Part shown: positions 1-32,000 of the stretch, piece after piece
Layout: every line of letters begins with the position of its first letter
How positions within the stretch are numbered: the stretch's first letter is position 1
Source of the DNA: Nitrosospira multiformis ATCC 25196
GTDB lineage: Bacteria; Pseudomonadota; Gammaproteobacteria; Burkholderiales; Nitrosomonadaceae
Reading direction: 5' to 3'
DNA: 32,000 nucleotides
Assembly (NCBI RefSeq): GCF_000196355.1
Contig: NC_007614.1
Coordinates: 150,001-182,000 of the forward strand
Notes under the pieces: generated by a model
Told to the model about the DNA's origin: nothing
What the model saw: the letters and a program-made list of their open reading frames with translations, nothing else
Database searches by the model: none
Made by a program: the position numbers and the translations under genes

Positions 1-1
1 C

Positions 2-487
2 GAGGATTCGCTGACAGGGGTGAGTTATCGGAACGGGGGCGGCTGGTGGGATGGGCCCCGGAACACGGGAGGGTATATCGTGCAGGATCCGGAGCACTGG
101 GTGTTTGCCGGCACAGGGTTGGGTCGCGGCGATGCGTTTGGTGACAAAACCTCGCCACCCCTGGTCGGATACGAGTGCGATGGCGCTCCGCTGGATGACT
201 TCGACAAGGCTTCGGGACTTGCAGTCCTTTCCTCGAACGCCGGAAATACCGGTACTCCAGAGGGGTTTCGTGTTCTGGCGGCAAGCGTGCTGGATGGCAA
301 TTGGCAGGAACTCCCCCCTCGGGAGGCTTATCCCGCCCGTGAAGGTATTCACGCGGCAACAATGGGAATTTTTTCGCGGAACGGCGCGGTGTTCACCGCG
401 GGAACTACCGACTGGGCTCAGGTACTCGAAAATCCGCTGGTCGATGCCATCACACGTAATGTCATCGACCAGCTGCTTCGCGAGTAA
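2..487 (+). CDS. 3' part of a gene entering from upstream of the window; hypothetical protein whose C-terminal domain resembles the N,N-dimethylformamidase large-subunit-like family
   Basis: The frame is open from nt 2 (gag gat tcg ctg ...), so the track 'M' at nt 20 is an internal GTG codon. Stop TAA at 485-487. The family resemblance is by eye only (LVGYECDG, AVFTAGTTDWAQVL near the C-terminus). Confidence 0.4.
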   Translation, partial: EDSLTGVSYRNGGGWWDGPRNTGGYIVQDPEHWVFAGTGLGRGDAFGDKTSPPLVGYECDGAPLDDFDKASGLAVLSSNAGNTGTPEGFRVLAASVLDGNWQELPPREAYPAREGIHAATMGIFSRNGAVFTAGTTDWAQVLENPLVDAITRNVIDQLLRE

Positions 488-564
488 TCAGGGGATTTCT
501 GCTCTGTGCTGCAAATCGTCTTGCGATGGAGCCGACAGCATTGGCAGCAATTCATTCGAGGCGA

Positions 565-2610
565 TCAGTTCCGGATCAGCTCCTGAAAGAGTTTTGCCCA
601 GCGCGCAATGGTGCCAGCATCAAACGCGCCGATGCCCTTTTTGAGCGCCTGTTCCTTGACGCGCTTTGCAACTTCAACTCTCCATTCATCCCGTAACACC
701 AGGTCCTGTGCTTCGGCCCAGGCCTGCACCTGCGCCACCACGGGCTTGCCGTTGACCAGGACGTCCGCAAAGGCCGTGTCCGTATTCCTCTCCCAGCGGT
801 CTATTACTTGTGCAAAAAACGGTGCAGGTATCAGATCTTCTGTCGTGGAGTTGCTGAAGAGAACGTAATTATCCGTCGAAAAGATACGCTCCTGCGCGTC
901 GCTGTACAAATCCGACTTCAACTCTGCATTGATCTGCTTTCCTGCTTCGTCATCCCGCAGGACTACCTTGGGCAGCGGCTCGTCGCGCCCACTAATGATG
1001 CTTGCGATCACGCCTACCGTTTTGCTGGCGCCAGCCGGCGGAAAGAGCAGTTCGCGCTTCGGGGCTATCTTGTTTGCCCCAATGAGGAGTGTCTTGATGG
1101 TCGAGAGATAATATTGATCCGAGACGCGCTGCACGACGACCGGTTGACAGCCCGTTACCATGCTCTCGGCAATATTCAGGTTCAAGGCCGAGTGAACCAC
1201 ATAGGCGGCTCCCGCCTGCCGGACATCCTTTTCCACGCTACGAAGGTCCGACGTCACTTGCGTCGTTCCGTTCGCGGAAACATATACCTTGCGCGCGCGT
1301 CCCAGGTGCTCTGCATCCAGCAGGAATGGTGAATGGGTCGTGTAGAGGATTTTGTTGACTTTTGCAAGACTGTCAAAGAAGGCAAAAAGGTTGCGCTGCG
1401 CCAGGGGGTGCAGGGACAATCCGGGCTCGTCCAGCAACAAGACGGCGTTCTGGTGCTCACCCCCGCTTTCCACGAGGAAGACCAGATAAAAACTCAGAAA
1501 CCACTGCAGCCCCGTGCTTCTGCTTTCGAGCTCAACTTCCTCCGGGCGGCGGTCATCGGAAACCCATATGCGGAAATGGCTTCCATCCGCTTCGAAGCGG
1601 AATTTGTAATCTCCCTGCTTCCACCAGTTTCTGAACTTTTCCGTCAGAAGCCCGCCTGCCGATTGCAGCAGGATGGAACGCTCCCTTTTCTTCATCGCGA
1701 TTTCCCGGATTTCTTCCACTGTGGGTTCACGACGACGGCCCTTGCGCCTTGGAAAGTCCCGCCCGAGTTCAAGAATTTCTCCCGGCTCGAGGCCTACGAA
1801 TTTAAAAAGAACGCGCAATGTACGCGACTTGGCTGCTTCTCTGGGCCCAAGGTCAGTGCGTTGAAGATTCTGTACTACGTGGGGAAGATAGATTTCAGAA
1901 TCGAGATTTCCGAATTCAGAGTAATAGACAAATTTGGGAAGGGAGTGGATGACCGTATCCACAACATCCTCTGCCTCTTCCCCCGATGATCTCCTGATCT
2001 CGCCAAGCTCTTCCCGCCGGGGGAAGGAGATCGAATAATCCCCATTGAAGTACCGTTTCACAGCGATGAGGGAGGCCTCTTCGCTGGAGATCTCCAGCTT
2101 GCCGCACAGCTCTTCTCCAAGCTCTCCTGCCTCAAATTCCGCCGTTATGAAGTGGAAGCTTTCCGGTGCCTGGCGCACAGGGCCGAATTGTTTTTTCGGG
2201 TAGTCGGAAGCCGGCACGATCTCTCCCCCGACTGCCGGATTCAGCTTCCAGAGCGGAACCAGCAGGTTTGTCTTGCCGGATTCGTTCACGCCGATGAGCG
2301 CGGTAACGCTGTCAACCTCAATCCAGCCACTGTTCTCCACCGAGCGAAAATTTGTGACCAGAAATCGGGTAAGGTGCATGGGGTGTATTATTCTGTCGTC
2401 TATTGCTTCTCCCGGGGCCGGGGCGTCAACCGGGCTGTCAACAGGACTTTCAACGGGACTTTCGCTGTTGCTTGTGGCTTCCGCATGATCCTGAGGCTCT
2501 GGTATCTCTGGTATGTCTGATATTCGGGGAAGGAGCAGCATGTCTTGCAATGGTTGCTTATTCATAAAGTCTGTGTCTTTTTCTTTGACAGGCAATATAT
2601 GTATCGTCAT
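565..2610 (-). CDS. Stand-alone ABC/SMC-type (AAA_15/21-like) ATPase of the OLD-nuclease-like class with a C-terminal Toprim-like region
   Basis: 681-aa ORF. Walker A GVNESGKT (aa 107-114), signature-like RSTGLQWFLSF (aa 364-374), Walker B VLLLDEPGLSLHP (aa 390-402), H-loop YTTHSPF (aa 423-429). The C-terminal ~190 aa carries VVVQRVSDQYYL and VVLRDDEAGK where OLD/Toprim proteins usually have xxVEGxxD and DxD. ATG at 2610 is preceded by agagag. An alternative ATG at 2379 (MHLTRF...) would drop a 77-aa low-complexity N-terminus (SPVESPVDSPVDAPAP). Confidence 0.8.
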   Translation of the reverse strand: MTIHILPVKEKDTDFMNKQPLQDMLLLPRISDIPEIPEPQDHAEATSNSESPVESPVDSPVDAPAPGEAIDDRIIHPMHLTRFLVTNFRSVENSGWIEVDSVTALIGVNESGKTNLLVPLWKLNPAVGGEIVPASDYPKKQFGPVRQAPESFHFITAEFEAGELGEELCGKLEISSEEASLIAVKRYFNGDYSISFPRREELGEIRRSSGEEAEDVVDTVIHSLPKFVYYSEFGNLDSEIYLPHVVQNLQRTDLGPREAAKSRTLRVLFKFVGLEPGEILELGRDFPRRKGRRREPTVEEIREIAMKKRERSILLQSAGGLLTEKFRNWWKQGDYKFRFEADGSHFRIWVSDDRRPEEVELESRSTGLQWFLSFYLVFLVESGGEHQNAVLLLDEPGLSLHPLAQRNLFAFFDSLAKVNKILYTTHSPFLLDAEHLGRARKVYVSANGTTQVTSDLRSVEKDVRQAGAAYVVHSALNLNIAESMVTGCQPVVVQRVSDQYYLSTIKTLLIGANKIAPKRELLFPPAGASKTVGVIASIISGRDEPLPKVVLRDDEAGKQINAELKSDLYSDAQERIFSTDNYVLFSNSTTEDLIPAPFFAQVIDRWERNTDTAFADVLVNGKPVVAQVQAWAEAQDLVLRDEWRVEVAKRVKEQALKKGIGAFDAGTIARWAKLFQELIRN

Positions 2611-2700
2611 TATAACTCTCTGATTGCTCAGGGCGGGTACTTAAAGAGCGTTTGTTGAGCCAGAATTTGCAATACTTTTCGACACTCTTGCCAACCCCCC

Positions 2701-2723
2701 AAAAAAGCCGCGGAACGCACGGC
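2701..2723 (-). terminator. Rho-independent terminator candidate downstream of the deaminase gene
   Basis: On the minus strand, gccgtgcgttccgcggc (6-bp GC-rich stem including one G-U pair, 5-nt loop) is followed directly by tttttt, about 50 nt after the stop at 2774. Confidence 0.5.
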
Positions 2724-2773
2724 CACGTCTTACCTCCTTATTCTTTTCCTGCTCCCATTCTCAGGTTGCAAAG

Positions 2774-3217
2774 CTAGGCGCCGTACAGTTCTGCGGCAGA
2801 CAGGCCGAGATCGAGTCGAATGAGCGGCAGGGGTGGAGGCTTTAGTGGCAGGCTCAGCTTCTGATAGGTCGCCTTGCTCGAAAAACCATAGGGTTCCGCG
2901 TCATCGTTGTCGAAAGCGTAATAGACCGCATCCACTCCTGCTATCACCATGGCTGCCAGGCACATGGGGCAGGGGTGGCCGCTGGCGTAAACTATGCTGC
3001 CTCTCAGATCAGGACGACCGAGCTTCCGGCTGGCAGCGCGCACTGCCTCCATTTCTGCATGCGTGGTAGGATCATTGCTCTGCACCACGTCGTTGACGCC
3101 GGTGGAAACGGCTTGTCCCTCGACAACGAGGACTGCGGCAAAGGGCCGGCTACCCCGTTCACGGTTGTTTTTGGCGAGACGCACTGCTTCCCGCAGAAAT
3201 GTTTCATGTTGAGACAT
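2774..3217 (-). CDS. CMP/dCMP-type zinc deaminase, guanine/nucleoside deaminase-like (GuaD/TadA superfamily)
   Basis: 147 aa. Zinc-binding motifs HAE (TTHAEMEAV) and PCPMC (SGHPCPMCLAAM). The N-terminal HETFLREAVRLA...PFAAVLV...SNDPTTHAE pattern is co-linear with small bacterial guanine deaminases. Confidence 0.85.
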   Translation of the reverse strand: MSQHETFLREAVRLAKNNRERGSRPFAAVLVVEGQAVSTGVNDVVQSNDPTTHAEMEAVRAASRKLGRPDLRGSIVYASGHPCPMCLAAMVIAGVDAVYYAFDNDDAEPYGFSSKATYQKLSLPLKPPPLPLIRLDLGLSAAELYGA

Positions 3218-3307
3218 CTGGCTTCCTGTTTGACTTACCTGTCTGTAGCGCTTGTGCCAAGCTGTCGCACCGATATGATTACGGCAAGCTCCTGGAATCC
3301 CTTCCCC

Positions 3308-4165
3308 TTAAAAAAGAATGGAGGGCAGAAAACTTCCGGCGGGCTGGTTGTAGAGGCCAAGGCTCATCAGATTCATCGGTTGAACTACCCGAAGCCCCTG
3401 CTGCAGGCACCAGCGGAACAACTCGCTATTATGCGTGGGCAGAAGAAAGCCTGGACCCGCAAACGCGGCCGCGGCGCCGATCAGGGCCTTGAGGTCTTCA
3501 TTGCTTTCTCCCACTGCATGTCCCGTGAAGCCAATTAACGTCGCGTAACCGGTAATGTGCCCTCCGTGTTCCACCACCATTGCGGTCTGCTGCCCAATCG
3601 CGTGGCGCAATTCCTGCCCTCTATCGTGACCGTGTATCTTCCGGCACAAGGCGTCGCATGCATTTGCATCCTCCGCCCTTGCCGGACGGACATTGTAGCC
3701 GGAGATATCGATTTGCAGGGGCGCTCCCTGCAGAGTTGCCAATGGTTCCCGCACCTCAAATCCGAGCTTGGTGTAGAGGGAGAGGGAGCGGTTATTATAT
3801 GCAGCTTGCACCAGCCGCACGCCTGCGAAATGTTTATTCCGCGCATGCTCCAGCACATCCTCCATCAGGCCTCGGCCTACCCTGTCGCTTTGGGTTTCCG
3901 GTATTACCGTCAGCGGCCCAATGCCGGCAATGGCGGAATCCTGCCATAAGAAATTGCTGCCGATGATTCTTCCTTCGCTTTCAGCCACGACCGAATATAC
4001 ATCGGGTCTCGAGAGCAACCCCAGGAGGAGATCACGCGCCACTTCGAACGAGGGAAAGTCGGGTTCAAAACCATGCTGCTGAGAAATGGTCCTGAATGCT
4101 TCGTAGCAGATCATCCCGGCCGCCCCGGCATCCGCCTGGCGGCCTTCCCGTATTTTGAATTGCAT
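3308..4165 (-). CDS. GNAT family N-acetyltransferase with an extra C-terminal domain
   Basis: 285 aa. Acetyl-CoA motif RVGRGLMEDVLEHAR, followed by NNRSLSLYTKLGFEV, typical of the GNAT fold. The C-terminal ~130 aa are unassigned. Confidence 0.8.
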   Translation of the reverse strand: MQFKIREGRQADAGAAGMICYEAFRTISQQHGFEPDFPSFEVARDLLLGLLSRPDVYSVVAESEGRIIGSNFLWQDSAIAGIGPLTVIPETQSDRVGRGLMEDVLEHARNKHFAGVRLVQAAYNNRSLSLYTKLGFEVREPLATLQGAPLQIDISGYNVRPARAEDANACDALCRKIHGHDRGQELRHAIGQQTAMVVEHGGHITGYATLIGFTGHAVGESNEDLKALIGAAAAFAGPGFLLPTHNSELFRWCLQQGLRVVQPMNLMSLGLYNQPAGSFLPSILF

Positions 4166-4327
4166 GTTTCCCCGCTAATGGAATCGCCTGGTGGGCGACG
4201 AACAGCAGACGTGCGCGCAGTATGACGATGTTACTCCAGAAAAAGAGAACACTCTCGCGCAAACTGCCGTTGATACTCCAGGAAAGGGTAATCATGCGCT
4301 TAAGCCTGAAAAGTGCAATACTGATTC

Positions 4328-5083
4328 ATGGTTACCGCTACATTCCGTTTTTATGAGGAACTGAATGACTTTCTCGTTCCCGAGCGGCGCAAGCGGGAAT
4401 TTTCCTGTCCCTGCGCCCGTGCAGCGACCACCAAGCATATGATCGAAGCACTGGGCGTCCCGCACACCGAAGTGGAGCTGGTGCTGGTAAATGGAGAATC
4501 GGTGGGGTTCGACCGGATACTGGAGCATGGCGACCGGGTCGCGGTCTTTCCCAAATTCGAAATGGTCGACGTCGCGCCCTTGTTGCGCGTGCGCGAGCAT
4601 CCCCTGCGGGTAACGCGCTTCATTGCAGATGCTCACCTAGGCGGTTTGGCCCACCTGTTGCGCATGACGGGTTTCGACACGCTGTACGACAATAATTATC
4701 ACGACCGCCAGATCGAATTGCTCGCTGCCCAGGAAAAGCGCATCGTGCTCACCCGCGACCGGGAATTGCTCAAGCGGCGTTCGATTACGCATGGATGCTA
4801 TGTGCGGACTTTGAAGCCACCTGAGCAGCTTTGTGAGATTTTCGATCGGCTGGACCTCGCGCACAGCATCAAGCCTTTTACCTTATGCCTGAACTGCAAC
4901 GCACCTCTGCGGCCTGTGGAGAAGAGTGTAGTGCTTGAGCGCCTGCCGCCGTCAGTACGCGAGCGCTTCGACCATTTCAGCACGTGCGATATCTGTCACC
5001 GGGTTTTCTGGGAGGGTTCGCACTGGCAGCGCATGCGGACGATGCTGGAGGAGTGTATTAAGCCAAACCGATTTGGGGGATAA
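4328..5083 (+). CDS. Mut7-C RNase (PIN-like, DUF82) with N-terminal ubiquitin/MoaD-like domain and C-terminal zinc ribbon
   Basis: 251 aa. The N-terminus FRFYEELNDFL...VELVLVNGESV is a beta-grasp-like module. RFIADAHLGGLAHLLRMTGFDT...IVLTRDRELLKR is the PIN-like core. The Cys pairs CLNCN ... CDICH form a zinc ribbon. Confidence 0.8.
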   Translation: MVTATFRFYEELNDFLVPERRKREFSCPCARAATTKHMIEALGVPHTEVELVLVNGESVGFDRILEHGDRVAVFPKFEMVDVAPLLRVREHPLRVTRFIADAHLGGLAHLLRMTGFDTLYDNNYHDRQIELLAAQEKRIVLTRDRELLKRRSITHGCYVRTLKPPEQLCEIFDRLDLAHSIKPFTLCLNCNAPLRPVEKSVVLERLPPSVRERFDHFSTCDICHRVFWEGSHWQRMRTMLEECIKPNRFGG

Positions 5084-5335
5084 TTGCTTACTTACGTTGA
5101 GCAGCTGAATATTCCTCAGCGGGAGGAGAAGCGTGATCTCCTGTTCATCCGGTCACAACTTTTGATCACGTAATGGCCTAGATCAAGTAATTGTGCCATT
5201 CGAATTTCTTTCCGGATGTGGTAGGATTAGCACCCTCAGATTTAGGCTTCAGGTTCGGCAAGGGCGAGCGGCATCGGGTTTTGCCTCTGTCATACGTTGA
5301 ATCTATAACTGAAATTATTCCGGTTTATTCAATCC

Positions 5336-5411
5336 GGGTCGTTAGCTCAGCTGGTAGAGCAGCGGACTCTTAATCCGTAGGTCGAGCGTTCGAATCGCTC
5401 ACGACCCACCA
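5336..5411 (+). tRNA. tRNA-Lys (anticodon CUU), CCA encoded
   Basis: gggtcgttagctcagctggtagagcagcggactcttaatccgtaggtcgagcgttcgaatcgctcacgacccacca. The 7-bp acceptor stem gggtcgt/acgaccc, D arm, anticodon loop c-t-CTT-a-a, T arm gagcg-ttcgaat-cgctc and terminal CCA are all present. Closely resembles enterobacterial tRNA-Lys. Confidence 0.95.
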
Positions 5412-5499
5412 TCAAACAACGGCTTGCAGGGTGCGAGTCCTTTGTTTCGACCCCAATTTTACCTTTTCATGCGAATGCGTATATGGGACGCAAACGACA

Positions 5500-6180
5500 T
5501 TACGGGGGCGGTGGCTGTGGAGCAACTTGTACCCAGTCACCGGGACAATCCTTGACATAAGGATAATAACCTTCCGATTCCCGGCAATAATACCAATAGC
5601 CGGATGGGAGCTGAGCCGTATTTTGCGTGTCATTTTGTTCCGGAAGGTTTTGTTGGATGTATACCGGCGGTGCTGCAGGCACGGGCACCGCGATTGGATA
5701 AGGATACATGGGCGGATAGGGATAATAAGGCGGCCCATAAGCCAGGGCACCATAACCCAGGCCATATCCTAATCCCAACCCTAGCCCATATCCCCCAAAT
5801 CCAAATCCCAAGCCGTAACCGTAGCCACGATAGAAACCGCGCGGGCCCCGGTAGTAACCGAATCCGCCCCCGCGATAGCGGCCGACTCCACCGCCTCGGT
5901 AATAACCGACTCCTCCGCCAAAATGCTCTCCACCCCCATAATGCATTCCTCCCCCGTGCGCCCATCCCCCACCCCCGATGTGCCCACCGCCTCCAAAATG
6001 CATTCCTCCGCCTCCCATATGTCCGCCCCCTCCCATATGTCCGCCCCCTCCTATATGTCCGCCGCCACCAAATACTCCCCCTCCATGTCCTCCCCCGCCA
6101 CCTCCGCGCGCCCATACTGAAACGCCAGGAATCAACCCAAGCATGAGAAGGACAACGCACATCAATTTAATCTTCTTCAT
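5500..6180 (-). CDS. Exported Gly/His-rich low-complexity protein, paralogue 1 (226 aa), with a Cys-bracketed C-terminal module
   Basis: The best start is ATG 6180 (MKKIKLMCVVLLMLGLIPGVSVWA, signal-peptide-like), not the track start at 6261. Order of blocks: GGGGH(I/M) repeats; an RGG/GYY block; a GLG/GYG block; a Pro/Tyr block; VPAAPPVYIQQ; then YWYYCRESEGYYPYVKDCPGDWVQVAPQP. Confidence 0.8.
   Translation of the reverse strand: MKKIKLMCVVLLMLGLIPGVSVWARGGGGGGHGGGVFGGGGHIGGGGHMGGGGHMGGGGMHFGGGGHIGGGGWAHGGGMHYGGGEHFGGGVGYYRGGGVGRYRGGGFGYYRGPRGFYRGYGYGLGFGFGGYGLGLGLGYGLGYGALAYGPPYYPYPPMYPYPIAVPVPAAPPVYIQQNLPEQNDTQNTAQLPSGYWYYCRESEGYYPYVKDCPGDWVQVAPQPPPP
6014..6067 (-). repeat. Three tandem 18-bp units inside the Gly/His-rich CDS, each encoding GGGGH(M/I)
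   Basis: cccatatgtccgccccct (6014-6031), cccatatgtccgccccct (6032-6049), cctatatgtccgccgcca (6050-6067). These are in-frame coding repeats, not a CRISPR array. Confidence 0.9.
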
Positions 6181-6241
6181 ACAGATCTCGGTCCCTATCG
6201 GTCCTATCGCGGGCTTGACTTGATCCATATTTCTTTTGGGA

Positions 6242-6661
6242 TTAACGCAACCAGAATCCACCGACTTTCTGGTCCTTCAGGGCCATGAAAATGAGAACGT
6301 CATCATTCCCGTCCTTGAATACCACCTTCCAGACATATACGTCGAATCCCTGTTGGCGCAGTGTGGTCAGGAATATCGTGGTGTAGCCTTGCTTGAGGCG
6401 CGAGGCGAGGGATTGGTTGATGCTGCTGAGCATCTCCTTTGTCATCCCGGCTTGAAATGCTTCATCTCCTGGCGATACAAAATCGGCCAATGAGTTAGCC
6501 AGAATAGCTGACACCATGTTTTTCATGATTGCTTCAATGGGCTGTGGCGCCTGCGCCGATTGCCGCGCTTGCGCCAGCACCACAGAAGAGGTGAATGCAA
6601 GAAAAAATATGACAGAAAGGACCAGGCGATTTGCAGAGGACGTCAAAAGAGGCAGATGCAT
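6242..6661 (-). CDS. Small exported hypothetical protein
   Basis: ATG at 6661 (or 6673) gives MHLPLLTSSANRLVLSVIFFLAFTSSVVLAQA, which is signal-peptide-like. The track start at 6799 is unlikely. The gene ends 61 nt upstream of the start of paralogue 1 and is probably co-transcribed with it. No family recognised. Confidence 0.55.
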   Translation of the reverse strand: MHLPLLTSSANRLVLSVIFFLAFTSSVVLAQARQSAQAPQPIEAIMKNMVSAILANSLADFVSPGDEAFQAGMTKEMLSSINQSLASRLKQGYTTIFLTTLRQQGFDVYVWKVVFKDGNDDVLIFMALKDQKVGGFWLR

Positions 6662-7187
6662 AAGATTCTCCATGGAGAAAAATAGAGGGGCATAGAGAGG
6701 GCGTGATAGGCGCCGCTTCCTGTAGTCAGTTCCAGGTAGCCGCTGGAAGTATTTTCTCTGCCGGATTTCTAAGGGTGCAGAGATCGAGAATGAGGGCAAT
6801 TTCCCTTTACTTTTCCTTTATCCATTTTTCACGTGTCGTTCCATGTATTCCTGCCATGAGGAATCCCCTCAGCAGCACTGGGAAGGTGGCGTGCAATTCC
6901 AAAAAACAGGTTAAATTCGGGAAACCCGATAATCTGTGCGGCACCTCACTCAGTGAACCTTTTTAACGTTCGTACGAGTTTTTGAAATTATCTGTCGAGC
7001 AATTGCACGTGTCTTTCATGACCGGCAGAGGTTGCCACATCCAATGAATGGAAAGGTTTAATGGAAAAGTCATAGGCATGGCAGAGCGATACATTGACTG
7101 TTCCGACCCTTGAAGCGGCACATCGGATACGCCGGGGGGATTGATGCCCTGAGCACATCTCGCCCTGCGCTAAGGTTGAAGCAGCTT

Positions 7188-7667
7188 TCAGTTCGATGAA
7201 GGTGCATTCGCCATCTTCTTACCCCCTGCATGGAACAGGTGGTGGAGCATGAAGGCAACAATTGCCAGATTCAGTGTCAAGGCGCCAAGGCTCAGCCAGG
7301 TAACACGCTCATACAATTCGAAAAGCTCAAAAGGCACGTAAATCGCGCCGCTTGCGGCTGCAAACCATTGTGCCCAGCGCCTTGCACGCCAGAGCCCATA
7401 TGCCTCGATGAATCGTGCCAGCGAGTAGGCGCCCGCTCCAGCCGCAATCAGCAACAAGCGGGTGTTTGTGAGCTGATTGGCCAAATCAATAAAGATGTGG
7501 GGATAACGGGAGGCGGGATTCAGGTGAGTGTGCGCCAGCAGGTGCTCGACAGCCTGCTGAATGTCGTGATGTACCAGGGAGAGTAAATCAAATCCCACCA
7601 GCAATACCAGGGCACCTTTGGCAGCTTCAAAAACTGCGAGTGTGCGTAATGCACCCGATAATTTCAT
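7188..7667 (-). CDS. DUF2127-like integral membrane protein
   Basis: Four hydrophobic segments. The FIEAYGLWRARRWAQW...YVPFELFEL pattern matches my recollection of DUF2127. ATG at 7667; the track start at 7697 is a TTG. Confidence 0.6.
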   Translation of the reverse strand: MKLSGALRTLAVFEAAKGALVLLVGFDLLSLVHHDIQQAVEHLLAHTHLNPASRYPHIFIDLANQLTNTRLLLIAAGAGAYSLARFIEAYGLWRARRWAQWFAAASGAIYVPFELFELYERVTWLSLGALTLNLAIVAFMLHHLFHAGGKKMANAPSSN

Positions 7668-8057
7668 AAGCGGTAGTGGAATATCGTATCGAGCCAAAGG
7701 GGTAGCTCTCTCACCTTGTCAATTTACAGCAACGCAACCTGCCCGGCGAGCCGGGCCTTCAATTTCCGAATCGCGTTAAAATATCTGACTGGCGACGCGG
7801 GCTTCAGGGTTCAAGCAGCCGCCAGCGGTTTAATCCAGGAGGCAGTATTCCGCCTTTCCTTTTCCCGTCTGCCCGGTATTACCGATGAAATGGTGAAAGA
7901 CGCACCTGGGCTCGCATTGGCCAAACGCGAATTAGGGGAGAGGGGGTAAACGGTATTCAGGATAGGCTCGTAGAGGACGAATGCATCTGGCATTGCTTGG
8001 GAAGGGCGAACAACGCTTAGCCAGCGCAGATTGCTTAGGTGAGAAAGGAGTTCCAGC

Positions 8058-10496
8058 CTACTCCGCGACTCCCTCCGGAAACCCTCTCAACGCAAGCGCA
8101 GCCAAGCTATAGATGGCTACCGCCAACAGGATCACGAAAGTAAACCCCAGGTGAATAGCCAGTAAAGTGGCGAGTACCGCTCCCACGACGGAGGCGAAAC
8201 CGTTGATTGCCCAGACCCAGGGGATTGCCTCTCGGGCAGTGAAAGCTAACCTCATCGTTCCCGTGGGAAAGGGCATGCCCATGCAAAACGCAAGCGGCGC
8301 GATCAACGCTACCGAAATAGCGATTTTTGCCGGATCGGATAAATGGATCAGCGTATCAAACAGGCTGGGCAGGATAGCGAGATAGAGCAGTGCAAGGACA
8401 CCTATTGCCATTACTGCAACAGTCAGATGTCCACTCTTCCGGAACCGCTTTTGCAAGCGCCCGGCAAGCCAGCTTCCCACACCGGCAAATGCCAGAAATG
8501 CGGACAATACGCCGGCGACCGCATATAACGGATGAGCCAGAAACAGGATAAATTTTTGGATGAACGCGATTTCCATGAACATGAAAGCCAGGCCGATGGC
8601 AAGGAAGTACAAAGCGACTTTTGCGGGAGGCAGTGCTCGACGTGCTTTTGAGGCCAGAAGTGGCGCCAGAATGAGAACAACGCTCGCAATGAATGCCTGG
8701 ATCAGCGTTGCTACCAGCAGTGGATAGCTCCAGTCCAGAAGCGGCATGCCTCCCTGTTCCCGCAAGGCGAACAGTTCGCGCAGGGAATCCCACTTGAAGA
8801 AACGGAAAAAAAAAGGCTGATCGTCGGTGGCGGGCTCGATAAAGAATTTATACCGATCGATAAAGGTTTGGCGATCCCCGGCCAGTAACGCGGTTGCTCC
8901 CTCGAAGAAATAGGGCTGTGCCAGCACATTGTAGCGATTTGCTTCCTCGGGTCGCATTCCCGGGTAATAGGTTGTGTCGAATGAGCGCTCACGGCAGAAT
9001 TTCCTGATCGCTTCGATCTCCGCCACCGTGAAATTGCTGTGCTTCACAAGCAGCGTGACCGTTTTCCAGCCCCTTATCATTACAAGGCGCGCTCCTGGAT
9101 TGTCTACGCCGCTTCGCTCCAGGGCGGTGATCGCTGTCGCGAATAATTTCAGGGCATCCCGTGGTGGGAGAGTCAGCCAGCGCGTAATTGCCAGCACCCC
9201 GCCCGGCATTAGCCTTCTCAGATAGGTTTGAAACGCTTCCACGGTATAAAGGTAGCTTTCACTCAGGCCGTACACACCCGCGGCGGCAACACCAAACGAA
9301 TCCAGCAGGGCGACCTGAATCAGATCGTAACGGCTGCGGGTTGCGTTAACAAAGCCGCGCGCTTCCGCCTCGTGTATATGCACCTGGGGCAATGTGTAAA
9401 TATCTCCCCCAAAGTCATGGAAGCGCTTCTCGACGAGATCGATGACGTTGCGGTCGAGTTCTACCCCATCGATCCTGATCGCGCCATGGTAGAGGGCCTG
9501 CAGAACGTCGCTGCCCGCCCCTGCTCCCAACACCAGCACATGCGGGCCGGCGTGAGGCCGCTGCAGCACATGGTAAGGTAACGCCGAGGTAAGCTGGTCG
9601 AGATAGGATAGGGGTTCACGTCGGCCATTAAAGCGCGTCAGCACGGAGGGGCCGTCTCCATCCACGAATATGCCCAGCTGATCCGGCGGTTCTTCCAGCG
9701 CATTAAGGCTCATTCCCGGCGCATAACGGAAAGGAACGCGCGGGCTTTCCACGACCGTAATCTGTCCCAATGGACTGGAACGTTCTCCGATCACCTGCGC
9801 GCCCGTAATATTCAGGGCTTGACTCAAATCCTTGTAGGGGGAAGGATGCACACGGAACCCCTCGGGGGGGATGGCCAGCAATACCAGGAAAGCCAGCCCG
9901 AGAAGGGCAATCCACAGCCACTCGGGTCGTATCCTCATCTCGATTGTGGCGACAGCGGCGGCAAACAGGGCCAGTGCGGCGAGGACGATAAGCAGGTTGT
10001 GTGGTGGTGTAAGAAACAGCACGCCGATAACACACATACTGCCTATTCCCGCTCCCATAATATCGAAGGCGTAGATGCGCCCAGCCTGCTGCCCAAAGTG
10101 CGACAGGATGAGGCCGATACCTGTTCCCGCGCAGAAGAAGGGCAGCATCATGAGCAGATAAATGGAGAGCAGGTGCGTCAACTGGAATGGATCCCATAGC
10201 AGTTCAAGGGGGTTGAACGGGATTTCCTGCGCCAGTAGAAACGCCGCGGGCATGAGAAAAGCGAGGCCAATGGCTGCCGCGAGATAGATAGGGCCTATGT
10301 ACCCGTTAATTTTTTCTCGTAAGAGTGTGAGAGCGGTGCCACTCGCTCCGTAGCCCAGCATCGCCGCGCTGATGATCATGTAGGCAAAATGGTGCCACAG
10401 CACGATGCTGAACAAGCGCGTGAGCAATACCTCATATGCCAGTACGCAGGCGGAGAGCAGTCCGATGGCAATAAAGGGCGGACGTGGCAAGGACAT
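8058..10496 (-). CDS. Fused MFS-like / spermidine-synthase-like polytopic membrane protein (SAM-dependent transferase core)
   Basis: 812 aa. N-terminal (~7) and C-terminal (~6) hydrophobic helix bundles flank a soluble core. The core carries SAM motif I HVLVLGAGAGSDV and a SpeE-like YDLIQVALLDSFG. The gene starts 5 nt after the pcm stop, indicating an operon. Confidence 0.85.
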   Translation of the reverse strand: MSLPRPPFIAIGLLSACVLAYEVLLTRLFSIVLWHHFAYMIISAAMLGYGASGTALTLLREKINGYIGPIYLAAAIGLAFLMPAAFLLAQEIPFNPLELLWDPFQLTHLLSIYLLMMLPFFCAGTGIGLILSHFGQQAGRIYAFDIMGAGIGSMCVIGVLFLTPPHNLLIVLAALALFAAAVATIEMRIRPEWLWIALLGLAFLVLLAIPPEGFRVHPSPYKDLSQALNITGAQVIGERSSPLGQITVVESPRVPFRYAPGMSLNALEEPPDQLGIFVDGDGPSVLTRFNGRREPLSYLDQLTSALPYHVLQRPHAGPHVLVLGAGAGSDVLQALYHGAIRIDGVELDRNVIDLVEKRFHDFGGDIYTLPQVHIHEAEARGFVNATRSRYDLIQVALLDSFGVAAAGVYGLSESYLYTVEAFQTYLRRLMPGGVLAITRWLTLPPRDALKLFATAITALERSGVDNPGARLVMIRGWKTVTLLVKHSNFTVAEIEAIRKFCRERSFDTTYYPGMRPEEANRYNVLAQPYFFEGATALLAGDRQTFIDRYKFFIEPATDDQPFFFRFFKWDSLRELFALREQGGMPLLDWSYPLLVATLIQAFIASVVLILAPLLASKARRALPPAKVALYFLAIGLAFMFMEIAFIQKFILFLAHPLYAVAGVLSAFLAFAGVGSWLAGRLQKRFRKSGHLTVAVMAIGVLALLYLAILPSLFDTLIHLSDPAKIAISVALIAPLAFCMGMPFPTGTMRLAFTAREAIPWVWAINGFASVVGAVLATLLAIHLGFTFVILLAVAIYSLAALALRGFPEGVAE

Positions 10497-10501
10497 GATG
10501 A

Positions 10502-11212
10502 TTAATGTCCGCCTCTGAGAGGAACGAACCGAACCGGGACAATTTGATGGGTGGTAACTGAACCGTCCGGCTGTTTCTCCACCAGCATCAGGTACTGGGT
10601 CATGAAAGGTGCGCCCAACGGCACCACCATACGTCCGCCGGGCTTCAGTTGCTTGAGCAGAGGAGGGGGCACATGACTGGCGGCGGCCGTTACCAGGATG
10701 GCGTCGAATGGGGCCGCTTCCGGCCAGCCGTAATAACCGTCCCCTATGCGGGTCTTCACATTGTCGTAGCCCAGCGATTGCAATCTTCCTGCAGCCTCGT
10801 TTCCCAGGGGTTCGATGATTTCAATTGTATAAACCGTTTTCGCGATCTCCGCCAGGACAGCAGCCTGATAACCCGAGCCCGTCCCGATTTCAAGAACCTT
10901 GTCGTCTTTCTTGAGCTTCAGCAGCTCGGTCATCCGCGCAACGATGAGGGGTTGCGAGATCGTCTGTCCATGGCCGATCGGGAGTGGATGATTGCGATAC
11001 GCAAATATGGAGAGCCAGGCAGGTACGAAGCGATGGCGCTCCACTTTTTCCATTGCCGCTACAACACTTGCTCCGGGAGGGGAATTACCGGATGCGGCAA
11101 TCACTTCCCTCACCATTTTCTGGCGCAAGGCCTCATATTCCGCAGCTGACAGCGGAATAACACAACCGAAATACATCAATGCGCCGAAAGCGGTCGCAAA
11201 CTGCCAGTTCAT
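10502..11212 (-). CDS. pcm: Protein-L-isoaspartate(D-aspartate) O-methyltransferase with an N-terminal signal-peptide-like segment
   Basis: HRFVP...HGQTISQPLIVARMTELL...VLEIGTGSGYQAAVLAE...DAILVTAA...LKPGGRMVVPLG is the canonical PIMT motif set. ATG 11212 gives MNWQFATAFGALMYFGCVIPLSAAEYE, hydrophobic with an LSA-A cleavage-like site. The track start at 11239 is a TTG. Confidence 0.9.
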   Translation of the reverse strand: MNWQFATAFGALMYFGCVIPLSAAEYEALRQKMVREVIAASGNSPPGASVVAAMEKVERHRFVPAWLSIFAYRNHPLPIGHGQTISQPLIVARMTELLKLKKDDKVLEIGTGSGYQAAVLAEIAKTVYTIEIIEPLGNEAAGRLQSLGYDNVKTRIGDGYYGWPEAAPFDAILVTAAASHVPPPLLKQLKPGGRMVVPLGAPFMTQYLMLVEKQPDGSVTTHQIVPVRFVPLRGGH

Positions 11213-11247
11213 CAGTTCATTAAAGCAAATTTGCGGCAACTTGCTGA

Positions 11248-11277
11248 AATGCGCCGCCTTACTCGTTGCGGCGCATT
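11248..11277 (-). other. Strong hairpin between Gly/His-rich paralogue 2 and pcm (attenuator or terminator candidate)
   Basis: The 10-bp perfect arms aatgcgccgc / gcggcgcatt flank a 10-nt loop. No clear U-tract follows on either strand. It sits 36 nt upstream of the pcm ATG. Confidence 0.3.
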
Positions 11278-11394
11278 GCTTGGACTCAGGGTATGTTCAA
11301 GATCGCGCAGGCGGTTCGAGGGTAAGGTTATCCAAAACTGAAAATCTTACCCTACGGAGGTGGGAGCGGGGGGAGTAATCATGGCAATTTTGCG

Positions 11395-11847
11395 CTATTG
11401 CCCAGGTTGAGGCGCAACTTGCAGCCATCCACCCGGGCAGCTTTTCACGTAAGGATAGTAGCCTTCCGGATTCCGGCAGTAATGCCAGTAGTTTGAGGCT
11501 TGGGGCTGGGGCGGGGCCTGCACGACGCCCTGCTGGATATAGACAGGGGGAGCAGCGGGAACCGAGACGACAGGGGCATACCCATAGCCTGCCGGAGGAT
11601 AGCTGTAGGCAGGGGGATACGAGGGACGAGCAGCATAGGAACTCAGGCCATAACCCAGCAGACCCAACCCCAGACCGATTCCAACCCCATAGCCCCAACC
11701 TCCACCTCCGCCGTGTCGATGGTGATGATGCCCATGGTGGTGGTGCCCATGATGACCGTGACCATGCCCTCCCCCGGCCCATGCGGGACTCATGGGAGCT
11801 GCCATGAACAGCGTGAGTGCAAAGCACCCGAATTTTATTTTTGTCAT
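11395..11847 (-). CDS. Exported Gly/His-rich low-complexity protein, paralogue 2 (150 aa), with the same C-terminal module
   Basis: ATG 11847 is preceded by ggagatcttc (paralogue 1 has gagatctgt in the same position). Signal peptide MTKIKFGCFALTLFMAAPMSPAWA. Then GGGHGHGHHGHHHHGHHHHRHGGGGGWGYG, a GLGLG block, a Pro/Tyr block, VPAAPPVYIQQ, and NYWHYCRNPEGYYPYVKSCPGGWLQVAPQP. Confidence 0.8.
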   Translation of the reverse strand: MTKIKFGCFALTLFMAAPMSPAWAGGGHGHGHHGHHHHGHHHHRHGGGGGWGYGVGIGLGLGLLGYGLSSYAARPSYPPAYSYPPAGYGYAPVVSVPAAPPVYIQQGVVQAPPQPQASNYWHYCRNPEGYYPYVKSCPGGWLQVAPQPGQ

Positions 11848-11958
11848 GAAGATCTCCATTCCAAAGTAGTAATTAACGCAGAGCCAAGCCTCATTATTTC
11901 AACCTGCAGAAAATATAACGCGCCACTTTAGAATCGGTTGTCCTGTGGTTACTAAAAA

Positions 11959-11975
11959 TTCACAAAAATTTCACA
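11959..11975. promoter_or_regulatory. Direct repeat TTCACA-N5-TTCACA (11-bp register) in the divergent promoter region
   Basis: ttcacaaaaatttcaca lies between paralogue 2 (start 11847, minus) and the His-rich gene (start 12176, plus). This geometry is typical of OmpR/PhoB-type response-regulator sites. No specific regulator is implied. Confidence 0.25.
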
Positions 11976-12175
11976 ATATTCTCTCTGACGGTAAACGGAG
12001 GAGGTAGTATCGCGTTATTGGATATTGGGTAGTGCAGGAGGAGCAGCCGGAGTCATTCACCAGACAGCCTGTCTTGCAACACTGTACTTAAGTCCAATAG
12101 CCATCGTGGCAACACAAGAAGATAATCGCCACGAGTGAGATGTGAATTCGGTTCAAATAATTTCAACAAAAGGAG

Positions 12176-12592
12176 ATGAAGATGCGGATTCTGGCAATAT
12201 TGTTGGCGGCGGCAATCGCGTATGCAACCCCGGTAGTGGCACGGAACGGCGGCGGGAAGCACGACGGACATCAGGGAGTTGAACATGCAAACGCCGGAGG
12301 AACGGCATCCGAGCATATGGGCCAGCACGGCATGGAGAACTCGAACGCGCAGTGGTCAACTGATGCGGCACGCGGGCAGGATCGCGCCGACTGGAGAAAC
12401 CAGGATGGGCGGGGGAATGGGCATGGAGCGGGCGATGAAGATCAGGCCGGGAAAGGCAAGCATAAAGGTTCTCATGATCATGGAGGCAGCGACAAGGGCA
12501 AGAAGGATAAATCCAGTAAGGGATCGAAGGGTCACAATGGTCACGAAGGCCACAAGGGTCACAAGGGCCATGGCAAGGATGCGGATTACTAG
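12176..12592 (+). CDS. Exported His/Gly/Lys-rich low-complexity protein
   Basis: aaaggag Shine-Dalgarno sequence ending immediately before ATG 12176. Signal peptide MKMRILAILLAAAIAYATPVVA. The mature part is rich in H, G, K, D and N (…GHNGHEGHKGHKGHGKDADY). Confidence 0.6.
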   Translation: MKMRILAILLAAAIAYATPVVARNGGGKHDGHQGVEHANAGGTASEHMGQHGMENSNAQWSTDAARGQDRADWRNQDGRGNGHGAGDEDQAGKGKHKGSHDHGGSDKGKKDKSSKGSKGHNGHEGHKGHKGHGKDADY

Positions 12593-12660
12593 GAATTGTC
12601 CCCAGGCGGCGGGAAAGACCGGGAGCAACAGCAGAAAAAGACTTTTTGGAAGGAGATGTG

Positions 12661-13308
12661 ATGTCGAACGAAGCGGTTAACTATTGGAAGTTTGCAACGA
12701 TTGGAATATTGCTGGTGGGCGCAAGCGTTGCATCGACTCTGTTCCTCACGGGGCGGGATTCCGATTCCAAGCCCGAGCTCGCGGCTTCCGCGGCTGAGAC
12801 TGAGGCAGTTTCCGCTGGCGGCGAGACTCCGGTTTCCGAGGCAGGGAAAAAGCCTCTTGCTTCAGTCCCCGAACCGGCCCCAATCGCCCAAGCTGCCCCT
12901 GAGCCTCCAAAGCGCCCCAGAGTAACGCAATCGAACCAGAATGCCGCAGCTGCGGTTCCTCCTTCCCCGTCCTATGCTCCCCCGGCGGCATATCCCCCCC
13001 AGCCGGTCCGTTCGTCCTACCCGTCTCAGTCCGTCATGAATGAATGCAACCGCTATGCAAGCGAGCAGGTGAACAGCAAAGCCGAAGAAGTGCTCAAGAA
13101 CGCAGCGCTCGGCGCAGCGCTAGGGGCGGCTGTAGGTGCTGCAGGTGGAGCGATCGCCGGCGGTGGAAAAGGTGCTGGCAAGGGTGCAGCGATTGGTAGT
13201 ATAACAGGCGTTGCTGGCGGAACTCTTTATGGTCTCAACGAGACCAAATCCCATGATGGACAGTATCAGGCTGCCTATTCTTCCTGCATGCGCGCCAAGG
13301 GGTATTAA
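12661..13308 (+). CDS. Membrane-anchored glycine-zipper protein (YMGG-like)
   Basis: aaggag 5 nt before ATG 12661; the track start at 12646 is a TTG. One N-terminal TM segment (FATIGILLVGASVASTLF), then a Pro/Ala-rich linker. The zipper is GAALGAAVGAAGGAIAGGGKGAGKGAAIGSITGVAGG, with C-terminal YQAAYSSCMRAKGY. Confidence 0.7.
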   Translation: MSNEAVNYWKFATIGILLVGASVASTLFLTGRDSDSKPELAASAAETEAVSAGGETPVSEAGKKPLASVPEPAPIAQAAPEPPKRPRVTQSNQNAAAAVPPSPSYAPPAAYPPQPVRSSYPSQSVMNECNRYASEQVNSKAEEVLKNAALGAALGAAVGAAGGAIAGGGKGAGKGAAIGSITGVAGGTLYGLNETKSHDGQYQAAYSSCMRAKGY

Positions 13309-13731
13309 GGCCTGAATTGCAATCGTTAAACGAATGCTTCAAGAATGCCGTTGGTCGTCGGATGATTTGCCTGGTCTGTGAGTGCGGGATGGCGTTGAGC
13401 GCGAGGTAGAGCTGGTAATCGTGGGTTTCGGGTTTCCCGCAGTACTCAATACTCCCGCTCTGCTCAGCAAAGAAAGGCAGCGCCGATCGTCGAGCAGATC
13501 GGCAGTTGTAATGGGCCCCTTGCTGGCATGGTGCTGGGCCGAGCTTGGTCGAGTTTGGCCGAGTTTGGCTTGAGCCACTTGAAGTAGGTATCGATGAGGT
13601 CTGCTGATAGAATCTGCTAACGCCCTTGGTCGTGCCTGCATAAAAGTGTCCTGACTGTCAAGATAGCCAGGATGAGTTGAATTAAACCAGAATAACAAGA
13701 CGTGCGAAGTGGCATGCGCCACACTCAATTG

Positions 13732-14151
13732 ATGACGATGTATTTATTTGGACTGGTTTTGTTAGTTATTTCTGTTTCTTTCCCCCTGGTTTCACGAGGC
13801 CAGGATAATACGCTGAACAATCCTCACCCAGGCCCAGGATGGAAAGTTGTGGCGACAACTGACAAGGAGGTCTTTTTTGTCCATATGCCGAGCATCAGGA
13901 GGCACGGCAATACTGTGGATGTTTGGGAAATGTCCGACTTTCCTAATACCAGGACTCCTTCCAAGTCGACCAAGTTTCAATATAGGTACGATTGCAAAAA
14001 TAGATCCTATTACACCCGGCAAAGCACGCACTATTCTCAGTATGGAGGCAGGGGAGATATTATGTCCTCCTCAATAGAGGAAGGACCAGTAACGAAAGTG
14101 ATAGCCGGTACTATAGGGGAGACACTGCTGGAGCTGGTGTGTAAGAAGTAG
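13732..14151 (+). CDS. Surface-adhesin protein E-like exported protein
   Basis: Signal-peptide-like MTMYLFGLVLLVISVSFPLVSRG. The W..V....(F)FVHMPSIRRHGNTVDVW....YRYDCKNRSY pattern resembles the adhesin-E family. The start is ambiguous (GTG 13702, ATG 13714/13732/13738). Confidence 0.55.
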   Translation: MTMYLFGLVLLVISVSFPLVSRGQDNTLNNPHPGPGWKVVATTDKEVFFVHMPSIRRHGNTVDVWEMSDFPNTRTPSKSTKFQYRYDCKNRSYYTRQSTHYSQYGGRGDIMSSSIEEGPVTKVIAGTIGETLLELVCKK

Positions 14152-14268
14152 TGTCCTCCTACAAGGGGTTATATGGAGTATCAGGAGAATTCGATAAGCC
14201 TGCTCCAGGATGAACTTATAGGAAGTGCAGCCTTCGTAAGTGAGTTGCGCTTGAAAGGACACGGCGCG

Positions 14269-14859
14269 ATGAAGAAAAACATTCTTGCGGCACTACTTCT
14301 CCCTGCTGAAAGAATGGATCTGCGGCTCAGGCATCTTCCCTTCGAAGCAAGGATGGCCATGGCAATCATTGCGCTCTCAACCCTTGTTGCCTGGCCTCTT
14401 TCAGCCGCTGACTCTGCCGATGAAATAATACGGGCAAAAGCAATCAGTATCGTTGATGGTGACTCGATCAGCGTTGTTATAAATCAGGAGCTGGTAAGGG
14501 TACGCCTGGCAGGGATAGACGCCCCGGAAGGAACTCAGCCATTTGCTATTGATTCCAGACAATCCCTCCACGACTTATGCTTCTGGGTAGAAGCAGAGCT
14601 CAGTTCGATAAGCAAGGATTACTATGGGCGCATGTTGGCAAAGGTCAAGTGTAATGGAGTGAATGTTAACGCCGAGCAGGTACGGCGAGGAATGGCATGG
14701 GTAGCAGACCAATCGGTGGGGGAGAGGGAACTCGTTCAGCTTCAGGAAGAAGCGCAGGCTGGAAAGCGAGGATTATGGTCATATGAATCATCCATACCCC
14801 CTTGGGAGTGGCATTCGCGGGGATGGTATTCCCAGCGGAGTTGGTCTGGCCCTCGATGA
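14269..14859 (+). CDS. Thermonuclease (staphylococcal nuclease, SNase-like) family protein, exported
   Basis: VDGDSISVV...VRVRLAGIDAPE...YYGRMLAKV...VNVNAEQVRRGMAW...AQAGKRGLWS...PPWEWH is co-linear with SNase homologues. ATG 14269 (MKKNILAALLL) is favoured over the track start at 14173. Confidence 0.85.
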   Translation: MKKNILAALLLPAERMDLRLRHLPFEARMAMAIIALSTLVAWPLSAADSADEIIRAKAISIVDGDSISVVINQELVRVRLAGIDAPEGTQPFAIDSRQSLHDLCFWVEAELSSISKDYYGRMLAKVKCNGVNVNAEQVRRGMAWVADQSVGERELVQLQEEAQAGKRGLWSYESSIPPWEWHSRGWYSQRSWSGPR

Positions 14860-14919
14860 AAAAATGGGGATATAGGAAAGATCAGGAAACGTATCATCCA
14901 CTGCCTCATACTTTCATCA

Positions 14920-15114
14920 TCAGTTTCGTGAAGAAATACTACTGATACGAACCCTGTCTCCGTTTGAAATTCCATCCAGTGTATTTTCGATAATGCGATC
15001 GTCAGGCCTCAAACCTGCCCTGAGTTCGACGAGTTTGCCCAGATCACTGATGATCAGGACAGGTTTCAGTACAACCCTGTCATCAAGCTGTTTCAGATTG
15101 TTGAACCCGAACAA
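14920..15114 (-). pseudogene. Isolated C-terminal remnant of an RND/HlyD-type efflux periplasmic adaptor
   Basis: The 64-codon ORF reads VVLKPVLIISDLGKLVELRAGLRPDDRIIENTLDGISNGDRVRI, matching the last beta-barrel/MP-domain stretch of adaptor subunits (…V.iG...g..veI..GL..gD.vI......l.dG..V). No upstream remainder exists: an in-frame stop lies 6 codons upstream. Confidence 0.35.
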
Positions 15115-15599
15115 GGCCGAATCAAGGAATTATTAATGAGTTTTCCCCTGTTACCGGGGATAGAGCGGGGATAGGTTTGTGGATAAATTCCTTAAGGCTC
15201 TGTTTCAGCTGGCTCTGTGGGGGTTGATCAGATTTGTTGCAGCATTGTTTCACCCACCTATGGCAGTATTCTGAAAGAGACCCAAGTTTTCCATTTTCGA
15301 GTTGTGCGAAAATCGCTGGATGATAGGCGGTATATATAGTTTGTGAAAGATTAAGAGGGGATGAAGGCGCGCAATGAACCGTCTCATGGGGAGAGGGATG
15401 ATCCAGGGCTGCGATAATATGGCATCCCATGCGCGCGTCAGTTCTACTGCGAGGGCAGACCTTGTTGCGACTCAATCGGGGTAACTGCTGCGCGGCGGAA
15501 ACGGCATTCCTCCGCCAACGTCGTGCAGCCACGGTACAACAATGAAAAGACCACCCCGACAGGGGTGGCCCGAAGAGTGAATGCGATAACCCTGTTTGC

Positions 15600-16439
15600 T
15601 CAGGTGCGACGACGGCCCGTGAAGGCAAAACCAAGCAGACCGATACCCATCAGAGCTAAAATGCCGGGTTCAGGCACTTCTGCGGCGGTAAAGCCTTGGG
15701 ATCCATCGGTTTGGATTACAAAACTCGATGCAGTGTCAGCCCCGGTGGCAACTCCGTTAAATGCTGCCGGCCGCGTATATTCCGGAGCACTCTGGCCGGG
15801 GAACTGAAGCGAGGCTTGAAACTGGGTGCCTGACAATGCCGGATTTATATACGTGCTATTAGTGAAGGTGACCGTTCCGAACAGAAAACCGCCGCCCGTG
15901 CCGAGTACGGCCGGCCCGGGAATCGCACCGGTTGCAGCGAAGGTGCTGAAACCGCTGTCCCATGTTCCACTCAGTATATTCACCCCGTCGAGAAAGCCCG
16001 TCCCGGTGGACTGATCCGCATTAGGACTGGAATCAAGGAAAATTTCCCATGATCCGCTGTTCGTAATGATCTGAATGCTGGAACACCCGTCGTTCTGGCA
16101 AATCGCGGTCTGTGTAAGCGTCTGAAAGGTGGTTATTTCGTACGTTCCGGTTTCAGGACCAGGCGACGACACAAATAGATTATTCGTCGGGGAAGTGGTG
16201 TTGATGACACCTGCAAAAGCTTGATACGTCAAGGTGAAGGTATCGCTATCACCGGCTTTGCTGGCACCGGTCAGGTCAAACCCCTGAACCCAGCCGCCCC
16301 CATTTGAATGCCAGTCGAAGCCTGTAAAATTTTGCAGTACTCCATCTGCGCTGAATGTGTCCAGGGTTGCGGAATATCCAATGGCGGGACCACCCAGCAA
16401 TACTGCAGCCATTGATAAATTGATGAGTTTTTTATTCAC
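15600..16439 (-). CDS. PEP-CTERM sorting-domain exported protein
   Basis: The C-terminus VPEPGILALMGIGLLGFAFTGRRRT has the PEP motif, a TM helix and an Arg cluster. GTG 16439 is preceded by agagggaaag and gives VNKKLINLSMAAVLLGGPAIGYSA, which is signal-like. Confidence 0.85.
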   Translation of the reverse strand: MNKKLINLSMAAVLLGGPAIGYSATLDTFSADGVLQNFTGFDWHSNGGGWVQGFDLTGASKAGDSDTFTLTYQAFAGVINTTSPTNNLFVSSPGPETGTYEITTFQTLTQTAICQNDGCSSIQIITNSGSWEIFLDSSPNADQSTGTGFLDGVNILSGTWDSGFSTFAATGAIPGPAVLGTGGGFLFGTVTFTNSTYINPALSGTQFQASLQFPGQSAPEYTRPAAFNGVATGADTASSFVIQTDGSQGFTAAEVPEPGILALMGIGLLGFAFTGRRRT

Positions 16440-16659
16440 GATTCTTTCCCTCTTGATAGCAATAAAAATAAAAGAAGCTGTTTGTTTCAAATTATATAAA
16501 GCAATCTCTATGCCAGCTTTTATATTATTTTATTTTACCAGTAATATCAATTATTTATAAGTTATCGACTCTCTTGCGTCCAGATTGGAATCCCGTGGCG
16601 TAAAAAATATCGACGCCGCTCCTGCTTTACAGACCAAGTCTGCCTGCAGACAGGATGAA

Positions 16660-16990
16660 GATGAGACACTCTGATCATCCCCTTGGCAAATGGCAACACT
16701 GAGGAAGGCTGGCAGGTATCGATGCGCCCGAGCGCAAGCAGGGAGGTGGGCAAGGCCATTTCTTCGGAGGCTGTCGATACTGTCATCTTCTACAGCCTGA
16801 GATCGGGGTTCCGTGCAAATTGAAGGTGGCCTCAGCGCATGTGCGGAAGCGGGATTCAACGCGAAACCTAATCGGTTTAGGAATTTTGTACAAAAGTTGC
16901 AGGAGAGCCGTCCAATTTTTGCAGCGGTAAATGCCGCGGAATCCACGACACCGCCGGCAGGGTAAATGTGTGGCGCTCCAGGTCGGAGCT
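16660..16990 (+). pseudogene. Decayed thermonuclease paralogue
   Basis: One frame reads GRLAGIDAPERKQ (16715-16741 encodes GIDAPERKQ) directly after an in-frame TGA at 16700-16702. The preceding DTLIIPLANGNTEE lies in another frame. Downstream SNase-like pieces (NLIGLGILY; RGIHD...VNVWR) are scattered over further frames. Compare the intact copy at 14269-14859. Confidence 0.45.
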
Positions 16991-17296
16991 GATCTTCCTT
17001 ACCAGATTATGAGGCGGTAGTTTGCCTGCCATTTCTTGCTGGATTGTCGCGAAACGTTTTAGACGTCCAGAGGGAGACTCTAAAGGCGGCTGCTGCGGGA
17101 GGTGTATCTGGAGCCCGCCGTTCTTGCACCTGCTCAATTTGAATCAGTCTTCCACTCCGTTAGAGCATATAGGTTAACCGCTTCGACTCACACTTCAGGA
17201 GCGGACTTACTATTTTGCTGCACTGGCGGCAGACTGCTAAGCATGAAATTGATCGGGTTTGTTTCCCCACTCCTATTATCATCCCTTGCCTTGATT

Positions 17297-17752
17297 TCAA
17301 TGGCCTCGGCCTACGTGTTGCCTCAAGCAATCAATTATCCGTTGTTTGTTATTGGCATTCGCCACGCGGACTGCAAGCATCAGGCCAGCCTGCTCATGTG
17401 GTATTTTGTTCGCACTTTCGCCCTCGCCGCCTAAACCACCTGCTGTACCTGCAAGTGAACCTGTATAACTCCCTGCGGCAGCCGCTACTGCCCCGGCGGG
17501 TTCCCCAGTCACCGGGCTGGTAATACTTGCCGCAATGCCTCTGGAGGCTGCACGGGTTGCCATTCCTTTTGCCGCCCCTTTTGCGCCACCCTGGTCGTTG
17601 GTTCTAACCGCATCACGATCCGAATCGAGAGCACCTGGCTGATTGTTAGATAAAATGAAAATATCATTCTTGTTTACAGAATCAGCCAGTGACGCTGCCG
17701 CTGCCCTGGCCTCATCGCCTGTTTCAAATCTTACTGTGATAATGTCTTCCAT
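17297..17752 (-). CDS. Hypothetical protein with a Gly/Ala-rich central linker
   Basis: ATG 17752 is preceded by caggagag. The protein begins MEDIITVRFETGDEARAAAASLADS, has a G/A-rich middle and ends with ...GLMLAVRVANANNKQRIIDCLRQHVG. No family assigned with confidence. Confidence 0.5.
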   Translation of the reverse strand: MEDIITVRFETGDEARAAAASLADSVNKNDIFILSNNQPGALDSDRDAVRTNDQGGAKGAAKGMATRAASRGIAASITSPVTGEPAGAVAAAAGSYTGSLAGTAGGLGGEGESANKIPHEQAGLMLAVRVANANNKQRIIDCLRQHVGRGH

Positions 17753-18966
17753 AAATCTCTCCTGAAAATGATGGATTGATGATTTCCAGTCTTCATCGAG
17801 TACTTCATTCACACATCATTCAATTCGCCAACGCCACATCGAACTACGGCTTTTCTGCCCCCAGTCTTGTCGATCAACTGATAGCGCGGATTACAGAAGT
17901 TATTTTAAGAACGTCGGTTATCCCCATCTGTTCGGTAACTCACCGCGGAGAGAATATATTTTCCTGACCCGATCAGGCCAAGGCAGAATCTTTAGGACAC
18001 CTAATAATCCTTAAATTAAGATCCGGCCTTAGTGGAGAACTGGGCCGGTCTGGAGAAGTATCGAAGATCCGCAAGACCATCAGATGACGGGGACACTGAA
18101 TGTCGAGAGTTCCCCCGGAGGCCGTGATCACCCAAGCGGATGTCCCACGGCCTGACGCGCTGTAATGGGAGGCTGCTTTGGCACGTTCTGTTTTACTCTT
18201 GGAGCAATTGCCGGTTCGATCCGCAAGATCGATTGCAACTGCCGGAGCCCCGGAATCTGCTTCAACCCGGCCGCACTCAACTATGGGGCACTTTACCCCC
18301 GGCGAGAGCTGCAGAGCAGGCTTCCTCATTGCCGATGCCTTCTCGTGCGGCTGGTTACGAGGTGATGGTGCCGTTGAAGAGGAACCAGTCTTTTAGGCTC
18401 TTTGCTTAGGGAAGTACTTAACAAATCGCTGGAAAATTGGCTCCGAAGCTACGAGTGTTTAGGGAACCGTAAAAGCATAGGGGGTGCGGACGAAGCTCTG
18501 AGGACGTCGCAGACAGCTTTAAGTATGTTTTCCAATATTTCCTCTCGCTCAAACCCGATTCAGCAGGTTTTTGTTTCTTGACCCCCCGTAGACTTCAATC
18601 CCGATAATGCCCGCTAATGGTTCCCAGGTGACAAGCACAGTCCTGCGATAGATCAAGGAATTTCCAGCCTTTTCGCCATATCATCTGTTATCGCGCCCTC
18701 TACCTGCTCTATTCACAGATTCTCTCCCAGATTGGCTTGGACTTATCCCTCGCTCTTCTAAACATCCTGAGGGTTTGCTGACTCGCCTTACTCATAGGGA
18801 ACGCATCTTCCTGAAATTCGTTCGTGCGATCCGCTTTTCATGGTTTTTTATGGTAAAAGGCAAAATATAGACTGCAAAACAAAAGAAATTTGTGTAACTG
18901 TACGCCTCCCGATTCAAAGGGCTTATTGAACAATAGGGTGGGCAGATTCTGAGGAGTATGTAATTA

Positions 18967-19290
18967 ATGATGAGACGGGCATTTATTCCTGCTGTTATTG
19001 CTGTATTCATTACTGGTATTGTCATATTGGGGTTTGCCGCCGCCCTCTATCACAGCCTTTTTTTCTATAAAGCAGATGGAGTTATGTCACGCGAAACCGC
19101 AAAACGCTTGGGGCTTCTGAGGGATGACCCCGCTTCATTCCCTGCCGAACTGGCGTTCAGGAAGAGCGAAACCGGTGGGTACTTTTATAGAAAAGGAGGA
19201 GGAACTGCCTTCATTGATGAAACAAGCTATACCACTATCGATCTGATTGCTGGATGCGAACGTCTGGGTGGTTGCCAATTGCGGAAGTGA
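18967..19290 (+). CDS. Small membrane-anchored hypothetical protein
   Basis: gaggag lies 10 nt upstream of ATGATG. One TM segment (FIPAVIAVFITGIVILGFAAALY). 107 aa, no recognised family. Confidence 0.4.
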   Translation: MMRRAFIPAVIAVFITGIVILGFAAALYHSLFFYKADGVMSRETAKRLGLLRDDPASFPAELAFRKSETGGYFYRKGGGTAFIDETSYTTIDLIAGCERLGGCQLRK

Positions 19291-19303
19291 AAAATTTGCT
19301 GTG

Positions 19304-19415
19304 AGAATAGATTTGTTATTAATCCTCACAGGGGGATTCTATATTGCTTCGATAAAGGAAACGCCAGGAAAGGGAAATGAAGGAAGGGAAGGACGAGAAA
19401 GAGAAAAGCGAAATT
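19304..19415 (-). repeat. Copy A of a ~110-bp direct repeat (response-regulator leader plus first 9 codons)
   Basis: agaatagatttgttattaatcctcacagggggattctatattgcttcgataaaggaaacgccaggaaaggg...gagaaagagaaaagcgaaatt aligns with 21220-21327. By eye it is roughly 90% identical apart from a 6-bp indel. Read on the minus strand it begins GTG AGG ATT AAT AAC AAA TCT ATT (MRINNKSI) and then diverges. Confidence 0.85.
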
Positions 19416-19505
19416 TTGGCTTTGTCCATGAACGAACAACGGATTCTCCTTAGGACAGACGCAAGCACCCTGATTTCAACAAAGGCATTTTCAACCCAGT
19501 TTGGA

Positions 19506-20374
19506 TCATATGGAGGTAGTTCGACCTTGAGGAGTGGCCATCCGGTTCCGCTTGCAACGGTGCCTAATATAATGACAGATACTTTCAATCATCGCTTTGC
19601 TGTAGGGCACAAATGAGGCCACTTGTTCCGTAGGCTCGGCCAGGTCGTCTCGTGCGGTACCCAGGTAGGCTGCCAGCGCTACCATCAGGACCGCTCGATG
19701 CTCATGTGGTAGGCGCTCAAGCAGCCATGAGGCGGCTGCGTCCTTGCGTGCGATTTCACCCGTGGATACGCTAAACCAGATGCGTGCAAGAGCAAGCACA
19801 ACATTCCGTTCGTCACCTTGCCAGTCAGATTCTTCGTTCCACTGGGCAGCAGTGTCGGAAAGCGCCTTCACAAAGCTTTCCTTCGGGACTGGATCGAACA
19901 GCTCTGATGCAGGCATTCCTACCAGGCAGACACTGCGTTGTTTCACCGTGGTTAGCAGAATCGCAAGGTCGTGGTCTGGGACGGCAGACTGGATAATTCC
20001 GGTCTCCAGTCGTTCGCGAAGCCATTCACCAACTGGAGCTCACGCTTCGGCGGATATCGCCAGGGAACTACCTCTTCCCGGACGATAACCGTCACTTCGA
20101 GTGCACGATAAGTTTCACTGGTTCCAGGCCAAGCTCATATCCCAGCTTGAGTTTTCGTTACTGTTCAAGATTTCGGCACTTTGCCTCGACTGGATAGACC
20201 GATCAGGTCAGATGCAACTGGAGTGAGCCCGCGAAACGGAAAAAATCCTACGTTAAGGCACATGATGTTTCCAACTTGTAGTAGCCAAGAGTGCATCTGC
20301 AAGGCATGAGGTACGGGAAGGAGTGCTATCGAGCCGTTGCTGACATCGGGAAACTTGAGCGGCAAAGGTTTCAC
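19506..20374 (-). pseudogene. Aminoglycoside (3'')-nucleotidyltransferase-like gene (AadA/ANT(3'') fold with DUF4111-type C-domain), inactivated
   Basis: Co-linear by eye with AadA. GLTPVASDLIGLSS ... SETYRALEVTVIVREEVVPWRYPPKRELQ is in one frame with two in-frame TGA codons (20165-20167 and 20135-20137). A 1-nt frameshift follows near 20030 (cag tt- ggt gaa tgg). Then GEWLRERLETGIIQSAVPDHDLAILLTTVKQRSVCLVG...GDERNVVLALARIWFSVSTGEIARKDAAASWLLERLP. Confidence 0.65.
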
Positions 20375-20517
20375 TCAGCCCTTATTGTGGAAGCAGCAGC
20401 CGTACAAGAACCTGCAACTACATGCAAACCGATCTGTGGAACGAGGAACTGGAACAGTCCCGTGAACTTCTAAAGAATTTTCTGAAAACCCTGCCGGAAG
20501 CAGATCAACAGATTACT

Positions 20518-20769
20518 CTAATTCGTGTGTTTCTCAGGAGAATCGAATCGTTGGCTACGGGCTCTATCTATAAGATTTTTAGCCGCTGCATCCAATACCT
20601 TGGAACAAGTCGGGCCGTTTTCTTTCCCGATGCAATATTTGTTGATGAAATCAGTTTGGCTCATCTTTTCGCCGTCGACTACGATATTGCTTGGATCGTC
20701 AACGTAGGGTACTTCCCGCTCGCAGGCCAACACAAATATCCCTGGCAAAAGCCAGATTGGTCTGATCAT
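20518..20769 (-). CDS. Small exported protein (possible lipoprotein)
   Basis: A strong gaggag lies 6 nt before ATG 20769. The N-terminus MIRPIWLLPGIFVLAC has a lipobox-like VLAC. 83 aa with two further Cys. Preferred over the overlapping plus-strand ORF 20422-20775, which has no Shine-Dalgarno sequence. Confidence 0.5.
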   Translation of the reverse strand: MIRPIWLLPGIFVLACEREVPYVDDPSNIVVDGEKMSQTDFINKYCIGKENGPTCSKVLDAAAKNLIDRARSQRFDSPEKHTN

Positions 20770-20831
20770 TTGTAGCTCCTCAGGATTGCGGTACTCTGCT
20801 TCGTATTGATCTTAATGAATCCTGCCTCCGA

Positions 20832-21245
20832 TTACGGCATCTGGCTGATAGTCCAATACGTATCGATTGATCGTATGACCTTCACGAATTGCGTGTAGTC
20901 GACGGGCTTCCCCATATATCCTGCAGCGCCGAAATTGAAGCCGTTTAGCTTGTCCTGTTGGTCATCGGAAGTGGTCAGCACCACCACGGGAATACGTCTG
21001 AGCCTCCCGTCTTTCTTCACTGCCTGCAGGAATTCGAGGCCATTTATGATAGGCATGCTCAAGTCCAGCAAGATGAGACAAGGCTTCTCACTATCCTCAT
21101 CCCGTAGATAATTTAGCGCATCTTCCCCGTTTTCCCGGTGCACAACCTGATTTGTAACCCCAATTTCCTTGAGGGCGCGGGTAACCTTCATCATGTCCAC
21201 CTGGTCGTCCTCAACGAGAAGAATAGGTTTGTTAGTGATCCTCAC
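20832..21245 (-). CDS. Single-domain (CheY-like) response regulator receiver protein
   Basis: 137 aa. ILLVEDDQVD (acidic pocket), LILLDLSMP (phospho-acceptor Asp), VVVLTTS (conserved T) and GYMGKP (conserved K). GTG start at 21245. No output domain and no adjacent kinase. Confidence 0.9.
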   Translation of the reverse strand: MRITNKPILLVEDDQVDMMKVTRALKEIGVTNQVVHRENGEDALNYLRDEDSEKPCLILLDLSMPIINGLEFLQAVKKDGRLRRIPVVVLTTSDDQQDKLNGFNFGAAGYMGKPVDYTQFVKVIRSIDTYWTISQMP

Positions 21246-21327
21246 AGGGGATTTCCTATATTGCTTCGATAAGGGAAACGCCAGGAAAGGGGCATGAAGA
21301 AGGATGAGAAAGAGAAAAGCGGAAATT
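21220..21327 (-). repeat. Copy B of the ~110-bp direct repeat (authentic 5' end and leader of the response-regulator gene)
   Basis: agaataggtttgttagtgatcctcacaggggatttcctatattgcttcgataagggaaacgccaggaaagggg...gagaaagagaaaagcggaaatt. See copy A at 19304-19415. Confidence 0.85.
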
Positions 21328-21711
21328 GCGACTCCGTCTCCTTTAACTGGACTAATTGCTAGGCATGTTTATGATACCTGCAATTGCCTCAACTGGCACC
21401 TGTAATAAGACCAGGTTGGAAAGATATGCGTGGAAACCGGGATCGAATGCTCTCGCCCGATCCTCGGCGGACAGGTAAACGTTCCGGTTCTTGGTCGCCA
21501 GCTGGATATCTTCAGTATCCCTTGATAGACCCTCGTTTACGAAAATGCCCTCATGAGTGGTTTACCACTGCCTTAAGGTCGAGTCAGGCTTGAACACTGC
21601 ATTTTTGCCGCCTTGATCATCGCATTCTCTCCCGTTTTGGGATTGTGTGGCGTTGAGTTGCACTCTCAACTTTGCCCAAGGCAAGCCCTCCGGACGCTCC
21701 AATCGGTATGC

Positions 21712-22614
21712 CTACATTCTGTTGAGATCGGAAAGACTGTGAGCCACCCGCTCCACAGCCTGCTTTCCCTCCTCGATGGCTTCCCTCGCTCGATGAAAAT
21801 CGAGCAGGCCAAGGTGGGCCAGTCGGGGCGCTATTATGAGGTCGGGAGGTTCGCCCGCCATGCGGCTGCGGTTAATCCGTACCTGCATAATATTGATACT
21901 GGAAGCCAGCACGTCCAGCATGGATGGCATCTTGGGTATTTCGGCCGAATGCGCAGGGAGGAGCGCTCCAAGACTCTCCTGTAGCTTGCGTATCCAATCC
22001 ATAACATCGCCAGCTGATGCGTCGGGAGGAGGCTCGGCGCGCAGATGGCGCCCCAACATATCAAAGCTCAGATCAACTGCGATCACCACATCGGCGCCCA
22101 TTGCCCGAGCCAGCGATACCGGGACTGGATTGACAAGTCCGCCATCCACCAAAACCGAACCTTCGCACAGCACAGGGGAGAACAGCCCAGGCAGGGCGAT
22201 GGACGCACGCACTGCCTCAAGGGTCGATCCTTCGCGCAGCCAGACCTCGGCGCCGGTATGCAGCGATGTGGCTACCGCGGCGAAGGGTAGGGCCAGGTCC
22301 TGAACAGGTCGATCGGGGAATTTATCTCGAAAGAAGCTCATTAGCCGCTCGCCCTTGAGGAGCCCACTGCCCAGGCTTATATCGATATATGCAATGACCT
22401 CCCGAACGCCCAATCCAAGTACCCACTGCTCGAAGCGATCCAGTTCCCCTGCTGCGTAGACGGCGCCTACCAGCGAACCGATAGATGTTCCGCAAACGAG
22501 ATCTGGCCGAACACCCGCTTGCTCAAGGGCACGGATTACACCGATATGCGCCCAGCCGCGGGCGGAGCCACTGCCCAGCACAAGTCCGACCCGGGGCGCG
22601 CGAATCCCGCTCAT
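21712..22614 (-). CDS. Patatin-like phospholipase (RssA-like)
   Basis: Oxyanion GLVLGSGSARG, nucleophile elbow GTSIG, and catalytic Asp in VLVDGGLVNPVP. ATG 22614 is preceded by ggag 8 nt upstream; the track start at 22653 is a GTG. Confidence 0.85.
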   Translation of the reverse strand: MSGIRAPRVGLVLGSGSARGWAHIGVIRALEQAGVRPDLVCGTSIGSLVGAVYAAGELDRFEQWVLGLGVREVIAYIDISLGSGLLKGERLMSFFRDKFPDRPVQDLALPFAAVATSLHTGAEVWLREGSTLEAVRASIALPGLFSPVLCEGSVLVDGGLVNPVPVSLARAMGADVVIAVDLSFDMLGRHLRAEPPPDASAGDVMDWIRKLQESLGALLPAHSAEIPKMPSMLDVLASSINIMQVRINRSRMAGEPPDLIIAPRLAHLGLLDFHRAREAIEEGKQAVERVAHSLSDLNRM

Positions 22615-22995
22615 ACGCAATCTCCATGCGGAGGGTGAAGGTGCTGCCGGCACGACTCGATGGTTCCGCAGCGTACCTCAATGTTTTCCCTGTCTATGAA
22701 ATTCAACATCTGCTATTTCTCAAGCTGATGTGCGAAAAATCCTTCTTCCTTCGGCCCTCCCCAAAAATAACGGAAAGGGTCATAGGCCTGAAAGGGACTG
22801 TGGGGTTGATCGGGTTGGATTTCATTTTTATATCCTTTATTGAGAATGAGACTCATAATCTTCTAAAAGAATAAGCACATGCAATAGCATTCTTTAATAG
22901 GCGGGGGATTAAGAAGACCATCCTTGAGATACCTGATTGCATATTCACGAAAAAACTCTTTGCTAATTCCTCTTGTTTTTCTCCAGGCTTGCAAA

Positions 22996-23014
22996 TATAA
23001 TAAGAATCATTATC
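22996..23014. promoter_or_regulatory. Fur-box-like 19-mer
   Basis: tataataagaatcattatc matches the classical Fur consensus GATAATGATAATCATTATC at 16 of 19 positions (hand count). It lies in the AT-rich spacer upstream of the patatin transcription unit. Confidence 0.3.
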
Positions 23015-23123
23015 ATTTATCCTCAAAGAAGATAGGTTATCCGTTACCGCTGGTTACTCCTTTTTCCAGCGGTCTTTTAGCCAGCCAGCCCCGCCCGCGG
23101 CAAGCCAGCCATATTTTTATTCA

Positions 23124-23152
23124 GAAACCCGCCCCTTATTCGGGCGGGTTTC
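23124..23152. terminator. Stem-loop downstream of the LuxR-type gene (terminator candidate)
   Basis: gaaacccgccc-cttattc-gggcgggtttc forms an 11-bp perfect stem with a 7-nt loop. The U-tract is poor on the minus strand and partial on the plus strand (catattgttt). Confidence 0.4.
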
Positions 23153-23233
23153 ATATTGTTTAATTAAAAGATATTCCTGAGATCGATCTTCATCGCGCAG
23201 CTGTCATTTTTTCTCAATTAATGAGCCCTGAAT

Positions 23234-23874
23234 CTAAAGCTCACCCGCTAACGGAGGATTATTGGTTTGCGGGAAAAGTGTGTCTGGAGCTCCATTGATG
23301 TGCTGTTCAGAACGCATACCCCAAGTTTGGGCGACTTTGGAAGCAGCCTGAGTCCGGTTATAAACACCTAATTTCTGGAAGATATGGTACAGGTGATTCC
23401 TTACTGTGAATTCACTGATGGACAGAATGCTGCCTATTTCGGCATTGGTTTTTCCCTTTCCTACCCAGTCCATTATTTCGCTTTCGCGTTCACTTAGCCC
23501 ATGACCCTTGCCACCGAGTGAATCAGCCGGCGAGCAGAAAGATGAGGAAAGGGCGCGATCCGACGTAGTCTCGTCCAGTGGCGGTAGAGCTTCTGGACCC
23601 GAGACGAGAGCTCCGTCGTTTCGAAATATGCGGTTCTGGCACTCGGCAGAGAGGAAACAATATCGTGCTGAATGAAATTCGAGGCAAAATTTCCCCAGGC
23701 GACGATCAAGATTTCATGAGGCAGATGATGCTGTATTTCGCCCTGAAGCCATCTCAATAAATCAAGATGGCGGCGCACCCCTAATCCTTCTTGAATAACT
23801 CGAAAATAAGAGTGTAGGCGATCCATTGGAATGGATACGCCATGATCAATTTCTCCGGCACTTAATATCTGCAT
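23234..23874 (-). pseudogene. LuxR-family (EpsA-like by context) transcriptional regulator, split into two ORFs by an apparent frameshift
   Basis: The C-terminal ORF (23234-23473) carries the HTH GKTNAEIGSILSISEFTVRNHLYHIFQKLGVYNRTQA. The first HTH helix (LSERESEIMDWV) lies upstream of its Met, in a frame open back to about 23715. The 126-aa N-terminal ORF (23494-23874) ends in a different frame at 23494. It could also be a sequencing error. Confidence 0.55.
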
Positions 23875-24034
23875 AAATCTGGTTTTCTACCCGGGTGAGA
23901 AGTTTTCAAGTGAAAGCTCGGGAAGAGGAAAGCAAGGTTAGGCAGTCTACTCAACCCCATACTCAAGTAAATATTCTTGTTCAATAAGACGAACAAGAAA
24001 TTCTTTCAAATAAAAATAATTCTCAATACATTAA

Positions 24035-24053
24035 AAAAATAAGAATCATAATC
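24035..24053. promoter_or_regulatory. Second, weaker Fur-box-like 19-mer
   Basis: aaaaataagaatcataatc matches the Fur consensus at 14 of 19 positions. It shares the core ataagaatcat(t/a)atc with 22996-23014. It lies in the divergent regulator / PEP-CTERM intergenic region. Confidence 0.2.
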
Positions 24054-24120
24054 GTTACCATTAATGAGGAAGTGAAATGCATTTCCTCCTCGGGTAAGTG
24101 GCTGCCCATTTGCTCCAGAA

Positions 24121-24141
24121 AGTCCTGGAAATTCCAGGACT
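24121..24141. promoter_or_regulatory. Perfect 21-bp palindrome, candidate operator
   Basis: agtcctggaa-a-ttccaggact has 10-bp perfect arms. It lies 123 nt upstream of the PEP-CTERM gene ATG (24264) and about 250 nt from the divergent regulator start. Confidence 0.3.
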
Positions 24142-24263
24142 GAAAGAAGAATTTAATAGCTCAAGAGGGAGGGAGGTGATATCTGCGAATCGAGTTGGAT
24201 CAAAGAATGCCGCAATAAAAATAGATGAACTTCAAAAATTAATAACCTGATTGGAGATAACAA

Positions 24264-24983
24264 ATGAAGTTGAATACGATCCATTTCAAAAAAATAGCTG
24301 CTTCCGCGCCATTACTTATACTTACGTTGGCTCTTCTTGCCAATCCAGCACACGCCGTTGACTGGACTGAGATCGGTGATGCAGGGCAACTGCTGAGTAC
24401 GGCACAAATGCCGACAGGTGATGAAGGCCGATTGAGAAACATTTACGGAACCATTTCGACCAATAATGATGTGGACCTGTTCAGGATCTACATTTCCAAT
24501 CCCACTACATTCTCTGCGGGTATCAGCTCTACCAGTGGCAACCTTGATTCGGGACTCATTCTGTTTAACGAGGGAGGGTACGCGCTATATGGAAATGATG
24601 ATGCCATGCTTGGTACGCGTGTCTCAAGCCTGCCGGCAGGCCACGTGAATGGGCCGCAGGGACCGGGCTGGTATAATCTGGCAATATTTGCCCTTGGTAC
24701 GCCGCCCGTCAGCGGCGATGGTTTTACGCCCGATCACTATATGTTTCCCAATGTAAGCTCTCCTTATACCCAGATCCTTACCCCGACGGGGCCTGGAGGA
24801 GCAGCGCCGCTGGCGGGATGGGCACAATTGGACGATACGGTTGCGATCAGCGAGGATTACCGCATAAGACTTTCAGGAGTAACGGTCTCTCCGGTTCCCG
24901 AACCGGAAACCTATGCCATGCTGCTTGCCGGCCTGGGATTGATGGGAACGATGATCCGGCGGAGAAAAGGATTTATTGGCTAA
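24264..24983 (+). CDS. PEP-CTERM sorting-domain exported protein with a PPC/pre-peptidase-like N-domain
   Basis: Signal peptide MKLNTIHFKKIAASAPLLILTLALLANPAHA. The GDAG...DVDLFRIYI pattern is seen in beta-sandwich PPC-type domains. The C-terminus VPEPETYAMLLAGLGLMGTMIRRRK is a PEP-CTERM motif. Confidence 0.85.
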   Translation: MKLNTIHFKKIAASAPLLILTLALLANPAHAVDWTEIGDAGQLLSTAQMPTGDEGRLRNIYGTISTNNDVDLFRIYISNPTTFSAGISSTSGNLDSGLILFNEGGYALYGNDDAMLGTRVSSLPAGHVNGPQGPGWYNLAIFALGTPPVSGDGFTPDHYMFPNVSSPYTQILTPTGPGGAAPLAGWAQLDDTVAISEDYRIRLSGVTVSPVPEPETYAMLLAGLGLMGTMIRRRKGFIG

Positions 24984-25289
24984 CAGGCTGATTTCCTATT
25001 TTGAATCCCGGCGATCCAGCTTGTATAAGTGAATCCTGGGAATCGGTAATCTTCTGCCGGAAACCTTGTGGATAGCGTTCCATCTACAAGGTTTTTCATT
25101 TGGAAGGCCTGTAATGACCCCACTGCAACTACTACGCCACTATATCAAGCCAGGTATTCGATCGTGCCTATGGCAAGAGGGTTTGCAGATTTCATGCTCG
25201 GTAAACCCCAAAGATGGGAGATGTAATGAAGTAGATCGGAACAGAGTATGAGCAGTTTATCTTGACCTTACTAAATGGAGTTGCCCCTA

Positions 25290-26138
25290 TTAAACCGGAC
25301 AGGATGCGGTTAGTAACTGGCTGCGGATGAATTGTCTTGGCGACTTCATCTTCAGCCCCTTGTGAGGATGGAATTCATTGTAATCCTCGAACCATTGGTC
25401 AAGCTGCGCCATTACGGTTTTTGCGTCGGGACGATCATGGACATAGACGTAATCCCGCTTGAAGGTTTTGACGAAGGCCTCGGCCATACCGTTGGATTCG
25501 GGACTTCTGACGGGAGTAAAACAGCTGATGAAGCCCATATCCTTTGCAAAAGCAGTTGTCTCGCTGGCGGTGTAACAGCTGCCATTGTCGCTGAGCCACT
25601 CCACCCTGTGTGGGAGCAGGTCAACGGTGCCGAAGCGCCGCTCAACGGATTCAGTCATCAGATCGCGCACCATTTCCCCAGTAATGCCGCCAGTGGTGGC
25701 AACATGGCTGATGACTTCACGATCACAGCAATCCAGGGCGAAGGCAACACGCACTACTTGCCCATTCCAGCAGGGAATCTCAAAACCATCCGAACACCAG
25801 CGCAAATTGGAACGCAAGGTAATGACCTTGCCTTCATGAGACAGCACGCGCTGTTTGCCCGTATATCGGGCCAGCAGCAGGCCATTCTGGCGCATGATGC
25901 GATAGACCCGCTTGTGATTGACAGCAGGCTTGCCCATTCTCTCCAGTTTGCGGTTAAGGAGAGCGCAAATCCTTCTGTATCCGTAGGTCGCGCGGCAATC
26001 CACAATTTCGCGGATCAAGGGCAACAGCCAGGCATCATCAGCCTTGTTGTAGCGGCAACGAAAAGACTTTTCCTGCGGCTTCATCCGTTCCACAAGACGG
26101 GAGCGCGCCACACCCATGGTGTCTGCAATGGCCTTCAT
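25290..26138 (-). CDS. IS2-group transposase OrfB (DDE integrase core)
   Basis: RSNLRWCSDGFEI...VRVAFALDCCDREVISH...VEWLSDNGSCYTA...VRSPESNGMAEAFVKTFKRDY...YNEFHPHKGLKMKSPRQF matches the rve/DDE catalytic pattern of IS2 InsD. Confidence 0.9.
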   Translation of the reverse strand: MKAIADTMGVARSRLVERMKPQEKSFRCRYNKADDAWLLPLIREIVDCRATYGYRRICALLNRKLERMGKPAVNHKRVYRIMRQNGLLLARYTGKQRVLSHEGKVITLRSNLRWCSDGFEIPCWNGQVVRVAFALDCCDREVISHVATTGGITGEMVRDLMTESVERRFGTVDLLPHRVEWLSDNGSCYTASETTAFAKDMGFISCFTPVRSPESNGMAEAFVKTFKRDYVYVHDRPDAKTVMAQLDQWFEDYNEFHPHKGLKMKSPRQFIRSQLLTASCPV

Positions 26139-26560
26139 GGCAAATCGTCCGGTGGCAGCAAGGGCATGCGCGAGATCAGTTTTTTTTCATGCGCAAGCTT
26201 CACCGCTTCCGTGAGAATCTCGTTCTCCAGGGTTTTCTTGCCCAGAACCCGCTCCAACTCCCGGATCCGCTTCTTCAACTCTTTCACCTCGGCCGCAGAC
26301 ACTACCGCATCACCACTACGCACTGCTTCTTGTCCGCCCTCAGCCATAAGCTTCCTCCAGCGAAATAACAAGCTCGGAGCAATACCATATTTTCGCGCCA
26401 CATACGAGACACTCATGCCCGGCAAGCGGGATTCCTCAACAGCTTTTAATTTCTCACCCAGGCTCCAGCGCCTGCGGCGCTCGATCCCGGTGACGATTTC
26501 AATACGATCCAAACCTGAAGCACTATGCATAGCACCAGGCATATGCCTATCTCCTATCAT
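26135..26560 (-). CDS. IS2-group transposase OrfA (HTH)
   Basis: ERRRRWSLGEKLKAVEESRLPGMSVSYVARKYGIAPSLLFRWRK...LGKKTLENEILTEAV...LLPPDD is closely co-linear with IS2 InsC. Its stop overlaps the orfB ATG (ATGA). Confidence 0.9.
   Translation of the reverse strand: MIGDRHMPGAMHSASGLDRIEIVTGIERRRRWSLGEKLKAVEESRLPGMSVSYVARKYGIAPSLLFRWRKLMAEGGQEAVRSGDAVVSAAEVKELKKRIRELERVLGKKTLENEILTEAVKLAHEKKLISRMPLLPPDDLP
26180..26187 (-). promoter_or_regulatory. Programmed -1 ribosomal frameshift site (A8 run) for the OrfAB fusion
   Basis: The minus strand reads cat gaA AAA AAA ctg in the orfA frame. The -1 frame is open from here to the orfB ATG (…KKTDLAHALAATGRFAMKAI…). Confidence 0.6.
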
Positions 26561-27162
26561 CAGTGCATCTGTGTCCGGTTCAATTGGGGGCTACTACACT
26601 AAACGAATCCACTCAATAAATTGCTTTCCCGCGATCTCTCCTTTCACCCCATGGGATAGTTCCCCATATCGCCAAGAGCGTTGCTGCTTCATCGACGTAT
26701 AACGGCCCGACAGCCTGACAAGTCACGAACAAACTCAACCTCGTACCGCTGCACCCTTCGGGGTCCCTCGTACTCAAGAATGGGTGGATTTAATCCCCAA
26801 TTCATTGTCGAAAGTTCTTACACTCAATGATAGAGATACGCATAAATCTTCTTTTAAGTCCTTGTCCTTATGCGTAAATAAGTGATGACATAGTATTTGC
26901 TTAAGTCAATGCGGAATCTAAGATTTTCTGATGAGCTTACAGGAAAGGGAAAAATAAAAAAACAATCATTGGCATAGCCCCGGCGGCTGGAGGGCCTGTG
27001 GGCACTGGGTATGCCCCCCGGAATGCGATGCTTGCTTACCCTGGATTGATGCCATCGGGGAAATATCAATAGGCATTCAGCCAGCCCATGCGCCCATGGA
27101 TTCCTGCCACTAGAAAATGCCTATGAGCCTGTTTGTTCCCTTCCCGTTGAGTTGAATCGATT

Positions 27163-28338
27163 ATGATAAAAAAAGAAAAGCACAAGACAATCATAATGCT
27201 CGGAACATCGCCTGAAGGACATGGCGGAATCGCGACTGTGGTCGGCAACTACGGAGATTGCGGTGTCCTGAAGAAATGGAAGGTCAAATATGTAGTGACG
27301 CATGTGCAGGGCTCGGGATTTGCAAAAGCATGTGCGGCAGGAGTAGCGATGCAACAGTTACTCTGCATGCTGGTTACTGGCCGGATCGGATTGCTTCATG
27401 TGCATATGTCCTCAAGGGCAAGCACATGGAGAAAGTCACTTTTTCTGCTGATGGGGATGGTGTTTCGGGTCCCCTATCTCATTCACTTGCACAGCCCGAA
27501 TTTCGTTGATTTTTTTGAGCATGAGTGCGGAGAACGTAGAAAGAGGTTAATCAGATTTCTGCTATCGCGGGCGCTATATGTTATTGCCTTATCTCAAGGT
27601 TGGGCTAAAGATATTAAGAAGATTTCTCCTGCTGCACGTACAGTAATTCTTTTTAACTCCGTACCGCTACCTGCTGCGAGGTTGCGCGAGAAAGAGATGG
27701 AAGAAAGTAGCAACGCGCTATGTGATCCTCCTCTTATATTATTTCTTGGTCATGTCGGTAAGCGTAAAGGTACATTTGACCTGATCCGAGCGGTAGCGTT
27801 ACTGAGCGAAAATTTCAGGTTAATTATCGGAGGCGACGGCGAACTCCAGCGGGCGCAGATGTTGTCGGAAGAGCTGGGTGTCAGTGACAAGATTCTGTTT
27901 GCGGGGTGGCTTGGCAAAGCAGAAAAAGATCATTTGCTCGCTCGAGCAGCTATCTTTGTACTTCCTTCGTACCACGAAGGGGTGCCTATGGCGATCCTGG
28001 AAGCAATGTCCTGGGGAATTCCCATTGTAACCACCCCTGTGGGGGGCATACCCGAGGTGGTAACGGAAGGACAAGAGGGCCTACTGGTAAATTCCGGTGA
28101 TATCGTAGGACTCGCACATGCGTTAGCGCGTCTGCTTGCCGCACCATCCCTTCGCCGGGAATTCGGAGAAAGAGGAAGGCACAAGATCGAGTCCAAGTTC
28201 TCTATAAAGGTTCTGCAACCGCAATTGGAACAGTTGTGGATAGACTCGGGTGTATCAGAGCCAGAGCCAAGGCCAGAGCCAGAGCTAGTGATGCAGAGAG
28301 GGGAGGTGCCTGCCCCCGAGATTCAGCCTAAAGTATGA
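27163..28338 (+). CDS. Glycosyltransferase family 4 (GT-B, group 1)
   Basis: 391 aa. The N-terminus is IIMLGTSPEGHGGIATVV. The C-terminal donor-binding region is FVLPSYHEGVPMAILEAMSWGIPIVTTPVGGIPEVVTEGQEGLLV (E-x7-E motif). It has an unusual EPEPRPEPE tail. Confidence 0.85.
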   Translation: MIKKEKHKTIIMLGTSPEGHGGIATVVGNYGDCGVLKKWKVKYVVTHVQGSGFAKACAAGVAMQQLLCMLVTGRIGLLHVHMSSRASTWRKSLFLLMGMVFRVPYLIHLHSPNFVDFFEHECGERRKRLIRFLLSRALYVIALSQGWAKDIKKISPAARTVILFNSVPLPAARLREKEMEESSNALCDPPLILFLGHVGKRKGTFDLIRAVALLSENFRLIIGGDGELQRAQMLSEELGVSDKILFAGWLGKAEKDHLLARAAIFVLPSYHEGVPMAILEAMSWGIPIVTTPVGGIPEVVTEGQEGLLVNSGDIVGLAHALARLLAAPSLRREFGERGRHKIESKFSIKVLQPQLEQLWIDSGVSEPEPRPEPELVMQRGEVPAPEIQPKV

Positions 28339-28345
28339 TCACCGC

Positions 28346-29500
28346 CTACTCCATTACCGCCGGCAACTCGGCAGCCAGAGCATTCTTTTCCTTGGTTGAC
28401 GCTCCCAGCAGGGCATAGCCGAGCAGTTTTCCCTCGGCGGTTTTGTACAGGGCCTTCACGCCGCTTTCATCTTCCTCCACTAGCCATTCGCCCTGGGCGC
28501 CGGCTGCGGGTGGCGATACCACGGCCGGGCAGGCTGGTGTTTTAACCAGGACAGGCATCGCCGGGTAACGTATCGGAGTGGGAGTTTCAGCGAGAGTCGG
28601 TGCCAGCCCGCGGGCGGCATGCATGATCGGCATGACGAAGGGTAAAACTCTGCCTTCCACCTCTGCACAATCGCCTAACGCGTAAATATGCTCATTGTGC
28701 GTCTGCAAGGAGCGATTTACCACTATTCCGCGGTTCACCCCCAACCCTGCAGCCTGCGCGAGATGGATGCGGGGACGCAGCCCGACGGCGGAGAGCACGA
28801 TCTCGGTCTGCAGCGTTTCTCCGCTGGCAAGAGTCAGGCGAAAACTTTCATGGATCCGTTCCACGTATTCGGCGGTGGCGCCCAGGTGAAAAACGACACC
28901 CGCGGCTTCGAGCCTGTGTTGCATGAAAGCGCCTCCAGCCTGCGGCAGAAGCCGACCCAGGGGATGGACACTGATATCGATTACCCTTACCCGATAACCT
29001 GCTGTCGCCAGATCATTTGCAAATTCACAGCCGATCAGACCGGCCCCAAGGATGGTGACATCCTTTTTTCCTCCCAGGGCGTCGCGTAGCCGTTGGTAAT
29101 CCTCCAGATCGTTGACCGAAAGAATGTCCTTCGCACCCTCTCCTTCCAGCGGCAAGCGGATGGGATCGGCCCCCATGGCCAGAACGAGTTTGCTGTAGGA
29201 AACTTTCTCTCCATCCTGTAGAGTTATTGTTTTGCTGGATGGATCAATAGCACTTACGCGGCTATAAGGGCGGATTGTCAGCTTAAGCTGCTCGGCCATT
29301 TTCTCGGCGCTTGCGGTGACTATGGAGGCAGGTGTTTTGCCTGTCGCCAGGGCATTCGAAAGCATCGGCTTGGAATAGAAGCCGCCGTGATCTGCGGAAA
29401 TGATCAGAACGGGCGTTGTAGTATCCAGCTTGCGGAATTCCCGGGCGACCGTGTAGCCGCCAATGCCGCTGCCAATAATGACGATTGGTGGTGTGCTCAT
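28346..29500 (-). CDS. Rubredoxin-NAD(+) reductase-like FAD-dependent pyridine-nucleotide-disulfide oxidoreductase
   Basis: 384 aa. FAD motif IVIIGSGIGGY, NAD motif VTILGAGLIGCEFA, and IYALGDCAEV. Co-linear over its full length with my recollection of the 384-aa Pseudomonas rubredoxin reductase (…YSKPMLS…, …VKTPACP.VVSPP…). Confidence 0.8.
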   Translation of the reverse strand: MSTPPIVIIGSGIGGYTVAREFRKLDTTTPVLIISADHGGFYSKPMLSNALATGKTPASIVTASAEKMAEQLKLTIRPYSRVSAIDPSSKTITLQDGEKVSYSKLVLAMGADPIRLPLEGEGAKDILSVNDLEDYQRLRDALGGKKDVTILGAGLIGCEFANDLATAGYRVRVIDISVHPLGRLLPQAGGAFMQHRLEAAGVVFHLGATAEYVERIHESFRLTLASGETLQTEIVLSAVGLRPRIHLAQAAGLGVNRGIVVNRSLQTHNEHIYALGDCAEVEGRVLPFVMPIMHAARGLAPTLAETPTPIRYPAMPVLVKTPACPAVVSPPAAGAQGEWLVEEDESGVKALYKTAEGKLLGYALLGASTKEKNALAAELPAVME

Positions 29501-29912
29501 GCTTGAGTTTTTGCCCTGTTGACGTTGCTGCTCGTACTGCGATGTGTTGCTGAGGCTGCTCCGGTTTCGATTCGCGCTGCGTTCAATGCTTCCGTGTGAG
29601 GAACCGTATCGCCCGGGATGATACGGTAAGAGTTGCTACGATATTTTTGAAATGCAATCATTCTGCTCCAGGGGTGGATTCTCCAAAATGTCGATTTGAT
29701 TCTTGATGTGCTGGAAAATTCCAACCTGCCAATAATGCTTTTGCTCCAGACCATGGAGAAAAAATTTGAGATGAATAGGCTCGTGTTTCCTGCCATTTCC
29801 GTCAGACATCGAAAGTTTACACCAGACCGGCTCAGACTCATGCGAAAATCGGGGCAGAAAACGAGGAGCGAAGGTGAATAATCACTGACGCGGTCACCGC
29901 ATAGGCACGGGT

Positions 29913-30842
29913 ATGACGGGCAGAACGAAAATTGGTTTCATCGGTCTTGGCATCATGGGTAAGCCAATGGCGAGCCATCTGCTCAGGGGCGGTCATACCT
30001 TATTTCTGCATTCCCGCAGCGGCGTGCCGGGAGAATTGCTCACGCAGGGGGGACAAGCGTGTTCTTCGCCGGCTGAAGTCGCGCAGAACGCTGACCTTAT
30101 CATTACCATGCTTCCGGACACGGGGGATGTGGAGCGGGTGCTGTTCGGTGACAAGGGGGTGGCGGAGGGATTGAGCGCGGGGCGAAGTAAAGGCGGGATC
30201 GTGATGGACATGAGTACCATCTCGCCAGTTGAGACGCGGAAATTCGCCGCTGAAATCAATGAGCTTGGGTGCGAGTACGTGGATGCCCCCGTTTCAGGCG
30301 GAGATATCGGCGCCCGGAACGGCACTCTCACCATCATGGTCGGCGCCACTTCTTCGGCCTTCGTGCAGGTGAAGCCGGTTCTCGAGTTTATGGGTAAAAC
30401 GATAACCCTGATCGGTCCCACTGGCACGGGCCAGGTCTGCAAGCTTGCCAATCAGATCATCGCCGCGCTTACTATCGAAGCGGTGGGTGAAGGTTTGCTA
30501 TTCGCCTCGAAAGCGGGGGCCGATGTGCGGAAAGTGCGCCAGGCATTAATGGGCGGTTTCGCTTATTCCCGCGTGCTGGAAGTACACGGCGAGCGCATGA
30601 TCGAGCGCGCGTTTGAGCCGGGATTTCGCGTCGAGCTGCACCGGAAGGATCTGGGCCTTGCTTTGTCCCATGCCCGTACACTGGGCGTGAGCCTGCCCGG
30701 TACGGCGACTGTTCAGGAATTGCTGAATGCGTGCATCGCGCATGGCGGGGCCGGATGGGATAGTTCGGCCCTGGTACGGATGCTGGAAAAACTGGCGAAT
30801 CATGAGATCGAGACCATCGAAGGCTCGCATGATGAATCATGA
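29913..30842 (+). CDS. NAD(P)-dependent beta-hydroxyacid dehydrogenase, 2-hydroxy-3-oxopropionate (tartronate semialdehyde) reductase-like
   Basis: KIGFIGLGIMGKPMA Rossmann motif, DAPVSGG, and GTGQVCKLANQ (catalytic Lys region), typical of the HIBADH/GarR/GlxR family. It is immediately upstream of glcD. Confidence 0.85.
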   Translation: MTGRTKIGFIGLGIMGKPMASHLLRGGHTLFLHSRSGVPGELLTQGGQACSSPAEVAQNADLIITMLPDTGDVERVLFGDKGVAEGLSAGRSKGGIVMDMSTISPVETRKFAAEINELGCEYVDAPVSGGDIGARNGTLTIMVGATSSAFVQVKPVLEFMGKTITLIGPTGTGQVCKLANQIIAALTIEAVGEGLLFASKAGADVRKVRQALMGGFAYSRVLEVHGERMIERAFEPGFRVELHRKDLGLALSHARTLGVSLPGTATVQELLNACIAHGGAGWDSSALVRMLEKLANHEIETIEGSHDES

Positions 30843-30857
30843 GTTGAATTGGCGGCA

Positions 30858-32000
30858 ATGAACCGTATGAATGACGCTCTCGAACTTGTAAAAAAGCTTC
30901 GGACCTTTCTGCCCGCGGAATCGGTGCTGCATGAGACCGAAGACGTGAGGCCGTACGAGTGCGATGGCCTGTCCGCTTATCGGCAAACGCCCATGATCGT
31001 GGCGCTGCCGCGGACTGAAGATGAAGTGGCGGGAATTTTAAAAATCTGTGATGCACTGAAGATTCCGGTGGTCGCCCGCGGTGCGGGCACTGGTCTCTCC
31101 GGCGGTGCCTTGCCGCATCCGCAGGGAGTGCTGTTGTCGCTGGCGAAGCTGAAAAACATACTGGAGATCGATCCGGCAGCGCGTACGGCAAGGGTGCAGC
31201 CAGGCGTACGCAACCTTGCGATCAGCGAAGCTGCAGCCCCTTACGGACTGTATTACGCGCCTGATCCTTCCTCCCAGATTGCCTGCTCCATCGGGGGTAA
31301 CGTGGCGGAAAATTCCGGAGGTGTGCACTGCCTGAAATACGGACTGACAGTGCACAACATCCTCAAACTGCGTGTTTTGACTATTGAAGGCGAGCTTCTC
31401 GAAATGGGTGCCGATGGGCTGGACGCTCCTGGGTACGACCTGCTGGCGCTCATGACGGGCAGCGAAGGCATGCTGGGTATCGTGACCGAGGTGACGGTGA
31501 AACTGACTCCCCGCCCGGAGAAAGCCCAGGTTGTCCTGGCGTCGTTTGACGACATCCGGGACGCGGGGAATGCAGTGGCGAATGTGATCGGCGCCGGCAT
31601 CATCCCGGCCGGAATGGAAATGATGGACAAGATCACGACCGGGGCAGTGGAAGAGTATGTCCACGCCGGCTATAACGTCGAAGCGGCTGCGATCCTGTTA
31701 TGCGAATCCGACGGCGCGGAGGAAGAGGTGGCGGAGGAGATCGAACGCATCAACGAGATTATGCGGCAGAGCGGTGCGACGGAAGTCAGGATATCCCGCG
31801 ACGAAGCCGAACGCGCTCGGTTCTGGGCGGGGCGGAAGGCGGCTTTTCCTGCCGCAGGCCGGGTTTCCCCTGATTACTATTGCATGGATGGCACCATCCC
31901 GCGCAAGAATCTTGCGAGCGTGCTGACCGGAATCGAAGCGCTTTCTGCCGAATACGGCCTGCGTTGCATGAATGTATTTCATGCGGGTGACGGCAATCTG
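30858..32000 (+). CDS. glcD: Glycolate oxidase FAD-linked subunit GlcD, 5' 381 codons (continues past the window end)
   Basis: Read directly from the sequence. It is not in the ORF track because it has no stop inside the window. MNRMNDALELVKKLRTFLPAESVLHETEDVRPYECDGLSAYRQTPMIVALPRTEDEVAGILKIC...VVARGAGTGLSGGALP...IGGNVAENSGGVHCLKYG...MNVFHAGDGNL. The minus-strand track ORFs in 30472-31982 are antisense artefacts. Confidence 0.9.
   Translation, partial: MNRMNDALELVKKLRTFLPAESVLHETEDVRPYECDGLSAYRQTPMIVALPRTEDEVAGILKICDALKIPVVARGAGTGLSGGALPHPQGVLLSLAKLKNILEIDPAARTARVQPGVRNLAISEAAAPYGLYYAPDPSSQIACSIGGNVAENSGGVHCLKYGLTVHNILKLRVLTIEGELLEMGADGLDAPGYDLLALMTGSEGMLGIVTEVTVKLTPRPEKAQVVLASFDDIRDAGNAVANVIGAGIIPAGMEMMDKITTGAVEEYVHAGYNVEAAAILLCESDGAEEEVAEEIERINEIMRQSGATEVRISRDEAERARFWAGRKAAFPAAGRVSPDYYCMDGTIPRKNLASVLTGIEALSAEYGLRCMNVFHAGDGNL

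What the first reader, a model, noticed from the sequence alone, without database searches (positions are those of the whole stretch)
565..2610. Stand-alone OLD-like ABC ATPase with non-canonical Toprim residues and a disordered repeat N-terminus
The ATPase motifs are intact (Walker A, signature-like, Walker B, H-loop). The C-terminal region aligns by eye to the Toprim nuclease of OLD/Gabija-GajA/PARIS-type defence proteins.

Where those proteins have the catalytic Glu-Gly (xVEGxxD) this protein has Gln-Arg (VVVQRVSD). Where they have the DxD metal motif it has DDE (VVLRDDEAG). So this is either a divergent active site or an inactivated nuclease retained as a sensor or scaffold.

The ORF also starts with a 77-aa acidic, Pro/Ser-rich extension containing SPVE/SPVD/SPVD/APAP repeats that is absent from typical family members. 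The gene has its own transcription unit, since a terminator candidate lies at 2701-2723 upstream of it.
Basis: partly seen in the sequence, partly recalled or inferred. Interest (0 to 1): 0.55.

Follow-up and report, generated by a model that had tools for sequence, protein, structure and literature searches.

The report
OLD-family ATPase with a dismantled nuclease site
This Nitrosospira multiformis gene encodes a stand-alone relative of the OLD anti-phage ATPase-nucleases that has lost key nuclease metal-binding residues yet is still kept intact by selection, so it is probably a natural "dead-nuclease" version that works through its ATPase.

Summary
ORF 565-2610 (-) encodes an intact ABC ATPase joined to a C-terminal Toprim-fold domain and a helical domain. 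Its best structural matches are solved OLD nucleases.

It belongs to a large, uncharacterised, stand-alone OLD subfamily (837 clusters). The query has Q494-R495 there.

The loss is lineage-wide. All 18 Nitrosospira/Nitrosovibrio sequences compared lack E494 and/or D552, and all 103 more distant homologs keep both. Only 3 of 47 conserved Toprim sites changed: E494, H500 and D552. dN/dS in the Toprim region is 0.05-0.21, like the ATPase, so this is not a pseudogene.

Most likely it is a natural pseudo-nuclease acting through its ATPase. This fits the reported dispensability of the Toprim domain in E. coli YbjD.

The N-terminal extension is real as an ORF. It occurs only in the N. multiformis group, is built of variable 9-, 12- and 15-nt repeats, and evolves almost neutrally. 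If translated, it starts at M16, not M1. The upstream terminator is confirmed.

Verdict: new variant of a known kind, moderate interest.

The parts
565..2610 (-). Longest ORF (681 aa including stop codon 565-567): OLD-family ABC ATPase plus degenerate Toprim
565..2379 (-). Conserved core CDS from M78 (604 aa). This is the start used by every homolog outside the N. multiformis group, and short-form family members of 593-629 aa align end to end with it.
2380..2565 (-). N-terminal extension M16-P77: MNKQPLQDMLLLPRI, then acidic Pro/Ser-rich variable repeats. Open in frame in all 8 N. multiformis-group sequences, evolving nearly neutrally. Translation is unproven.
2566..2610 (-). M1-F15, probably not coding. 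The frame is broken by TAA in relative L001. The M1 ATG sits inside a conserved TTATAATG / CACATATATTGC upstream element that is also present, without an ATG, in the non-coding leader of the Nitrosospira sp. Is2 homolog.
2426..2463 (-). 12-nt tandem repeat x3 (SPVE/SPVD/SPVD); copy number varies between strains
2497..2523 (-). 9-nt tandem repeat x3 (IPE/IPE/PQ region); expanded to a long PDxPD array in L015
2269..2292 (-). Walker A, GVNESGKT (K113 in 119 of 120 homologs; the remaining one has a gap there)
1504..1518 (-). ABC signature-like STGLQ
1426..1440 (-). Walker B, LLLDE (D394-E395 invariant)
1333..1335 (-). H-loop His426 (invariant)
1993..1998 (-). I205/R206: the point where long-form family members carry about 97 extra residues in the ATPase insertion. 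The query is a short form.
826..1152 (-). Toprim-fold domain (res 487-595), beta-alpha repeats, modelled at high confidence
1126..1131 (-). Q494-R495, where the family has the invariant catalytic Glu-Gly (metal A ligand)
949..957 (-). R552-D553-D554, where the family has D-x-D. The first Asp is lost and the second is kept.
838..846 (-). T589-T590-E591, where the family has E-x-E. E591 is invariant and kept; E589 is lost in the N. multiformis group.
568..825 (-). C-terminal helical domain (res 596-681), modelled at pLDDT above 90 and under purifying selection
2697..2724 (-). Intrinsic-terminator-like hairpin plus T-run after the upstream deaminase gene; separates the two transcription units

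Best explanation
The gene encodes a stand-alone OLD-family protein of Nitrosospira multiformis. [quoted passage not shown]

It belongs to a widespread, uncharacterised OLD subfamily with forms of about 600 and about 700 aa. Ordinary members keep a complete two-metal Toprim site: E494, D498, D552, D554, E589 and E591 in query numbering.

In the Nitrosospira/Nitrosovibrio lineage the metal-A site has been taken apart. E494 became Q first. D552 then became G, S, R, H or T in different branches, and H500 became Y. The N. multiformis group also has G495->R and E589->T. The rest of the protein stayed under purifying selection.

The most likely reading is a natural pseudo-nuclease. It no longer cleaves nucleic acid by the OLD two-metal mechanism and acts through ATP binding and hydrolysis by the ATPase head. 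The dead Toprim and helical module is kept as a binding or autoregulatory part that packs on the ATPase.

Shown: domain identity, fold, which residues are lost, the clade-wide pattern, selection, and single-gene context. Inferred: loss of nuclease activity, ATPase-driven output, and any defence role.
For: - ATPase: the motifs are intact and invariant across homologs.
- Full-length model: pLDDT 82.8. Best PDB match is Thermus scotoductus class 1 OLD 6p74 (E 1e-13), followed by PtuA and GajA.
- C-terminal model: pLDDT 88.6. The top six PDB matches are OLD C-terminal regions or OLD itself: 6nk8 (prob 1.0, TM 0.48-0.52 over 221 columns), 6njw/6njx/6njv and 6p74.
- Register: hhalign to P2 Old gives 93% probability and aligns the family VEG to Old E398. 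The PADLOC Old model is the top hit for canonical members and spans both E and DxD.
- Clade pattern: 18 of 18 Nitrosospira-clade sequences lack E494 and/or D552, against 0 of 103 other close homologs.
- Specificity: only 3 of 47 conserved Toprim sites switched, namely E494, H500 and D552.
- Order of events: N. briensis keeps DGD but already has Q494.
- Selection: dN/dS is 0.05-0.21 in the Toprim, 0.02-0.19 in the helical domain and 0.09-0.20 in the ATPase, with dS up to more than 1 between two 'dead' lineages.
- Literature: alanine substitution of the metal-A triplet E377/D431/D433 was among the Ts OLD active-site mutants tested in the cleavage assays. The paper's abstract states that mutants perturbing DNA cleavage in vitro also impair P2 OLD killing of recBC- cells (PMC7049728). 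In E. coli YbjD, the anti-phage phenotypes survive deletion of the Toprim domain but not of the ATPase (PMC13261556).
Against: - There is no biochemistry for any member of this subfamily.
- The metal-B ligands D498 and E591, and D554, are kept. The query has gained an extra acidic residue, D553.
- The archaeal OLD protein Cran1 is an active nickase with Leu at the first DxD position (PMC12796447). Loss of D552 alone therefore does not prove inactivity.
- Foldseek E-values for the isolated C-terminal domain are modest (2e-3 to 4e-2).
- The gene lacks a recognisable Shine-Dalgarno at any candidate start, so expression level is unknown.
Confidence: 0.6

Rival explanations
1. It is still a nuclease, with a remodelled active site. 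The retained acidic residues (D498, D553, D554, E555, E591), with Q494 as a neutral ligand, support one-metal or altered two-metal catalysis, for example weak nicking.
For: Metal-B ligands and D554 are retained. D553 is newly acidic in the N. multiformis group. Cran1 is active with Leu at the first DxD position (PMC12796447). Vc OLD, which has a variant ligand set, is a nickase (PMC12392090). The Toprim domain is under strong purifying selection.
Against: Position 494 is invariant Glu in all 103 canonical close homologs and in 87 of 95 distant representatives. Within the clade it is Q, L or R, and position 552 is G, S, R, H or T. The lost positions therefore drift instead of settling on one alternative chemistry. 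D553 is acidic only in the N. multiformis subgroup.
Confidence: 0.22
2. It is the sensor half of a split system. The dead-Toprim ATPase works with a separate effector encoded elsewhere, as AriA does with AriB or PtuA with PtuB. The adjacent deaminase is the only nearby candidate.
For: PADLOC AriA, PtuA and AbiLi ATPase models hit the ATPase part. A dCMP_cyt_deam_1 deaminase lies directly upstream on the same strand in N. multiformis and in some relatives.
Against: A terminator separates the two genes. The deaminase is absent upstream of the homologs in Nitrosovibrio Nv6 and N. briensis, where about 1 kb of mostly non-coding DNA lies instead. It is also absent in Nitrosospira sp. Is2. No gene is conserved next to canonical family members. 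A distant partner cannot be tested here.
Confidence: 0.1
3. It is a decaying gene on its way to becoming a pseudogene.
For: Catalytic residues are lost. The Shine-Dalgarno at the ancestral start is lost: duplex energy +0.2 kcal/mol, against -5.3 to -8.5 in homologs. Neighbours are housekeeping-type genes.
Against: Intact full-length ORFs occur in every complete locus examined from more than 15 Nitrosospira/Nitrosovibrio genomes and metagenome contigs. dN/dS is about 0.1 over all domains, with dS above 1. 266 of 278 family-conserved sites are retained.
Confidence: 0.05

Closest known systems
Class 1 OLD family nucleases (P2 Old, Thermus scotoductus OLD 6p74, Vibrio cholerae OLD, E. coli YbjD/OldB)
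   Same: Single isolated gene. N-terminal ABC ATPase with an inserted helical region and a C-terminal Toprim. 6p74 is the best sequence-profile and Foldseek match. P2 Old aligns by hhalign through the ATPase-Toprim junction. The PADLOC Old model is the best model for canonical members of the subfamily.
   Different: The metal-A Glu and the first Asp of DxD are replaced. There is an extra C-terminal helical domain of about 86 aa that Ts OLD lacks. Sequence similarity to characterised class 1 proteins is confined to the ATPase and the first Toprim strand. No Toprim Pfam model passes threshold.
Class 2 OLD / Gabija GajA (Burkholderia pseudomallei OLD C-terminal region 6nk8; B. cereus GajA)
   Same: The isolated C-terminal model matches the class 2 Toprim-plus-helical-domain structures best, over its whole length. 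GajA full-length structures are high Foldseek hits.
   Different: No UvrD/GajB-like helicase gene sits next to the query or any homolog examined. GajA PADLOC models hit only the ATPase.
E. coli YbjD (OldB), as characterised in PMC13261556
   Same: Chromosomal, stand-alone OLD protein among ordinary genes. Its anti-phage and toxicity phenotypes need the ATPase but not the Toprim domain. That is the behaviour expected of the protein found here.
   Different: YbjD still has its acidic Toprim residues. Here nature has removed them. No homology closer than family level was shown.
Nuclease-less ABC ATPase sensors of defence systems (AriA of PARIS, PtuA of Septu/retrons)
   Same: Same ATPase clade, with good PADLOC and Foldseek hits on the ATPase part. 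They act as ATP-dependent sensors or scaffolds and not as nucleases.
   Different: Those proteins lack a Toprim domain and work with a separately encoded nuclease. The query keeps a fused, conserved Toprim-fold domain and has no conserved neighbour.

Membership tests
OLD family (ABC ATPase + Toprim) | N-terminal ABC ATPase with Walker A Lys, Walker B acidic pair and H-loop | tested here: met
   GVNESGKT, LLLDE and H426 are present, and invariant in homologs. AAA_15 and AAA_21 score above Pfam cut-offs.
OLD family (ABC ATPase + Toprim) | C-terminal Toprim fold | tested here: met
   AF2 C-terminal model pLDDT 88.6 with a beta-alpha-beta core. The top six PDB Foldseek matches are all OLD C-terminal regions or OLD itself. 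hhalign to P2 Old gives 93%. Weak Toprim_2 and Toprim Pfam hits occur in canonical members only.
OLD family (ABC ATPase + Toprim) | Conserved acidic metal ligands: Glu in strand 1, acid at Glu+4, DxD after strand 3, and a downstream S/T/E-x-E | tested here: not met
   E494->Q and D552->R (also G495->R and E589->T). D498, D554 and E591 are kept.
OLD family (ABC ATPase + Toprim) | Helical dimerisation insertion within the ATPase | tested here: inconclusive
   The model shows helices in the insertion (model residues 134-253). The query is a short form lacking about 97 residues present in long-form members. Oligomeric state was not modelled.
OLD family (ABC ATPase + Toprim) | Metal-dependent nuclease activity | not testable with these tools
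   Needs purified protein.
Class 1 OLD | Isolated single gene with no associated helicase, retron or split Toprim partner | tested here: met
   The query is flanked by a terminator-separated deaminase and a convergent DMFA2_C gene. No neighbour is conserved across 20+ homolog loci.
Class 1 OLD | Toprim without the extra helical domain or insert of class 2 (Schiltz 2020) | tested here: not met
   Residues 596-681 form a confident helical domain. The best fold match over 221 columns is the class 2 C-terminal region 6nk8.
Class 2 OLD (Gabija GajA) | [quoted passage not shown] | tested here: not met
   No helicase gene was found in any locus examined.
Class 3 OLD (retron effector) | Adjacent reverse transcriptase and ncRNA | tested here: not met
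   No RT lies in the flanks. NCBIfam retron_eff_Eco8 scores 25.9 bits against a cut-off of 250.
Class 4 OLD (PARIS AriA/AriB) | ATPase AriA with a separate (or fused) DUF4435-type Toprim AriB | tested here: not met
   The AriA and AriAB PADLOC models match only the ATPase part. AriB (8ux9_A) ranks 9th with probability 0.28. There is no AriB-like neighbour.
AbiL (AbiLi/AbiLii) | AbiLi ATPase followed by an AbiLii partner gene | tested here: not met
   The AbiLi model hits the ATPase only (2e-15). No co-directional partner ORF lies downstream; the next gene is convergent.

The most novel reading that the evidence does not exclude
A whole genus-level lineage of ammonia-oxidising bacteria has kept, at a mostly syntenic chromosomal site and for a long time (dS above 1), an OLD protein whose nuclease site was deliberately dismantled. 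This would be a domesticated OLD pseudo-nuclease whose ATPase carries out a nuclease-independent function: either a new kind of single-protein abortive or defence mechanism, or a housekeeping role as with archaeal Cran1. In N. multiformis the start codon may also have moved into the former 5' leader, creating a new hypervariable acidic repeat tail. Similar catalytic-residue losses recur independently in about 8-13% of clusters of the subfamily.
Probability: 0.3. Interest if true: 0.65.

Novelty: new variant of a known kind. Interest (0 to 1): 0.45.

Why it matters
Stand-alone OLD proteins are the least understood class of this family. It is still open what their ATPase does and whether the nuclease is always the effector.

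A naturally nuclease-site-deficient lineage that is nevertheless kept under selection is an evolutionary experiment bearing on that question. It agrees with the recent, surprising finding that the E. coli YbjD Toprim is dispensable.

It also gives matched material for direct tests of a nuclease-independent OLD function:
- 'dead' Nitrosospira proteins;
- canonical relatives at about 60% identity;
- an intermediate, N. briensis, with Q494 but an intact DxD.

The finding also marks out a large OLD subfamily (837 clusters at 50% identity). PADLOC (tested on three canonical members) and Pfam recognise the ATPase but give no above-threshold Toprim annotation; NCBIfam, tested on the query only, likewise names only the ATPase.

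Tried and rejected
- HMM searches with the C-terminal domain. The family profile against PDB sequences gave only insignificant ubiquitin-like hits. No Pfam Toprim model reached threshold for the query.
- The viral structure library gave nothing significant.
- A forced global hhalign of the C-terminal profile to the P2 Old C-terminus puts DxD on Old D-C-D, but it is not significant on its own (E 0.096).
- Rfam on the leader region gave nothing meaningful: RefA1 at 20 bits against a cut-off of 94.
- Deaminase as a partner gene: rejected, because it is not conserved and a terminator lies between.
- Pseudogene: rejected on dN/dS and ORF integrity.
- The '97-aa deletion' as a clade-specific lesion: rejected. 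Short forms of 593-629 aa with canonical active sites (for example P0126, P0132 and P0162) occur elsewhere in the family.
- M1 as the start codon: rejected. There is a TAA in L001, and the ATG lies in a conserved TATAAT-like element.
- Second copy: no second OLD-like gene is present in the window.
Full report
**What is there.** The window carries a 681-codon ORF at 565-2610 on the minus strand. Pfam finds the OLD/AbiEii-type ABC ATPase families AAA_15 (3.7e-19) and AAA_21 (6.7e-15), but no Toprim model. PADLOC models AriA, Old, AbiLi, HEC-01A, GajA and PtuA all match, but only up to about residue 466, which is the ATPase. NCBIfam gives only far sub-threshold hits. Walker A (GVNESGKT), a signature-like STGLQ, Walker B (LLLDE) and H-loop H426 are present. 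They are invariant in 120 homologs, apart from one gapped sequence at Walker A.

**Family.** More than 4600 database proteins are related.
- The closest are from Nitrosospira. A scan of species-representative genomes identifies the window as Nitrosospira multiformis, 98% identical to strains Nl18 and Nl7.
- Beyond the genus there is a tight family at about 60% identity, of about 695-705 aa, in Alpha-, Beta- and Gammaproteobacteria, Chloroflexi and others.
- A profile of the C-terminal 221 residues finds 837 clusters (50% identity) at E<=1e-3 among 1.84 billion representatives, and 133 at E<=1e-30.
- Both long (~700 aa) and short (~593-629 aa) forms exist. The short forms align end to end with query residues 78-679. 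The ~97-residue gap after I205 is therefore a family-wide length polymorphism of the ATPase insertion and not a lesion of this gene.

**Is the C-terminus a Toprim, and is the register right?** Four lines of evidence say yes.
- An AlphaFold model of residues 78-681 (pLDDT 82.8) matches the class 1 OLD nuclease of Thermus scotoductus best (6p74, E 1e-13, 664 aligned columns). PtuA and GajA follow.
- A separate model of residues 461-681 (pLDDT 88.6, pTM 0.85) has a beta-alpha-beta core followed by helices. Its six best PDB matches are all OLD structures. They are the class 2 C-terminal regions of Burkholderia (6nk8, probability 1.0, TM 0.48-0.52 over 221 columns) and Xanthomonas, and 6p74. The E-values are modest, 2e-3 to 4e-2.
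- hhalign of the family profile against phage P2 Old gives 93% probability (E 3e-7). It runs from Walker B through the conserved HSA(L/F) linker into the first Toprim strand, and it puts the family V-E-G on Old LLVEG, E398.
- For canonical members the PADLOC Old model is the top hit. Its alignment spans both the Glu and the DxD, for example P0098 residues 395-570 with E507 and D565/D567.

The query aligns to these members without gaps. Q494-R495 therefore sit on the family E-G. The family D-x-D corresponds to R552-D553-D554. The DxD assignment (D553/D554/E555) is one residue off: the first Asp is lost and the second is retained.

In Ts OLD the metal-A ligands are E377, D431 and D433, and the metal-B ligands are D381, S478 and E480 (PMC7049728). 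By motif spacing the query has lost two of the three metal-A ligands. Of the metal-B ligands it keeps D498 and E591 but has T589 where the family has Glu.

**The loss is lineage-wide and site-specific.**
- Among the 120 closest homologs plus the query, all 18 sequences of the Nitrosospira/Nitrosovibrio clade lack D552, and 17 of the 18 also lack E494. Position 494 is Q in 15, R in one and L in one. One sequence keeps E but has Asn for the adjacent Gly. Position 552 is G, S, R, H or T. All 103 others have E-G and D-x-D.
- Of the 278 sites that are at least 90% conserved in the canonical set, only 12 are switched in the clade. Within the Toprim domain it is 3 of 47: E494, H500 (to Tyr) and D552.
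- In N. briensis Nsp8 the protein has Q494 but still D-G-D, so E494Q probably came first.
- Among 95 distant representatives, 12 deviate at one of the three positions and 8 lack the Glu. Such losses have therefore recurred in the subfamily. E591 is invariant.

**It is not a pseudogene.** Nei-Gojobori dN/dS between N. multiformis-group genes is 0.09-0.12 for the ATPase and 0.05-0.13 for the Toprim region. Between long-form 'dead' genes of different species it is 0.10-0.20 for the ATPase and 0.11-0.21 for the Toprim region, with dS from 0.2 to above 1. Full-length ORFs are intact in every complete locus examined.

**Context.** The gene stands alone.
- Upstream, on the same strand, lies a 147-aa dCMP_cyt_deam_1 deaminase. 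It is followed by a hairpin and T-run at 2724-2706.
- Downstream is a convergent DMFA2_C gene.
- The wider neighbourhood is housekeeping-like: a GNAT, a Mut7-C RNase, tRNA-Lys, and PCMT.
- The GNAT and/or deaminase neighbourhood is shared by most Nitrosospira/Nitrosovibrio homologs, which suggests mainly vertical descent. The deaminase is missing in Nv6 and N. briensis, and strain Is2 has a different site, so there is no conserved partner.
- Canonical members sit singly beside toxin-antitoxin pairs, integrases, IS21 and SIR2/KAP NTPase genes. That is mobile or defence-island-like DNA.

**N-terminal extension.** All homologs outside the N. multiformis group start at the query's M78. Their starts carry Shine-Dalgarno sequences with duplex energy -5.3 to -8.5 kcal/mol. 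The query has none at M1 (-3.2), M16 (-0.9) or M78 (+0.2).

The extension DNA is homologous to the non-coding leader of the Nitrosospira sp. Is2 gene. That includes a TTATA(A/T)T...CACATATATTGC block that contains the query's M1 ATG. The M1 frame is cut by TAA in relative L001, so M1 is very unlikely to be the start.

From M16 (MNKQxLQDxLLLPRI) the evidence points both ways.
- For translation:
  - The frame is open in all 8 N. multiformis-group sequences, although the extension, counted from its first Met, ranges from 66 to 119 codons.
  - That length variation comes from tandem repeats with units of 9, 12 and 15 nt, all multiples of three.
  - The other two frames have 2-5 stops each.
- Against translation:
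  - dN/dS is 0.36-0.92.
  - There is no third-position bias.
  - The M16 region is more conserved at the nucleotide level than the coding control.

I rate translation from M16 at about 0.6. If real, it is a young, disordered, hypervariable acidic tail captured from the 5' leader.

**Mechanism.**
- Shown: an intact ABC ATPase, a retained Toprim fold plus helical domain, a dismantled metal-A site, and long purifying selection.
- Inferred: the protein no longer cleaves by the two-metal OLD mechanism and acts through its ATPase, with the dead Toprim module kept for binding or autoregulation.
- Consistent with E. coli YbjD, whose anti-phage and toxicity phenotypes need the ATPase but not the Toprim (PMC13261556), and with OLD relatives that act as ATPase sensors (AriA, PtuA).
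- Main rival: residual or altered nuclease activity. Cran1 is active with Leu at the first DxD position (PMC12796447). However, the drifting identity of residues 494 and 552 within the clade argues against a new fixed chemistry.

**Classification and novelty.** By context it is class 1 (single gene). By C-terminal architecture it resembles class 2, without GajB. It is not class 3 or class 4. A recent phylogeny reports at least 11 uncharacterised OLD clades (PMC12796447), and this subfamily may be one of them; that was not tested. I found no paper describing a natural lineage of OLD proteins with a dismantled Toprim site. Verdict: a new variant of a known kind, of moderate interest.

Noticed in passing
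window 2585-2700 (-); L005 5770-5880: Two short non-coding blocks upstream of the gene, GTGTCGAAAAG(T/C)ATT and GGTTATA(A/T)T..CACATATATTGC, are conserved between N. multiformis and the Nitrosospira sp. Is2 homolog even though the upstream genes differ. The gene therefore seems to travel with its own leader or promoter. The second block contains a perfect TATAAT on the sense strand and also scores as a sigma-70-like promoter on the antisense strand (2585-2613 +, 10/12).
   Followed up: partly
L013-L017, L001-L003 (N-terminal extension region); window 2380-2565: The extension is a strain-level variable-number repeat region, 66 to 119 codons counted from its first Met. L015 carries a long PDxPD array and L016 carries VVSEA x3. 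It could serve as a strain marker, or as an example of coding sequence born from a 5' leader.
   Followed up: partly
P0128, P0186, P0205, P0211, P0219, P0228, P0239, P0268 (representatives): Other, distantly related clusters of the same subfamily also lack the catalytic Glu (A, K, P, N or Q), and often the E-x-E Glu as well. E591 is never lost. This suggests repeated independent nuclease-site loss.
   Followed up: partly
window 5500-6261 (-): A 253-aa ORF encodes a signal-peptide-like N-terminus followed by long GGGGH(I/M)GGGG and YG(L/Y)G glycine/histidine/tyrosine-rich repeats and a Pro/Tyr-rich tail. It lies next to tRNA-Lys(CTT) at 5336-5411 (+).
   Followed up: no
window 4328-5083 (+): Mut7-C RNase domain protein with an N-terminal ubiquitin-like (Ub-Mut7C/ThiS) domain. 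It is syntenic with the GNAT, deaminase and OLD-like genes in N. multiformis relatives.
   Followed up: no
model residues 383-409 (full-length residues 460-486): The linker helix QAGAAYVVHSALNLNIAES is among the most conserved stretches of the family and aligns to HSAFTLS of P2 Old. Yet it is the only low-confidence part (pLDDT below 50) of the full-length model. It may be a mobile hinge between the ATPase and the Toprim.
   Followed up: no

Follow-up and report, generated by a model that had tools for sequence, protein, structure and literature searches.

Two Gly/His-rich exported paralogues of Nitrosospira multiformis belong to an undescribed protein family commonly encoded beside a glycine-zipper lipoprotein

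MccV and other class II microcins combine a Gly-rich sequence with a C-terminal disulfide, and the class I ligand of WW domains is PPxY. A lipoprotein usually encoded next to relatives of the proteins discussed below, which we refer to as B, is a Gly-zipper of the YMGG class and can be likened to SlyB, YfgH and the 17-kDa antigen. The window (32,000 nucleotides of the N. multiformis ATCC 25196 chromosome, NC_007614.1) encodes 2 proteins, P1 and P2 (Table 1), that are 2 of at least 3 N. multiformis paralogues of a widespread proteobacterial family, here termed A. The family is undescribed, and its association with a glycine-zipper lipoprotein suggests that the two genes form a cell-envelope pair yet to be studied.

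Table 1. Features of the window (positions counted from its first nucleotide)
Feature	Position	Strand	Basis or remark
tRNA-Lys(CTT)	5336..5411	+	at site of B lipoprotein gene in P1-type loci of other Nitrosospira
P1, 226-aa exported family-A protein	5500..6180	-	ORF; P1-type relatives in L002, L020, L068 and P0083
P1 C-terminal module, YWYYC-x12-C-PGDW-VQVAPQP	5512..5598	-	sequence and module profile
P1 PPVYIQQ motif	5650..5670	-	family motif P-x-x-Y-[IV]-[EQ]-[QR]
P1 low-complexity region (RGG/GYY, GYGLG, PYYPYPP)	5671..5922	-	sequence
P1 His/Gly block, GGGGH(M/I) hexapeptide repeats	5923..6108	-	sequence
P1 signal-like peptide, MKKIKLMCVVLLMLGLIPGVSVWA	6109..6180	-	sequence inspection; N-terminus kept among paralogues
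139-aa exported protein, orf139 (UniRef: DUF3887)	6242..6661	-	61 nt upstream of P1
DUF2127 membrane protein	7188..7697	-	loosely linked to cluster
812-aa polytopic membrane protein, spermidine-synthase (SpeE)-like domain	8058..10496	-	5 nt after PCMT
Protein-L-isoaspartate O-methyltransferase (PCMT), hydrophobic N-terminus	10502..11212	-	182 nt downstream of P2
P2, 150-aa exported family-A protein	11395..11847	-	ORF; identical to WP_074775508.1
P2 C-terminal module, predicted small β domain	11404..11490	-	AlphaFold and sequence
P2 PPVYIQQ motif	11530..11550	-	sequence
P2 G-hydrophobic alternation (GYGVGIGLGLGLLGYGL) and Pro/Tyr low-complexity region	11551..11712	-	AlphaFold pLDDT <60
P2 His/Gly block, GGGHGHGHHGHHHHGHHHHRH, 14 His	11713..11775	-	sequence
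P2 signal-like peptide, MTKIKFGCFALTLFMAAPMSPAWA	11776..11847	-	sequence inspection
Third exported protein, His/Gly/Lys-rich, 138 aa	12176..12592	+	divergent from P2; position kept in Nitrosospira and Nitrosovibrio
Membrane-anchored Gly-zipper protein	12661..13308	+	sole B-like gene near P2

A sequence-only reading of this DNA had described P1 and P2 as exported paralogues sharing one architecture, and our analysis bears this out. Both are encoded by minus strand open reading frames, both fall within the family defined by the module profile, and both are ordered as a signal-like peptide, a His/Gly block, GΦ/GYG and Pro/Tyr blocks, an identical PPVYIQQ motif and the module. Composition-adjusted BLASTP aligned them with E=1e-7, with identities clustering in the last ~50 aa, a likeness that goes beyond composition. 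The signal-like peptides, as read off the sequence, span 24 aa in each protein and are followed by R in P1 and G in P2, making export likely. Mature P1 consists of 35% Gly, 12% Tyr and 10% Pro with 9 His residues, and its His/Gly block contains an 18-nt tandem repeat and varies in length by strain. The 90%-identity cluster of P2 includes ABB73461.1, a 154-aa 'proline-rich region' entry from N. multiformis ATCC 25196. The 29-aa module reads YW[YH]YC-x12-C-x3-W-x2-V-x-P-x-P in both proteins (YWYYCRESEGYYPYVKDCPGDWVQVAPQP in P1, YWHYCRNPEGYYPYVKSCPGGWLQVAPQP in P2) and holds the only 2 cysteines of each mature protein; a module search of the whole window found no third copy.

The module had not been recognized as a named family, and this was upheld: neither Pfam nor NCBIfam returned a match, even with multi-copy relatives as query, and no relative was found among PDB sequences or by Foldseek against the PDB. 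We likewise found no paper on the module family, whose members are named in databases just 'hypothetical protein' or 'proline-rich region'. The profile search that the same reading had called for instead uncovered a large unnamed family of 2,628 clusters (50% identity) at E<=1e-3, 546 of them at E<=1e-10, with 1-3 module copies per protein. None of the 202 module copies examined departed from the C-x12-C spacing, and the W, G-Y-Y-P, W and V positions were near-invariant in the same set. The conserved C-terminal unit of ~50 aa comprises P-P-x-Y-I-Q-Q, a short Gln/Pro linker and an aromatic mini-domain of ~30 aa, which a disulfide between the 2 cysteines would staple. Across the family, the motif takes the form P-x-x-Y-[IV]-[EQ]-[QR] and sits at a fixed 16-19 aa N-terminal to the module; of 170 proteins, 101 contained PPxY and 127 contained Y[IV][EQ][QR]. 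Comparison with a WW profile gave no similarity (hhalign probability 2%). AlphaFold modeled the module of P2 as 3 short strands with a pLDDT of about 89 in a 58-aa construct and about 80 in the full-length protein, the remainder of which scored below 60 on a shallow alignment of 26 sequences. Family A proteins are predicted to be largely disordered apart from the module.

In a set of 79 genome loci with about 95 A genes, 73 of these genes had B after them on the same strand, with the B stop codon 300-1,100 nt past that of A; in the pairs inspected, the reading frames ranged from a 4-nt overlap to a gap of up to about 30 nt. The B protein, ~180 aa in length, bears a lipobox (69/75), a Gly-zipper, the motif QQRYDxxYxQCMYAKGH and a tail of PPPP or longer (69/75). 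Some pairs, such as Nitrosomonas B1 and the Hyphomonadaceae locus, have a short or degenerate version of this tail. B attains the gathering score of the Pfam family Gly-zipper_YMGG and weakly resembles the NCBIfam models PRK11280, YiaD and TagQ. The pairing spans alpha-, beta- and gammaproteobacterial loci, occurring as tandem A-B-A-B cassettes in Nitrosomonas and in distant lineages as A-B (L083), A-A-B-B (L085) and pairs in Hyphomonadaceae (L088) and Sinimarinibacterium (L089). Moreover, 2 natural fusions (P0289 and P0291) join a low-complexity region and the module to a poly-Pro stretch, a Gly-zipper 2TM domain (PF05433) and 17kDa_Anti_2 (PF16998). An adjacent B was missing for about a quarter of A genes, including 2 of 6 distant loci. 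Outside the window, family A is usually encoded beside, and occasionally fused to, a putative outer-membrane Gly-zipper lipoprotein.

The window departs from this pattern in that neither an adjacent B nor a B remnant was detectable beside P1 or P2. In Nitrosovibrio, B lies between the P2 orthologue and the PCMT gene, giving the order A-B-PCMT-SpeE-like, while a Nitrosospira metagenome-assembled genome (L020) carries the orf139 homologue followed by A and B. An orf139 homologue also precedes the P1-like gene in a second Nitrosospira locus (L068), where the contig ends and only these 2 genes are checkable. The third N. multiformis paralogue retains its B, and both window copies have lost theirs. 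The sequence-only reading had viewed P1 and P2 as bracketing a 5-kb co-directional envelope cluster; the 2 genes do flank 5 co-directional genes, but gaps of 360 and 526 nt and the comparative data lend no support to a single unit. Synteny of P2 with the PCMT and SpeE-like genes is restricted to Nitrosospira and Nitrosovibrio, and since both window copies lack their usual neighbor, the bracketed cluster is better viewed as a lineage-specific arrangement than as a functional unit.

The explanation that we favor, at a probability of roughly 45% and hence tentatively, is that A docks on B in the cell envelope. The A proteins would be Sec-exported, largely disordered chains whose mature N-terminus is rich in His and Gly and whose low-complexity body is of the Gly-aromatic/Pro-Tyr type, and the mini-domain would act as a docking or adaptor domain that tethers them to the outer-membrane lipoprotein, perhaps by contacting its poly-proline tail. 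This chain, multivalent, titratable through its His residues and rich in Gly and Tyr, could then form a self-associating, pH- or metal-responsive layer beneath the outer membrane, with a role in envelope stabilisation or ion buffering. The architecture, family size, invariant Cys spacing, predicted fold and disorder, gene linkage and fusions are observations, whereas we infer the disulfide, a location in the periplasm or at the outer membrane, the binding of A to B and any metal, pH or phase behavior. As both window copies lack an adjacent B, P1 and P2 would need one encoded elsewhere, either that beside the third paralogue or the B-like protein at 12661-13308, which matches the lipoprotein core in an alignment of its C-terminal ~90 aa (Cys, Gly-zipper, YQAAYSSCMRAKGY). 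We counted against docking the missing B at P1, P2 and about a quarter of A genes, the degenerate poly-Pro tails and the dissimilarity of the module to the poly-Pro-binding WW domain, and against the explanation as a whole the shallow alignment behind the disorder call.

The sequence-only reading had raised metal binding. On this alternative, A would be a periplasmic metal sponge or chaperone that binds Cu, Ni or Zn through the His/Gly block at its N-terminus, which in P1 includes His-Met pairs; the remaining chain would serve as a spacer and the module would cap and stabilise the protein. We regard this as unlikely, although it is the strongest of the alternatives and overlaps A-B docking rather than excluding it. 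Among 86 full-length relatives, His accounted for 15.6% of residues 1-40 of the mature chain versus 2.5% of the rest, and 66 had at least 3 His in those 40 positions; a His-rich mature N-terminus is thus typical of the family in Nitrosomonadaceae, and not a quirk of P1 and P2. P2 places 14 His in 21 residues, P1 has 4 HM/MH pairs, His is the predicted first mature residue in many Nitrosomonas paralogues (HGGH following Ala), and another His-rich exported protein adjoins P2. Furthermore, the nearest relatives, in a list skewed by the search patterns to close relatives, come from ammonia oxidisers and methanotrophs, both copper-dependent, and a sub-threshold match to ZrgA covers the His run. However, metal-homeostasis genes, cop, cus, czc, znu and nik included, were not a repeated feature of the neighborhoods of A in the related loci, 20 of the 86 relatives had fewer than 3 His in the first 40 mature positions, and Met is no feature of the N-terminal blocks in the listed relatives. 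Matches to metal-protein families were sub-threshold and reflected composition alone, and this reading leaves the invariant module and the linkage to B unexplained. The suggested analogy with prion octarepeats proved loose, because P1 (GGGGWAHGGG) and P2 (HGGGGGW) lack an exact HGGGW. Metal binding and condensate formation are candidate properties, suggested by composition.

It is improbable that A is a self-assembling structural material in which the module binds the PPxY/VYIQQ strand or Pro/Tyr tract of another chain, so that chains would link head to tail into polymers, or would build an amyloid- or gel-like matrix in the periplasm, with no need for B. The frequency and constant placement of the PPxY and Y[IV][EQ][QR] motifs would suit such an arrangement, as would the multi-module proteins, the superficially WW-like W-x9-YY-x9-W spacing, and a G-hydrophobic alternation and RGG/GYY 'sticker' composition compatible with self-association. 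Nevertheless, the WW profile comparison speaks against it, AlphaFold did not dock PPVYIQQ on the module (segment pLDDT <50), and a tandem gene copy in one locus (L010) stops just past VYIQQ and so lacks the module.

Still less probable is that A acts as a bacteriocin- or microcin-like toxin, secreted, rich in Gly and bearing a disulfide at its C-terminus, for which the small lipoprotein encoded directly downstream of most A genes would serve as immunity or release factor. Two-protein Gly-zipper bacteriocins do exist, an example being Caulobacter CdzC/D (PMC5380434). A carries Sec-type signal peptides with no double-Gly leader or T1SS signal, and is unmatched by Pfam MccV; exporter genes were not found near A in the loci examined. 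Genomes encode several paralogues at conserved positions, and both the module and B stay highly conserved from class to class, unlike fast-evolving toxin-immunity pairs.

A role for A as substrate or precursor of the neighboring PCMT and SpeE-like membrane enzyme, as a RiPP-like modified peptide or repair client, can be largely set aside: it would make the bracketed cluster a functional unit and draws on the P2-type gene lying upstream of both enzyme genes throughout Nitrosospira and Nitrosovibrio, on PCMT relatives in some RiPP pathways and on sub-threshold matches to TIGR04364 and TIGR04188, but that synteny is confined to one genus-level clade, the Nitrosomonas PCMT gene lies about 4 kb off on the opposite strand beside an ORF (N-terminus MRILVSNDDG) that we take to be SurE, the usual neighbor of housekeeping pcm, the PCMT of the window best matches the housekeeping equivalog NF001453 (238 bits vs a cutoff of 188), and P1 and P2 are nearly devoid of Asp and Asn except in the linker and module.

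Finally, a Shine-Dalgarno context had been proposed as conserved between the 2 genes. The GAGATCT heptamer and its equal spacing upstream of ATG are indeed shared, but in P2 the heptamer is part of an in-frame ATG-GAG-ATC-TTC-ATG (MEIFM), and an ME(T/I)xM N-terminus recurs among paralogues. GAGATCT may therefore be a Shine-Dalgarno site, but it may equally be left over from ancestral coding sequence or mark an alternative start.

The two reading frames proposed in the sequence-only reading, P1 and P2, are present as described (see table), and their paralogy was confirmed by composition-adjusted BLASTP (E=1e-7), with identities clustering in the C-terminal ~50 aa. A script located the architecture that had been attributed to both: a signal-like N-terminus, a His/Gly block, low-complexity tracts, the motif PPVYIQQ and a C-terminal module of the form YW[YH]YC-x12-C-x3-W-x2-V-x-P-x-P. 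As judged by eye, the signal-like N-terminus spans 24 aa in each protein, ending VWA/R in P1 and AWA/G in P2. The His/Gly block of P1 is a series of GGGGH(M/I) hexapeptides containing 9 His, and that of P2, GGGHGHGHHGHHHHGHHHHRH, contains 14; the block is followed by Gly-hydrophobic, GYG and Pro/Tyr tracts, PPVYIQQ (identical in the two proteins), a Gln/Pro linker and the 29-aa module, which holds both of the two Cys found in each mature protein. The P1 repeats are encoded by 18-nt tandem repeats that show indel differences between strains. The claim of a conserved Shine-Dalgarno context stood only in part: GAGATCT lies at equal distance from both ATGs, while no similarity was seen further upstream. 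Since GAGATCT is part of an in-frame ATG-GAG-ATC-TTC-ATG in P2, and other paralogues carry ME(T/I)xM ahead of the start, it may be a coding remnant rather than a ribosome-binding site only. The exact P2 sequence (WP_074775508.1, 'hypothetical protein') is present on N. multiformis contigs of GCA_900108135.1 and of a sister strain, and its 90%-identity cluster includes ABB73461.1 (154 aa, ATCC 25196), annotated 'proline-rich region'.

Positions of the features discussed, numbered from the start of the window
Feature	Position	Strand	Description
Putative boundary of a strain-variable island		 	
Mut7-C RNase, GNAT acetyltransferase, deaminase, AAA_15/AAA_21 ATPase	565-5083		genes beyond the tRNA
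tRNA-Lys(CTT)	5336-5411	+	abuts the 3' end of P1
P1	5500-6180	-	226 aa, family A
SpeE-like	8058-10496	-	812-aa polytopic membrane protein with a spermidine-synthase-like domain, 5 nt after PCMT
PCMT	10502-11212	-	protein-L-isoaspartate O-methyltransferase
Hairpin	11245-11275	-	between P2 and PCMT
P2	11395-11847	-	150 aa, family A
His/Gly/Lys-rich protein	12176-12592	+	138 aa, exported
Gly-zipper protein	12661-13308	+	
ORF weakly similar to a Gly-zipper core	17297-17812	-	

The module was said to belong to no recognised family, and this held: neither Pfam (2025 models) nor NCBIfam (June 2026) gave a match for P1 or P2, and ten relatives with 2-3 module copies matched no Pfam or NCBIfam family at E<=1. 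A profile built on the C-terminal region, run against 1.84 billion representative proteins, linked P1 and P2 to 2,628 clusters (50% identity) at E<=1e-3, 546 of them at E<=1e-10. Module statistics were drawn from 167 proteins (19 from the first search plus the best-scoring profile-search matches), which carry one (134), two (22) or three (8) copies. The C-x12-C spacing is present in 202/202 copies, with 83-100% conservation of Trp (-3), Gly-Tyr-Tyr-Pro (+5 to +8), Trp (+17) and Val (+20). P1 and P2 match all positions, namely W-[YH]-Y-C, G-Y-Y-P at +5 to +8, Cys at +13, Trp at +17 and Val at +20. They also display the other traits of the family, here termed A: a signal peptide (by eye), a Gly/Tyr/Pro(/His) low-complexity body and P-x-x-Y-[IV]-[EQ]-[QR] placed 16-19 aa before the module. 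Members of family A occur in Alpha-, Beta- and Gammaproteobacteria, ammonia oxidisers and methanotrophs among them. We rejected the view that P1 and P2 are low-complexity artefact ORFs, because both the module and the entire architecture are kept across classes.

AlphaFold2, supplied with a 60-sequence alignment, predicted three short strands for the module (pLDDT about 89) and disorder for the preceding 26 residues; in full-length P2, pLDDT exceeded 70 in the module only. A PDB sequence-profile search with the module returned only chance antibody CDR3 loops (YYC..GYFPY), Foldseek with the module gave 0 matches in the PDB, and a three-module relative searched by tblastn against annotated plasmids had a single weak, unannotated match. 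Database names for A sequences were limited to 'hypothetical protein' or 'proline-rich region', and literature searches by motif, Nmul locus-tag prefix, UniProt/GenBank/RefSeq accession and keywords found no paper on the family. For this nameless family of 2,628 clusters the searches found neither a family model nor a solved structure or paper, and we rate A, together with the gene pair described below, as new at the family level; the novelty covers the family and the pair, not a mechanism.

Gene neighbourhoods were compared by ORF clustering across 79 related loci in GTDB species genomes. Most of the loci belong to Nitrosospira, Nitrosovibrio and Nitrosomonas; Methylobacter, Methylococcaceae, Halothiobacillus, Azoarcus and Aromatoleum are also represented. 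The commonest neighbour of A was a ~180-aa lipoprotein, B, encoded on the same strand after the module gene; it came next after 73 of the ~95 genuine A genes. B proteins feature a lipobox, a PGxGKxFxQFRxDDxxCR segment, a Gly-zipper, QQRYDxxYxQCMYAKGHxVP and a tail such as PPPPPPGNPPPPPPQ; a lipobox-like motif was found in 69/75, and PPPP or longer within the last 45 aa likewise in 69/75. Where individual pairs were inspected, the two reading frames either shared 4 nt or had a gap of at most about 30 nt between them; tandem A-B-A-B cassettes are present in Nitrosomonas. Among six distant loci, the pair was found in four, L083 (A-B), L085 (A-A-B-B), L088 (Hyphomonadaceae, Alphaproteobacteria) and L089 (Sinimarinibacterium, Gammaproteobacteria), and was absent at L086/L087 and L091. 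Two metagenomic proteins of 280-281 aa, P0289 and P0291, are one-chain A-B fusions in which a His/Arg/Trp-rich low-complexity region, a GWWWVVGPSWYYYPTPVYPYP motif, the Cys module, poly-Pro, Gly-zipper 2TM (PF05433) and 17kDa_Anti_2 (PF16998) follow one another. The GWWW...YPYP motif also marks a broad alpha-/gammaproteobacterial subfamily (P0274, P0282, P0285, P0290).

Immediate downstream placement of B is a contextual rather than a defining feature of family A. Nitrosomonas-type A genes of 360-540 aa (L023, L024, L045, L060, L064, L070, L075, L077, L078, L081) have a long acidic GGGFD/GGDFD repeat between the signal peptide and the usual architecture, and in five of these (L045, L070, L077, L078, L081) B is not adjacent. 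In Nitrosovibrio sp. Nv4, an A-type gene (L010, 5199-5645, plus strand) stops just after PPVYIQQ, without a Cys module, and a complete A gene follows it directly; it represents either natural truncation or a variant that has no module.

Several B proteins attain the Pfam gathering score for Gly-zipper_YMGG (PF13441), and B weakly resembles NCBIfam PRK11280 (corresponding to YfgH), YiaD and TagQ. A preprint describes YfgH and SlyB as stabilisers of the outer membrane that act specifically under stress (bioRxiv 10.64898/2025.12.22.696046). The SlyB/YfgH/17-kDa antigen/YMGG lipoproteins, which have a lipobox and Gly-zipper in common with B, are the nearest relatives of B and not of P1 or P2: the Gly-zipper families PF13441, PF13436 and PF05433 matched B and the window Gly-zipper protein but neither P1 nor P2. 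Unlike B, no SlyB/YfgH-type system has been described with a co-encoded exported low-complexity partner, and B differs further in its conserved Cys...QCMYAKGH core and poly-Pro tail. The consistent pairing, and occasional fusion, of A with such lipoproteins offers a concrete, testable handle on this class, whose role as outer-membrane stress stabilisers was recognised only recently.

In the best-supported interpretation, P1 and P2 would be envelope proteins that are exported and for the most part disordered, ending in a conserved small domain that is probably stapled by a disulfide and functionally couples them to Gly-zipper outer-membrane lipoproteins. The module would dock onto B, possibly onto its poly-Pro tail, and the His/Gly/Tyr-rich chain would form a multivalent layer responding to pH or metals. 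The pairing of A with B also makes a case for studying the roles of exported, intrinsically disordered His-rich proteins in the bacterial envelope. A fuller version would make A and B an unrecognised, Proteobacteria-wide envelope system. The stapled aromatic mini-domain would be a convergent WW analogue recognising poly-proline or PPxY, in the lipoprotein tail or in the PPVY strand of an adjacent chain; its binding would hold a disordered, His-titratable chain rich in Gly/Tyr/Arg beneath the outer membrane; and the chain would form a pH- or metal-responsive condensate or gel, a periplasmic bacterial counterpart of His/Gly-rich animal biomaterials. We consider this fuller version improbable, at roughly one chance in eight.

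The likeness to WW domains lies in a length of ~30 aa, three predicted short β strands, a Trp pair 20 apart, a central G-Y-Y and a Pro after the second Trp; WW domains bind PPxY and poly-Pro, and PPxY occurs upstream in the A chain and poly-Pro in B. In contrast to WW domains, the module has a C-x12-C pair, the second Trp precedes its predicted third strand instead of lying within it, and A proteins are bacterial and extracytoplasmic. Assignment of the module to the WW domain (PF00397), prompted by W-x9-YY-x9-W and PPxY, was rejected at the sequence level: comparing the module profile (A2) with a hand-built WW alignment in hhalign yielded 2.1% probability over 6 columns, and Pfam gave no WW match at E<=1. 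The resemblance is at most convergent.

Among the alternatives, P1 and P2 could be pure metal sponges. Across the 86 full-length relatives taken from the loci, the His content is 15.6% within the first 40 residues of the mature chain and 2.5% beyond them; in 66 of the 86, three or more His fall in that stretch. The predicted mature chain of many Nitrosomonas paralogues begins with His (A/HGGH...); others have an acidic GGGFD repeat extension of 250-400 aa instead. The His enrichment argues for selection on the His-rich N-terminus, and a role in binding metals or sensing pH would fit. Near A genes, the neighbourhoods of related loci showed no recurring metal-homeostasis genes, and Met is uncommon in the N-terminal blocks of the relatives listed. 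NCBIfam gave no match of P1 or P2 to a periplasmic His-rich metal family, the sole metal-family hit being a sub-threshold, compositional one of ZrgA to the P2 His run (13.5 bits versus a cutoff of 27.4). ZrgA and SilE/PcoE-type periplasmic proteins are, like P1 and P2, exported and His-rich, but they have no domain in common with them, and P1 and P2 lack a metal-resistance gene context. The finding would be of lower rank should P1 and P2 prove to be no more than His-rich metal buffers. The suggested likeness to the Cu(II)-binding prion octarepeat (PHGGGWGQ) did not hold beyond Gly-rich segments with His and Trp: there is no HGGGW, only a single HGGGGGW in P2 and a single GGGGWAHGGG in P1, with no repeat register and no Pfam match.

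A second alternative is a self-polymerising matrix. Squid-beak HBPs (GHGxY repeats) and the Nereis jaw protein Nvjp-1 are His/Gly-rich animal structural proteins with Gly, His and Tyr contents similar to those of P1 and P2; they are eukaryotic and show no homology, and by analogy His could serve in both as a pH/metal switch for coacervation or cross-linking. A third would make A a bacteriocin and the lipoprotein its immunity partner. Membership of the class II microcins (MccV) was rejected: the N-termini are Sec-type rather than double-Gly, Pfam MccV gave no match, and no exporter genes lie nearby.

No B adjoins P1 or P2, and a search downstream of both found no remnant. In Nitrosovibrio (L010) the order is A-B-PCMT-SpeE-like, divergent from a His/Lys-rich gene and a Gly-zipper gene; N. 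multiformis has the same order minus B, with a P2-PCMT gap of 182 nt. In another Nitrosospira (L020), a homologue of the 139-aa exported ORF found upstream of P1 (ABB73457.1; UniRef name DUF3887) is followed by a P1-like A and then B, while at L068 the same ORF-A pair is present and the contig ends before the B position. A third N. multiformis A paralogue (L035, 5647-6150) retains B (6147-6827), the frames overlapping by 4 nt.

The proposed 5-kb cluster bracketed by P1 and P2 is real as an arrangement yet lineage-specific, with no sign of one functional unit, because P2-PCMT-SpeE-like synteny is confined to Nitrosospira and Nitrosovibrio, the five bracketed genes include intergenic gaps of 360 and 526 nt, and other strains have the DUF2127 gene at a much greater distance from the SpeE-like gene. 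The PCMT found near A in Nitrosomonas is ~4 kb off on the opposite strand, beside an ORF beginning MRILVSNDDG that we take to be SurE, the usual neighbour of housekeeping pcm. That P2 is a client of PCMT, as their proximity might suggest, is the weakest alternative given this restricted synteny. PCMT has a hydrophobic signal-like N-terminus; its topology is questionable, since an exported enzyme would be without its cofactor SAM in the periplasm. The hairpin between P2 and PCMT has an 8-bp GC-rich stem (TGCGCCGC...GCGGCGCA) followed by only three T; it went uncalled in a terminator scan and could be a weak terminator or attenuator parting the two genes.

On the 3' side of P1, the tRNA replaces the B seen in the L020 arrangement. 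A sister strain (L002) has no tRNA in its 20-kb locus and different genes past P1, and the region from 565 to 5411 looks like the boundary of a strain-variable island.

The window Gly-zipper protein is labelled 'B-like' only, as composition-adjusted BLASTP against B was not significant (E=7.7) and the ~90-aa cores align, at 34-42% identity, just when composition correction is omitted. The ORF at 17297-17812 is likewise weakly similar, uncorrected, to the B Gly-zipper core (~30% identity over ~70 aa). The 138-aa protein, the third exported His-rich protein of the window, matched no family; a 9-nt tandem repeat lies within the stretch coding for its KGH repeats, and throughout Nitrosospira and Nitrosovibrio its gene sits between the P2 orthologue and the Gly-zipper gene.
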